DNA of 53,958 bases from Actinomycetota bacterium (GCA_011046085.1 DSBK01000015.1:1-53958); one strand, 5' to 3'; shown: positions 1 through 53,958, counted from the stretch's first letter. Translations and numbers: made by a program. Notes: a model not told the origin generated them from the sequence alone.

Positions 1-101
1 AATTAGTTTATTACGAAGCTTGTTTAAATAAACATCTGGCAATTAAAAGAGAAAAGTACTTAAAGACGGGTTCCGGGAGAGCCTTTTTAAGTAACAGAAT
101 T

Positions 102-178
102 GGGCCCATAGCTCAGTTGGTCAGAGCAGCGGACTCATAATCCGCGTGTCGTAGGTTCGAGTCCTACTGGGCCCACCA
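102..178 (+). tRNA. tRNA-Ile2 (CAT anticodon, lysidine type); tRNA-Met less likely
   Basis: Cloverleaf GGGCCCA...TGGGCCCACCA, anticodon arm GCGGA-CTCATAA-TCCGC, GGTTCGAGTCC T-arm. C4/C5 in the acceptor stem are typical of Ile2. Confidence 0.9.
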
Positions 179-277
179 TTAGTAATATAACTGCATGGTG
201 ATATAGCAACTTGAAAGCGGGAGATTGGATGAGAAGATTCCAAGGTACCGTGTTGCCAAATTCTTATGGCGCTAGCG

Positions 278-352
278 GGGCGATTGGCTCAGTGGGAGAG
301 TGCTGCCTTCACACGGCAGAGGTCGCAGGTTCAAATCCTGTATCGCCCACCA
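278..352 (+). tRNA. tRNA-Val (CAC)
   Basis: GGGCGAT...ATCGCCCACCA, anticodon arm CTGCC-TTCACAC-GGCAG, GGTTCAAATCC T-arm. Confidence 0.95.
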
Positions 353-479
353 TTCTTCGCCTTATGGGCTTCGAATGACATGCCAATTTAATTATACTTG
401 AGGCGAAGAATGTTCTTCCGAAGCTCAAAAGAGCGAAGGAGGACTTAATTATTAGAGCTTCAAATGGCATGCCAATTTT
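353..479. repeat. tRNA-downstream palindromic/direct repeat element
   Basis: GCTTCGAATGACATGCCAATTT (368) and GCTTCAAATGGCATGCCAATTT (457) are direct repeats. TTCTTCGCCT (353) is complementary to AGGCGAAGAA (401). Confidence 0.6.
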
Positions 480-580
480 AAGAAGTGGGGAGAATATCCC
501 GAGCGAGATAAATAAGAATTTAGCAATTGGTTGTTGGAATTTAAAAAATATGGATTTTATATAGCATGTTAGCCTTAAAT

Positions 581-610
581 GGCACCCAGCTATCGGGTGC
601 CTTTTTTTTT
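581..610 (+). terminator. Intrinsic terminator after the tRNA genes
   Basis: GGCACCC-AGCTATC-GGGTGCC followed by T9. Confidence 0.8.
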
Positions 611-621
611 GGAGGAAGAAT

Positions 622-2073
622 TTGATTTATCCGAGCTTCGAAGAGTTTAACAAATTGGCTGGAAAAGGGAGGCATATTCCTGTTTGTAAAATAATGCCTT
701 TTAAAGATGATTTTTTTGAGTTGGCTTCAATGGCCGGGGTAGATAATTCGGGAGTCTTGTTCGAAAGTCTTAAAGGTTCCCCCAGGATATCTCGGTATTC
801 AATCTTTGCGGTTAATCCCTTTCTAACAATTGAAAGCAAAAATGGTGTTGTGAAATTAACTCAAGGCGAGAATTGCAGAGAATTTAAAGGTAATCCCATT
901 GATGAGATACGAAAGGTCTTGGCGAAGAACAAAACCCTTCCGCTTCCAAAGGCACCTTCTTTTTGCGGAGGGGCTTTGGGTTATTTTAGTTATGACGCGG
1001 GTAGGTGGTTTGAGAAAATACCGAATGGGGTAAGGGATGACGCCAGAACGCCGGATTGTCAATTTCACTTTTTTGATGTTGTTTTTGTTTTAGATCATTT
1101 TGATAAAACTCTTTTTGTTACCACGACCGCGCCTATTGAGGGAAACCTAAAACTTGACTATCTTGAAGCGGTTAAAAAGATAGAGGAGCCACTCGCTAAG
1201 ATTGAGAAAAAAAGAATTCAAAAATCAAATATACGCGTCGGTAAAGCTTGCGCAAATTTAAGCCAACAACAGTTTGAAGAGATTGTTAATCAAACGAGAG
1301 AATACATTTTCGCTGGTGACATCTTTCAGGCCAATCTGTCTTTGCGGCTGGATACGCCATTTGTCGGGAATTCATTTGAACTTTATAAGATTCTAAGGAG
1401 AATTAATCCATCTCCATTTGCGGCATATTTAAATTTTAAAGATTTAAGTATTGTAAGTTCTTCTCCGGAGCGATTGGTAAAGGTTGAAGGGGATATTGTA
1501 GAGACTAGGCCCATTGCGGGCACGAGAAGGCGTGGCGTCGATTTTTTAGAAGACGAAAGACTCTCTGTGGATCTTATGCTTAACCAGAAGGAGAGAGCGG
1601 AGCATATAATGCTTGTTGATTTGGAGAGAAACGATTTGGGGCGCATATGCGACTATGGGAGCGTCTGTGTCAATGAATTGATGGTAATCGAACAGTATTC
1701 TCATGTAATTCACATAGTTTCAAATGTCCAAGGGAGAATTTTGCCCGACAAAGATTTGCTGGATGTAGTGAGAGCTTGTTTTCCCGGCGGAACAATTACG
1801 GGATGTCCAAAGATAAGAGCTATGGAGATTATAGATGAGCTGGAACCAACCAGAAGGGGTATCTATACTGGTTCAATCGGTTACTTAAGTTTTTCAGGTT
1901 GCATGGATTTAAATATTGCTATTAGAACTATTATAATTAAAGATGATATTGCTTATGCTCAGGCTGGAGCGGGCATTGTGGCTGATTCTGAACCAAAAAA
2001 AGAGTATTTTGAAAGTTTACAGAAGGCTGAGGCGATGTTGAAAGCGTTGGAAGAATACGGGAGATTAAACTGA
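622..2073 (+). CDS. pabB: Aminodeoxychorismate synthase component I / anthranilate synthase component I family
   Basis: Chorismate-binding motifs SSPERL, TRPIAGT, AEHIMLVDLERNDLG, FPGGTITGCPK. Adjacent to a class IV aminotransferase. GGAGG before the TTG start. Confidence 0.8.
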   Translation: MIYPSFEEFNKLAGKGRHIPVCKIMPFKDDFFELASMAGVDNSGVLFESLKGSPRISRYSIFAVNPFLTIESKNGVVKLTQGENCREFKGNPIDEIRKVLAKNKTLPLPKAPSFCGGALGYFSYDAGRWFEKIPNGVRDDARTPDCQFHFFDVVFVLDHFDKTLFVTTTAPIEGNLKLDYLEAVKKIEEPLAKIEKKRIQKSNIRVGKACANLSQQQFEEIVNQTREYIFAGDIFQANLSLRLDTPFVGNSFELYKILRRINPSPFAAYLNFKDLSIVSSSPERLVKVEGDIVETRPIAGTRRRGVDFLEDERLSVDLMLNQKERAEHIMLVDLERNDLGRICDYGSVCVNELMVIEQYSHVIHIVSNVQGRILPDKDLLDVVRACFPGGTITGCPKIRAMEIIDELEPTRRGIYTGSIGYLSFSGCMDLNIAIRTIIIKDDIAYAQAGAGIVADSEPKKEYFESLQKAEAMLKALEEYGRLN

Positions 2074-2101
2074 ATATATGTTGAAATGCGTGGAGAAAAA
2101 T

Positions 2102-2965
2102 ATGAATGAAAGTATAGTTTTTTTAAATGGAGAATTCGTACCAAGTCATTTAGCGAAAGTATCCGTCTTCGACAGGGGATTTTTATATGGAGATGGTTTA
2201 TTTGAGACAATGAGAGCATATAATGGCAAAATATTTAGACTCGATGCTCATCTTAAGCGTTTATTGAAATCTCTCGATATTATTCATATAAAATGTTCTT
2301 ACGCTCAATTCCAATTAGAAGAAGCTCTTTACGAAACCATGAAAAGAAATAAATTAACTGATGCTTATGTGAGACTTACTGTTACCAGGGGAACGGGGGG
2401 GAAAGGTCTAAATCCTCATGATAATTGCAATCCCACCATTGTAATTGTTGCCAAGAGATTCAACATGTACACTCCGGAACAATACGAAAAAGGGTTTAAG
2501 GTGATGGTGTCAAATTTCCGTCAAAATCAGTTTTCCCCTATAGTTAGTTTAAAATCTATGAATTTTCTGGATAATATATTCGCCAGGTTGGAGGCGAAAC
2601 AAGGTGGGGTGGATGAGGTTATTTTTCTAAATCAGTCCGGTTTTGTGACTGAGGGGTCGGTTAGCAATATTTTTATGGTTTCCAATGACGCAATAATGAC
2701 ACCATCTTGCGAGACGGGTATTTTACCTGGAATTACTCGGGAAGTTGTCTTTGAATTGGCCGAAAACTTGGGTTTCAAGATATCCGAAAAGAATTTTTAT
2801 CTTAAAGAATTGTTTTCCTGCTCCGAGTGTTTTTTGACAAATTCTCTTATCGAAATTATGCCTATAACAAGGATTGAAGATAAGCGGCTTGCAAAGGGGG
2901 AAATAACAAATCAGCTCATGAACACGTATCGCAATTTAGTTCAACGTGAAAACATTGTAACTTAA
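2102..2965 (+). CDS. pabC: Class IV PLP aminotransferase (aminodeoxychorismate lyase / IlvE-like)
   Basis: DRGFLYGDGLFET, EGSVSNIF and ILPGITR motifs. Start moved to ATG 2102 after GGAG. Confidence 0.75.
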   Translation: MNESIVFLNGEFVPSHLAKVSVFDRGFLYGDGLFETMRAYNGKIFRLDAHLKRLLKSLDIIHIKCSYAQFQLEEALYETMKRNKLTDAYVRLTVTRGTGGKGLNPHDNCNPTIVIVAKRFNMYTPEQYEKGFKVMVSNFRQNQFSPIVSLKSMNFLDNIFARLEAKQGGVDEVIFLNQSGFVTEGSVSNIFMVSNDAIMTPSCETGILPGITREVVFELAENLGFKISEKNFYLKELFSCSECFLTNSLIEIMPITRIEDKRLAKGEITNQLMNTYRNLVQRENIVT

Positions 2966-3010
2966 ATATTGAAAAGGTATCATTAATTTACTAAAACGGA
3001 AGGATTGAGG

Positions 3011-3721
3011 ATGAGCGAGCAGTTAATTTTACTGAAGGAGATTCAAGATATAGATTTAAGGAGAGATAAGCTGCTTTCACGGAAAGGGTCTCTCCCGCAC
3101 GTAAAAAAGATAAATGATTTAAAAAGGAAATTCGCCGAATTAAAAAAGGTTTATGGCTTAAAGAAGACCCAATTAGAGGACGAGATGAGCAGACAAAAGA
3201 AGCTGGAGGGAGAATTAGAAATTCTAACCGAAAAGATTGATGAGGAAGACAGGAAGCTTTATGGCGGTTCAATTAAAAACCCGAAAGAATTGGTGGATAT
3301 TCAAAAAGAAATTGGGTCTTTAAAAAGGAAAAAAGATGATTTTGAATTAAATTTGCTTGAAATAATGGAAAAAATTGAGGACTTAAAAGCAAGCAAGGAA
3401 GACCTAAGCGGTTTACTTGAAAGAGCAAAAGAAGAAAACGATAAAGAAATGTTAGAATATAAACAAGCTGTCTCCGAGATTGACGAGGAGCTAAAGATGG
3501 AGAGCGGGAGATACGATGAGCTGATATTGCGTTTAGAGGATGATGTCTATTCCTTATATAAATTACTTAAGAACAAAGATGGCTTGGCTGTTGCTGTTCT
3601 TAAAAATGGGATATGTCAAGGGTGTCACGTTGAACTTCCTGCGGAAGAAGTGGATAGAATTTTAAGTACTGATAATTTGTGGAGATGTCCGAACTGTGAA
3701 AGGATTTTGAGCTGTAAATGA
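3011..3721 (+). CDS. Coiled-coil protein with C-terminal C4 zinc ribbon (DUF164/CT398-like)
   Basis: Long charged coiled coil, then CQGC...CPNCERIL. This family is commonly adjacent to RNase HI. Confidence 0.85.
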   Translation: MSEQLILLKEIQDIDLRRDKLLSRKGSLPHVKKINDLKRKFAELKKVYGLKKTQLEDEMSRQKKLEGELEILTEKIDEEDRKLYGGSIKNPKELVDIQKEIGSLKRKKDDFELNLLEIMEKIEDLKASKEDLSGLLERAKEENDKEMLEYKQAVSEIDEELKMESGRYDELILRLEDDVYSLYKLLKNKDGLAVAVLKNGICQGCHVELPAEEVDRILSTDNLWRCPNCERILSCK

Positions 3722-4236
3722 TGATTGAGAAAATCAATGTGAACAAGCAGGGCGGAGCGCGATTGACAATGCGAGTTGATGGAGCGGCAAGAGGGAATCC
3801 CGGCAATGCTGGCATCGGAGGGATTGTATCTGATGGCGATGATAATGAACTGCTTTCTTTTAGTGAGTATATTGGGGAAACCACTAACAACGTAGCCGAA
3901 TATTCGGCTTTAATCTTTGGATTAAAGAAGCTGGCTCAATTTAAATCGAGTTCAATTATAATTTATTCCGATAGTGAGTTGTTGGTTCAACAATTGAATG
4001 GTTTTTTTAAGGTAAAAAATGCTGGTTTAAAACCATTGTTTGAGCAAGCAAGAAGATTGCTGTCTAAGTATACCGGAGTGACAATATATCACGTTCCACG
4101 CGAGGCCAACAAAGAGGCCGACAAGTTGGCCAATCAAGCAATTGATGGTTATTTGGCTGGAAATAAGGACATTGTAAAAATTGAGGGGTTGTCTGACGGT
4201 AGCCATGAAGTACCGGGGCAAAAAAGTTTTTTCTAA
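3718..4236 (+). CDS. rnhA: Ribonuclease HI family protein
   Basis: DGAARGNPG, TNNVAEY, DSELLVQQ and PREANKEADKLAN motifs. Confidence 0.9.
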   Translation: MMIEKINVNKQGGARLTMRVDGAARGNPGNAGIGGIVSDGDDNELLSFSEYIGETTNNVAEYSALIFGLKKLAQFKSSSIIIYSDSELLVQQLNGFFKVKNAGLKPLFEQARRLLSKYTGVTIYHVPREANKEADKLANQAIDGYLAGNKDIVKIEGLSDGSHEVPGQKSFF

Positions 4237-4299
4237 TGGTAAATAATTAAAAGTTCTCATTTTTAAAAGAGTAATAAGGGAGGAAAGGGAGTAAGTTTT

Positions 4300-4668
4300 A
4301 TGTATGAACTTATGATTAAGACGCACTTTGATGCGGCGCATAGCCTGCGGGGCTATCCAGGACCCTGCCGTGAACTTCATGGACATACCTGGAACGTGGA
4401 GGTTGTTGTTGCAGGAAGAGAGCTGGATGAAATAGACTTAATCTATGATTTTAGAGAATTGAAGGATCAAGTAAAAAAAATTCTCTTGAAATTCGATCAC
4501 AAACATCTTAATGAAGTTCCTCCTTTCGACGCGCTTTCTCCAACCGGAGAGAATATGGCTAGATTTTTTTTCGAAGAAATTAAAAAGATCTTGCCTGGCA
4601 GGGTTTTTCTTAAAAAAGTTAACGTTTGGGAGTCGCCGAATGCGTGTATTACTTATTATAATGATTGA
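4300..4668 (+). CDS. queD: 6-carboxytetrahydropterin synthase
   Basis: FDAAH, CxxxHGH (CRELHGH), DHKHLN, PTGENMA and WESP motifs. Confidence 0.9.
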   Translation: MYELMIKTHFDAAHSLRGYPGPCRELHGHTWNVEVVVAGRELDEIDLIYDFRELKDQVKKILLKFDHKHLNEVPPFDALSPTGENMARFFFEEIKKILPGRVFLKKVNVWESPNACITYYND

Positions 4669-4726
4669 AAAGTTAGCCACCAGCATTCATAAAAGTTTAA
4701 GAACAGAGGGTATAGGGTGACACGGG

Positions 4727-5118
4727 CAAAGGGGTATTGGGTAAAGTTAAACGTAGAGACGTAGTTACGTGGTCATCGTTAGACCTGTCTGCCGACAGGC
4801 AGGCCAGTATCTGGCATAGATACATAGTTAAAAGCAGCAGATGGAAGATAGTAAAGGGGTATTGGGTAAAGTTGAAGATAAAGAACTTTCCTGTCATTAC
4901 GAGGAGCGATAGCGACGAAGTAATCTCAAGAGATTCGAGATTGACACGCCCCGATGAAACATCGGGACTCGCAATGGCGAAAAAGGGGTTCGCAATAATT
5001 GGAAGTAAGAATAAAGATGTACAGGTTAAGATGTACAGGTTAAGGGCTTATCGGACAGTTGGGTAGAAGATAGCAAAACTATAAACTCCCCACTCCCGAC
5101 TAAGAAACTATCGACTAA
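4727..5118. repeat. Mosaic of miniature repeats (purine-rich direct repeats, CCTGTCTGCCGACAGGCAGG palindrome, palindromic element copy 1, GATGTACAGGTTAAG tandem)
   Basis: AAAGGGGTATTGGGTAAAGTT twice (~4728, ~4853); GATGTACAGGTTAAG twice (~5016, ~5030); ACTCCCCACTCCCGACTAA is the reverse complement of a motif at ~12362. Confidence 0.7.
4893..4978. mobile_element. REP/RPE-like palindromic miniature element, copy 1
   Basis: GTCATTACGAG...GTAATCTC...GAGATTG...CTCGCAATGGC. Related copies at 11314, 14021 and 15830. Confidence 0.7.
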
Positions 5119-5136
5119 TGGAAAAGAGCTAAAGAA

Positions 5137-5661
5137 TTGCGATTAAAAAAAGGACTAATTGAAGTTTATACCGGGAACGGAAAAGGTAAAACTACTGCTG
5201 CTTTAGGGCTGGCTATGCGAGCTGTTGGACACGGTTTAAAAGTTTATATATTCCAGTTCTTAAAAGGCAGGGACAGTAGTGAGTTAAACACGGCCAAAGC
5301 CCTAGCTCCCAATCTTGTGATTGAACAAGGGGGAAGCAAAACTCTCTACAAGGGCAAACCATCCGATGAAGACATACGACTGGCACATAATTTATTTAAA
5401 AAATCTCAAGATATCATCCTTAAAGGTGATTACGATGTCGTTGTTTTGGATGAAATAAATGTAGCAATTCATCTTGGATTAATATCAGTTGAGCAAGTTT
5501 TATCTCTTATAGAAAAAAAACCCGAACATTTGGAACTAATTTTAACCGGACGTTATGCTTCTCCTGAAATTATTAAAGTTGCCCATCTCGTTACCGAAAT
5601 GACAAAAATTAAGCATCCGTACGATGAAGGTGTTGAAGCAAGAAAAGGAATTGAGGACTAA
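5137..5661 (+). CDS. cobO: Cob(I)yrinic acid a,c-diamide adenosyltransferase (CobO/BtuR)
   Basis: YTGNGKGKTTAALG, QFLKG, LDEIN, ELILTGR and KHPY motifs. Confidence 0.92.
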   Translation: MRLKKGLIEVYTGNGKGKTTAALGLAMRAVGHGLKVYIFQFLKGRDSSELNTAKALAPNLVIEQGGSKTLYKGKPSDEDIRLAHNLFKKSQDIILKGDYDVVVLDEINVAIHLGLISVEQVLSLIEKKPEHLELILTGRYASPEIIKVAHLVTEMTKIKHPYDEGVEARKGIED

Positions 5662-5667
5662 TAACTG

Positions 5668-5715
5668 CCCCCCCAGTGGGTTCTCGAGACCCGTGCCTCT
5701 ATTAACCATGGGGGG
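5668..5715. terminator. GC-rich branched hairpin between cobO and a convergent candidate RNA
   Basis: CCCCCCA...TGGGGGG outer stem with an inner GGGTTCTCGAGACCC hairpin. Confidence 0.45.
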
Positions 5716-5723
5716 AAATTAAA

Positions 5724-5892
5724 ATCCCAAGAAATCTTTATTAAGTTACCTCTTACTCACAAGTTTTCCTTTTCGTACCCTCCGGCGGTTTTTTACTTGA
5801 CTTTGCCTCACAGCTTAGCTTTTCAATTTCTACCTTTAGGCCGCTACTGGTACACTTGCTTTCAAAGTTCACCTTGTAGGACTTCTTGGGAC
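5724..5892 (-). ncRNA. Candidate ~170-nt rod-like structured ncRNA (family unknown; 6S-like topology possible)
   Basis: Its 5' and 3' ends pair over 13 bp (GTCCCAAGAAGTC / GATTTCTTGGGAT). Nested GCAAGT/ACTTGT, GTACC/GGTAC and GCGG/CCGC stems. Begins ~7 nt after a near-consensus promoter. No ORF. Confidence 0.6.
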
Positions 5893-5899
5893 TAAATTA

Positions 5900-5927
5900 A
5901 TAATAACACAATGGGTTTGAGTGTCAA
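5900..5927 (-). promoter_or_regulatory. SigA/sigma70-type promoter for the candidate ncRNA
   Basis: TTGACA-N16-TATTAT with an extended TG on the minus strand. Confidence 0.7.
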
Positions 5928-6097
5928 TATATTTTTTCAAAAAAATTTTTAAATCTTTAAAAAAAATGTTGTAAAAGTTAGATACCGAAACTCTTTTTGG
6001 CGAAAGGTTGATTGGCGCCGTTTTTGCCGTTGATACAGCTGGTTGCGCCAAAACCGTACTTGGTGAAGTGGCAAAATCTAGAAAAAGGTGAACAAGC

Positions 6098-6125
6098 TAA
6101 AGCTTTCTTTGAATAATGCCGATTT
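6098..6125 (+). promoter_or_regulatory. Sigma28/WhiG-like promoter
   Basis: TAAA-N16-GCCGATTT. A TATAAT also follows at 6126-6131. Confidence 0.5.
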
Positions 6126-6134
6126 TATAATATA

Positions 6135-6259
6135 AGCGAAACCAGTGGATTTTCAAAACATAATATTTTGCCGAAGAGTAAAAGATATTTTGGAAGTTAA
6201 GGAAATTTTCCACTGGAATAGTTAAGGCGAACACAGGAAGGTGTTCGCCTTTATTTTTT
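6135..6259 (+). ncRNA. Candidate ~125-nt sRNA
   Basis: Lies between a promoter and a terminator. CCAGTGGA (6142) / TCCACTGG (6209) closes an imperfect rod. No ORF. Confidence 0.5.
6224..6259 (+). terminator. Intrinsic terminator
   Basis: Perfect 11-bp stem AAGGCGAACAC-AGGAAG-GTGTTCGCCTT followed by TATTTTTT. Confidence 0.8.
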
Positions 6260-6387
6260 ATCTTTTTCTGGCATTGATTGATTTTTTATTTTCCCATCAT
6301 GCGCATTGGCAGAGACCCCAATGTTCCCTTTTGAACTGGTCTTATCAAAGGGTGAAAACTGGTTGGTCTGCCGGTTTCATCTTAATA

Positions 6388-6416
6388 TTGATTTTTACCA
6401 GGTAATTTGCTAAATT
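6388..6416 (+). promoter_or_regulatory. rnpB promoter
   Basis: TTGATT-N17-TAAATT with an extended TG, 7 nt before the RNA 5' end. Confidence 0.65.
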
Positions 6417-6423
6417 TAGTGTG

Positions 6424-6864
6424 GGAAGCGGACTGAGTAATCGCCTCCAAAAGCGGTTGGTGGTTTATGGTTGGTAGTTAATGGTTTAAAAAACTAAAAA
6501 TTGCTAACCAACAACTATAACTGATTTGGGGGAGGAAAGTCCGGACTCCATAGGGCGGGATGCCTCGTAACGCGAGGGCGAAGTGATTCGACGGAAAGTG
6601 CCACAGAAAAGAAAACCCCCTCGCCTTTGGCGGGAGGAAAGCTGAAACGGTGAGGTAAGAGCATCACCAGCTTCGTTGTAAGGCGGAGGCTTGGCAAACC
6701 CCATCCGGAGCAAGGCCAAATAGGGGAGGAGTCGTGGTTGCCCGCCGCGTCACAACTTTCGGGTTGGCCGCATGACCTCGATAGCGATGTCGGGGCTAGA
6801 TAAATGATTACTCAACACCGCTTATGGCGGTGTGGACAGAATCCGGCTTATAGGTCCGCTTTCC
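6424..6864 (+). ncRNA. rnpB: RNase P RNA, bacterial type A, with extended P3
   Basis: GAGGAAAGTCCGGACTCC, GGAAAGTGCCACAGAAA, GGCAAACCCCATCCGGAGCAAGGCC and ACAGAATCCGGCTTA conserved regions. P1 is GGAAGCGGAC / GTCCGCTTTCC. Confidence 0.97.
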
Positions 6865-7105
6865 AAAAATAAAGAATCTAAAAGAAGATAAAAAGCTAAA
6901 AATTATGCTATTCTTGTCAAAACACATACATATTTGGACAACAGAGATTTTATGGTTGAACTTATGGTTGAAAGTTATGATTTCGATTTTGAATTTGAAT
7001 TGATTGAAATGGCAAGGTATTTGGATACCGCTTTATGAATTAACATATTAGATAAAAGTTAAGATTTTTTTAAGATATATCGTGAAATTTTTAACAGGAG
7101 GAAGG

Positions 7106-8841
7106 ATGGATCACAAGAAAGGCAAGTTTCCTCTTTTCGAGTCGCTCAAAGCATCTGAAGGGGAGAAAGTTTCTGCCTTTTTAGTGTTTTACCGCTGGGC
7201 AAATTGGTTTTTGGCCTTAACACTTCTTTCTTTAGGAGCTGTCCCAAAAATTTCTTCCGCAAGGGCATGGTCTCTTATTGTTTTTGTATGTCTATACAAC
7301 ATCATCCTTGGAAGATACCACCCATATATTTATAAAAAGATTAAAAAACAGCCACTCTTTCTCGGCGTGGATTACCTGGTATGTTTCGGTCTCATTGCTT
7401 TAAGCGGCGGTTGGCGAAGTCCTTATTATCTCTACTCATTTAGCCCTCTTTTAATTGCTGCTCTTGTAGGTAAAGTTAAAGGTGGTTTCATGGGGGCATC
7501 TATTTCAGCCATTCTAAATCTTTCAGCGCTTGCCTTAAACGGATTTGTTCCTCAAAAAATGTTAGAGATGGGATTTGGCGACGATCTTGTAGCTGATCAA
7601 CTCAGCTACTTCTTAATCGGTATCTTTTTTACTTATCCCGCCATATTAATGAGGCGGCTGGACAAAAACAGAGCCATTTTAGAAACAACCAAGAAGAATT
7701 TAGAATTCCAAGTTGAGACATTAAAGTCCATTTATGTAATGGCGACGGCATTTACTTCAAAGTTTAAGGTCCAAGATGTTTTAAAGGAAGTTGTGGAGAG
7801 CGTAAGGAAAATAACTTCAGCAAATCAGGTGGGGGGCTGCCTTTACATCGAAGGAACTAACGGACTTTGTCTTGATTTATCGACCTTGGAGATTGTCGGC
7901 AAAAAGAATAAACGGGGTCAAAAAAGTGGGTGGGAAAAGAAGATAATCGGTGCAATTGAAGAATGCTCCGAAGACGTATTTCGTTGTCCAAAGCTATTGA
8001 ATAACAAAACGGGTAAAGAAGAATGGCTTATCTGTTTTCCCCTGGAAGCTCGAGATGAAAAGATAGGGATTTTAGTGCTTATAACTCAGAAGGTTTTTGA
8101 TGACAGAGATGAGATGGCGACGAAGATTATGGCAAGCTTTGGGACAATAGCTATAAAGAATATACGGCTGGTGGAAGAGAAACAGAAGATTATTTTGGTC
8201 GATGAACGCAAGCGCATCGCAAGAGATATGCATGACGGGGTCTCACAGGCGCTTTTTGGGATAAACATAAGTTTGGAAATTTGTAATGAACTTATATATA
8301 AAGATCCAGATGAAGTGGCCAAAACCCTTAAAGGGCTGCAAAAGGAAATTTCTCAGATTGCGAAAACGATGAGGGATTATATATATATGATTTACAGAAG
8401 GTTGATTTGGTTGAGGAGATAGAGTTGGGCGAAGCTTGTAAAAGGTGTGTCGAGCATTTTAACAAAAATTATCAAACCAGTATCATGTTTAATGTAATTG
8501 GAACAGAACAACTCATATCAAACGATGTTAAAAAGGCCATCTGTTATATTATGCGCGAGGCGCTTTACAACGTGATCAAACATGCGAAAGCGAGCTCTAC
8601 CAGCGTAAGTTTGCATTATGAGGATGATGCCGTTAAGCTAATTATTTGTGATGATGGGAAAGGTTTTGATGTGAGGGAAACTTTTACCAAAGCTGAGGAG
8701 GAAGGGAGTTTGGGCTTGTTCGGCATGAAAGACAAAGCGGAGAATTTAGGCGGTTCCTTGAAAATCGTTAGTGATGTTAAAAAGGGAACGAGAGTTGAGT
8801 TTGTCGCTTCGACTAAAGGAAACCCAAATGAAACAAGTTAA
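7106..8841 (+). pseudogene. Membrane sensor histidine kinase (TM helices-GAF-HisKA_3-HATPase) split by a 2-nt frameshift: 7106-8422 and 8407-8841
   Basis: ERKRIARDMHDGVSQ H-box in the first ORF; REALYNVIKHA, DDGKGF and GLFGM boxes in the second. Removing one AT from the (AT)5 at 8379-8388 fuses the frames (RDYIYDLQKVDLVEE). Confidence 0.85.
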
Positions 8842-9478
8842 GATTTTGGTTGCCGAAGATCATGATTTGGTTCGCAATAAATTAATTGCGGTGCTTAAAA
8901 TACGCGGGTTTGAAGTTATTGGTGAAGCGAAAAATGGCGAGCAGGCTGTCATTTGGGCCAGGAACTTAAAACCGGATATTGTGTTGATGGATTTAAAGAT
9001 GCCTAGGTTGGATGGAATTTCAGCATGTCGTAAGATTAAGAAATTTTTGCCGGAGTGTAAGGTGTTGGTTCTAACATCTTTTGATGAAGAGGAATTGATC
9101 CAGAATGCGGTAGACGTAGATGTTGATGGATATTTACTCAAAGACATTTCACCCAAAGATCTTATTGTAGCCATAAAGGAGACTTCTAAAGGCAATTATC
9201 CCTTAGATTCCCAAATTGCCAAAAAGGTGGTTGGAGAATTAAAAGCAAGAAGAGAAAAAGGAAGAAGGGCAGTAGCAAAACATGGGCTAACCCCTCGTGA
9301 ATTGGTCGTATTAAAGCTCATTGCTAAAGGGTATTCAAATAAAGAAATCGCGAATGAACTTATTTTATCCGAGCATACTGCCAAATACCACGTTTGCCAA
9401 ATTCTAAATAAACTTGGAAAAAATGACCGCTTACAAGCCGTTATATATGCTTTGAAGTGCGGGATTATAAGAAAATAA
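8828..9478 (+). CDS. NarL/LuxR-family response regulator
   Basis: Receiver (AEDH, LMDLKMP, GYLLK) plus LuxR HTH (LTPRELVVL...SNKEIA). Confidence 0.93.
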   Translation: MKQVKILVAEDHDLVRNKLIAVLKIRGFEVIGEAKNGEQAVIWARNLKPDIVLMDLKMPRLDGISACRKIKKFLPECKVLVLTSFDEEELIQNAVDVDVDGYLLKDISPKDLIVAIKETSKGNYPLDSQIAKKVVGELKARREKGRRAVAKHGLTPRELVVLKLIAKGYSNKEIANELILSEHTAKYHVCQILNKLGKNDRLQAVIYALKCGIIRK

Positions 9479-9508
9479 TGAAAGTAAAATTCAATGCTAA
9501 TGGGTAGG

Positions 9509-9537
9509 TTGTTTTTTTGTGCTTCTGAATTTATAAT
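9509..9537 (+). promoter_or_regulatory. SigA-type promoter for the zinc ribbon-kinase-regulator operon
   Basis: TTGTTT-N17-TATAAT. Confidence 0.5.
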
Positions 9538-9603
9538 CTATATGTGCATTTATCCAGAGGACGATTGTTTTTTGGAAAATTATTTTGGAGGCAAAAAAAT
9601 ATT

Positions 9604-9765
9604 ATGCAAAAAAACATTTGCCCGCGTTGTGGAGCGGAAAACTACACTGCGTCCAGATTAAAGCTCCCACCTTGCCATAATTGCGGATATGATTTTAATC
9701 TTTCTTCAGACAAAGATTTAACCGAGGACAAAGAAGAATTTAAGGAAGCTGAAGAGGAACAGTAA
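9604..9765 (+). CDS. 53-aa zinc-ribbon microprotein with acidic tail
   Basis: GGAGG RBS, CPRC...CHNC, and a DKEEFKEAEEEQ tail. Confidence 0.65.
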   Translation: MQKNICPRCGAENYTASRLKLPPCHNCGYDFNLSSDKDLTEDKEEFKEAEEEQ

Positions 9766-9811
9766 TTATTTTTTGCAATACTCCTGAAGATAAAAAAACT
9801 TAAAGGGGTAG

Positions 9812-10504
9812 ATGTATGTGGGAAATCTTAAGGCAGGAAATTCTGCGGACGAAATTTTTACAGAATTGGCCAATGCTCAAGAAAAAGAGAGAAAAAGAAT
9901 AGCTTTTGATATACATGATGGGCCCGCTCAATCTATCTCAAGCGCTCTTTTGCAAATTGGTATAATGGAAGAGCTTTTCGATGCGGATGGTTTAGAAGAA
10001 GAATTTATTGAATTAAAAAAAATTCTTAAGTCAATATTGGAAGAATTGCAAAATATAATTAATCAGCTTTATCCTCGCTCTCTAATGCCGGAAGGGCTCG
10101 TACCCAAAGTAAAATGTCACATCGAAGAATTTAAGGCAAGAACGAACATAAATGTTAATTTGAAGGTTATTGGAGAAGAACGTGAGTTAACTACCTCTGC
10201 GCAAATTGCGATTTTTCGGGTTATTCAGGAGGCGCTTACTAATGTTCATAAACATGCTGATGCTGACAGGGTGGATGTTGAGTTGCGTCTAAAAAGAAAA
10301 GAGATAGAGTGTTTTGTTGCTGATAACGGAAAGGGTTTTTTGATTGATGAGGCAATAAAGTTTTTGCCTGAAGCAGATTGTTTTGGTTTGATGGGGATGT
10401 ATGAAAGAGTGGGGCTTCTTGGCGGGATGCTAAACATAGTAAGTGAGCCTAACAAAGGAGCCAAGATTAAGATTAAAGTTCCAATTTGGGAACAGCGGGA
10501 TTGA
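9812..10504 (+). CDS. Cytoplasmic sensor-less DegS-like histidine kinase (HisKA_3 + HATPase)
   Basis: AQEKERKRIAFDIHDGPAQ, QEALTNVHKHA, DNGKGF and GLMGMYER. Only ~20 aa precede the H-box helix. Confidence 0.9.
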   Translation: MYVGNLKAGNSADEIFTELANAQEKERKRIAFDIHDGPAQSISSALLQIGIMEELFDADGLEEEFIELKKILKSILEELQNIINQLYPRSLMPEGLVPKVKCHIEEFKARTNINVNLKVIGEERELTTSAQIAIFRVIQEALTNVHKHADADRVDVELRLKRKEIECFVADNGKGFLIDEAIKFLPEADCFGLMGMYERVGLLGGMLNIVSEPNKGAKIKIKVPIWEQRD

Positions 10505-10516
10505 GGGGGAAAACAC

Positions 10517-11170
10517 GTGGATAAGATTAGAGTAGTTGTTGTCGATGATCACGCTCTCATGAGGGATGGTATAAAAAAGGCATTAGAAAGAAATTCTGAT
10601 ATCCATGTTGTGGGAGAGGCATCAACGGGCGAAAAAGCCATTAAGCTGATAGATTCTCTCGAAACCGATCTGGTTTTATTGGATTTGCGACTGCCCGATA
10701 TCGATGGTATCTCGGTTTTAAAAAAGCTATTGGTTAGCTTCCCATTTTTAAAGGTGATTATTCTTTCTGTTTTTGAGGATGAGAATCATGTTAAATCTGC
10801 CCTTAAAAATGGAGCAAGCGGTTATTTGACCAAGTCCATAGGTCCGAGAAAACTAATTGAAGCCGTGAGGCGCGCGGCAAACGGCCAAAGCCCATTTTCT
10901 TTGGAGGCAACGACAAGTCTTGTTTCATTTTTTCGACACAGTGATTGCGAATCCTCTTTGAGGAAGCTTACTTCCAGAGAATCGGAGGTATGGCAATTGA
11001 TTTCTTTGGGTGCAAGCAATGCCGAGATTTGCGAAAAACTTTTTATTTCTCAAGGTACGGTTAAATTTCACATCAGGAATATCTTCCACAAGCTGGGGGT
11101 CAAAAATCGCGTTGAAGCCGCCTCTTTGGCCCACCGTCATGAGCTTTTCGAATCTGAAGTCCTTCATTAA
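10517..11170 (+). CDS. NarL/LuxR-family response regulator
   Basis: VVDDHALMRDG, LLDLRLP, and the LTSRESEV...SNAEI...TVKFH HTH. Confidence 0.93.
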   Translation: MDKIRVVVVDDHALMRDGIKKALERNSDIHVVGEASTGEKAIKLIDSLETDLVLLDLRLPDIDGISVLKKLLVSFPFLKVIILSVFEDENHVKSALKNGASGYLTKSIGPRKLIEAVRRAANGQSPFSLEATTSLVSFFRHSDCESSLRKLTSRESEVWQLISLGASNAEICEKLFISQGTVKFHIRNIFHKLGVKNRVEAASLAHRHELFESEVLH

Positions 11171-11313
11171 CTTACCAGTTCATTATTCGTTGCTCATTGT
11201 TTACTCCATACCCTTCTCCTTTACCCTTATACTTTCCTTTCACTCATCCATTTGTTTTTCCTGAGGGCTGGCGACTGGCAGATGAAAGCTGAATTCCATG
11301 TTCCATATTCCCA

Positions 11314-11401
11314 GTCATTGCGAGCCCGAAGGGCGCGGCAATCTCTTGAGATTACTTCGCTATACCTGCCCTGCGTTCATCGAGGGGCTCCTCGTAATGA
11401 C
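11314..11401. mobile_element. REP/RPE-like palindromic miniature element, copy 2
   Basis: GTCATTGCGAG...GGCAATCTCTTGAGATTAC...CTCGTAATGAC. Confidence 0.75.
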
Positions 11402-11465
11402 GGAAAAAGTTCATCAACTTCCCCCCTTACCCATTACCCTTAACTATCTGCCATCAGCCCCGCCA

Positions 11466-11740
11466 CCTGCCCGCCAACCCGCAGCGGGTCATAGGCGTAG
11501 GCAGGCGGGGAAAAATAGGTTGTTCAGGAAATAAGCCGAAGCTGTTTGAGCCTCGATTTATCGGGGCGAGTTCTGCAGGCGCCTGAACAACCGTTATTTT
11601 GGAGCCGTTCAAAAAATGATCGGCCGTCCAGCTCAGGAATTTCGATGAAATCTCTTTATCAATCTCAATATTTGTAGATTTCACAAAATTCCCTCGTCTT
11701 TTGCTTCGTTTTCTTTGACGAGCAAGAAAACGAAGGAGCT
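11466..11740. repeat. Further palindromic miniature repeats
   Basis: CCTGCCCGCC...GGCGTAGGCAGG, and a CTTCGTTTTCTT-TGACGAGC-AAGAAAACGAAG hairpin. Confidence 0.5.
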
Positions 11741-11815
11741 AAGTTTTGCTCTGCGAGAGTGAGCGAATAAGCTTCGCCCTATCAGTTAATAGGAATGCTG
11801 GCGGCAGCCATTAGC

Positions 11816-11883
11816 TACCTATCCTTTCGGTCAGGTAAAAAACCATCCCAAAAGTCAGGTAAAAAACCATCCCCTGGGCTGAA
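11816..11883 (+). promoter_or_regulatory. 24-bp-period operator-like direct repeats
   Basis: GTCAGGTAAAAAACCATCCC exact at 11830 and 11854, with degenerate flanking units, upstream of TAAAAT and the receiver gene. Confidence 0.6.
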
Positions 11884-11950
11884 GCAATCCTTTTCATTCT
11901 TTCTTAAAATTTGATCAGTAAATATTTTTAGAAATTTAGTTGGAGTAGCA

Positions 11951-12346
11951 ATGCATTCCATAAGAGTTATGTTGGTCGATGACAACAAACGCTTTCAAAC
12001 TTTATTGAGCAGGTATCTTGATCTTCAGCAGGATATTGAAGTTGTTGGAAAGGCGAGCAATGGAAAGGAAGCAGTTTCAATGTTCGATGAGCTTTTGCCC
12101 GATGTGGTGCTTATGGATTTGGCAATGCCGGTTATGGATGGAGTAACAAGCATGCAAAAGATTAAAGAAGCTCATCCTGCGGCAAAAGTGGTGGTTCTAA
12201 CCGCTCACAACACCATTGATTACAAGGAGCAAAGCAAAGAGGCGGAGGCCGATGGTTACGTGCTAAAGAGCATGTCAAGCAGTGCGCTCATCTCCACCAT
12301 TAAGAAGGTGATATCACAGCCACCACACCAGATTTTGCCCGACTAG
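11951..12346 (+). CDS. Stand-alone receiver-domain response regulator (NarL-type REC, no output domain)
   Basis: VMLVDD, VLMDLAMP, VLTA and GYVLK; 131 aa. Confidence 0.9.
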   Translation: MHSIRVMLVDDNKRFQTLLSRYLDLQQDIEVVGKASNGKEAVSMFDELLPDVVLMDLAMPVMDGVTSMQKIKEAHPAAKVVVLTAHNTIDYKEQSKEAEADGYVLKSMSSSALISTIKKVISQPPHQILPD

Positions 12347-12635
12347 CTAGTCGGGAGTCTGTTAGTTGGGAGTGGGGAGCTAAAAACTGGAGACTGGAGA
12401 CTGAAAAAAGCTGGCAGCTGGAGACTGAAAGGCTGGCAGCTGAGTTTAGGGAGTCGAGAGGCGTGGCTGGGTTTGGCCAACCGGAGCCCGGTTAGGGCAA
12501 AAATGATTAAGGATCTGGTCGAATGCAGCTTACGTCAGGAAGGTCGGGGTAGCGTAGCGGTAACTTGCGATTAACCCGCGCAAATATGCGCTAATCAGCG
12601 CAAATCTGCGTTATTAATCTGCGAAAATCCGCGTC
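12347..12635. repeat. Heptamer-type and AATCTGCG-type short repeats
   Basis: Runs of CTGGAGA/CTGGCAG and of AAATCTGCG/AATCAGCG/AATCCGCG. Confidence 0.6.
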
Positions 12636-12656
12636 TAAGAAGGGAGGAAAAACCAA

Positions 12657-13154
12657 ATGAGAAGAAAGATAATGGTTAGCTTGCTCGTGATCGCCGTGAC
12701 CGCCGTTATGGTAGGAGGAGCGAGCCTGGCAATCTTCACCGATTCGGCCAGCAACACGGGAAATACCTTCGCCACGGGCACGGTTGATATCGCGCTCTCA
12801 CCTGCAAGCGCACTCGTCACCCACGGCAACATGGCTCCTGGTGATTCCGTCAGTGGCGACCTTACTGTGACAAATTCCGGCAGTCTGGAGCTCAGGTATG
12901 CCATGACCACCACTGGAGACGACGCTAGCACCTTAGATGAGCAGCTCGAGTGCACGATTAAGGACAGCTCAGATACTGTGCTTTACACGGGTCCTCTGTC
13001 GGGAGCTCAGCTTGGGGACAGGGTGCTTGATTCGGGGGATAGCGAGGTGCTCACGTTCATCGTCGAGCTGCCGCTTGATACCGACAACGATTACCAAGGA
13101 CAGAGTTGCACCGTGAGCTTTGACTTTGCCGCGGAGCAGACAGCTAACAACTAA
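12657..13154 (+). CDS. TasA/CalY (camelysin)-family protein with SipW-type signal peptide
   Basis: Signal ...VGGASLA/IFTDSASNTGNTFATGTVDI, plus NMAPGD, VTNSGSL and NDYQG. Confidence 0.85.
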   Translation: MRRKIMVSLLVIAVTAVMVGGASLAIFTDSASNTGNTFATGTVDIALSPASALVTHGNMAPGDSVSGDLTVTNSGSLELRYAMTTTGDDASTLDEQLECTIKDSSDTVLYTGPLSGAQLGDRVLDSGDSEVLTFIVELPLDTDNDYQGQSCTVSFDFAAEQTANN

Positions 13155-13225
13155 ATCGATGGGCGCCTAGCCCACCAGTGATGGACGAGTAACCCATCAC
13201 TTCTCTTATAAGAGAGGAGTGCTTT

Positions 13226-13837
13226 ATGAAAAACCGAATACTTGTTTCGGTGCTGGTAGTCACCACAACACTCGTCCTCGTCGGTGGAGCAACTTTTGCG
13301 CTGTTTACGGACTCGGCGTCGAATACGGGAAACTCCTTTGAAACTGGTACGGTAGTCATCACGGCGGAGAGAAACTTGGGAGAAGCGATACCCGGACCGA
13401 TGTTCTACACAACCGCCTTACAGGGTGCACCCCCAGCTACTGGTGGATTGTATCCCACGGGCGAGTACTATCCGGGTCAATCGTTTGCCCGGTATCTCAA
13501 CGTTAAAAACGAAGGAACGCTGAATGTCTATCTGTACCAGGTGGGAGCAACCGTAACCGATGCCACTCCTGGCGACGGTGTGGATGACACGGTGTTGGCA
13601 GGTGGGCTTAATGTTCGAATAGAGCAGGCCCTTTCGGGGACACTTCTTTACGACGGCACTTTGGCCGCTCTGACGGCGGGGCCCGTGAACACCGTAAATC
13701 TCCTCCCGATTGCAGTTGGGGGGACGCAGAATCTGAAATACACCGTCAGTATGCCCATCGATGCGGGCGACGTGTACCAGGGTAAAAGCATCATAGTTGA
13801 GTTCGTGGTGTATGCGAGACAACAGGCAAACATCTAG
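13226..13837 (+). CDS. TasA/CalY-family protein with SipW-type signal peptide
   Basis: ...VGGATFA/LFTDSASNTGNSFETGTV, plus YPGQ, VKNEGTL and DVYQG. Confidence 0.85.
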   Translation: MKNRILVSVLVVTTTLVLVGGATFALFTDSASNTGNSFETGTVVITAERNLGEAIPGPMFYTTALQGAPPATGGLYPTGEYYPGQSFARYLNVKNEGTLNVYLYQVGATVTDATPGDGVDDTVLAGGLNVRIEQALSGTLLYDGTLAALTAGPVNTVNLLPIAVGGTQNLKYTVSMPIDAGDVYQGKSIIVEFVVYARQQANI

Positions 13838-13875
13838 ATTCCTATGGTGTTTTGCCCAGAGCGAAGTACAAAACA

Positions 13876-13903
13876 GCGTGAGGGGTGTTAAGCCCCTCAC
13901 GCC
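13876..13903 (+). terminator. Hairpin after the two tasA-like genes
   Basis: Perfect 10-bp stem GCGTGAGGGG-TGTTAAG-CCCCTCACGC with a weak U-tract. Confidence 0.6.
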
Positions 13904-14020
13904 CGTCTTCATATCTTTTATATCTTTTTATATTTGTGATAAGTTAGCAGACAGGGCAAAGAAAAGAAGGGGAATGGGTAATGGGTGAAGGGGAAAGTTA
14001 AAGATAAGGAACTTTTCCCT

Positions 14021-14109
14021 TCATTGCGAGCGACTGAAAGGAGCGCGGCAATCTCATACTTTGTAATAAAAAGCAGATTGCTTCGGTTGTTATACTCCCT
14101 CGCAATGAC
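14021..14109. mobile_element. REP/RPE-like palindromic miniature element, copy 3
   Basis: TCATTGCGAG...GGCAATCTC...AGATTGCTTCG...CTCGCAATGAC. Confidence 0.75.
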
Positions 14110-14194
14110 CGTAAGTATGGAGTATGGTTTGTGGCTGATAGCTGGAAGCTGAGGACTGCCAGGTACTGGCCTGTATCAGGGAGGCTGGAGCAGA

Positions 14195-14770
14195 ATGATA
14201 AAAAAATTCTTTAAGTGGACAATGACAATTGGTTTAATTTTGGTGTTATTGCTGGCAGTTTTCTCCGTGTTTATGCAGGTAAGACCCTTTGAGAAAGCAC
14301 CTTGGATTAAGGGCTATAAGCCCTTGACGGTCTTGGGCGGAAGCATGGAGCCGGCAATTCATGTGGGGAGCGTCCTCTTTGTAAAGCCGATAGAGGCAGC
14401 CGATATTGAAGAAGGCGATATCATTACCTTCAAAACTCCGCAGGATTCAAAAGTTTTTGAAGACCATTCCAAGAGTTTAACCACCCACAGGGTAGTGGAT
14501 GTTGTTAATGAGGGCGGATCTTTGGGTTTTAAGACCATGGGTGATGCCAACGAGGGTCCTGATGGCTGGATTGTTCCGGCAGAAGATGTCCTTGGCGAAG
14601 CAAGTTTTAACGTTCCCTACGCTGGTTATTTCGTTAGCTTCGCCAGGACGAGAAACGGCTTTCTGTTTTTAATAATCCTGCCCGCGGCTCTCATAATAAT
14701 TGGCGAGATTAGAAACATCTTTAAGTGCGTAAAAGAGAACACGAAGCCAAAAGAGGTTTCTGAGGTGTAA
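14195..14770 (+). CDS. sipW: ER-type signal peptidase I (SipW, Ser-His dyad)
   Basis: VLGGSMEPAI, GDIITF, TTHRVV, KTMGDAN...D, and N- and C-terminal TM helices. Confidence 0.9.
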   Translation: MIKKFFKWTMTIGLILVLLLAVFSVFMQVRPFEKAPWIKGYKPLTVLGGSMEPAIHVGSVLFVKPIEAADIEEGDIITFKTPQDSKVFEDHSKSLTTHRVVDVVNEGGSLGFKTMGDANEGPDGWIVPAEDVLGEASFNVPYAGYFVSFARTRNGFLFLIILPAALIIIGEIRNIFKCVKENTKPKEVSEV

Positions 14771-14774
14771 TAAA

Positions 14775-15767
14775 ATGATTAAGAGAAAAATTATCTTACA
14801 TTTTATGTCTTTACTTGTACTGATTTCGCTGGTGAGTGGGGCAACGCATGCTCTTTTCACCGATATGGAGACCAACACGGGGAACACATTCACCACTGCT
14901 TGTTTTGACGACGCCTTTGTTTTATCCTCGGGAACATCCAAGGCGACCAGGACATCCATCGCTCCATCACCACCCAAAACATCCTTTCCCATCGCAAGTG
15001 TGGATAAAGATGGAAATCTCGCCCTTGATTTTGGTGAAGTTCCGTCGGGAAACTCCAACAATTCTCCCGATGTTTTCAGAATTAAAAGCATTTGGAGAGA
15101 CACTTTAACTGTGCAGGTTGAATTGTCCGATGAATTGAAACCGTTGTTTAAATACATAGAGGTTGGCAAAGGCGTAAGCTCCATTGCCATTGATTCAGGT
15201 GAGGAGGTGCAGGTGGCCGCCAAACTCAATGTTCCCAATGATGCGGTTCCAGGAGATTATAGAGGATACGTCATTGTGAGCGCCCATAACGGGTTCTTTA
15301 TGAAGAAAATCCCTGCTTTGCTTAGCGTAGTCGAACATCCTACTCCTCCAATTATTTTGGATGCCTCCAGCACAACCGAAACGGCTGATTTTACCACGGA
15401 GACCGTTGTAAGTGATGAAGCGGATACGGTTAAGGAAATACCGACAGAGGAAGAAGTAATCGAAACAAACACTCTACCTGTGAGCATAACCTCTCCAGGC
15501 GGTGGCGCAGAGCTTTGCGGCACCGTTAACATCATCACGAATGTTGAAAGTAGCTCGGCCACACACAGAAACATCAGGCATGTAGTTTTTTATATAGATG
15601 GAGAAGAGGTTGGAAAAATACAAGGAGACGGCCCTAACTCCACTTATATATATACCTGGGATACCACGGCGGCGCTTGGCGGTAAGCATACCTTAATGGT
15701 CGAAGCACATTATACGGCAGGTACCGAAGTTTCAGAGGAAATAGTGGTTATGGTCAACAATAGTTGA
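14775..15767 (+). CDS. SipW-substrate protein: TasA-like N-terminus, Thr/Glu linker, C-terminal bacterial Ig-like domain
   Basis: SGATHA/LFTDMETNTGNTFT; C-terminal VSITSP...VVFYIDG...YTWDTT...GKHTLMVEA. Confidence 0.75.
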   Translation: MIKRKIILHFMSLLVLISLVSGATHALFTDMETNTGNTFTTACFDDAFVLSSGTSKATRTSIAPSPPKTSFPIASVDKDGNLALDFGEVPSGNSNNSPDVFRIKSIWRDTLTVQVELSDELKPLFKYIEVGKGVSSIAIDSGEEVQVAAKLNVPNDAVPGDYRGYVIVSAHNGFFMKKIPALLSVVEHPTPPIILDASSTTETADFTTETVVSDEADTVKEIPTEEEVIETNTLPVSITSPGGGAELCGTVNIITNVESSSATHRNIRHVVFYIDGEEVGKIQGDGPNSTYIYTWDTTAALGGKHTLMVEAHYTAGTEVSEEIVVMVNNS

Positions 15768-15829
15768 GGCCTTGACTTAGCAGGGGGTATTTTTCTCATT
15801 ATTGTGAAGGAGAGGTAGACAATAACCTT

Positions 15830-15915
15830 GTCTTTACAAGGAGTTCTTCGACGAACTCAGGGCAGGCATAGCAAAGTAATCTAAAGATTGCCGCGCTCTT
15901 CGGGCTTACAATGAC
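15830..15915. mobile_element. REP/RPE-like palindromic element, copy 4 (inverted relative to copy 2)
   Basis: Aligns end to end with the reverse complement of 11314-11401, with about 12 mismatches and 2 gaps by eye. Confidence 0.75.
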
Positions 15916-16329
15916 CGGGAGTAAGGGCAAAGATGTACAGGTTAAGAGCTTAATTATTAAAGCTTATAGTTTTTAGCTAGGGGTTTGAGACTGATAGCTG
16001 GAGGCTGGTAGTTTACTAATCTGAAAGACCCACACCCTCACGACTAAAATTATTATATATTATTAAGATATGTTAAAAATTTCCCCCACCTTCTTATTAA
16101 TTAAAAGTACAGGATCAATCTCCACCTTTTGTTCTCAAAATAAATTAATGATATCTTTCAGTAACTGGCTATTTTGTTCTGACACGCAGCGCTTTATTTG
16201 TCAAAGACCTCCCGTTTTTATGTATTGCCACTTAAAGAAAGAACCTTAATTTTCTTATACGAGTCCTTCTTTTTGTTTTTTTGGAATCTGCAGCCAACAA
16301 ATTATTTATGAAATTTTATGGAAAAAAGT

Positions 16330-16357
16330 TAAAGTTTTTCTCTTTTTTTGCCGAAAA
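16330..16357 (+). promoter_or_regulatory. Sigma28/WhiG-like promoter upstream of mraZ
   Basis: TAAAGTTT...GCCGAAAA with TAAA-N16-GCCG spacing. Confidence 0.5.
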
Positions 16358-16366
16358 TATAACCAA

Positions 16367-16406
16367 AAGTGTTGCATAGTGGAACATAATGGAGTAGAGT
16401 GGAAAT
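16367..16406 (+). promoter_or_regulatory. MraZ-binding 10-bp-period repeats
   Basis: GTGT, GTGG, ATGG and GTGG at 16369, 16379, 16389 and 16399. Confidence 0.75.
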
Positions 16407-16432
16407 AAATCGAAATCAACTAGGGAGAAAAA

Positions 16433-16855
16433 GTGTTTTTAGGCGAGTTTTGTCATTTTTTAGATGAAAAGGGAAGACTAATATTACCATCCAAGTTCAG
16501 AGATGCTCTGGCCGACGGGGTAGTTATAACCGTTGGGATGGAAAAATGCTTATTTGTTATTCCAAAAACCGAGTGGCCCAGATGGGAAGATAAGATAAGA
16601 TCGCTTCCCTTAGCAAAGAAAGATGCTAGAAAATTTTCCCGTTTCTTTTTCGCAGGAGCAAGCGAAGAAGATATCACAAGGCAGGGAAGGATATTGATTC
16701 CTGGCAATCTTCGGGAATATGCCAACCTGAATAAAGAGGTCGTGATCGTTGGAGTTTCTGACAGATTGGAAATTTGGAGTAAAGAAAACTGGGAAGCTTA
16801 TCAAAAAGAAGCCGAAAGTTCTTATTCTGATATCGCAGAGGAACTTTTGATTTAA
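16433..16855 (+). CDS. mraZ: Division/cell wall cluster repressor MraZ
   Basis: LDEKGRLILP, QGRILIP and DRLEIW. Confidence 0.95.
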   Translation: MFLGEFCHFLDEKGRLILPSKFRDALADGVVITVGMEKCLFVIPKTEWPRWEDKIRSLPLAKKDARKFSRFFFAGASEEDITRQGRILIPGNLREYANLNKEVVIVGVSDRLEIWSKENWEAYQKEAESSYSDIAEELLI

Positions 16856-17033
16856 TCCATTGATAATCGAATATCGTTAAAAGGTTTGCTGGCTGGGGGC
16901 CGTTTTTTTAGCAGTGTGATCATGCACCTTGGGCGGGGCAACACAAAAATTGACAAGAATTTTTACAGAGCTTGTAGCTTGGTTTCAGCAAATGTCAAAA
17001 CAAAAGTCTCAGCCAGCAAAAGTAGGGTTTTAT

Positions 17034-17969
17034 ATGAAACAAGAACATATTCCAGTTTTGCTGGCTGAAGTTGTGAAGTATTTAAATCTGAAAAAAGGCA
17101 GCGTGATAATTGACTGCACCTTGGGCGGGGCAGGACACGCAAAAGCAATTTTGAGAGCAATTAAACCAAGCGGCTTTTTACTAGGGATCGATCAGGACGA
17201 AATGGCAATTAACAGGGCAAAAAAAGAACTATCAAGCTTCAGCCAGCAAATTAAATTAGTTAAAGACAGTTTTACAAACTTAGATGAAATTTTGATGCGA
17301 GATGGTTTTCAAAAGGTAGACGGCGTCTTATTTGATTTGGGTGTATCGTCATTTCAATTTGATTTTCCTGAAAGGGGTTTTAGTTATAGGTTCGATGCCC
17401 CTCTCGATATGAGAATGGATACGAGTCAGAAACTGACAGCTTGTGATGTGGTTAATACTTACTCGAAAGATGAATTGACCAGTTTAATTAGCCAATACGG
17501 GGAAGAGAAGTGGGCAAGCCGAATTGCTAGTTTTGTAGTAGAAACGAGGAGACGAAGAATGATTCAAACAACATTCGAGTTGGTGGATATCATAAAAGAG
17601 GCTATACCTGCAAGCGCGAGAAGAAAAGGAGGCCATCCTGCAAAAAGAACTTTTCAGGCAATAAGAATCGAAGTCAACGGGGAACTTGATTCACTAGAAA
17701 AAGGTTTAAGAAGCGCAATAAGATGGCTTAAAACAGGAGGGAGGCTGGTGGTTATTTCCTATCAATCGCTAGAGGACCGAATAGTAAAAAATATTTTTAA
17801 GGATTATTCGAAAGGTTGTATTTGTCCGCCGGAAATGCCAATTTGCGTTTGCGGCAGAAAGCCGATCACTAAAATATTAACCAAAAAACCAATAAAACCA
17901 AGCGAGGGGGAAAAGGAAAGAAACCCCAGATCTAAAAGTGCGAAATTAAGGGTTGCAGAAAAATCCTAA
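17034..17969 (+). CDS. rsmH: 16S rRNA m4C1402 methyltransferase
   Basis: HIPVLL, DCTLGGAGH, DLGVSS, LDMRMD and NPRSKSAKLR. Start set to ATG 17034. Confidence 0.95.
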   Translation: MKQEHIPVLLAEVVKYLNLKKGSVIIDCTLGGAGHAKAILRAIKPSGFLLGIDQDEMAINRAKKELSSFSQQIKLVKDSFTNLDEILMRDGFQKVDGVLFDLGVSSFQFDFPERGFSYRFDAPLDMRMDTSQKLTACDVVNTYSKDELTSLISQYGEEKWASRIASFVVETRRRRMIQTTFELVDIIKEAIPASARRKGGHPAKRTFQAIRIEVNGELDSLEKGLRSAIRWLKTGGRLVVISYQSLEDRIVKNIFKDYSKGCICPPEMPICVCGRKPITKILTKKPIKPSEGEKERNPRSKSAKLRVAEKS

Positions 17970-17992
17970 TTAAGCAAGGAGTGTAAAGAGCA

Positions 17993-18406
17993 ATGCAAAC
18001 AGCAAGGAAGCTGGCGTATAAACCAAAAAAGGAACAAGCAAAAGCAAATCTTAGACTAATAACCAACGACCGGAAAAGAGGTCTTTCTTTGAGTTTTTTG
18101 GTTCTAGTATTTGCTATTTTACCAACTTCGGTAATGTTTAATGCGACGCAACAAACTTTGGTGACCCAAGGTGCCATCGAAGTAGAAAATTTAAAAAATA
18201 TATTAGAGGAAGAGCAAACCTATAATCAGAAATTGATAGTTGAAGTTGCAAAACTCAAATCACCAGAAAGAATAGAAAAAATTGCACTCGGAAAAATTGG
18301 AATGATTTTACCGTCAAGCGTAAATTATTTAAAGATAATCGACAAAAAGATATCTGAGAGTAAGCTGGCGATGAAGAATAATGACGGCGGGAGCTTTCGA
18401 GATTAA
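17993..18406 (+). CDS. ftsL: Cell division protein FtsL
   Basis: Single TM helix, coiled coil, LKSPERIEKIA, and position between rsmH and ftsI. Confidence 0.8.
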   Translation: MQTARKLAYKPKKEQAKANLRLITNDRKRGLSLSFLVLVFAILPTSVMFNATQQTLVTQGAIEVENLKNILEEEQTYNQKLIVEVAKLKSPERIEKIALGKIGMILPSSVNYLKIIDKKISESKLAMKNNDGGSFRD

Positions 18407-18463
18407 ATAGCTTTTGTGTTGGGCCATTCGAAGAACGGAAGTTTAAGAATAAGGAGGAGTTTG

Positions 18464-20164
18464 ATGTCTGCTAAGTCTCGGAAGTGGGGCGATGCAAGAC
18501 TTTTTTTTATAATCTTCGCATTTTTATTAGGATTCCTCGTGATTGTAGCAAGATTAATAAATATTCAAATTGTTAAAGCGAAAGAATATGAATCATTGGC
18601 CAAAAAACAGCGCATAAGATCGATTGAGATTGCGCCAAGACGCGGAAATGTTTACGACCGAAATGACGACATACTAGCTACGAGCATTGACACCACTACC
18701 GTATATGCAAATCCGTATTTTATTAAAGACGCTGAAAGTGTTGCTGCTCAAATTTCTCAGATTTTAGGAATAGAGAAAAAAATTATTTTAGATAAACTTA
18801 ACAAGGACTGTGGTTTTGTTTATCTTGCCCGCAAAATTGGACAATCTGAATCAGAACGAATAAAAGCATTGCAGATTGAAGGGGTCTATTTTTTAAGAGA
18901 GAGCAAAAGATGTTATCCGTGCGATGAGCTTGGTTCTCATGTTATTGGATTTGTTGGAGTGGACAATGAAGGGCTCACTGGGCTGGAGATGTTTTATGAT
19001 GATATTTTAAAAGGGTTGTCGGGGCACCTTCTTGTTGAAAAAGACCCGAAAGGCAGATCGATATCTACTGGTGTTTATGAACTTTCTCCTTCTACGGAAG
19101 GGAAGAATATTTATTTAACAATAGATAAAGATATTCAGTTTAAAGCTCAAGCTGAGCTTAATGGTTGTGTAGAGGAATACGGGGCAAAGTCGGGAAACGC
19201 AATTGTAATAAAACCCAAAACGGGCGAAATACTGGCAATGGCCAGCTATCCTTCCTTCAACTTAAATGAGTATGGCGAAGTAAACTCATCTTCTTTTCGC
19301 AACAGGGCGGTAACGGATTCTTTTGAACCCGGTTCAACGATAAAGATGATAATAGGAGCTGCTGCATTAGAAGAAAGGATCTATAAACCGTCGGATGTTT
19401 TTAGGTTGCCCAGTTCTATTAAGATTGCGGACAGGTTGATAAGTGAATCTCACGCAAGACAAACTGAGGATTTTACTTTAACGAGGATTATTGCAGAATC
19501 CAGCAATGTTGGTATTGTTAAAATAGGACAAAAATTAGGGAAAGAAAAAATTTGTGATTATCTTTCCTTGTTTGGTTTTGGTCAAAAAACAGGAATTGAT
19601 TTTCCTGGTGAGGCTATAGGGTATGTGCCACCTTCTGAGCAGTGGTCCGGTTCAACCATTGGAAATATCCCATTTGGTCAAGGGATGTCTGCAACAAGCT
19701 TGCAAGTTCTTCAATCCTTTGCAATTATTGCAAATGATGGATTGCAGGTGAAACCTTGTCTATTAAAGAAGATTACTGATTTGAATGGAAAAACGATTAA
19801 AGAGGTTATGCCTGCGCAGGGCAAGAAAATATTATCATCTAGCACAGCGCAACAAATGAAGGAAATTTTAGAAAAAGTAACGACCGATGGAACGGGAAAA
19901 AATGCACAAATAGCCGGTTATAGAGTTGCGGGTAAAACAGGGACCGCGCAAAAGCCCGGTGAAAACCGAAAGGGTTACGAAAAAGGTAAATATGTAGCTT
20001 CTTTTGTCGGATTTGCGCCCATAGAGGAACCTCAGTTGGCAATTATTATAGTTATTGATGAACCTAAGGGTAATATTTACGGCGGCTCTATAGCTGCCCC
20101 AGTATTTAAAAATTTGACCGAATTTAGTTTACGACATTTAAAGATCAATCCTGATAAAGATTAA
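18464..20164 (+). CDS. ftsI: Class B penicillin-binding protein FtsI/PBP2
   Basis: RGNVYDRN, EPGSTIK (SxxK), SSN and KTGT. Start after AGGAGG. Confidence 0.93.
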   Translation: MSAKSRKWGDARLFFIIFAFLLGFLVIVARLINIQIVKAKEYESLAKKQRIRSIEIAPRRGNVYDRNDDILATSIDTTTVYANPYFIKDAESVAAQISQILGIEKKIILDKLNKDCGFVYLARKIGQSESERIKALQIEGVYFLRESKRCYPCDELGSHVIGFVGVDNEGLTGLEMFYDDILKGLSGHLLVEKDPKGRSISTGVYELSPSTEGKNIYLTIDKDIQFKAQAELNGCVEEYGAKSGNAIVIKPKTGEILAMASYPSFNLNEYGEVNSSSFRNRAVTDSFEPGSTIKMIIGAAALEERIYKPSDVFRLPSSIKIADRLISESHARQTEDFTLTRIIAESSNVGIVKIGQKLGKEKICDYLSLFGFGQKTGIDFPGEAIGYVPPSEQWSGSTIGNIPFGQGMSATSLQVLQSFAIIANDGLQVKPCLLKKITDLNGKTIKEVMPAQGKKILSSSTAQQMKEILEKVTTDGTGKNAQIAGYRVAGKTGTAQKPGENRKGYEKGKYVASFVGFAPIEEPQLAIIIVIDEPKGNIYGGSIAAPVFKNLTEFSLRHLKINPDKD

Positions 20165-20225
20165 ATTTTATTCTTGTTCGATTGTTTGGATGAGCTGTGA
20201 TAAAATATTTCACAATGTGGTGAGG

Positions 20226-21692
20226 ATGTTGTTGGAGTTTGATAAATTTGTCTCTCTTCTTGACCCAAAGAGATTAGAAGGGGAACTAAATGTAGATATC
20301 GAAGATATTATATATGACTCGCGGAAAGCAAAACCGGGGAGTCTTTTTGTATGCATAAAAGGTTTTAAAACCGACGGACATATGTATATTAAGGATGCAA
20401 TTAAGTCGGGTGTTTCTGCAATTGTAACCGAGCGATGGTTAGAGGATTTTGGTTCAATAGCACAATGTCAAGTTGAGGATTCAAGAAATGCGCTTGCAAT
20501 TTTATCAAAATTTCTATTTAAAGATCCCACGTCAAAAATACAGTTGGTCGGAATTACGGGCACAAATGGTAAAACTACTACTAGTTATTTGGTGGATAGT
20601 ATATTTAGAAACGCGGGAAGAAAAACTGGCTTAATTGGAACAGTGGAACATAAGGTTGGCGATAGGGTTTTCCCTGTAGAAAGAACCACGCCAGAATCGT
20701 ACGATTTACAAAAAATATTTAAAAAAATGGTTGAAAGTGGTGTAACACATGCGGTAATGGAAGCATCTTCTCACGCTATAGATTTACACCGTGTGGACGG
20801 ATGCTCTTTTAACGTCTTGGTTTTTACCAATTTAAGCCAGGATCATCTTGATTACCACAAAAGTATGAGAAAATATTTTTTAACAAAGAAGAAAATCTTT
20901 GATGATTATAAGAAGACTGCAAAGGTTATAAATATTGATGACTCTTACGGAAAAGAAATTGCTTCTAATAGCGCCAATGTAATCAGTTATGGATTGAGTA
21001 AGACAGCCATGGTAAGGGCTGAAGAAATCCAATTACACAAAAAGGGGTCAAAATTCAAGATATTAACCTCAACCTCAGATATAGACTTGTCCATAAATCT
21101 TAAAGGACTTTTTAATGTGTATAATTCTTTGGCTGCAGCGGGGGTTGGGCTTGCTTTGGGTTTTTCCAATGAAGATATTAAAAGTGGCATCGAAGCCGTT
21201 TTAAATATTTCGGGAAGGTTTGAAACGGTAGATTGTGGGCAAGATTTTAGTGTTTTTGTCGATTATGCGCACACTCCCGATGGGCTAGAGAAATTAATTA
21301 AAGCCGCAAGAGAGATAACGGAAGGAAGGGTTATTACGGTGTTTGGTTGTGGTGGTGATAGGGATAAAAAGAAAAGATCTTTGATGGGTAAAATTGCGGG
21401 GGAATTGAGCGATTATTTGATAATAACATCAGATAATCCTCGAAGTGAAGAGCCATTGGCAATAATAGAAGAGATAGAACGGGGATTAGGAAAGGCGCCC
21501 TTCGTTAAATACAAGAGAATTATTGATAGAAAAGAAGCCATTTATTATGCGCTTTCCCTTGCGGAATCCGGTGATTCCGTGTTGGTGGCGGGCAAAGGAC
21601 ATGAATCGGGTCAGGTTTTTAAAGATAAAGTTGTTCCCTTTGATGATCGTGCAGTTGTAAGAGAAGCGTTATTGGAGATGGATTTATGTTAG
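20226..21692 (+). CDS. murE: UDP-MurNAc-tripeptide synthetase (meso-DAP type)
   Basis: GITGTNGKTT, DYAHTPD and DNPR. Start uncertain (20190-20232). Confidence 0.95.
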   Translation: MLLEFDKFVSLLDPKRLEGELNVDIEDIIYDSRKAKPGSLFVCIKGFKTDGHMYIKDAIKSGVSAIVTERWLEDFGSIAQCQVEDSRNALAILSKFLFKDPTSKIQLVGITGTNGKTTTSYLVDSIFRNAGRKTGLIGTVEHKVGDRVFPVERTTPESYDLQKIFKKMVESGVTHAVMEASSHAIDLHRVDGCSFNVLVFTNLSQDHLDYHKSMRKYFLTKKKIFDDYKKTAKVINIDDSYGKEIASNSANVISYGLSKTAMVRAEEIQLHKKGSKFKILTSTSDIDLSINLKGLFNVYNSLAAAGVGLALGFSNEDIKSGIEAVLNISGRFETVDCGQDFSVFVDYAHTPDGLEKLIKAAREITEGRVITVFGCGGDRDKKKRSLMGKIAGELSDYLIITSDNPRSEEPLAIIEEIERGLGKAPFVKYKRIIDRKEAIYYALSLAESGDSVLVAGKGHESGQVFKDKVVPFDDRAVVREALLEMDLC

Positions 21693-23086
21693 AAATAAGG
21701 ATTTCTGAATTGTTGTCAATATTGCCAAAAGGAAAGCTTATTAGGGGATCTGGGCATGATTTGATATTCTCAGTTTGTACGGATACTCGTATTTTAAAAA
21801 AAGATGATTTTTTTGTTCCTCTTAAAGGCGAATATTTCGATGGTCATAAGTTTATCAACGAAGCAATTAAAGGGGGCGCATCCGGTTTTTTTACCGAATG
21901 TTGGAACGATGAAATTGAATCCGAAGTTGGATATTTAGCAGAAAATCTTATAGTTATAAAAGTAGATAATAGTCTTAAGGCGTTGCAATCTATGGCAAGC
22001 GTGGTTCGCAAAAAGTTAAATGCCAAGGTTGTGGGCATAACAGGAAGCACAGGAAAGACAACGACAAAAGATATGCTAAGGAGCATCTTGGAAAGAAAAA
22101 CCACTTTAGTTTCTACTGAAAAGAGTTATAACAATGAAATAGGAGTTCCCTTAACCATTTTAAAGGCGGATTTGGATACCAATATTATGGTTTTAGAGAT
22201 GGGAATGAGGGGAAGGGGCCAGATTGCCGAGCTTTGTGAAATTGCTAAACCAAATATTGCGCTTATAACAAATATTGGAAAGACTCATTTTGAATTACTT
22301 CGTTCGGAGAAAGCGATTGCAGAGACAAAAGCTGAACTCATTGAATCTATCACGGATGACGGTGTAGTGATATTAAATCAAGACGACAACTGGACCGACA
22401 GGTTCAAAAAAATGACATTAGCTAAAGTCGTAACGTATGGTTTATCTGAAAAAGCTGATATGAGGGCGGAAAATATTAATGTAAAGAGAAGCGGGTGTCC
22501 TTCTTTTAAAATCACAAACAAAGATGACGTGATTTTTGTAACGCTTCCATTGCCCGGAAAACATAACATTTACAATGCTTTGGCCGCCGCTTCTGCTGCG
22601 ATTGAAGTTGGGTTATCATTAAACGATGTGAAAATGGGTCTTGAAAAATGTAGTATTTCCGAGATGCGAATGCAGGTTATTGTGAACTCTAAAGAGGTTA
22701 TGATCATAAACGATGCGTACAATGCCAATCCTGACTCAATGCGCGCATCGCTTGAATCATTAAAAGATATTAAGAATGGGAGCAGAAAAATAGCAATTCT
22801 TGGTGACATGTCCGAGCTTGGAGAGCTTTCTGTGAGTTTGCATGAAACCGTTGGCGCTCTTGTTAAAGAAAATGAGGTAGATTTACTATTTGTTGTGGGA
22901 ACAAAAGCGAAGCAAATTGCCAAGGGAGCAATTCGAGCCGGAATGGATGAAAGCAATATTTTTATCTATAACGAGTTCGGAGGCGTTGAGCAAAAAATAA
23001 AAGAGACCATAAGGTCAGGGGATATTGTTTTGGTTAAAGCATCCAGGGTTATGGCGTTGGAGAAATTGGTGGAGTCAATTAAATGA
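21686..23086 (+). CDS. murF: UDP-MurNAc-tripeptide-D-Ala-D-Ala ligase
   Basis: GITGSTGKTTTK, NNEIGVP, DAYNANP and LVKASR. Confidence 0.95.
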   Translation: MLEIRISELLSILPKGKLIRGSGHDLIFSVCTDTRILKKDDFFVPLKGEYFDGHKFINEAIKGGASGFFTECWNDEIESEVGYLAENLIVIKVDNSLKALQSMASVVRKKLNAKVVGITGSTGKTTTKDMLRSILERKTTLVSTEKSYNNEIGVPLTILKADLDTNIMVLEMGMRGRGQIAELCEIAKPNIALITNIGKTHFELLRSEKAIAETKAELIESITDDGVVILNQDDNWTDRFKKMTLAKVVTYGLSEKADMRAENINVKRSGCPSFKITNKDDVIFVTLPLPGKHNIYNALAAASAAIEVGLSLNDVKMGLEKCSISEMRMQVIVNSKEVMIINDAYNANPDSMRASLESLKDIKNGSRKIAILGDMSELGELSVSLHETVGALVKENEVDLLFVVGTKAKQIAKGAIRAGMDESNIFIYNEFGGVEQKIKETIRSGDIVLVKASRVMALEKLVESIK

Positions 23087-23093
23087 GGATAAA

Positions 23094-24155
23094 ATGTTAG
23101 TTCGAATATTTTCAAGCATATTTAATATTGAACGGTTTCCAACATATCAGGTTTTTATCACTGTTGTTTTGGCTTTAATTGTTGCTGGAGTACTGACGCC
23201 TTTATGGATAAAGCTTTCTAAATCCAGGAATCTAGGACAGGTGATAAGGGTCGATGGTCCTCAGCAGCACTTGGTTAAACATGGGACGCCAACAATGGGC
23301 GGTCTGGTCATATTGTTGAGCGTGATAATTTCGTTTTTTACTATTTCTGACATAAAATGCTTCAGCGCCATCGCCATCTTTCTGATGTTTTCTTGCGGCT
23401 TGTTAGGTTTCTTTGACGATTATTTAAAAGTGATAAAAGAAAGATCCCTTGGGATAAGAGCAAGAACCAAACTTATTTGCGAGCTTTTAATTGCCTTTGC
23501 GTTCGGACTGCTTGCAGTAAACTGGGTTGGGATTTCAATAAATGTTAACTTGCCTCTTACGGGGGTGGTAATTTCTTTGAGCCGTCCTTCTTCCGTTATC
23601 AATTTTGGAGGGACCAACGTTATTATTCCGTGGCTTTACCTTATATTTTTATTTCTATTGATAGCTGGGACCACCAACACGGTTAATTTAACCGATGGAC
23701 TCGACGGACTAGCCGCTGGAACCATAGCTATAGTTATGTTGGCCTATGCTGGTATCGTTTTTCGACAAGATCACCTGGATCTAGCCATTCTTTGCGCGGC
23801 GGTTGGCGGCGCATGCATTGGATTTCTTTGGTATAATTCTCACCCTGCGGACATTTTTATGGGAGACACGGGTTCCCTTGGTCTGGGAGGAGCAATTGCC
23901 GCAATGGCGGTTTTAACTAAGACTGAATTGTTGTTGATCTTGATGGGAGGAATTTATGTTATTGAAGGATTATCGGTTATAGCTCAGGTTATTTGGTTTC
24001 GTTGTTTCGGAAAACGAATATTAAAGATGGCTCCCATTCATCATCACTTTGAGATGTTGGGCTGGTCCGAAACGAAGATTATGATAAGGTTTTGGATTGT
24101 AACAGGAATTTTAGCAGGGGCCGGATTTTCCTTCTACTTTATGACAGCGACGTAA
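23094..24155 (+). CDS. mraY: Phospho-MurNAc-pentapeptide transferase
   Basis: GTPTMGG, NLTDGLDGLA, FMGDTGS and APIHHHFE. Confidence 0.95.
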   Translation: MLVRIFSSIFNIERFPTYQVFITVVLALIVAGVLTPLWIKLSKSRNLGQVIRVDGPQQHLVKHGTPTMGGLVILLSVIISFFTISDIKCFSAIAIFLMFSCGLLGFFDDYLKVIKERSLGIRARTKLICELLIAFAFGLLAVNWVGISINVNLPLTGVVISLSRPSSVINFGGTNVIIPWLYLIFLFLLIAGTTNTVNLTDGLDGLAAGTIAIVMLAYAGIVFRQDHLDLAILCAAVGGACIGFLWYNSHPADIFMGDTGSLGLGGAIAAMAVLTKTELLLILMGGIYVIEGLSVIAQVIWFRCFGKRILKMAPIHHHFEMLGWSETKIMIRFWIVTGILAGAGFSFYFMTAT

Positions 24156-24214
24156 CATAGACGTCATAATTTATATCTGATTGAAATTAGTTTTTCTTTG
24201 AAGGTGAAAGCTTT

Positions 24215-25597
24215 ATGAATTTTAAAGGTAAAAAAGTTTTGGTTTTAGGAATGGCAAAAAGTGGTATGGCCGCAGCAAAAAAATTAAAATCTCTAGGTGA
24301 AGAAGTTTATATAATAGATATTGCTAAAAACTCATCATTGCACTCAAGGGCGCTTGAACTTAACAAAGAAGGTATTTTAGCTCATATTGGCTCACAGTCT
24401 CTAAGTTATGCGGAAGGCAAAGAACTTATTATCATTAGCCCCGGTGTTCCTGGTGACATTCCTTTAATAAAAAGAGCTAAAGAAATGGGAATTCCCGTGT
24501 GGAGCGAGATTGAGCTTGCATATCAACTTGCAGGTTCAAATCCTTTTATTGTGGGAATTACTGGGACCAATGGCAAGACCACTACCACTACTTTGATTGG
24601 GGAGATGTATAAAAAATCTTTTCCCACCATAATTGCTGGAAATATTGGTAATCCACTTGTAGAGAATCTCGAGGCCATATCTTCGGATACTAAGTTTGTT
24701 GTAGAGCTAAGCAGCTTTCAACTTGAAAACATTGTTGAATTTAGACCTCGGATAAGCGTTCTTTTAAATATTACCGACGATCACCTAGATCGTTATATTG
24801 ATATTGCTGATTACACTCAGGCAAAGGCGAGGTTGTTCGAGAATCAGTCAAAGGACGATTATGCGATTTTAAACTTCGATGATCCGCTGGTTTGGAAGCT
24901 TGCTAGTTCGGTAAACGCAAAAATTATTCCTTTTAGCAAAATAAAGGAACTCAACGAGGGGATTTTTGTTAAATCGGGAAAAGTTTATTTTAGATATGGC
25001 GGAGCCAGCGAAGAAGTTTTTCTGGTTGATGAGCTAAGGATAAAGGGTGAACACAATTTGGATAACGCAATGGCTTCTGCGGCGGCTGCGTTGGTCGGCG
25101 GGGTTCCGATAAGTTTTGTGCGGAATGTTCTTTTAAATTTTAAAGGGTTAAAACATAGAGTTGAATATGTGGGAACCGTGGATGGAGTTGAGTTTTATAA
25201 TGACTCTAAAGCCACCAATCCCGATGCGGTAATCAAGGCATTAACGGCGTTTAGCAGTCCCGTAATTTTGCTAGTAGGCGGTAGGAACAAAAAAAATAGC
25301 TTTCAAGGTGTTGCCAAAGCATCTAAAGGGAAGGTGAGGGCCCTGATTGTTTTCGGTGAAGCGGCAAGTGAAATTAAATTAGCTTTTTGCGGTTTGAATA
25401 TAACTATTGAGGAAACGGAGTCTTTGATTGAGGCCACAAAGAGGGCTGCTGGAATATCGAAAAACGGAGATGTTGTTCTTCTTTCTCCCGCTTGTGCCAG
25501 TTTTGATATGTTTTCTGATTACAAGGAAAGAGGAGAGGTTTTTAGAAAAGCGGTTTTGAGCTTAAGGGAAGATTTTTATGGCTTACAGAAGAGTTAA
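24215..25597 (+). CDS. murD: UDP-MurNAc-L-Ala-D-Glu ligase
   Basis: ISPGVP, GTNGKTTTT, NDSKATN and LSPACASFD. Confidence 0.95.
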   Translation: MNFKGKKVLVLGMAKSGMAAAKKLKSLGEEVYIIDIAKNSSLHSRALELNKEGILAHIGSQSLSYAEGKELIIISPGVPGDIPLIKRAKEMGIPVWSEIELAYQLAGSNPFIVGITGTNGKTTTTTLIGEMYKKSFPTIIAGNIGNPLVENLEAISSDTKFVVELSSFQLENIVEFRPRISVLLNITDDHLDRYIDIADYTQAKARLFENQSKDDYAILNFDDPLVWKLASSVNAKIIPFSKIKELNEGIFVKSGKVYFRYGGASEEVFLVDELRIKGEHNLDNAMASAAAALVGGVPISFVRNVLLNFKGLKHRVEYVGTVDGVEFYNDSKATNPDAVIKALTAFSSPVILLVGGRNKKNSFQGVAKASKGKVRALIVFGEAASEIKLAFCGLNITIEETESLIEATKRAAGISKNGDVVLLSPACASFDMFSDYKERGEVFRKAVLSLREDFYGLQKS

Positions 25598-26705
25598 TCT
25601 GAGGTTGGCATGGATTTTTTTGGGTGTTACTTCGATCCTTCTTTTTATCGGGGCTGTTATGGTTTTAAATGCAAGTTCCGTAATGGCTTTTTCTGAGCAC
25701 GGTGATAGTTACTACTATTTTAAAAGACAACTTTTATTCATTTTAATAGGTCTTGCGGCAATGATTTTTTTTGCGGGCATAGACTATCGGTTCTTAAGGA
25801 AGTTTTCTTTGGTCGGTATTGGTTTAAGTATTATTGTTCTTATTATGGTATTTATTCCAGGATTAGGGCATACGGCTGGGGGTGCCTCAAGATGGATTTC
25901 CATGGGCGATTTTTCTTTTCAACCCTCGGAGCTTGCTAAGTTCGTTGTTGTTTTATATGTAGCCGATATTCTATCCAAAAAACGCGGTAAAATTACAAAA
26001 TTTTCAGATCTGCTTATTCCTCTTGCTTTGGTGGTGGGGCCGATTTTGGCTTTAATACTATTTCAACCACATCTGGGAGCTGTTTTGATTATTTGCTCGG
26101 CTGTTTTTTTTCTTATATTTTTATATGGCGCAAGATTAATTCATTTGTTAGGGTTGGGTATAACCGGCTTAATTTTAATTTTTATATTTATCTATATTGA
26201 GCCATATCGACTAAGACGGTTTACTGCTTTTTTAAATCCCTGGAAAGACCCACGAAAGACAGGTTTTCACATAATTCAATCGTTGCTTGCGTTTGGCTCC
26301 GGCGGTTTAGCAGGTATAGGCTTGGGAATGAGTAGACAAAAATTTCTTTATCTCCCCGAAGCTCACACTGATTTTATATTAGCTATTATTGGCGAGGAGT
26401 TTGGTTTGGCAGGTACTCTTTTGGTGGTTTTTTTGTTTATGACACTAATTGTTGTTGGTATGATAATATCTCTTAAGTCTAAAGATAATTTCGGAAAACT
26501 GTTAGGATGCGGGATGATTTGCCTGATTGCTACTCAAGCATTGGTTAACATGGGGGGGGTTACGGGTGTTTTGCCAACTACGGGTGTGCCCCTTCCTTTT
26601 TTAAGTTATGGAGGCTCATCTCTTTTGTTTAATTTGTGCAGTGTCGGTGTTTTGTTAAGTATCGCAAATTCACGAAAGACAAAATCAACTCGTAGAGGAG
26701 AATGA
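25578..26705 (+). CDS. ftsW: SEDS peptidoglycan glycosyltransferase FtsW
   Basis: FQPSELAK, LPEAHTDFI and PFLSYGGSS. Confidence 0.95.
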   Translation: MAYRRVNLRLAWIFLGVTSILLFIGAVMVLNASSVMAFSEHGDSYYYFKRQLLFILIGLAAMIFFAGIDYRFLRKFSLVGIGLSIIVLIMVFIPGLGHTAGGASRWISMGDFSFQPSELAKFVVVLYVADILSKKRGKITKFSDLLIPLALVVGPILALILFQPHLGAVLIICSAVFFLIFLYGARLIHLLGLGITGLILIFIFIYIEPYRLRRFTAFLNPWKDPRKTGFHIIQSLLAFGSGGLAGIGLGMSRQKFLYLPEAHTDFILAIIGEEFGLAGTLLVVFLFMTLIVVGMIISLKSKDNFGKLLGCGMICLIATQALVNMGGVTGVLPTTGVPLPFLSYGGSSLLFNLCSVGVLLSIANSRKTKSTRRGE

Positions 26706-26708
26706 CAA

Positions 26709-27830
26709 GTGCGGGTTATCATAACAGGAGGAGGGACGGCCGGACATGTTTATCCTGGACTAGCGACAGCTGATAAAGTAAAGCAGCTTATCCCTGGAAC
26801 GGATATTTTATTTGTTGGTACCAGCAAGGGTTTGGAAGCCAAAATTGTGCCGAAGGCAGGATATTCTTTTACCTCTATTAATATAAAAGGATTAAAAAGG
26901 AAAGTTTCTCTAGATGTTTTTAAAACAATCTTTTCTTTTATTGCGGGATGTTATAGAGCAATAAAAATAATTAAAAAATTTCAGCCGGATGTTGTTCTGG
27001 GCACGGGGGGATATGTGAGCGCTCCCATGGTCGCGATGGCAATTTTACTTAAAATCCCCACGATTATCCACGAACAAAACTCCATTCCCGGATTGACCAA
27101 TAAGTTATTGGGAAAACGAGCAAATATTGTGGCAATCACGTTTCCGTGCTCGGAGAAGTTTTTTAAAAGGGATTGTATTGTAACGGGAAATCCCATCCGA
27201 AAAGAGATACTAAAGGCTAAAAGGGAAGACGCTCTCGATTTTTTTTCTGTTGAATCGAATAGAAAAACCCTCTTAGTGTTCGGGGGCAGCCAAGGTTCAA
27301 GATGTATAAATGAGTCATTGGTGGATGCATATAATAGGTTTCGTAATTTCGATAATTTGCAGATAATTCATATTACAGGTAAGATCGATTTTGAAAAAAT
27401 TTCAAAGCAACTGGAAGTCCAAAAAAGGCCTCAGGATAAGTTGCTGTATAATTGTTATGAATATTTAAATGACATTGATAAGGCATATGCGGTTTCAGAT
27501 TTAGTTCTTTGTCGCGCGGGGGCAACTACCATTGCTGAGATAACGGCGGTGGGTGTTCCTTCAATTTTGGTTCCTTATCCCTATTCCACGGGGGGGCATC
27601 AAGAGAAGAATGCACGTGTTCTTGAGCAGGAGGGTGCGGCGAAATTAATTTTAGATGAAGACATGAATGGTGTTGCGGTTTTTAATTCAGCAAATGAGAT
27701 AATTTTTAATGAAAGTATTCTTTTTAAGATGAGAGATAACGTCAGCAAACTTGGAAAACCGAATGCTGCGCTAGAATTGGCTAAACTCGTGAAGGGGCTT
27801 GGAGAAGGAAGAGCGAGGGGTGGAGTTTAA
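26709..27830 (+). CDS. murG: Lipid II GlcNAc transferase
   Basis: GGGTAGHVYP, HEQN, GGSQG and RAGATT. Confidence 0.95.
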   Translation: MRVIITGGGTAGHVYPGLATADKVKQLIPGTDILFVGTSKGLEAKIVPKAGYSFTSINIKGLKRKVSLDVFKTIFSFIAGCYRAIKIIKKFQPDVVLGTGGYVSAPMVAMAILLKIPTIIHEQNSIPGLTNKLLGKRANIVAITFPCSEKFFKRDCIVTGNPIRKEILKAKREDALDFFSVESNRKTLLVFGGSQGSRCINESLVDAYNRFRNFDNLQIIHITGKIDFEKISKQLEVQKRPQDKLLYNCYEYLNDIDKAYAVSDLVLCRAGATTIAEITAVGVPSILVPYPYSTGGHQEKNARVLEQEGAAKLILDEDMNGVAVFNSANEIIFNESILFKMRDNVSKLGKPNAALELAKLVKGLGEGRARGGV

Positions 27831-27898
27831 AGAGTGAAGTTAAAAGTGGAAAGATGCGATGTGCAGGTTAAGAGCTTAATCCTTATAGCTTAAAACTG

Positions 27899-29341
27899 AT
27901 GGACGAAGGCCAAGAAAGGAATAATGTGGATTTTAAAAACATACACTTTGTTGGAATTGGTGGAGCGGGAATGAGTGGTATCGCTAAAGTTCTTTTGGAG
28001 ATGGGATACTCTGTTTCTGGTTCGGATATAAAAGAATCTCGCAACACTTTGAATTTAAGAAAACAGGGAGCGACCATAAAGATTGGACACAATCCACAGA
28101 ATTTAGAATCTGCGGATGTGGTCGTAGTTTCTTCTGCGATAAAAGGAGATAATCCTGAAGTAAAATTTTCCCAAAAGAAAGGCATCCCGATTTTAAAGCG
28201 CGCAGAGATGCTTTCTGAGTTAGGTGAAGGTAAAGTTTGTATAGCGGTTGCCGGAACTCATGGAAAAACGACAACGACATCTTTGATCTCGTTTATTTTT
28301 GAAAAAAATGATTTAAACCCAACCTTTTTGATCGGAGGAGAATTAAACGACATCGGTAGTAACGCGAAATATGGCAAGGGCGATTTCTTTATTGTTGAAG
28401 CCGATGAAAGTGACGGCTCTTTGCTTTATTTAAAGCCCGACATAATTGTAGTTACAAATATAGAAGAGGACCACTTGGATTATTTTAAATCGCTCGATGG
28501 CATTGAAGCAACTTTTCTAAAATTTATAGAACTATTGCCCCATGATGGTCATCTTGTCATAAATATGGATCATCCTATAAATAAAAAATTCATAGAAAAA
28601 ATTAAAACCAAATCCTCTCTATCTAAATTACGCATAACTACATATGGTTTTGAGGATACGAACGATTACTCCGCTAAGAATTTAGAGCTAAATTCGTTTA
28701 ACAGCTCTTTTGATGTTTTAATAAAAGGCAAAAAGGCAGGAAATGTGAGCTTGAAAGTTCCAGGATGCCACAATGTTTCTAATTCGCTTGCTGCAATTGC
28801 TGTTGGTGATTTAGCCGGAATCAAGTTCTTAAAAGCGGCAAGAGCTTTGAAAAATTTTAGCGGCGTAAAAAGAAGATTTCAATTAGTCGGAATCTGTTCT
28901 GATGTTACAATTGTGGATGATTATGCTCATCATCCTTCGGAAGTAAAAGCTACTTTGGATGCTGCAAAAGATGGTGATTGGGGAAGGGTTATTTGTGTCT
29001 TTCAACCTCACAGATACTCTAGAACCAGAAGTTTGGCTGATGAATTCGGGACTTCATTTGAACAAGCTGATATGGTAATTATTACCGATGTTTATGGCGC
29101 TGGAGAGGTGCCCGAACCCGGAATTAATGGAAAGCTTATTTTGGATTCACTTCTTGAGTATAATCCACACGTAGATGCCGTATATTTACCAAGGAAAGTT
29201 GACATAAATGATTTCCTTTCAAGCTTTACCGAGAGAGGGGATTTAATTCTGACAATGGGCGCCGGTGATATTCATTCAGTGGGTGAAGATTTTCTTTCAT
29301 TTCTTATAGAGAAAAATGATTCCGTTGAGGTGAATTCTTGA
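27899..29341 (+). CDS. murC: UDP-MurNAc-L-alanine ligase
   Basis: GIGGAGMSG, GTHGKTTTT and DDYAHHP. The start may be GTG 27926. Confidence 0.95.
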   Translation: MDEGQERNNVDFKNIHFVGIGGAGMSGIAKVLLEMGYSVSGSDIKESRNTLNLRKQGATIKIGHNPQNLESADVVVVSSAIKGDNPEVKFSQKKGIPILKRAEMLSELGEGKVCIAVAGTHGKTTTTSLISFIFEKNDLNPTFLIGGELNDIGSNAKYGKGDFFIVEADESDGSLLYLKPDIIVVTNIEEDHLDYFKSLDGIEATFLKFIELLPHDGHLVINMDHPINKKFIEKIKTKSSLSKLRITTYGFEDTNDYSAKNLELNSFNSSFDVLIKGKKAGNVSLKVPGCHNVSNSLAAIAVGDLAGIKFLKAARALKNFSGVKRRFQLVGICSDVTIVDDYAHHPSEVKATLDAAKDGDWGRVICVFQPHRYSRTRSLADEFGTSFEQADMVIITDVYGAGEVPEPGINGKLILDSLLEYNPHVDAVYLPRKVDINDFLSSFTERGDLILTMGAGDIHSVGEDFLSFLIEKNDSVEVNS

Positions 29342-30267
29342 ACGACGCACGTGCTTTAGAAAAGGTATTTTTAAAATTAGAAAGAGATATGCCTGGCAAG
29401 GTTTTTCAAAACGTCCCTTTAGCCAAGAAGGTGACCTTTAGGGTTGGTGGTAATGTTGCTATTTTTGCGGTTGCGGACACCATAAGCGATTTAAGATTAT
29501 TGATGAAAACAATTGATAGGTACGGGGCGCTTTATTTTGTATTAGGTAAAGGTTCGAATCTTCTAATTTCTGATGATGGCTTCAGAGGAGTGGCCATTGA
29601 GCTTGGCTCCGGTTTTAAAAAAATTTCCCTGGATGGCCACTACTTACAAGCGGGAGCCGCAACTCCGCTTTCCACTCTTACTCAGGTAGCTTGGAAAAAT
29701 GGTTTAAAAGGATTTGCATTTGCTGTTGGAATTCCAGGTAGTCTAGGCGGGGCTTTGGTTATGAATGCGGGTGCTCATGATGGCTGCATGGCAAACATTA
29801 CCAGCACAGTGACAGTTTATACGTCGAATTGTGAGTTGCAGGTTTTAAACAAGCCCGAAGTCGGATTTGGCTACCGCACAAGCGCTCTTTCTTCATATGG
29901 AATTATAGTGGAAGCGATGTTAAGATTAGAATCGGGCGATTCTGACAGAATACGTTATTTGATGGAGCGGCACTTTAGGAAGAGGAAAGAGACTCAGCCT
30001 TTTGATTATCCCAGCGCTGGTAGTGTTTTTAAGAATGTTTCGGGCATTTCGGCTGGCAAAATCATAGACGAAGCTGGTTGCAAGGGATTGTGCGTGGGGG
30101 ACGCCCAAATATCTACAAAGCATGCTAATTTTATAGTAAATTTAGGAAAAGCTACGGCACAAGATATTTATACATTGATCAAAAGGGTTCAAGAGAGAGT
30201 TTATCGAGAAAAAGGGTTCTTGTTGGATTCTGAGATTGTTATGTTGGGTGATTTTAGGGATGAATAA
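29338..30267 (+). CDS. murB: UDP-N-acetylenolpyruvoylglucosamine reductase
   Basis: GKGSNLL, GIPGSLGG, MNAGA, SAGSVFKN and HANFIVN. Confidence 0.95.
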   Translation: MNDARALEKVFLKLERDMPGKVFQNVPLAKKVTFRVGGNVAIFAVADTISDLRLLMKTIDRYGALYFVLGKGSNLLISDDGFRGVAIELGSGFKKISLDGHYLQAGAATPLSTLTQVAWKNGLKGFAFAVGIPGSLGGALVMNAGAHDGCMANITSTVTVYTSNCELQVLNKPEVGFGYRTSALSSYGIIVEAMLRLESGDSDRIRYLMERHFRKRKETQPFDYPSAGSVFKNVSGISAGKIIDEAGCKGLCVGDAQISTKHANFIVNLGKATAQDIYTLIKRVQERVYREKGFLLDSEIVMLGDFRDE

Positions 30268-31063
30268 AGAAATTGCTACAGAAAAAGCAGTTTTAAGAAG
30301 AGCAAAAATTCAAAAACTTAAAAGAAGAAGACGCCTGGGCATGGTGATTTTTTTATCTTTAATAATTCTCATTATTTTCGGGATCATATCTCTTTATAAC
30401 TCCGATCTTTTCAACGTTAAAAAAATAATTGTAACAGGCAATAATCGAATTTCAAAAGGACAAATTATTAAAGAAAGCGGCATAGATTCTGATACAAGCC
30501 TACTTAAATTGTCACGCGACGAAATCAAAAAAAGAATTTTAAAAGAGCCATGGATTAAAGATGTGGAAATTAAACGTCATTTTTTTAACTCCGTAGAGAT
30601 AAAATTGATTGAAAGAGAAGCGGTCGCGGCTGTACCTTTTCAAGACATTTACTTACTCGTCGATGAAGGGTTGATTGTTTTGGAATCTAGGGAAGCAATA
30701 GACGAATTAAGTTTGCCTGTTATATTGGATTTAAAGTTAACTAAAGCTAAAATTGGGAGAAAACTTACTTTGTCGAGTCTAAAGAATGCAGTTAAAAGTC
30801 TGGTCTCTTTGGATAAAGAATTAAGAGATTCTGTGACTATGATAAATGCTCCTTCGGTAGAAAAACTTACGCTCATGCTTGCTTTGGAAAATGACAACGG
30901 AGACCCTTATGATGTAGAGATTCTTTATGGCGAAGCCAATGATACCTCAACCAAAAATGCTATTATTAAGGAAATTCTTACGAAAAGTAAAAAACATGTT
31001 ATTTATATTGATGTAAGGATTGCCTCAAACCCTGCAGTCAAATTTCTTGAAGACGCTTCTTGA
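30260..31063 (+). CDS. ftsQ: Cell division protein FtsQ/DivIB
   Basis: Basic N-tail, TM helix, POTRA region, YIDVR C-terminus; lies upstream of ftsZ. Confidence 0.85.
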   Translation: MNKEIATEKAVLRRAKIQKLKRRRRLGMVIFLSLIILIIFGIISLYNSDLFNVKKIIVTGNNRISKGQIIKESGIDSDTSLLKLSRDEIKKRILKEPWIKDVEIKRHFFNSVEIKLIEREAVAAVPFQDIYLLVDEGLIVLESREAIDELSLPVILDLKLTKAKIGRKLTLSSLKNAVKSLVSLDKELRDSVTMINAPSVEKLTLMLALENDNGDPYDVEILYGEANDTSTKNAIIKEILTKSKKHVIYIDVRIASNPAVKFLEDAS

Positions 31064-31130
31064 ATTTTATTAAAATCAGTTGCAATTTTTTTATAAATAA
31101 TATAAGGTTTTTGTTAAGGTTTACCAGCAC

Positions 31131-31157
31131 AAACCCTCAAGGGTTACTATAGTGTTT
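31131..31157. promoter_or_regulatory. Imperfect inverted repeat upstream of ftsZ (FtsR/MerR-type site candidate)
   Basis: AAACCCTCAAG-N5-CTATAGTGTTT. Confidence 0.4.
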
Positions 31158-31189
31158 TGTTTATTGTTTTAAATAAGGAGGGAAATTAT

Positions 31190-32242
31190 ATGCCGATTAA
31201 TGCGGGCAAAAACTATTTAGCTTTAATTAAGGTTGTTGGTGTGGGCGGAGGAGGAACAAACGCTGTAAACAGGATGATTGAGGCGGGTTTAAAGGGAGTT
31301 GAGTTCATTGCGCTTAATACTGACTCGCAAGCGCTCTTAATGTCGGATGCTGATTATAAAGTTCATATCGGAGAGAAATTAACAAGGGGTTTAGGCGCTG
31401 GGGCAGACCCAGAGGTTGGTTTTCAGGCGGCGCAAGAGAGCAGAGAAGACATTAAAGAAGCGCTTCGAGGAGCCGATATGGTGTTTATAACCGCCGGCAA
31501 AGGCGGGGGAACTGGAACGGGAGCTGCACCCGTGGTTGCCGAAGTTGCAAAAGAGATTGGAGCTCTAACCGTGGGTGTTGTAACGAGGCCATTTGGTTTT
31601 GAGGGTAGAAAACGTGCTATGCAGGCAGATGAGGGAATTGAGAAACTGAGAGATGGGGTCGACACGTTAATAATTATTCCAAACGACAAGCTTCTTTATG
31701 TGGTAGAGAAGAGGACATCTATATTGGATGCTTTTAGAGTTGCCGATGATGTGTTGCGTCAGGGCGTGCAAGGTATCACGGATTTAATAACAATGCCAGG
31801 CTTAATTAACTTAGATTTTGCTGACGTTAGAACAATTATGTCTGGCGCTGGTTCCGCGTTGATGGGAATCGGTGAATCTTCGGGAGAAAACAGGGCCGCT
31901 GAAGCCGCGAAGGCTGCAATTTCCAGCCCCTTGCTTGATGCTTCCATAGAAGGGGCCAAGGGGGTATTGCTTAATATATCTGGCGGCGCTGATCTTGGGC
32001 TTTTTGAAGTGAATGAGGCGGCGGAAGTTATTGCAAATGCTTCTCATCCTGACTCAAATATAATATTCGGCGCGGTTATAGATGATGGTTTGCAGGATTC
32101 GGTCAGGGTAACCGTGATAGCTACGGGGTTCGATAGAAAAAGACAACAAGAAAAACTGCAGTTTGCGGTGGAAAGTGAGCCCATACCATCTTTTGAGGGC
32201 GATGATTTAGATATCCCAAACTTTCTAAGGAAAAGAGACTGA
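31190..32242 (+). CDS. ftsZ: Cell division protein FtsZ
   Basis: GGGTGTG, NLDFAD and C-terminal [10 protein letters not shown]. Confidence 0.98.
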
Positions 32243-32262
32243 GTTACGGTTAATGGCAAATA

Positions 32263-33075
32263 ATGGTTCCTTTTGATATTAAGTGTGAAAAAAAGGGTAG
32301 TAATTTTATTTATCTAACCTCCAGTGAGTTATTAAATAAAAGTTCGATCTTGATTGCGTTTTCTAAGAGGCACGGAGGAAAAAGTAAATCACCTTATGAT
32401 TCGTTGAATCTTGCTTTACACGTTGGCGATAAAGAAGAAGTTGTTATTGAAAATAGGGAAATTCTCTGTTCTAACCTAGTTATTGATATGCACCGTTTAA
32501 CCACATGCGAACAAGTTCATGGCAGTAATGTTGTAGTTGTTGATGAAAGCCTGGTAGGGCGTGGTTCGCTTTTTCAGCAAGAAGCAATTTTACAGACAGA
32601 TGCTCTTATCACAAACATTAAAGATGTTCCCCTTGCGGTTTTTTGTGCTGACTGTGTTCCAATCTTAATTGTTGATCCCGTAAAACGTGTTGTTGGTGTG
32701 GTGCATGCGGGCTGGAGGGGGACATATGCTGAAATTTCGAGAAGAGTTGTCCAAAGATTTGTTGATAAGTTTGGTTCCAGCCCGAAAAATATTCTTTCAT
32801 TTATTGGGCCCCACATAAGAGATTGTTGCTATAGGGTGGGCCAACTGTTTGCCCAGAAGTTTGAAGATAAATTTCCCCTAAAGCTTGACACTCATCCTGG
32901 CGAAAGTTACCTTAATCTTGAAGAAGCAAACATCAAGCAGCTCATTAAAAGCGGAGTTCAACCGGGAAATATTAATAGCGCACACAGTTGCACGAGTTGC
33001 AATCCAAATTTTTTTTCGTATAGACGCGACAAAGGAGTAACCGGCAGACAATGCGCCCTGGTTGTTATCAAATAA
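32263..33075 (+). CDS. pgeF: Peptidoglycan editing factor PgeF (YfiH/YlmD)
   Basis: QVHG, ADCVPIL, HAGWRG and FFSYRR. Confidence 0.92.
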   Translation: MVPFDIKCEKKGSNFIYLTSSELLNKSSILIAFSKRHGGKSKSPYDSLNLALHVGDKEEVVIENREILCSNLVIDMHRLTTCEQVHGSNVVVVDESLVGRGSLFQQEAILQTDALITNIKDVPLAVFCADCVPILIVDPVKRVVGVVHAGWRGTYAEISRRVVQRFVDKFGSSPKNILSFIGPHIRDCCYRVGQLFAQKFEDKFPLKLDTHPGESYLNLEEANIKQLIKSGVQPGNINSAHSCTSCNPNFFSYRRDKGVTGRQCALVVIK

Positions 33076-33771
33076 ATGAACGAAAACATAACTGAGAATA
33101 TTTTAAAAATCCAAGAAAGAATTTCAAAAGCGGCGCTTAGGTCAGGTTGCAAAATTGATGACATAAAAATAGTTGCAGCCATAAAAAATATACCACTTGA
33201 AAAAATCATGACGGCGATAGATGGAGGAATAGCTCATGTTGGCGAAAACAGAGTACGGGATGCTGTTATTAAATTTAACGGGATTGGAGACGTTGTTAAA
33301 TGGCATTTCATTGGTCATTTGCAACGAAACAAAGTCAAACATATCATCCCGTTTACTGACCTTATTCACTCCGTTGACAGTCTAAGGCTAGCATTTGAAA
33401 TAGACAAACAGGCAAAAAAAATTCGCAAAGTTCAAAAAATCCTTTTGGAGGTGAATGTTTCGGGTGAGGAAAGCAAATTCGGGTTTTCTCCGGACGATGT
33501 TTTGGAAAAAGTGAAAGAGATTGGTGGATTAGGCAATATTAAGATTGAAGGTTTGATGACCATTGCGCCTTTTTTTGCTGGTCAGAATGATTTACGGAAG
33601 GTTTTTAAAGGGCTAAAGGAAGTTTTTGAGAATATTAAAAGAAAAGATGTCTACAATGTTAACATGTCGTATCTCTCTATGGGTATGACTAATGATTTTG
33701 AAATAGCTATTGAAGAAGGGGCAAATATGGTTAGAATAGGAACAGGAATCTTTGGTTTACGGGAGGTTTAA
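33076..33771 (+). CDS. yggS: PLP homeostasis protein YggS
   Basis: WHFIGHLQRNK, LSMGMTND and RIGTGIFG. Confidence 0.93.
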   Translation: MNENITENILKIQERISKAALRSGCKIDDIKIVAAIKNIPLEKIMTAIDGGIAHVGENRVRDAVIKFNGIGDVVKWHFIGHLQRNKVKHIIPFTDLIHSVDSLRLAFEIDKQAKKIRKVQKILLEVNVSGEESKFGFSPDDVLEKVKEIGGLGNIKIEGLMTIAPFFAGQNDLRKVFKGLKEVFENIKRKDVYNVNMSYLSMGMTNDFEIAIEEGANMVRIGTGIFGLREV

Positions 33772-33772
33772 A

Positions 33773-34273
33773 ATGAGCAATATATGGAGAAGGACTCTGG
33801 CTTACTTTGGTCTGGCAGATGATGAAGAAATGTATGATGAGCCTGAGGACACAATTGAAGAAGAGGATTATGATTACGATGATGTTTATTCTAGAAGATC
33901 GATAAAAAAGATAAAAAGGGCGCCTGACACTTCATTGTTTGAGTCTCCTGAGGAGGGGGCGCCTCAGCTTAGATCGGTTTCAAACCCACAAACGAGAGTT
34001 CATATAGTTGAGCCAAAATCATTTAATGACGCGCAGCATGTGGCAGATAAATTTAAAGCTAACATCCCCGTTATAATAAACTTACAGGCGGTTGATCAGG
34101 ACATTTCTAAGCGTTTGGTGGATTTTGCCAGTGGTTTGGGTTATGGGCTAAATGGTGGCATGCAAAAAGTTGCCGACAAAGTCTTTCTTTTAACCCCAGC
34201 AAATGTTCAAGTCTCTGCGGAAGAAAAAAGAAAACTTAGAGAGAAAGGTTTTTTTAATCAAGTCAACAAGTGA
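33773..34273 (+). CDS. sepF: Cell division protein SepF
   Basis: EPKSFNDA, KRLVDFASG and FLLTPANV. Confidence 0.93.
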   Translation: MSNIWRRTLAYFGLADDEEMYDEPEDTIEEEDYDYDDVYSRRSIKKIKRAPDTSLFESPEEGAPQLRSVSNPQTRVHIVEPKSFNDAQHVADKFKANIPVIINLQAVDQDISKRLVDFASGLGYGLNGGMQKVADKVFLLTPANVQVSAEEKRKLREKGFFNQVNK

Positions 34274-35112
34274 TGGGAGAGCAGGAAAAAGCGTTGATAG
34301 TTTCTTTTGTTGGAGCGGGACAAATGGGGGAAGCTCTTTTGGGCGGAGGCTTAGATTCTGGAAGCATGAAATCGGATTGTGTTTATTTGTCTGATGTCCG
34401 CAAAGATAGGTTAAGAGAATTAAAAGATAAATATCAAACAAGGATTGCTAAAGACAACATTTCTGCTGCAAAAATTGCCGATCTTATTATTTTGGCTGTC
34501 AAACCTCAAAATATAGATGGAGTTTTAGATGAAATAGCAGATTATGTTGATGGTAAAAAAATCATTGTTTCTATTGTGGCGGGGATAAGCATAAATAGAA
34601 TTTTGCAAAAGCTTTACAAAGATCCTCAAGTATTTAGGGTAATGCCAAACAACCCCGCGCTTTTAAGGGCGGGAATTTCTGTAATAAGTGCTTCCGGTGA
34701 TGTTTCAGACGCAAATTTGGATTTTGTTTCAAATATTTTTTCTGAAATAGGAGAAGTGCTTATTATAGACGAAAGTTATCAAAACCTGGCCACAGCCCTA
34801 TGTGGTTCTGGGCCAGCTTATTTTTATTTGGTGGTTAAATTGTTAATTGAAGCGGGAGTTGAGCTTGGTCTTGAAAACGAGATTGCCGAAAAACTGGTAA
34901 ATCAGACAATCTTTGGTGCGGCAAAAATGGTTAAAGAAGCTGGAAAAAGTCCTGAAGAATTGATAAAAATGGTCGCTTCGCCGGGAGGTACGACCGAGGC
35001 TGCATTGGAAATATTTGAAAAGTACAACTTCAAAAAAGGAATAACGGCTGCCGTCGGAAGCGCTGTAAATCGAGCCATTGAATTAGGCGGAGGGGAGTTT
35101 GGCCAATGTTAA
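34270..35112 (+). CDS. proC: Pyrroline-5-carboxylate reductase
   Basis: GAGQMG, AVKPQ, RVMPN, GSGPAY and SPGGTT. Confidence 0.95.
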   Translation: MMGEQEKALIVSFVGAGQMGEALLGGGLDSGSMKSDCVYLSDVRKDRLRELKDKYQTRIAKDNISAAKIADLIILAVKPQNIDGVLDEIADYVDGKKIIVSIVAGISINRILQKLYKDPQVFRVMPNNPALLRAGISVISASGDVSDANLDFVSNIFSEIGEVLIIDESYQNLATALCGSGPAYFYLVVKLLIEAGVELGLENEIAEKLVNQTIFGAAKMVKEAGKSPEELIKMVASPGGTTEAALEIFEKYNFKKGITAAVGSAVNRAIELGGGEFGQC

Positions 35113-35405
35113 AAAACACCGTATTTCAGCTTGTTGATTTATCTTTTACGGTTTATAACTGGTTGATAATATTACGTATTATTTTGTCATGGTTTCCGCT
35201 TCCCTCAACGGGAACGCTTGGAAGCATATATCGTTTTATTTATGAGTTGACAGAACCTCTGCTCGCAATCTTTAGAAGAATATTGTCACCAATCATGGTC
35301 GGCTCGGTTGGGCTTGATCTTTCGCCCATAATCGTATTGATATTATTAAGATTTTTACGTGGCTTGATTTTGATGGCTATTTCACAAATCTTTATGTATA
35401 TATAG
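35106..35405 (+). CDS. yggT: YggT family membrane protein
   Basis: RIILSWFP, LTEPLL and LDLSPI. Confidence 0.92.
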   Translation: MLKNTVFQLVDLSFTVYNWLIILRIILSWFPLPSTGTLGSIYRFIYELTEPLLAIFRRILSPIMVGSVGLDLSPIIVLILLRFLRGLILMAISQIFMYI

Positions 35406-35439
35406 AGTACAGTTAATCAATACGAAGGAGGAGATTTAA

Positions 35440-36297
35440 ATGAGACTTACCCCTTTAGATATTCACCACAAGGAGTTTAGAAGAGCTATTAGGGGATACA
35501 GCGAGGAAGATGTCGACGTTTTTTTAGATGAGGTTGCGGAAGAATTTGAGTTGCTTTTTAAAGAAAATACTGAACAAAAAGAACGGTTGGAAAAGATTAA
35601 TGAAAAGTTAAAACAATATGAAAATATTGAGCAAACTCTCCAAAATACGCTGTTGACGGCTCAAAAATCTGCAGAAGAATTACAATCAAACGCCAAAAAA
35701 GAAGGAGAGCTAATCATAAGGGATGCAGAGCTTAAATCCAAAGAAATAATTCAGGAATCCATGAATGAAAAGAGAAAAGTTCAAAATGCCTTAAACATTT
35801 TAAAACAAGCGGAAGAAGAATTTAGAATGAGGTTTAAGTCGCTCCTTGAATCGTATCTCAATGTATTGAGTGAAACGGGCGGGGTTGAAGAGATAGAATC
35901 TAAGATGAAGGGGTTAATGGAGTTTAAAAAAGAATCTCTGATTGTGGAGTCAAGCGAGCTGGCAGCGGAGGAGTTTGTTGAAGAGGGCAAAATGGCGTCT
36001 GAGCAATTATCAGAAGAACCAATTGTAATTGATGAGGAACCAGAAGAAGTTTCTGAGGCTTTAGCGAAGGTTGTCCAAGAAGAAGAGGTTGAAGAAACTG
36101 AAACCAGAGAAAAAGAATCCAGGAAAGCGAACAAAAAAAAAGACGAAGAAACTGAAGGCGAAAATGACGATAAAGAAATAACCAAAAATAAAGGTAAGAG
36201 AAAGGATGTAGAAATAGAAATCCCAACCTTTCTAAAAGAAGGACCACGAAAAGATTTTCTAAAAGGTAAAGAAGAAGAAATAGAGGAGATATCATAG
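35440..36297 (+). CDS. divIVA: DivIVA/Wag31 with a long acidic C-terminal tail
   Basis: LTPLDIHHKEF...RGYSEEDVDVFLD, then a coiled coil. Confidence 0.93.
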   Translation: MRLTPLDIHHKEFRRAIRGYSEEDVDVFLDEVAEEFELLFKENTEQKERLEKINEKLKQYENIEQTLQNTLLTAQKSAEELQSNAKKEGELIIRDAELKSKEIIQESMNEKRKVQNALNILKQAEEEFRMRFKSLLESYLNVLSETGGVEEIESKMKGLMEFKKESLIVESSELAAEEFVEEGKMASEQLSEEPIVIDEEPEEVSEALAKVVQEEEVEETETREKESRKANKKKDEETEGENDDKEITKNKGKRKDVEIEIPTFLKEGPRKDFLKGKEEEIEEIS

Positions 36298-36302
36298 TTT
36301 TT

Positions 36303-36602
36303 ATGCTTGATATAAAGGAGCATAAGAGCGGTATTGTTTTACCAATCTATGTGCAAATCCGCTCTTCAAGGGCTGGCATAAGTGAGGTTGCGAAGGATTG
36401 TTTAAAAATTCGCGTTTGCTCTCTTGCCAAAGAGGGGAAGGCAAATCGTGAAACCGTTAAAATTTTGGCAAAACTTTTCAAAGTACCCAAATCAAAAATA
36501 TCCATTTTGTCAGGGGAGACAGCTCGTCATAAAAGAATCTTAATTCAAGATGTTTCCAAAGATTATATTTTGATGATTCTTGAGAAATACGTTTTTTTAT
36601 AA
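36303..36602 (+). CDS. DUF167/YggU family protein
   Basis: EGKANRE and ILSGETARHK. Confidence 0.85.
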   Translation: MLDIKEHKSGIVLPIYVQIRSSRAGISEVAKDCLKIRVCSLAKEGKANRETVKILAKLFKVPKSKISILSGETARHKRILIQDVSKDYILMILEKYVFL

Positions 36603-36625
36603 TTATTTCTAAATTTTTAGTATGT

Positions 36626-36654
36626 TTGACTTTCCTGTTGGCCTGTGTTAATTT
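36626..36654 (+). promoter_or_regulatory. SigA-type promoter upstream of the ileS leader
   Basis: TTGACT-N17-TAATTT with an extended TG. Confidence 0.6.
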
Positions 36655-36892
36655 TGGGAAAATCGAAGTTCAATAGCAGTTTTACCATTAAGTCAACTTG
36701 TTTTTACGAAGCTAATTTTGGTTAAAACAAATACGGCTTCAAAAGAAATTTTTTGTTGAACCAAACAAATTAATGTTAAAACAATGCGGCTAAAATTTTT
36801 TAATAAGAGGAAGCATGTGGATGTACCATAGCCATAAAGCTGTGGTACTTAATTATTTGACTGTATAAATTTATTAAAATCGGGGTTTTTAA

Positions 36893-39691
36893 ATGGATTA
36901 CAAAAAAACACTAAATCTTCCCAAAACAAATTTTTCAATGAAGGCGAACTTGGTTCAAAAGGAGCCTGAAATTCTAAAACACTGGGATGATATTGGGATT
37001 TATAAGTTGGTTAGCGACAAAACAGTCAATGGACCCAATTTTATCTTGCATGACGGTCCGCCATATGCAAATGGCGATATTCACTTAGGACACACTTTAA
37101 ATAAGGCTCTAAAGGATATTGTGGTTAGGTATAGAACTGCAAGGGGTTTCAATAGTCCGTTTGTTCCAGGTTGGGATTGTCACGGGCAACCAATTGAACA
37201 TAATATTGAAAAAAGTTTAGGTGCAAAAAAAGATGAAATTAATCAAGTTGAGCTAAGGAAATTATGTAGGGATTATGCTTTAAAATTTGTTTGTCGTCAA
37301 ACCGAGCAATTTAAAAGATTGGGAATCCGCGGAGATTTTAACAATCCGTATTTAACGCTTGAGCCACTTTACGAAGCAACAAATATTGAAGTTTTTGGTG
37401 AACTTTATAAGGAAGGATACGTTTATAGAGGAAGAAAGCCGATTCACTGGTGTTACCATTGCGAGACAGCCTTGGCAGAGGCGGAAATTGAATATGATGA
37501 CGAAAAATCTTCCTCAATTTATGTTAAGTTTCCGCTAAAGAGCAGTTTTGTCCCCCTAGATGGATATGATTTACCAAAATATTTTTTGATTTGGACGACA
37601 ACTCCCTGGACATTACCCGCGAATGTTGCGGTAGCTGTTCATCCTGACGTCGAATATGCAGCAATTGAAGCTGATGGTGAAATTTACGTACTAGCTCGAG
37701 ATTTAGTTGAGACTGTTTTTGTCGAAGCGGGAGTTTTAAATTTAAAGGTATTGAAAACGTTTAGGGGCGAGGAGCTGGGTGGTCTTGCTTGCATACATCC
37801 ATTTCAACCTTGGGAATCTGTTGTAATCTTGGCTGATTTTGTTGTTTTAGATACGGGTAGCGGGTGTGTTCATATTGCCCCAGGTCATGGTCAGGAAGAT
37901 TATCAAGCAGGTCTTAAATATAAACTGCCTGCACCTATGCCAGTTGATGGTAAAGGATTTTTTACTAAGCAGGCGGGCAAATATGCAGGACAACATATCG
38001 AAAAGGCAAATGAGGTCATAATAAAAGATTTGAAAGAAAATGGGTTTTTACTTCATGCATCTTCGATAACCCATGCCTATCCGCATTGTTGGCGTTGTAA
38101 AAATCCTGTAATTTTTCGTGCTACCGAACAGTGGTTTATTTCTATGGAAAATAATGGGCTACGCGAAAAAGCGCTTGAAGAAATTCGTAAGGTAAATTGG
38201 ATTCCGGCCTGGAGCGAGAAAAGAATAACCGGAATGGTGAGAGATAGACCCGATTGGTGCATTTCGCGACAGAGAGCGTGGGGGGTGCCGATTCCCGTGT
38301 TTTATTGCAGTTCCTGTGGGAAAGAAATTGTGACACCCGAATCGATAAAAGCTGTAGCTGAGCTTTTTAGAAAAGAGGGCGCAGATGCCTGGTTCGCAAA
38401 GTCGGCTGATCAAATTTTACCGGAAGGAATCGCTTGCCCAGACTGCAAAGGAGTACATTTTATAAAAGAAAACGACATATTGGATGTTTGGTTTGAATCT
38501 GGGGTTAGCCATCTTGCGATATTAAAAAATAGGCGAGGTTTGGCATGGCCCGCTCAGCTTTATCTCGAAGGAAGCGATCAACATCGTGGGTGGTTTCAGT
38601 CTTCGTTGCTTACCTCGATTGGTTTTGCTAAAAAAGCTCCATATGACTCTGTTCTTACGCATGGATTTTTAGTAGACGGAAATGGACGAAAGATGTCTAA
38701 GTCTTTAGGGAATGTTGTTGATCCATTGAAGGTTATTGAAAAGTATGGTGCGGATGTTCTGCGTTTATGGGTAATTTCTGGGGATTATGCTTCGGACATA
38801 GCGGTTTCTCAAGAAATTCTGGAAAGGATCTCGGAAGCATACCGAAGGATTCGGAATACTTTAAGATTTTTGATGGGCAATTTGTTTGATTATGAACCAG
38901 AAAAAGATGTAGTTGACCTCAAAGATATGGAAGAAATTGATAAATGGGCTCTTTGTCGATTACATAAACTGATTGAAACAGTAACAAGGGCATATGAAGA
39001 ATACAAATTTCACCTTGTCTATCACTCGATATATAATTTCTGTGTTACGGATTTGAGTTCTTTTTATCTCGACGTTTTGAAGGATCGACTCTATACATTT
39101 GCTGCTTCTTCCAGAGAGCGTAAGTCTTCTCAAACAGCTTTGTATGAAATATTGATGACTTTAATATCTCTTTTGTCCCCCGTCTTGGTTTTTACCGCAG
39201 AGGATGCTTGGATGAATTTGCACGAGAGCTTTAAAAGCGAGGCAAGTGTTCAGCTTGCCAAATGGCCTGAGGTAAATAAAAAATTTATCGACAATAAATT
39301 TGAAGAGAAATGGAATAATCTTTTAAAGATTAGAGTTGAGGTATTGAAAGCGCTAGAAGTTTCAAGAAATGATAAACTATTGGGGAATTCCCTTGAGGCA
39401 AATGTTGAACTTTACTGTGATGATGAGTTATATGAGTTTTTAAGCTCTTATATTGATATTTTGCCCATGTTGTTTATAGTTTCGCAAGTTAATCTCTTTA
39501 ATTTAATTGACGATATACCAAATAATGCTTTCAAGGGTGAGGAATTTCCAAAACTTGCAATCTCAGTATCTAAGGCACTGGGGAACAAGTGTGAAAGATG
39601 TTGGAATTATAAGGAAAGCGTAGGGGAAGACAAGAAATACTCCATGCTTTGTTCAAGATGTTTGGATGTAGTAAAAGGTTTCAGAGAGTAA
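36893..39691 (+). CDS. ileS: Isoleucyl-tRNA synthetase (type 1)
   Basis: DGPPYANG..HLGH, WTTTPWTLP, KMSKS, and C-terminal CERC...CSRC. Confidence 0.97.
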   Translation: MDYKKTLNLPKTNFSMKANLVQKEPEILKHWDDIGIYKLVSDKTVNGPNFILHDGPPYANGDIHLGHTLNKALKDIVVRYRTARGFNSPFVPGWDCHGQPIEHNIEKSLGAKKDEINQVELRKLCRDYALKFVCRQTEQFKRLGIRGDFNNPYLTLEPLYEATNIEVFGELYKEGYVYRGRKPIHWCYHCETALAEAEIEYDDEKSSSIYVKFPLKSSFVPLDGYDLPKYFLIWTTTPWTLPANVAVAVHPDVEYAAIEADGEIYVLARDLVETVFVEAGVLNLKVLKTFRGEELGGLACIHPFQPWESVVILADFVVLDTGSGCVHIAPGHGQEDYQAGLKYKLPAPMPVDGKGFFTKQAGKYAGQHIEKANEVIIKDLKENGFLLHASSITHAYPHCWRCKNPVIFRATEQWFISMENNGLREKALEEIRKVNWIPAWSEKRITGMVRDRPDWCISRQRAWGVPIPVFYCSSCGKEIVTPESIKAVAELFRKEGADAWFAKSADQILPEGIACPDCKGVHFIKENDILDVWFESGVSHLAILKNRRGLAWPAQLYLEGSDQHRGWFQSSLLTSIGFAKKAPYDSVLTHGFLVDGNGRKMSKSLGNVVDPLKVIEKYGADVLRLWVISGDYASDIAVSQEILERISEAYRRIRNTLRFLMGNLFDYEPEKDVVDLKDMEEIDKWALCRLHKLIETVTRAYEEYKFHLVYHSIYNFCVTDLSSFYLDVLKDRLYTFAASSRERKSSQTALYEILMTLISLLSPVLVFTAEDAWMNLHESFKSEASVQLAKWPEVNKKFIDNKFEEKWNNLLKIRVEVLKALEVSRNDKLLGNSLEANVELYCDDELYEFLSSYIDILPMLFIVSQVNLFNLIDDIPNNAFKGEEFPKLAISVSKALGNKCERCWNYKESVGEDKKYSMLCSRCLDVVKGFRE

Positions 39692-39800
39692 AGGGATAAT
39701 TTATTTTTATTAAATCGGGGTAGTACTATTTTTAGAAATTGTATATAATACTTAAAAGTATTTAACCAGCGAGAGTATCTTTAGTTAGGAGGAAATAGTT

Positions 39801-40172
39801 GTGGATGGCAAAAGGTTGTCATTATTAAAAGAGAAATTGATTAACGAGAAGAGTCGTCTGGAAGAGGAATTGAAAGAAATCGAGGAAGGGAATTTATCTC
39901 AAAACCAATCGGAAACAACCGGCGAAAATTCTTTTGAGGATAATTTTGCGGACAGTGGCACTGCAACTTTTGAAAGGGAAAAAGACCTTTCTTTGGAGCG
40001 GAATATAAAAGATTTACTTTCTAGGGTTAATAGCGCCCTCGAACGCGTAGAGAAGGAAACTTACGGGAAATGTGTTATGTGTAGCCAAGGCATAGACCCT
40101 GCTAGGTTAAAAGCCCTGCCTTATGCTGATCTTTGCATAGAGTGCAAAAAAAAGGAAGAAAAGAATTGGTAG
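39801..40172 (+). CDS. DksA/TraR C4-type zinc finger protein (YteA-like)
   Basis: ADSGTATFERE and YGKCVMC...RLKALP..LCIEC. Confidence 0.9.
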   Translation: MDGKRLSLLKEKLINEKSRLEEELKEIEEGNLSQNQSETTGENSFEDNFADSGTATFEREKDLSLERNIKDLLSRVNSALERVEKETYGKCVMCSQGIDPARLKALPYADLCIECKKKEEKNW

Positions 40173-40179
40173 GTTCCCT

Positions 40180-40656
40180 TTGAATAAACGGAGTTACGGT
40201 TTGTTTCTAACTTTCTTTGTAAGTGCGATAGTTTTTACAGACCAGTTAACAAAATTATTTGTTCGTAAGAACCTAGGTCTTGGGGAAAGTGTCCCGATAA
40301 TAAGAAATTTTTTAAATATAACACGAGTTCAAAATAGAGGTGCGGCTTTTGGTTTAATCCCAGATCAGCATCTCTTATTATTTTTTGTTACCGTTCTTGT
40401 TATTATTGTCATTTATTTTTGGGTTAGAAGGTTGACTCAAACATCGGTGCGAATTGCTCTTGGTCTAATATTGGGTGGCGCCATTGGAAACTTATTGGAT
40501 CGTATGTTTGTTGGGACCGTGACAGATTTTTTGGACTTTCATATTTGGCCAGTATTTAATGTTGCCGATTCTGCAATTGTGGTGGGGGCGGTTATTTTGG
40601 TTTGGGTTTCATTTTTTAGTCAGTCAAAGTATCTTAACAGTAAAGCTTTAGGATGA
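40180..40656 (+). CDS. lspA: Lipoprotein signal peptidase
   Basis: DQLTK, NRGAAFG, GNLLDR and FNVAD. Confidence 0.95.
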   Translation: MNKRSYGLFLTFFVSAIVFTDQLTKLFVRKNLGLGESVPIIRNFLNITRVQNRGAAFGLIPDQHLLLFFVTVLVIIVIYFWVRRLTQTSVRIALGLILGGAIGNLLDRMFVGTVTDFLDFHIWPVFNVADSAIVVGAVILVWVSFFSQSKYLNSKALG

Positions 40657-40660
40657 TTAT

Positions 40661-41404
40661 ATGCATCCCATTCTATTTAAGGTTGGACCAATCACCGTTT
40701 ATTCTTACGGATTTATTCTTGCCGTTGCTTTTCTGGTAAGTTTTTTCGTTGCTGCATTTGAAGCAAGACGTAAAGAAATAAGTGACGATGTTGTTTATGA
40801 CCTAATTTTAGCTGCAATAATAGGGGGAATCTTTGGAGCTCGTTTTTTTTATGTTGTGGCTAACTTTGATTATTTTTTCAAATTCCCATTGCAGATATTT
40901 GTTATCCAGGAAGGTTTAGTTTTTTATGGTGGATTGACGGGGGGCATCATTGCGGTTTTACTTGTTTCCCTGCGAAAAAAAATTCCTGTGTGCAAAGTGG
41001 CGGACATATCGGCTCCGTGTTTAGCGCTTGGGGGGGCAATTGGACGCATCGGTTGTTTGTTGAATGGTTGTTGTTACGGAAAACCCTCCAATCTATTTTG
41101 GGCCATCAAACTTCCACATCTTTCATACCACCGTCATCCAACCCAAGTTTACGATCTTTTATATAACTTGCTTATTTTCGGAATAATTTGGAGAACGCGA
41201 AAACGAATTGACAGAGATGGGATAATTTTCTGGGTGTACCTCTTTCTTTATTCAATCGGGCGTTTTTTTGTTGAGTTTTTCCGCGTTTCAAGAGTTGTTT
41301 TGCTTGGTTTAACTGGCGCACAGCTTATCAGCGTCTGCATTTTTATAATTTCTTCAATTGTTTTGTTCAAAAAATATACCTATTTTTCTTCCAGTAAATC
41401 CTGA
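40661..41404 (+). CDS. lgt: Prolipoprotein diacylglyceryl transferase
   Basis: GARFFYV, GRIGCLLNGCCYG, HPTQVY and RFFVEFFR. Confidence 0.93.
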   Translation: MHPILFKVGPITVYSYGFILAVAFLVSFFVAAFEARRKEISDDVVYDLILAAIIGGIFGARFFYVVANFDYFFKFPLQIFVIQEGLVFYGGLTGGIIAVLLVSLRKKIPVCKVADISAPCLALGGAIGRIGCLLNGCCYGKPSNLFWAIKLPHLSYHRHPTQVYDLLYNLLIFGIIWRTRKRIDRDGIIFWVYLFLYSIGRFFVEFFRVSRVVLLGLTGAQLISVCIFIISSIVLFKKYTYFSSSKS

Positions 41405-41423
41405 TTTAGGAGATTAATTTTGA

Positions 41424-42353
41424 ATGGGTGTTAAAAAATTTAACCTTGAAATTACCATCAACGATGAAGGAAAGAGATTGGATTCGTTTCTCGCACTTTA
41501 CGAAGCGATTCCATCGCGCTCTTTTGCTCAGAATTTAATTCAGAAGGGCTTTGTTAAAGTTAATGATAAGTTGACGTCAAAAAATCATCGATTGAACAAG
41601 GGTGAAATTGTTTCATTTGAGATACCACCACCTGAGTTGTCTTCGATGGTTCCCGAGAAGATCTCTTTAAATATAAAATATGAGGATAAAGATATAATAG
41701 TTATCTCAAAGCCCGCCGGATTGGTTGTTCATCCATCGCATGGTCACCCGGGGGGCACCCTGGTCAATGCGTTGCTTGCTCATACTAGAGATTTATCGGG
41801 GATTGGGGGGGTACTTAGACCAGGCATTATTCATAGATTGGACAAAAATACCTCTGGACTAATAATAGTTGCCAAAAACGATAGATCGCACAGAATTCTT
41901 TCTGATGGGTTGAAAAATATGAAGATAAAACGTTTTTATCTTGCTCTTGTTCATGGTGTTTTGGATATTGATTCAGGGACAATTGATGCTCCTGTTGGAA
42001 GAAGCTCAAAAGCAAGAAAAAAGATGTCGGTGACAGAAAGGCGGAGTAAAAGGGCAATAACAACATTTAAGGTAAAGATGAGGTTTAGTGACTATACTTT
42101 GCTCGAAGTTAAACTGGAGACGGGTAGGACTCATCAGATTCGTGTTCACATGGAATATATAAATCATCCAGTGGCTGGAGATCCGGAATATGGATATAAA
42201 AAAAATAAAAAAACCCTGGGGCTTACAAGGCAATTTCTACATGCTTACAAACTCGAATTTTCCCATCCTCTAAGCGGGGAAAAACTGGTTTTTGAGGATG
42301 AGCTTCCTGGTGAGCTTCGGCAGGTTTTGAGTTCCTTAGACCAACATGCTTAA
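41424..42353 (+). CDS. rluD: RluA/RluD-family pseudouridine synthase
   Basis: S4 domain, KPAGLVVHP, HRLDKNTSG and GRTHQIRVH. Confidence 0.9.
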   Translation: MGVKKFNLEITINDEGKRLDSFLALYEAIPSRSFAQNLIQKGFVKVNDKLTSKNHRLNKGEIVSFEIPPPELSSMVPEKISLNIKYEDKDIIVISKPAGLVVHPSHGHPGGTLVNALLAHTRDLSGIGGVLRPGIIHRLDKNTSGLIIVAKNDRSHRILSDGLKNMKIKRFYLALVHGVLDIDSGTIDAPVGRSSKARKKMSVTERRSKRAITTFKVKMRFSDYTLLEVKLETGRTHQIRVHMEYINHPVAGDPEYGYKKNKKTLGLTRQFLHAYKLEFSHPLSGEKLVFEDELPGELRQVLSSLDQHA

Positions 42354-42363
42354 GTCAGATACT

Positions 42364-43500
42364 TTAGTCGTTTCTGTTGTCTACTCTCTTTGAATTAAGT
42401 CTGTAAGATATGTTTTTTAATTTCCTGATTGACTCAATAGATTTTTTTACTTCTTCACCCAGTGAGTTGTTTTTTAAAAGTTGATTTAAGCAGGCGATGT
42501 TGATTTGCAAAATTTCGTTCCAAAGGCCTAGGGGTTCTAATATTTCTTTCAATTCATTGGTATCATAGTCATAGTTTGGTATTTCGGTTCTAGTAATAAG
42601 GTTTTTTTCTGAAAAAATTCGTTTCAAATCTTTTTCTTCGAAATATTTATAAATTAAATTTTCAAGTCCGCTTAAATGATTTTTGGCTATTTTTATTTCT
42701 TCTTTCAGCTCGGAATATTCATCGATTATTTTCTCAATTTCGGTGGGCTTTTCTTTTTCAAACTTGTCTTTAAAGAATGGGCAATGTGCCTGAAAGTCGC
42801 ACCAAGGGCATAGGGCATTTTCGGTTGGTTCAAAATTTTCTTTGTTAATGCTTTCGGCGGTTTTTGCTATTAACCTATTAGTTTTTATAACGTCATCGTC
42901 ATTTCTGGCGGTGCTCATCTTTATACCTGGAACAACAAAATAAAAGGTGAGCATCTCTGGCTCAATCGACCAGATTTTTTTCGCGGCAAGATAATAAATG
43001 GAAAGCTGCAAATCTTGGTCAATTTTGGATTGGGAAGGAAGTTTCCGACTAGTTTTATAATCAATTATTTCCAAGCTGCCACTTTCGGTCTTTTCGACTT
43101 TATCAATGATGCCCGTTAAGATACAAGGTTTAATTGAGGGCAAATTTACGTCAAGCTCGATACTAAATTTGTGCTCCAGGGCAATGGGTAATGAAAACTT
43201 CTCAAAATTGGAATCGTAAAAATTCTTAAGGACTTTTTCGGCGTATTCCTGATAGGTCTTCTCCTCCGCTTTGCTTGAATAACCCGCAGAAGACCATTTT
43301 TTTTGAAGCGAGGATAAAATGTTTTCAAAGGAAGGCGGATTAGGTGTTGGAACATTGTAAAAATCATACAGCGCCGTGTGAATAGCACGCCCAAAACTTA
43401 AAGCAGGAGTTTTTTTACGTGGAAGTTTGTCCACGTAGGCGAATTTGTATGAGAGTGGGCAATTTTGATATGTTGAAATTGAAGAGTAACTTAGCATCAT
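42364..43500 (-). CDS. PD-(D/E)XK nuclease, RecB/AddB/Cas4-like, with a probable 4Fe-4S staple
   Basis: LSYSSI..YQNCP, GIIDKV, IIDYKT, QLSIY and CPWCDFQAHC. Confidence 0.88.
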   Translation of the reverse strand: MMLSYSSISTYQNCPLSYKFAYVDKLPRKKTPALSFGRAIHTALYDFYNVPTPNPPSFENILSSLQKKWSSAGYSSKAEEKTYQEYAEKVLKNFYDSNFEKFSLPIALEHKFSIELDVNLPSIKPCILTGIIDKVEKTESGSLEIIDYKTSRKLPSQSKIDQDLQLSIYYLAAKKIWSIEPEMLTFYFVVPGIKMSTARNDDDVIKTNRLIAKTAESINKENFEPTENALCPWCDFQAHCPFFKDKFEKEKPTEIEKIIDEYSELKEEIKIAKNHLSGLENLIYKYFEEKDLKRIFSEKNLITRTEIPNYDYDTNELKEILEPLGLWNEILQINIACLNQLLKNNSLGEEVKKSIESIRKLKNISYRLNSKRVDNRND

Positions 43501-43520
43501 TTTTCATCCCTCCTAAATAG

Positions 43521-43548
43521 AGTATACAGAACATGTGTTCGATGTCAA
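43521..43548 (-). promoter_or_regulatory. Promoter with an embedded LexA (SOS/Cheo) box
   Basis: Minus strand TTGACA-TCGAACACATGTTCTG-TATACT; GAAC-N4-GTTC at 43529-43540. Confidence 0.8.
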
Positions 43549-43597
43549 ATTTATTTATTTGATTCATCTTATTTTTTATTATCTAGTTTTGAGTTTG

Positions 43598-43626
43598 TTG
43601 CCTCGTTTATCTTGTTGTGCTAAACT
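43598..43626 (+). promoter_or_regulatory. rpsB promoter
   Basis: TTGCCT-N17-TAAACT with an extended TG. Confidence 0.65.
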
Positions 43627-43640
43627 GTTCACGCTTTATA

Positions 43641-43714
43641 ACACACGTTAGCGGACTTCTTTATGGGTTCCCAGATGGGTCTAAAGAAGGTTGAAGTTGA
43701 CGGAGGAAAAAACC
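43641..43714 (+). promoter_or_regulatory. rpsB (S2) autoregulatory leader
   Basis: ACACAC start, long hairpin CTTCTTTA...TAAAGAAG, and GGAGG...AAACC end, as in S2 leaders. Confidence 0.65.
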
Positions 43715-43736
43715 TAGCAGGAGAGGAGGTGAGAGT

Positions 43737-44471
43737 GTGGCGGTAGTTTCAATGAAGAATTTGCTCGAAGCCGGCGTTCATTTTGGTCATCAAAGGCGAC
43801 GCTGGAATCCCAAGATGAAGCCATACATCTTCACCGAGAGAAATGATATTTATATCATTGATTTACAACAGACGCTTGCTTTGATCGAGTCAACATATTC
43901 TCTTGTTAGGGATACTGTTGCAGGTGGTGGGTCAATTCTTTTTGTGGGTACAAAAAAGCAGGCCCAAGAGGCAGTTAAGAAGGAAGCAATGCGATGCGGA
44001 ATGCCGTATGTTAATTATCGTTGGTTGGGCGGCATGTTAACCAACTTTAAAACTATAGCCAAGCGAGTGGATTACTTAAAAAAGCTGGAAGAAATGAACG
44101 GAAATGGCATGATGGGAAAATTGCCAAAAAAAGAAGTTATAAATCTTGGTAAAGAAATGGAGAAACTAGACAGGAATCTTGATGGAATTAGAAACATGAC
44201 CAAGCTGCCTGATCTTGTATTTGTGATCGATACAAAAAGAGAGCAAATTGCCATGAAAGAAGCAAGAAGGCTTGAGATTCCCATAATAGGGGTAGTTGAT
44301 ACAAACGCTGATCCGGATGAGGTTGATTACATAATCCCTGCGAATGATGATGCGATTAGAGCGGTGGCATTGTTGAGTAAAGTTATGGCTGATGCATGTC
44401 TGGATGGTATCGGAAGAAGGATGCCCATCGAGGAAGCGGTTGTAGAAGAAATCGAGTTAGAACACGCATAG
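43737..44471 (+). CDS. rpsB: 30S ribosomal protein S2
   Basis: [19 protein letters not shown] and PANDDAIR. Confidence 0.98.
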
Positions 44472-44478
44472 ATTTAAA

Positions 44479-44508
44479 ATTACAGCGAGCCCTTTGGCTC
44501 GCTGTAAT
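44479..44508. terminator. Hairpin between rpsB and tsf
   Basis: Perfect 13-bp stem ATTACAGCGAGCC-CTTT-GGCTCGCTGTAAT. Confidence 0.6.
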
Positions 44509-44540
44509 AAAAACTTTTAAATTAGGAGGCATAAAAATAA

Positions 44541-45143
44541 ATGACAGTGAGCGCTGCCCAAGTGAAAAAGCTTAGGGACTCTACCGGGGCAGGTATGATG
44601 GATTGCAAATCAGCGTTGGTTGATGCCAAGGGAGATATCGAAAAAGCTATTGAAATTCTACGCAAAAAAGGAGCCGCCACCCTAAGTAAAAAAGCGGGAA
44701 GAGTTGCAAATGAAGGGATAATTAGCTCTTATATTCACGCGGGGAACAAGCTAGGCGTATTATTGGAAGTTAATTGTGAAACTGATTTTGTGGCTCGCAA
44801 TGAGGATTTTAAAATTTTTGCCCATGATATAGCCATGCACATAGCCGCATCAAGTCCAATATGGATTTCAAGAGACCAAGTGCCACCCGGAATAACAGAG
44901 AAAGAGAAAGAGATATACAAAGAGCAAGCTCTTAATGAAGGAAAACCCGAGGGAATAGTTGATAAAATAGCCGAGGGAAAGATGGAGAAATTTTATGAGA
45001 GAACATGTCTGCTAGAGCAACCTTTTGTAAAAAATCAAGATTTAACAATCAGGGAGTATCTTGCCGAGATTGTTGGCAAAATAGGAGAAAATATAGTCAT
45101 TGAGCGCTTTACAAGATATTTAATTGGTGAAGAGAATGACTGA
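44541..45143 (+). CDS. tsf: Elongation factor Ts (short form)
   Basis: TGAGMMDCK and EVNCETDFVA. Confidence 0.97.
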   Translation: MTVSAAQVKKLRDSTGAGMMDCKSALVDAKGDIEKAIEILRKKGAATLSKKAGRVANEGIISSYIHAGNKLGVLLEVNCETDFVARNEDFKIFAHDIAMHIAASSPIWISRDQVPPGITEKEKEIYKEQALNEGKPEGIVDKIAEGKMEKFYERTCLLEQPFVKNQDLTIREYLAEIVGKIGENIVIERFTRYLIGEEND

Positions 45144-45174
45144 TTATAAAAAAGTGTCGGTGAAAGGAATCTAA

Positions 45175-46456
<1,282 letters not shown>

Positions 46457-46485
46457 AATATTCGCAGAGGAGCATTTTAAGCGCG

Positions 46486-47280
46486 ATGAATAGTATTGGA
46501 AAATTTTTAAAAAGTCTTCGTTGTTCGTTTTTGAATGAGAGCGAAGACTTTTTTTTAAAACATATAGACAAAAGCAAGTTACCAGCTCACGTTGCCATCA
46601 TTATGGATGGGAATGGTCGTTGGGCAAAGAAAAGAGGGTTTTCGAGGATTGTCGGCCACAAGGTGGGTACGGAAACTGTTAGAAAAGTTGTAAAAATTGC
46701 CGCGGAATTGGGAGTCAGATATTTAACGCTTTATGCTTTTTCGGTGGAGAACTGGCAAAGGCCAAAAGGTGAAATTTCGGCTCTCATGGATCTTTTTGAA
46801 GAGATGTTAAATAAGGAGATAGATGAGCTCAATAAGAATGATGTTAGGATCATGTTTATCGGGAGTTTAAGTGAACTTTCCCACGGTTTGCAAGCGAGCA
46901 TAAACAATGCGTCGAAGCGTACTGCAAAAAATACGGGGTTGACTTTGACGATTGGCATTAACTACGGAGGAAGAACAGAGATTGTAGATTGCATGAAACA
47001 AATTGCCAGAGAAATTGAAGAAAAAAGATTAAGCTCAAGGGAGATTGATGAGAAAATTATCACTAAAAATTTATATATGTCGGGGATACCTGACCCCGAT
47101 CTTTTGATTAGGACAAGCGGAGAATATAGAGTGAGTAATTTTTTATTATGGGAGATAGCGTATTCTGAAATTTGGATAACTTCGGTTTTATGGCCAGATT
47201 TCAAGAGAAAGGACTTTTTAAAAGCCATATATGATTTTCAAAGAAGAAAAAGACGTTTTGGTGGTCTGGAAGAAGATTAA
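46486..47280 (+). CDS. uppS: Undecaprenyl diphosphate synthase
   Basis: HVAIIMDGNGRWA, AFSVENW and IRTSGE. Confidence 0.96.
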   Translation: MNSIGKFLKSLRCSFLNESEDFFLKHIDKSKLPAHVAIIMDGNGRWAKKRGFSRIVGHKVGTETVRKVVKIAAELGVRYLTLYAFSVENWQRPKGEISALMDLFEEMLNKEIDELNKNDVRIMFIGSLSELSHGLQASINNASKRTAKNTGLTLTIGINYGGRTEIVDCMKQIAREIEEKRLSSREIDEKIITKNLYMSGIPDPDLLIRTSGEYRVSNFLLWEIAYSEIWITSVLWPDFKRKDFLKAIYDFQRRKRRFGGLEED

Positions 47281-47298
47281 TCTTTTAGTGGAGGAAGA

Positions 47299-48090
47299 GT
47301 GCTTAAAGAGAGGGCAATAACAACAATGGTGGGTGTTCCAATATTATTATTGTTTTTGTTTTTGGGAAAAACCTTCTTTTTTTTACTTGTAACCGTGATT
47401 ATCATTTTGGGCTTATTAGAATTCTCTTGCCTTTTTAAAGGGTTTGAAGTGAAAATTGATACATTTCTACTTTTGCTTGCTGGGATAATTTTTTGTGTTA
47501 CCGTATATCTATACGGAATAAAAGGTCTTCGCCCTGCGTTCTTAATCTTGCTTTTTATTACCGTTATAAAAATGATTTTTTCAGGGGGTCGCTTTTCTAT
47601 CAAAAGTATCGCTTTAACCGTATTTGGTTCGATGTATATTGGCCTTTCGCTTAGTCATTTAATTTTAATTCGTGAGATTAATGTATTTGGCTCCCTGTTT
47701 GTCCTGGCCGTTTTTTTGGGAACATGGATTTTTGATATCTCTGCATATACTCTGGGTTTGATGTTTGGAAAAAGAAAACTTGCTCCCAAAATTAGTCCCA
47801 ACAAAACGTGGGAAGGTACGATAGGCGGTTTTATAATTACAACTATATTGGTTGGTTGCTTTTGGTTTATTTCTCCCTTAACTTTTTTCGAGAGAGCATT
47901 ATTGGGCGCCGTGATTGCAATTTTTTGTCAAGTTGGCGATCTTTTTGAATCGAAAATAAAACGAGAGGTAGGCGTCAAAGATAGTGGTGCTATTCTCCCG
48001 GGGCATGGAGGAATATTGGATAGATTTGACAGTCTCATATTCTCTGCTCCCGGTGCTTTTTATTTTATAAAAATGCTACTATTAAAATAA
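47299..48090 (+). CDS. cdsA: Phosphatidate cytidylyltransferase
   Basis: ISPNKTWEG, GDLFESKIKR and PGHGGILDRFDS. Confidence 0.95.
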   Translation: MLKERAITTMVGVPILLLFLFLGKTFFFLLVTVIIILGLLEFSCLFKGFEVKIDTFLLLLAGIIFCVTVYLYGIKGLRPAFLILLFITVIKMIFSGGRFSIKSIALTVFGSMYIGLSLSHLILIREINVFGSLFVLAVFLGTWIFDISAYTLGLMFGKRKLAPKISPNKTWEGTIGGFIITTILVGCFWFISPLTFFERALLGAVIAIFCQVGDLFESKIKREVGVKDSGAILPGHGGILDRFDSLIFSAPGAFYFIKMLLLK

Positions 48091-48091
48091 T

Positions 48092-49246
48092 ATGAAAAAA
48101 TTAATAATTCTTGGCTCAACAGGCTCCATTGGAAGACAGGCGCTTGATATTATCAGAAGACATCGGGATATGTTTCAAGTTGTCGGATTATCGACTCATA
48201 AGAATGTTGAGCTCTTAATGAAACAAGTAGATGAGTTTGGCCCGAAGGCTGTAGCTGTCTCTGATCATAATTCCATCCAAGCGATGCGTAAAAAACTCGG
48301 AAAAAGGGTGGAAATTTTGGGTGGCGAAAGTGGACTTGTTGAACTCTCCCTCTTGGATGCAGATCTGGCATTAAATGCTCTGGTCGGTTCAGTTGGACTG
48401 GAATCGACTATTGCGATTATTAAATCAGGAAAAGATCTTGCGTTGGCCAACAAGGAATCCATGGTTGTCGGCGGTGAAATTATTAATCATTTGCTTACTA
48501 AAAGCGAAAGCAATATAATTCCTGTTGATAGCGAGCATAGCGCAATTTATCAATGTCTTTTGGGTGAGAAAAAACAAGAGATAAACAAGGTAATTTTAAC
48601 TGCGTCGGGTGGCCCTTTTAAAGATAAAAAACTTTCCGAACTAAAAAATGTAACACCAAAAGAAGCTCTTGCTCATCCTCGTTGGAATATGGGGAAAAAA
48701 ATATCAATAGATTCTGCAACCTTGATGAACAAGGGGCTGGAAGTTATCGAGGCTCATTTTTTGTTCAAGCAGAATTATGACGAAATTGAAGTGATAATTC
48801 ATCCTCAGAGCATTATCCATTCAATGGTTGAATTCATGGATGGCTCCATAAAAGCGCACTTGGGTCCGACAGATATGAGAATACCTATACAATATGCATT
48901 TTCTTATCCCGAAAGATTGGAATCTTCAGTACCCAAACTCAATTTACTAGAAGTAAGGGAACTTGTATTTGAAAAGCCTAATTTGGTTAATTTTCCTTGT
49001 TTGGAATATGCAATAGAAGCGGGTAGAAATGGAAAGTCTTTTCCGGCGGTACTAAACGCGGCAAACGAAGAGGCCGTTGAGGCGTTCCTAAAGGAGAAAA
49101 TTCCTTTTCTAGGGATCTCGAAGGTAATTTACGAGGTGCTTTCTGAACATAAACCGATGGACATCGTTGACATTAAAGTTCTGAAAGAGGTTGAGGGTTT
49201 GGCAAGGGGCAAGGCAAAAGAAAAAATCGATTCTTGGAGGAGTTAG
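48092..49246 (+). CDS. dxr: 1-deoxy-D-xylulose 5-phosphate reductoisomerase
   Basis: LGSTGSIG, LANKES, PVDSEH and NKGLEVIEA. Confidence 0.97.
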   Translation: MKKLIILGSTGSIGRQALDIIRRHRDMFQVVGLSTHKNVELLMKQVDEFGPKAVAVSDHNSIQAMRKKLGKRVEILGGESGLVELSLLDADLALNALVGSVGLESTIAIIKSGKDLALANKESMVVGGEIINHLLTKSESNIIPVDSEHSAIYQCLLGEKKQEINKVILTASGGPFKDKKLSELKNVTPKEALAHPRWNMGKKISIDSATLMNKGLEVIEAHFLFKQNYDEIEVIIHPQSIIHSMVEFMDGSIKAHLGPTDMRIPIQYAFSYPERLESSVPKLNLLEVRELVFEKPNLVNFPCLEYAIEAGRNGKSFPAVLNAANEEAVEAFLKEKIPFLGISKVIYEVLSEHKPMDIVDIKVLKEVEGLARGKAKEKIDSWRS

Positions 49247-49247
49247 G

Positions 49248-50312
49248 TTGGTTTTAATTGGGTTCATAGGCAAAGTTATCTTAACGATATTTGGAATTAG
49301 TCTTTTAATTTTTGTTCATGAATTAGGCCATTTTGTAGTGGCTAAAATTTTAAATATGAAGGTTTATGAATTTGTTTTAGGTTACGGGTCCAAATTATTT
49401 TCTTTTAAAATCGGAGAGACGGTTTATGGGATTACCAAAATACCCTTCGGGGGTTATGTAAAACTTGAGGATATCAAGCCTGAGGAAATATCTTTTGAAG
49501 AAGACAGGCTACCTGTTTTGGGCAAACAATCGTTATGGAAGCGTGTTTTAGTGATAGTTGGAGGCCCGCTTATGAATTTGATATTGCCCATATTTTTACT
49601 AGCCGTAATTTTTATGGCAGGAATTCCGTATCCGACTACAATTATTGAGGAAGTTATGCTTTATTCCCCCGCCGTCGAAGCAGGACTTAAAGCGGGAGAT
49701 GAAATTGTTTGTATCGAATGCAGTGAGATAAAAGATTGGGGCGAAGCCACCAAAATTATAAGAGAAAATCCAAACAAAACTTTAGATTTTGTGGTCATTC
49801 GCGACAACAAAAAGATTAACTTGACTGCAACCATTGCCGAAAAAGATAATCATGGATTTCTCGGTATAGGAGTAAAGTTGGGGACCAAAAAATACGGAGT
49901 TCTTTCTGCATTTTACGAAGGTCTTAAGGCGACAGTTGGTATTGTTGTTATTTTATTTAAATTGTTAGTCTCTTTTATTCAAGGGAAACAGATGACGGGC
50001 TTTACGGGCGAAATTATTGGGCCAGTTGGTTTGGCCAAAGAAACTTTTGCAAGTATCCAGCGGGGAATAATCGACTATTTGGGAGTTTTGGCTCAAATGA
50101 GCATAGGCATGGGGATTGCAAACTTGATTCCCGTTCCTCCATTAGATGGCGGGAAGCTTGTTTTAATGGGATATGAACTTGTTGTCAGAAAACCGCTTAA
50201 AGTTAAAACCATGCTTATCATACAAGCGATCGGGATAGCCCTACTGCTTTTCTTAATGATTTCGGTCACTTTCTCAGATATTTTTGGGATCTTTGCTCTC
50301 GGAGGTCGATGA
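49248..50312 (+). CDS. rseP: RseP/RIP M50 metalloprotease with PDZ domain
   Basis: HELGH, GPLMN and NLIPVPPLDGG. Confidence 0.92.
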   Translation: MVLIGFIGKVILTIFGISLLIFVHELGHFVVAKILNMKVYEFVLGYGSKLFSFKIGETVYGITKIPFGGYVKLEDIKPEEISFEEDRLPVLGKQSLWKRVLVIVGGPLMNLILPIFLLAVIFMAGIPYPTTIIEEVMLYSPAVEAGLKAGDEIVCIECSEIKDWGEATKIIRENPNKTLDFVVIRDNKKINLTATIAEKDNHGFLGIGVKLGTKKYGVLSAFYEGLKATVGIVVILFKLLVSFIQGKQMTGFTGEIIGPVGLAKETFASIQRGIIDYLGVLAQMSIGMGIANLIPVPPLDGGKLVLMGYELVVRKPLKVKTMLIIQAIGIALLLFLMISVTFSDIFGIFALGGR

Positions 50313-51370
50313 TGAGCAGAAGAAAGTGCAGGCAAATTAAGATTGGAAATATAAAAATCGGAGGGGACGCGCCGATATTGGTGCAATCGATGACCAACAC
50401 GAGAACCAATGATACCAAATCGACGGTTTCGCAAATTAAGAGATTGGAGTTGGTGGGTTGTGATTTGGTTAGGGTTGCGGTTCCAAACGAAGAAGCGGCG
50501 GCGGCTTTGCCAATCATAAAGAAGAAGATCGACATTCCGCTCGTGGCTGATATTCATTTTGATTATAAACTGGCTTTGGCGGCGCTTGATGCGGGGGTTG
50601 ATAAGATACGGATAAACCCAGGGAACATTGGCGACGAGAAGCGGATTAAAGCAATCATCGATAAAGCTAAAGAAAGAAATGTACCTATTAGAATAGGAGT
50701 AAATGCAGGTTCGCTGCATAAAAAATATCGTGGTTTTAAAGGAGGTATGTCCGAAGCCTTAGTGAACAGCGCTTTGGAATACGTTGATTTTCTTGAAAAT
50801 TTGGATTTTTATGATTACATAATTTCTGTTAAGGCGTCATCAGTTTTAACGACAATTGAAGCCTATGAGTTAATTGCCGATAAAGTAAGTTGTCCTTTGC
50901 ACATCGGGGTTACCGAAGCCGGGACGCTTCTTTCTGGTTCGGTTAAGTCGGCCATAGGCATTGGCATGCTTTTGAAAGAAGGAATAGGTGATACGATAAG
51001 GGTTTCTTTGACCGCTGACCCAATAAAGGAAGTTGAGGTTGGTTTCAAAATTTTGTGTGCCTTGGGGTTAAGAAACGTTGGCCCAGATATCATATCCTGT
51101 CCCACCTGCGGAAGATGTGAAGTTGACTTAATTGCGCTTGCAAAGGAAGTAGAAAATAGGCTTTTCGGATTCAAAAATCCAATCAAGGTGGCCGTGATGG
51201 GTTGCGTTGTAAATGGTCCAGGTGAGGCAAGAGAGGCCGATGTGGGTATTGCCGCCGGAAAGAAAGAAGGCCTATTATTTATTAAAGGCAAACCCATCAG
51301 GAAAGTTCCTGAAGAGGATTTAATTGATGCGCTTTTTGAATTGATATCTGACTTTGAGGGGGTTAATTGA
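50309..51370 (+). CDS. ispG: HMBPP synthase
   Basis: VQSMTNT, RINPGNIG, CPTCGR and MGCVVNGPGE. Confidence 0.97.
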   Translation: MMSRRKCRQIKIGNIKIGGDAPILVQSMTNTRTNDTKSTVSQIKRLELVGCDLVRVAVPNEEAAAALPIIKKKIDIPLVADIHFDYKLALAALDAGVDKIRINPGNIGDEKRIKAIIDKAKERNVPIRIGVNAGSLHKKYRGFKGGMSEALVNSALEYVDFLENLDFYDYIISVKASSVLTTIEAYELIADKVSCPLHIGVTEAGTLLSGSVKSAIGIGMLLKEGIGDTIRVSLTADPIKEVEVGFKILCALGLRNVGPDIISCPTCGRCEVDLIALAKEVENRLFGFKNPIKVAVMGCVVNGPGEAREADVGIAAGKKEGLLFIKGKPIRKVPEEDLIDALFELISDFEGVN

Positions 51371-52818
51371 TTTTGGAGGAAAATAACAATAATAATTTTG
51401 TTGAAGCCATCACCGATAAAAGCGTGGATTTTAAAAGATGGTATACCGACGTTATAATCGCTGCTCAGCTTGCCGACTATTCTCCCATCAAGGGTTGCAT
51501 GGTTATAAGACCTTATGGTTGTTCTCTATGGGAAAACATGAAACGCTTCTTGGATAAGAAGATAAAGGATACCGGGCACGAAAATGCTTACTTTCCTTTA
51601 TTTGTTCCCGAGAGCTTGCTGGCGAAAGAAGCTGAGCATATTAAGGGTTTTGCTCCGGAAGTGGCGTGGGTGACACATGCTGGTCAGGAAAAGCTCGAAG
51701 AGCGGCTTGCAATAAGACCGACATCGGAGGCGATTATTGGCAGTATGTATGCCAAATGGATTGATTCCTGGCGCGATTTGCCAATTTTGATAAATCAATG
51801 GGCAAATGTTGTTAGATGGGAAAAAGTAACTCGGCCTTTTTTACGCACAACGGAGTTTTTGTGGCAGGAGGGTCATACCGTTCATCGCACGGAGGAAGAA
51901 GCTGAAGAAGAAACACTTAAAATGCTTGAAGTGTATAAGGACTTTATGGAAAATGATTTAGCCATTCCAGTATATATTGGCAGAAAAACTGAACGAGAAA
52001 AGTTTGCGGGTGCTCTTAGAACATATTCCCTAGAAGCATTGATGTCTGATGGCAAAGCTCTTCAAGCCGGGACTTCGCATAATTTAGGGCAATATTTTGC
52101 CAAGGTTTTCAACATAACTTTTCAGGACATGGATGGGGAAAGGAAATTTGCGTGGCAGACGAGTTGGGGAGTTTCAACAAGGTTGATCGGGGCGCTTATC
52201 ATGGTTCATGGCGATGATTCGGGCCTTATTATGCCCCCAAAAGTAGCCCCTATTCAAGCGGTTGTTTTACCAATTTGGGGTAATAAAACACTTGAAGGCG
52301 CAGTTGAAGCAAAAGTAAAGGAAGTTGGAGAGATACTTGCGGATGTTTGTAGATTTAAAGTTGACGATAGACGCGAGCATACCGTAGGCTGGAAATTTAA
52401 TGAGTGGGAGCTGCGCGGCGTTCCTTTGAGGATTGAAGTTGGTCCAAGGGATATTGAAAAAAACCAGGTTGTTTTGGTGAGACGCGATGTACGAAAAAAA
52501 GAATTTGTTCCAATTGAAAAGTTGAAAGATAAAGTAACTGAATTATTGAATGAAATTCAAAAAAACCTTTTTGAAAAAGCAAGAAAGTTTCGCGATAACA
52601 ACACAAGAGAGGCAACTAATTTTGAAGAGTTATCTTCAATGGTTGAGAGCAAACAAGGCTTTATAAAGGCTTGTTGGTGCGGCAGCGAAGATTGTGAGAT
52701 GAAAATAAAAGAAAAAACCATGGCTACGATTCGCTGTATTCCCTTTGAGCAAAAAAACGGCAAATGTGTTATGTGTGGGAAAAATGGCCCCATGGTTTAT
52801 TTTGCCAAGTCTTACTAG
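51367..52818 (+). CDS. proS: Prolyl-tRNA synthetase (archaeal/eukaryote-like type)
   Basis: RPTSE, FLWQEGHT, QAGTSHNLG, and C-terminal FAKSY. No insertion editing domain. Confidence 0.95.
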   Translation: MILEENNNNNFVEAITDKSVDFKRWYTDVIIAAQLADYSPIKGCMVIRPYGCSLWENMKRFLDKKIKDTGHENAYFPLFVPESLLAKEAEHIKGFAPEVAWVTHAGQEKLEERLAIRPTSEAIIGSMYAKWIDSWRDLPILINQWANVVRWEKVTRPFLRTTEFLWQEGHTVHRTEEEAEEETLKMLEVYKDFMENDLAIPVYIGRKTEREKFAGALRTYSLEALMSDGKALQAGTSHNLGQYFAKVFNITFQDMDGERKFAWQTSWGVSTRLIGALIMVHGDDSGLIMPPKVAPIQAVVLPIWGNKTLEGAVEAKVKEVGEILADVCRFKVDDRREHTVGWKFNEWELRGVPLRIEVGPRDIEKNQVVLVRRDVRKKEFVPIEKLKDKVTELLNEIQKNLFEKARKFRDNNTREATNFEELSSMVESKQGFIKACWCGSEDCEMKIKEKTMATIRCIPFEQKNGKCVMCGKNGPMVYFAKSY

Positions 52819-52828
52819 GAGAGCAAAA

Positions 52829-53503
52829 TTGGAAAATAAAAATCTTGACGTTGTTCTAATAATACCTGCACACAATGAAGCAACGCGAATTGGAGCAGTT
52901 TTAGACGAAGCGATAAAAGCTCGATTTGTCAATGAGATAATCGTGGTAAACGATGGTTCAACCGACGATACGGCAAAGGTTGCAAAGGAATATAATGAAG
53001 TAAAAGTCATTAATTGCAGATCAAATGGCGGGAAAGGAGCGGCTCTTAAAGCGGGACTTGATTCTGCCGATGCAAAGGTATTCGTTTTTATAGATGCTGA
53101 CTTGATGGGTCTTAAGGCTGGTCATATTGAAGATTTAATTGTTCCTCTGTTTTCCGATGAAGAGCTAGAGATGACGGTGGGTAAGTTTGTGGCGGGGAGA
53201 GTAGCTACAAACCTATCTCAATCCATAGTTCCTCAGATTTCTGGCCAAAGAGCTTTTAAAAAAAGGTTTTTGGAGGATATGCTGGATTTTTCCAACAGTG
53301 GATATGGTGTGGAGGTTGCGTTTGTCCGACAAGCCAAGCGGAGGCAATCAAAAACCAAAGAGGTGCCTCTTGCAAATGTGACACATGTGATGAAAGAAGA
53401 AAAAATGGGATTACACAAAGGTGTTTTGGCGAGACTTAAGATGTATTGGGATATGTTTTTTCATCTGATTAAGGAGACCAAAGAGGGACGGAATAGGTTT
53501 TAA
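52829..53503 (+). CDS. Glycosyltransferase, GT2/GpgS-like fold
   Basis: IPAHNE, NDGSTD, GKGAA, FIDAD, SGQRA and YGVE. TTG start after GGAG. Confidence 0.85.
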   Translation: MENKNLDVVLIIPAHNEATRIGAVLDEAIKARFVNEIIVVNDGSTDDTAKVAKEYNEVKVINCRSNGGKGAALKAGLDSADAKVFVFIDADLMGLKAGHIEDLIVPLFSDEELEMTVGKFVAGRVATNLSQSIVPQISGQRAFKKRFLEDMLDFSNSGYGVEVAFVRQAKRRQSKTKEVPLANVTHVMKEEKMGLHKGVLARLKMYWDMFFHLIKETKEGRNRF

Positions 53504-53528
53504 ATAAGAGGTTATTTTTTGCCTAGTG

Positions 53529-53607
53529 TTGCGCAACCAAAAATATTATGTTAATCTTAAGTGTCCAGATAGGAAGAGTGATGAGTGGGTTTTGAACCCA
53601 CTTTTTT
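53529..53607 (+). promoter_or_regulatory. rimP promoter and leader hairpin
   Basis: TTGCGC-N17-TAATCT, then GAGTGGGTT-TTG-AACCCACTTTTTT. Confidence 0.65.
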
Positions 53608-53643
53608 AATTATGAAGGGAAAGTGTATTATTAAAGGATTATT

Positions 53644-53958
53644 ATGACTGCAACATGGGTTTCGGAAATTGAAAACTTGGTTGGTAAAATATTGTTGGAT
53701 CAGGGAGTGGAACTGGTTGATGTAGAATTTAAAAGAGAGCCGGTTGGAATGGTTTTAAGGGTTTACATCGATTCGAGCGGTGGAGTTGATGTTGATATGT
53801 GTGCTCGCACAAGCGAAACAATCTCTCAAGAGCTCGATAAGGCCAATTTAATTAGCAAGAGTTGCACGCTAGAGGTTTCATCGCCGGGGATAGAAAGGCC
53901 ATTGAAGAAACCAGAACATTTTAAGAAGTATGTTGGTTCAAAAATTTTTGTTAAAACA
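53644..53958 (+). CDS. rimP: Ribosome maturation factor RimP (truncated by the window end)
   Basis: Manual translation gives ELVDVEF...LRVYID..GGVDVDMC...LEVSSPGIERPL. Confidence 0.93.
   Translation, partial: MTATWVSEIENLVGKILLDQGVELVDVEFKREPVGMVLRVYIDSSGGVDVDMCARTSETISQELDKANLISKSCTLEVSSPGIERPLKKPEHFKKYVGSKIFVKT

Follow-up and report, generated by a model that had tools for sequence, protein, structure and literature searches.

Introduction

The member of the Peptidase_M73 family (PF12389) whose structure has been solved is a fibre subunit, according to the portions cited here of two structural reports (PMC9674648; PMC10151520), and homologues of TasA have already been reported from the Actinobacteriota in the cited part of a third (PMC9245690). 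In addition, the section of a preprint drawn upon here describes loci in which major, minor and tip subunits occur together with a peptidase, histidine kinases and Spo0A-like regulators (bioRxiv 10.64898/2026.01.04.697558). The earlier note on this DNA, which was made from the sequence alone, had inferred a three-subunit fibre locus and knew of no characterised example in this kind of host; in view of these reports, and of the occurrence of PF12389 in 45 of the 300 Actinomycetota genomes that were sampled, the novelty of both the host and the multi-subunit arrangement was overstated. The kind of system considered here is already known, and the present locus is a new example of it in a basal actinobacterium. 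Based upon structure models and analogy with described systems, we regard it as an operon that probably serves to build an extracellular fibre or matrix of the TasA superfamily.

Host and gene organization

The locus is located in a window of 53,958 nucleotides, by which is meant the whole stretch of DNA that was analysed, and the genome searched comprises 1.50 Mb and is 96.7% complete. The named relatives of its FtsZ protein are Ca. Oleimmundimicrobium and Actinomycetota, Aquicultorales and Coriobacteriia MAGs; the closest of them, Ca. Oleimmundimicrobium (class Ca. Aquicultoria, Actinomycetota), is the basis for the class name. Genomes of the host's family and class are labelled Actinomycetes or Actinomycetota. 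Judged from these sequence relationships, the host is an early-branching (basal) uncultured actinobacterium, as had been supposed, and not a member of the Bacillota.

The first gene, on the + strand like all the others, encodes a sensor-less histidine kinase (HK, 9812–10504; HisKA_3 and HATPase_c in Pfam), and it is followed by a LuxR/NarL-type response regulator (RR, 10517–11170; Response_reg and GerE in Pfam) and by REC (11951–12346), a stand-alone receiver-domain protein of 131 aa (PF00072, 96.5 bits) that is CheY/Spo0F-like and lacks an output domain. Next come two TasA/Peptidase_M73-family subunits, T1 (12657–13154, 165 aa) and T2 (13226–13837, 203 aa), then a SipW-like archaeal/ER-type signal peptidase I of 191 aa (14195–14770), and finally T3 (14775–15767, 330 aa), which starts 4 nt past the sipW stop.

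Family and fold of T1 and T2

Both short subunits belong to the TasA family by profile searches, as had been proposed for them. T1 matches PF12389 with 57.1 bits and T2 with 31.1 bits (gathering cut-off 22.5), and the two are 35% identical over their full length. The TasA equivalog NF046066, which has a cut-off of 450 bits, was not matched (T1 42.7 bits, T2 15.9 bits), and they are thus family members and not TasA orthologues. The predicted mature proteins consist of 140 aa (T1) and 178 aa (T2), and that of T1 has a pI of 4.05, contains 15.7% Asp+Glu and begins with I-F-T-D (F2, D4).

The T1 profile matches the structures of Bacillus subtilis TasA in the PDB (5of1_A, E 1.2e-12; 8aur_A, E 1.7e-12). 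In the monomer model of T1 (pLDDT 82.9, pTM 0.74), the N-terminal 19 residues are unstructured, and its top Foldseek match is the TasA fibre 8aur_A (E 2.5e-5, TMq 0.58), followed by the Pyrobaculum bundling pilus 7ueg_A (E 3.5e-4, TMq 0.52); these TM-scores (0.52–0.58) are modest, and generic beta-sandwiches rank close behind. In its modelled fold T1 is a jelly roll of the TasA type, and it is predicted to be a shaft subunit.

The signal peptidase and the leader sequences

The SipW protein scored 115.3 bits against TIGR02228 (archaeal-type signal peptidase I; cut-off 51.85) and 26.9 bits against Pfam Peptidase_S26, and it fell below the cut-off of the Bacillus SipW equivalog NF046067 (124.5 vs 190 bits). 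Two hydrophobic segments are present in it, as are the motifs GGS50MEP, TTH98R and GD117AN, whose Ser and His we take to be catalytic. Within this genome TIGR02228 exceeds its cut-off once, at this gene adjoining T1–T3, and matches to PF12389 and TIGR04088 were found genome-wide only at T1, T2 and T3 (by six-frame search for the leaders).

The leader model TIGR04088 (cut-off 19) was matched by T1 (20.1 bits) and T2 (23.0 bits), and T3 scored 18.6 bits by hmmscan and 23.0 bits in the six-frame genome search. The leaders end in GGASLA (T1), GGATFA (T2) and SGATHA (T3), and are followed by IFTDSASNTGNTF, LFTDSASNTGNSF and LFTDMETNTGNTF, respectively. The three genes that flank the ER-type peptidase have a SipW-type leader in common, as the earlier note had described.

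Sortase-assembled Gram-positive pili were considered and rejected, since T1–T3 contain no LPxTG motif and, as had been stated before, there is no sortase in the locus, the single sortase match in the genome being on contig C64. No cell-wall anchor was identified.

The third leader-bearing protein

T3 is made up of the leader, a TasA-like N-terminal strand motif, a PapD/Ig-like beta-sandwich (residues ~44–197), a Thr/Glu-rich linker and a Big_7 domain (residues 236–309, 38.9 bits). Its match to PF12389 (14.9 bits) is under the cut-off and covers the leader region only, and the alignment of its profile with that of T1 by hhalign (96.6% probability, E 4.8e-10, 146 columns) also includes the leader. 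In a VIA-align comparison, the folds that match it best are of the PapD/ASH/MSP-like and WxLIP kinds (Z 10–11), and the bundling pilus 7ueg_A ranks 29th (Z 8.4). T3 is, by profile and model comparison, not clearly a TasA-fold subunit. Of the Ig-ended third subunit put forward in the earlier note, the leader and the Ig domain (Big_7) were confirmed, whereas the TasA fold was not. Because the PF12389 score is below the cut-off and the fold matches are of a generic PapD/Ig-like kind, a "tip" role would be a guess, and that of a TapA-like nucleator or anchor fits equally well. TapA itself was correctly said to be absent: the best match in the genome to TIGR04087 (TapA/YqxM) has 12 bits (E 0.096) against a cut-off of 80 and involves the T3 leader only.

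The body of T3 is a rare PapD/Ig-like domain, for which 116 homologues were found. All seven candidates picked from these proved to be in-frame fusions of SipW, leader and T3-type domain; they represent at least seven protein clusters, their SipW parts score 93–116 bits with TIGR02228, and in the four that were read through (4/4) an A-x-A site is followed by an aromatic residue. The fusion of the T3 body with SipW is a new addition of the present analysis, as are the non-coding region upstream of T1 and the cassette-like pattern of the shaft genes described below.

Predicted assembly of T1

When mature T1 was modelled in three copies, ipSAE values of 0.84, 0.81 and 0.81 (median 0.81) were obtained, as compared to 0.00 for the best of three controls, with a contact agreement between runs of at least 98% and a partner pLDDT of at least 91. 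In this trimer residues 1–18 of one copy pair with residues 18–22 and 121–136 of the next. The ipSAE mark is reached by 20 of 30 one-chain solved pairs and by one of 23 solved single chains, a calibration that holds only roughly here because a custom alignment and three copies were used; the pass may also in part reflect model memory, because similar complexes (TasA and pilus fibres) have been solved. T1 models as a polymer joined by N-terminal donor strands, and the strand exchange that had been envisaged is reproduced for T1 by this prediction.

It is rather unlikely, in our estimation, that T1–T3 are instead secreted or surface proteins which are processed by SipW but do not polymerise (e.g., matrix or adhesion proteins that remain monomers or small oligomers, or proteins of the cell envelope), with the N-terminal motif serving only as the recognition site of the peptidase. 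The cleavage site and the conserved motif overlap, for which reason conservation alone cannot distinguish a cleavage signal from a donor strand; the body of T3 forms a complete Ig-like sandwich whose matches are generic, and structure models often score highly for families with solved complexes. However, the conserved stretch extends ~18 residues past the cut site, which is beyond what the peptidase needs, and the N-terminal residues that are disordered in the T1 monomer fill a groove between the two segments named above in the trimer. Moreover, the nearest solved relatives of T1 are fibre subunits.

Non-coding elements

A non-coding leader of 125 nt upstream of T1 (12448–12572, + strand) is 85–86% identical in two other genomes of the host's class, G001 and G016. 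It contains a helix of 18 pairs in which 53 of 54 cells are paired and nine variable pairs are kept, its single-sequence folding z is only −1.4, and it matches no Rfam family at E ≤ 1; it is a candidate for a structured RNA or a regulator-binding region. About 80 nt upstream of REC, a tandem 20-nt direct repeat (family D3; 11830–11873, + strand), which is conserved in G001, provides a candidate regulator binding site.

The hairpin that had been noticed 3′ of the shaft genes (13875–13903, + strand) has an 11-bp stem with eight G-C pairs, and the 103-nt stretch containing it folds with z = −5.3, none of 200 shuffles being as stable. It is kept in both G016 and G001. No two of the three genomes have the same loop, and in G001 the stem has three G.U/U.G changes that permit pairing on the + strand only. 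A conserved AT-rich stretch extends 3′ of the hairpin to ~13955, a clean U-tract directly 3′ of the stem is absent on the + strand, and a terminator scan flagged the hairpin as terminator-like on the − strand only. It is likely a partial terminator or RNA-stability element, perhaps accompanied by an internal promoter. Also within the T2–sipW spacer, a palindromic repeat element (13967–14127) is seen in this genome only, being missing from the corresponding spacers of G016 and G001.

Conservation and origin of the locus

The gene order T1-T2-sipW-T3 recurs in G001, G016 and G027, and in G006 two T1-like genes are followed by sipW and a gene for a Big_7 protein; between them, these genomes represent four or more families within the host's class. 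An RR orthologue was not found at E ≤ 1e-40 in four of five genomes of the same family, and the RR proteins of the host and G001 are 74% identical. Receiver-only genes occur at the position of REC in G001 (75% identical) and G016 (37%), and the SipW orthologues of G001 and G016 are each 79% identical to that of the host. At the DNA level identity is 35–55% inside T1–T2 and 75–90% in the flanks, and by this sequence comparison the shaft genes have the appearance of a cassette that was exchanged while its flanks were conserved.

A further alternative concerns the origin and not the function of these genes, namely that the five-gene block from REC to T3 is a recent mobile island bounded by 99-nt inverted repeats (11303–11401 and 15830–15926, 83% complementary). 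These repeats bracket exactly REC–T3, the GC3 of all five genes (0.447–0.651) is above the maximum of 0.421 in the 46 other genes of the window (mean 0.354, sd 0.037), and genome G004 lacks the block at this site. We nevertheless consider this origin improbable. Neither G001 nor G016 has the repeat arms at its locus, and copies of their core are scattered over at least eight other contigs; the arms were therefore inserted later in this lineage and do not mark the ends of a shared mobile element. The unit that varies as a whole (present in G001, missing from the same site in G004) comprises seven genes and opens with HK, so that it includes HK and RR, whose GC3 (0.316 and 0.404) is of native composition. 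G001 carries the block at the same site, with 73–79% identity in HK, RR, REC and SipW, in G016 it also occurs, a few kb upstream of rsmH, and no integrase or transposase was found among the ORFs. The pattern fits an old accessory locus that has undergone losses and replacement of the T1–T2 bodies only.

Proposed mode of action

For an extracellular fibre or matrix of the TasA superfamily, the following sequence of events is proposed. T1, T2 and T3 would be exported by Sec, and SipW would cut each leader after A-x-A, freeing an N-terminus of the form [I/L]-F-T-D. The freed strand of T1 or T2 would insert, by donor-strand complementation, into the open beta-sandwich of the subunit that follows, giving rise to a chain of acidic subunits. 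T3, in which the same strand motif is borne on a different, already complete Ig-like body with Big_7, would most likely donate its strand to the first shaft subunit and act as a nucleator and an anchor or adhesin (cf. TapA in Bacillus), not as a repeating subunit. The hairpin 3′ of T2 would hold the T1/T2 transcripts above those of sipW–T3, expression may be controlled by the histidine kinase, the LuxR-type regulator, the receiver-only protein and the conserved T1 leader, and the shaft genes would function as a replaceable cassette between conserved flanks. The name of the Pfam family and the above-cut-off PF12389 matches might imply that T1 and T2 are secreted metalloproteases of the camelysin type (Peptidase_M73). 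This is highly improbable, since the HExxH motif is absent from both mature proteins, T1 having a single His and T2 none, and the solved member of the family is a fibre subunit, as cited above.

Comparison with known systems

The donor-strand principle is shared with the chaperone-usher pili (Fim/Pap), and FimG is among the fold matches of T1 and PapD-like chaperone domains among those of T3; the resemblance is limited to fold and principle, as an usher, a periplasmic chaperone and an outer membrane system are absent here.

[quoted passage not shown] A further likeness is that these are the loci, mentioned in the Introduction, in which several kinds of subunit are combined with a signal peptidase and regulatory genes. 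In the same part of that source, the AbpX-linked peptidase spans the membrane with ten helices and is often partnered by DUF5305, whereas SipW here has two hydrophobic segments in its 191 aa and no protein of the locus matches DUF5305 in Pfam; similarly, the bacterial abpX loci include SLH or LPXTG anchors and sortases, none of which is present in this locus. The AbpA/AbpB bundling pili of Pyrobaculum calidifontis (7UEG) also consist of jelly-roll subunits with a donated N-terminal strand, and a larger neighbour is proposed as filament starter and adhesin, which is a further likeness to this locus, but the cited part of that account describes a locus without a dedicated peptidase (PMC9245690). 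When 7UEG and T1 are aligned by structure, their sequence similarity amounts to only 13%.

In comparison with the tapA-sipW-tasA locus of B. subtilis, which makes the TasA fibres of biofilms, mature T1 and T2 are much shorter than TasA, for which the cited part of the structural report gives residues 28–261 (PMC10151520). There are two shaft paralogues here, the order is subunits, sipW and then the minor protein, and T3, which carries Big_7, is not a homologue of TapA. The tasA locus of Bacillus is regulated by SinR, whereas a two-component system and a receiver-only protein are found here, in a basal actinobacterium. In common with the B. subtilis system (PDB 8AUR, 5OF1), the present locus has a dedicated two-helix SipW-type peptidase adjoining its substrates, PF12389 subunits, for which donor-strand complementation is predicted here, and, next to sipW, a minor protein (T3 here, TapA there) that bears a leader and has a complete Ig-like body.

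Organization of the locus and family assignment of its proteins

The genes considered here form a block of seven window ORFs that spans 9.8-15.8 kb on the + strand. They encode a sensor-less histidine kinase (9812-10504), a LuxR-type response regulator (10517-11170), a receiver-only protein (REC; 11951-12346), two short proteins that are predicted to be shaft subunits (T1, 12657-13154, 165 aa; and T2, 13226-13837, 203 aa), a SipW-like signal peptidase (14195-14770, 191 aa) and a third leader-bearing protein with an Ig-like body (T3, 14775-15767, 330 aa). Downstream of T3 are found mraZ and rsmH and then further ORFs on the same strand, and this run is taken to be a cell-division cluster based upon homology for MraZ, RsmH and FtsZ. 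A further histidine kinase at 7082-8841 appears to be divided into overlapping ORFs of 446 aa (7082-8422) and 144 aa (8407-8841), to which a single 581-aa gene corresponds in G001, a genome of the same family (64% and 54% identity); the split could be genuine, or it could reflect a frameshift or an error of assembly.

T1 and T2 scored 57.1 and 31.1 bits, respectively, with the TasA/Peptidase_M73 model PF12389 (cut-off 22.5 bits), and 20.1 and 23.0 with TIGR04088, the model for SipW-cognate leaders (cut-off 19), so that both proteins exceeded both cut-offs. The leader of T3 was borderline for TIGR04088 by hmmscan (18.6) and scored 23.0 in a six-frame search of the genome, and the Big_7 Ig domain of this protein gave 38.9 bits. 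All three leaders end in an A-x-A site, which is followed by [I/L]FTD...TGN[T/S]F. The peptidase was matched by the archaeal-type model TIGR02228 at 115.3 bits (cut-off 51.85), and it lies below the cut-off for the Bacillus SipW equivalog (124.5 vs 190 bits). Within the entire genome (1.50 Mb in 114 contigs, 96.7% complete), the matches to PF12389 and TIGR04088 were limited to the T1-T3 leaders and proteins, and SipW was the sole match to TIGR02228 above its cut-off. Because no other such matches are present in this genome, the clustering of the peptidase and leaders is not a chance occurrence. The Pfam and NCBIfam models are in agreement with the earlier note, which had placed a SipW-type peptidase among three genes with SipW-type leaders.

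The nearest named homolog of the host FtsZ is from Ca. Oleimmundimicrobium sp. (87% identical), a member of the class Ca. Aquicultoria of the Actinomycetota (NCBI taxonomy), and the other named matches are from MAGs labelled as Actinomycetota, Ca. Aquicultorales and Coriobacteriia. These relatives identify the host as an actinobacterium, as had been supposed; it is not one of the Bacillota carrying a tasA locus of the ordinary kind. A search for WhiB (PF02467) was negative in this genome (96.7% complete) and positive in a control Corynebacterium genome. As the FtsZ relatives agree on the Actinomycetota, the lack of a WhiB match is not counted against this placement, and it may be a noteworthy trait in a basal class of actinobacteria.

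Predicted fold and assembly of the T1 and T2 proteins

Among 803 scored candidates, 539 were found to be relatives of T1 at E<=0.001, the best of them showing 57% identity over the full length and 57-65% across the mature part. Some of these are annotated as "spore coat-associated protein N" or "SipW-like signal peptide", and one is from a Chloroflexota MAG. A metagenome scan with the single protein yielded seven loci, all short and distant (27-43% identity). A profile built from 64 sequences found B. subtilis TasA among the PDB entries (E 1.2e-12), and T2 is 35% identical to T1 over the whole length of T2. In the AlphaFold model of mature T1 (pLDDT 82.9), the N-terminal 19 residues are unstructured and are followed by a beta-sandwich, for which Foldseek ranked two fibre subunits highest, 8aur_A of the TasA fibre (E 2.5e-5, TMq 0.58) and 7ueg_A of the bundling pilus of Pyrobaculum (E 3.5e-4, TMq 0.52), with FimG and the Sulfolobus thread ranking lower.

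When three copies of mature T1 were modelled together, the interfaces had ipSAE values of 0.84, 0.81 and 0.81, the best of three controls reaching 0.00; the mark used for this score was attained by 20 of the 30 one-chain pairs with solved structures and by one of the 23 single chains. Contact agreement between runs was at least 98%, and the partner pLDDT was at least 91. In this model, residues 1-18 of one copy are inserted into its neighbour, where they lie between residues 18-22 and the C-terminal strand (121-136), and the predicted geometry is that of donor-strand complementation. As solved relatives exist, which the model may recall, this result supports the likeness and is not proof of it. 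Conserved residues were not enriched in the modelled interface, which by a hand count contains 24 of the 45 conserved positions and 69 of all 140 positions.

Mature T1 is very acidic (pI 4.05, 15.7% Asp+Glu) and begins with I-F-T-D. In the accessible text of a preprint on TasA-superfamily (AbpX) loci, an acidic subunit with such an N-terminus is tied to calcium-assisted strand donation (bioRxiv 10.64898/2026.01.04.697558), and in both of these features T1 resembles the proteins described there. The possibility that T1 and T2 are camelysin-type proteases, the activity for which their Pfam family is named, is disfavoured, since HExxH is found in neither of them and T1 contains one His residue and T2 none.

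The T3 protein and its relationship to the signal peptidase

A search of 5.8 billion proteins revealed just six relatives of similar length to T3. These reveal a modular protein, in which the leader and strand motif are followed by a body of ~150 residues and then by an optional linker and Big_7, with a Cys/Asp-rich stretch taking the place of the ~150-residue body in forms like that of G001. In the G001 counterpart itself (positions 8993-9667 of its locus, L018), the leader, strand motif and Big_7 are retained, and an acidic stretch of ~70 residues, rich in Cys and Asp and carrying CDC-type repeats, replaces the Ig-like body. This form, which could be a metal-binding variant, is shared with the metagenome proteins P0124 and P0125.

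With the T3 body alone, 116 of 1.84 billion representatives were matched at E<=0.001 (T3 itself counted), many of them ~190 aa in length and consisting of leader and domain, and some with two to four copies of the domain. None of the Pfam models reached its cut-off in the five short members that were scanned, and the weak matches of the T3-type domain were to NEW3, GH123_N and WxLIP-type Ig-like domains. The T3 model has pLDDT >90 at residues ~21-170, with a poor linker and a middling Big_7. By VIA-align, Z values of 10-11 were obtained with PapD/ASH/MSP-like sandwiches, WxLIP and the N-domains of GH123, and the bundling pilus ranked 29th (Z 8.4); Foldseek with the whole model gave only generic two-domain matches with an rmsd around 20. 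A profile-profile comparison of T3 with the T1 family gave 96.6% probability over 146 columns, a stretch that includes the leader. The mature N-terminus of T3, LFTDMETNTGNTF..., matches the T1/T2 donor strand, and it is the sole part of T3 that BLAST aligned with T1 and T2.

This situation can be likened to that of B. subtilis TapA. In the accessible portions of the relevant study, TapA gives its N-terminus to TasA, and since its Ig fold is complete a role in the filament past initiation is considered unlikely (PMC10151520). By this analogy, we favour T3 as a probable nucleator and anchor, or an adhesin, over a simple tip.

The gene for T3 starts only 4 nt after the stop codon of sipW. From the 116 homologs of the T3 body, seven fusion candidates were picked in which the domain starts after residue 220 and the protein is 379-474 aa long, and all seven contain an N-terminal TIGR02228 peptidase (93-116 bits). 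As the peptidase scan covered these seven of the 116, this number is a lower bound. The proteins in question (P0131, P0133, P0134, P0136, P0144, P0146 and P0156) consist of a SipW-type peptidase, a leader and a T3-type Ig-like domain, joined in frame. In all four that were inspected, the second membrane segment is followed by a leader with an A-x-A site and then an aromatic residue. Two of the seven are from named sources, both of them Actinomycetota MAGs. The fusion of the two parts in natural proteins argues for a joint function of the peptidase and the T3-type protein, and the sequences suggest a peptidase joined to its own substrate, which may process itself. A different fusion, of DUF5305 with a peptidase, is described in the accessible text of the AbpX preprint (bioRxiv 10.64898/2026.01.04.697558).

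Distribution of the locus and divergence of the shaft genes

Of 40 relatives in the class, 11 were found to carry a T1-like gene, among them one of the five that belong to the same family, and PF12389 was detected in 45 of the 300 genomes that were sampled from the phylum. The order REC-T1-T2-sipW-T3 is also found in G001 and in G016, which belongs to another family of the class, where the locus lies a few kb upstream of rsmH; T1-T2-sipW-T3 recurs in G027, and in G006 three receiver genes and two T1-like genes are accompanied by sipW and, further on, by a gene for a Big_7 protein. In G004, from the genus of G001, the flanks are collinear with the window and the seven-gene block is missing between a small zinc-ribbon gene and mraZ. 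We take this pattern to mean that the locus is an accessory one of long standing in the class, with frequent losses. The G016 locus (L017) additionally encodes, between two response-regulator genes upstream (10116-10841, - strand), a 241-aa acidic, Cys-rich secreted protein that ends in LPYTG and a hydrophobic tail, resembles a sortase substrate and has no counterpart in the window.

Protein identity to G001 and G016 is strikingly uneven across the locus. It is 79% to both for SipW, and 62% and 59%, respectively, for T3, 75% and 37% for REC, 33% and 41% for T1 and 42% and 36% for T2, with RsmH, for scale, at 72% and 65%. At the DNA level, the bodies of T1 and T2 can hardly be aligned (35-55%). 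Identity of 75-90% to one or both of these genomes is seen in sipW, in the hairpin that follows T2 and, at T1, in the signal-peptide region and the sequence upstream of the gene. T1 and T2 also have the most deviant GC3 of the locus (0.651 and 0.583), followed by REC (0.515), sipW (0.505) and T3 (0.447), the mean of 46 other window genes being 0.354 +/- 0.037 and their maximum 0.421. These sequence comparisons are most simply explained by a replacement of the shaft genes, which would have occurred through recombination between the conserved flanks.

Putative regulatory elements and repeated sequences

The stem of the stem-loop that follows T2 (13875-13903) is the same in G016, and in G001 it has three changes, through which pairing (G.U or U.G) is preserved only on the + strand; each of the three genomes has a different loop, and an AT-rich sequence of ~50 nt that follows the stem-loop is likewise conserved. 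This pattern is consistent with a sense-strand RNA element. The U-tract of the hairpin is interrupted, and a simple scan found it to be terminator-like on the - strand only. A putative role in raising the ratio of T1/T2 to sipW/T3 is reasonable.

A non-coding leader of ~125 nt precedes T1 (12448-12572). It is 85-86% identical in G001 and G016 and was found in two of 47 other genomes of the class. Pairing in its predicted 18-pair helix is kept in 53 of 54 cells, and of the nine variable pairs eight carry a change in one partner and the ninth in both partners. Folded as a single sequence, the leader has a z-score of only -1.4, and in the covariation analysis of the three sequences 355 of 500 shuffles reached the observed value, a control that is uninformative. 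In Rfam, no family matched at E<=1 except for a chance match to Flavi_CRE (E 0.96), and no c-di-GMP or other known riboswitch was found upstream of T1. These results are suggestive only of a candidate new cis-regulatory RNA or regulator binding region. Additionally, a perfect tandem direct repeat of 20 nt with a 24-nt period (11830-11873), ~80 nt upstream of REC and kept in G001, is a possible operator for a response regulator.

Inverted repeats of 99 nt (11303-11401 and 15830-15926; 83% complementary) bracket REC-T3, which could indicate a mobile island. This was rejected, as the repeats are absent at the G001 and G016 loci and their core is dispersed on at least eight other contigs of the genome, and hence they are not the ends of a shared mobile element. 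A third, palindromic copy in the T2-sipW spacer (13967-14127) is, in comparison with G001 and G016, specific for this genome. The REC-T1 spacer contains short tandem repeats (12382-12429 and 12575-12650) of GGAGACT-type heptamers and then GCG-AAATCT-type units, with more copies in G001 and none there in G016.

A single reading of all these features can be offered, which we regard as speculative and rather improbable as a whole. According to it, SipW and T3, and not the shaft, would form the conserved core. T3 would represent an undescribed family of leader-bearing PapD/Ig-like proteins that nucleates and anchors the fibre, and in some Actinomycetota it would form one polypeptide with its own peptidase and cut itself free. 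The shaft genes would be a cassette swapped by recombination, with the conserved, possibly structured RNA leader and signal-peptide region as one flank and the conserved hairpin as the other. If true, the resulting surface variation would be comparable to the replacement of pilin or flagellin.

Relationship to known systems and significance

Classical actinobacterial pili are built by sortases. A compact, sortase-free locus with two short shaft subunits, a peptidase and a minor protein, from a basal, anaerobic actinobacterial class with small genomes, would be easy to express and image, and it could reveal how fibres start and anchor without TapA. Dedicated processing could be tested in a simple way with the peptidase-substrate fusions. 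Our literature search found no experimental study of a TasA-type actinobacterial fibre, and published supplementary lists of homologs may include this lineage. In the accessible portions of two reports, the Actinobacteriota are among the phyla with TasA homologs (PMC9245690) and the central TasA cluster includes Actinomycetota sequences (bioRxiv 10.64898/2026.01.04.697558).

The finding is real and the earlier reading of it as a candidate fibre system is largely right, and a system of this kind is already known. The closest characterised system is tapA-sipW-tasA of B. subtilis, and the closest described locus design is that in the AbpX preprint, which, in its accessible text, comprises major and minor subunits, a tip, a peptidase, histidine kinases and Spo0A-like regulators. 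In comparison with the design outlined there, the present locus has a small two-helix peptidase and is without DUF5305, SLH and LPXTG parts. As the general design is already in print, the gain is therefore one of breadth and not of a new principle; what goes beyond the published accounts that we found is the family to which T3 belongs, together with its fusions to the peptidase, the cassette-like character of the shaft genes and the conserved leader.
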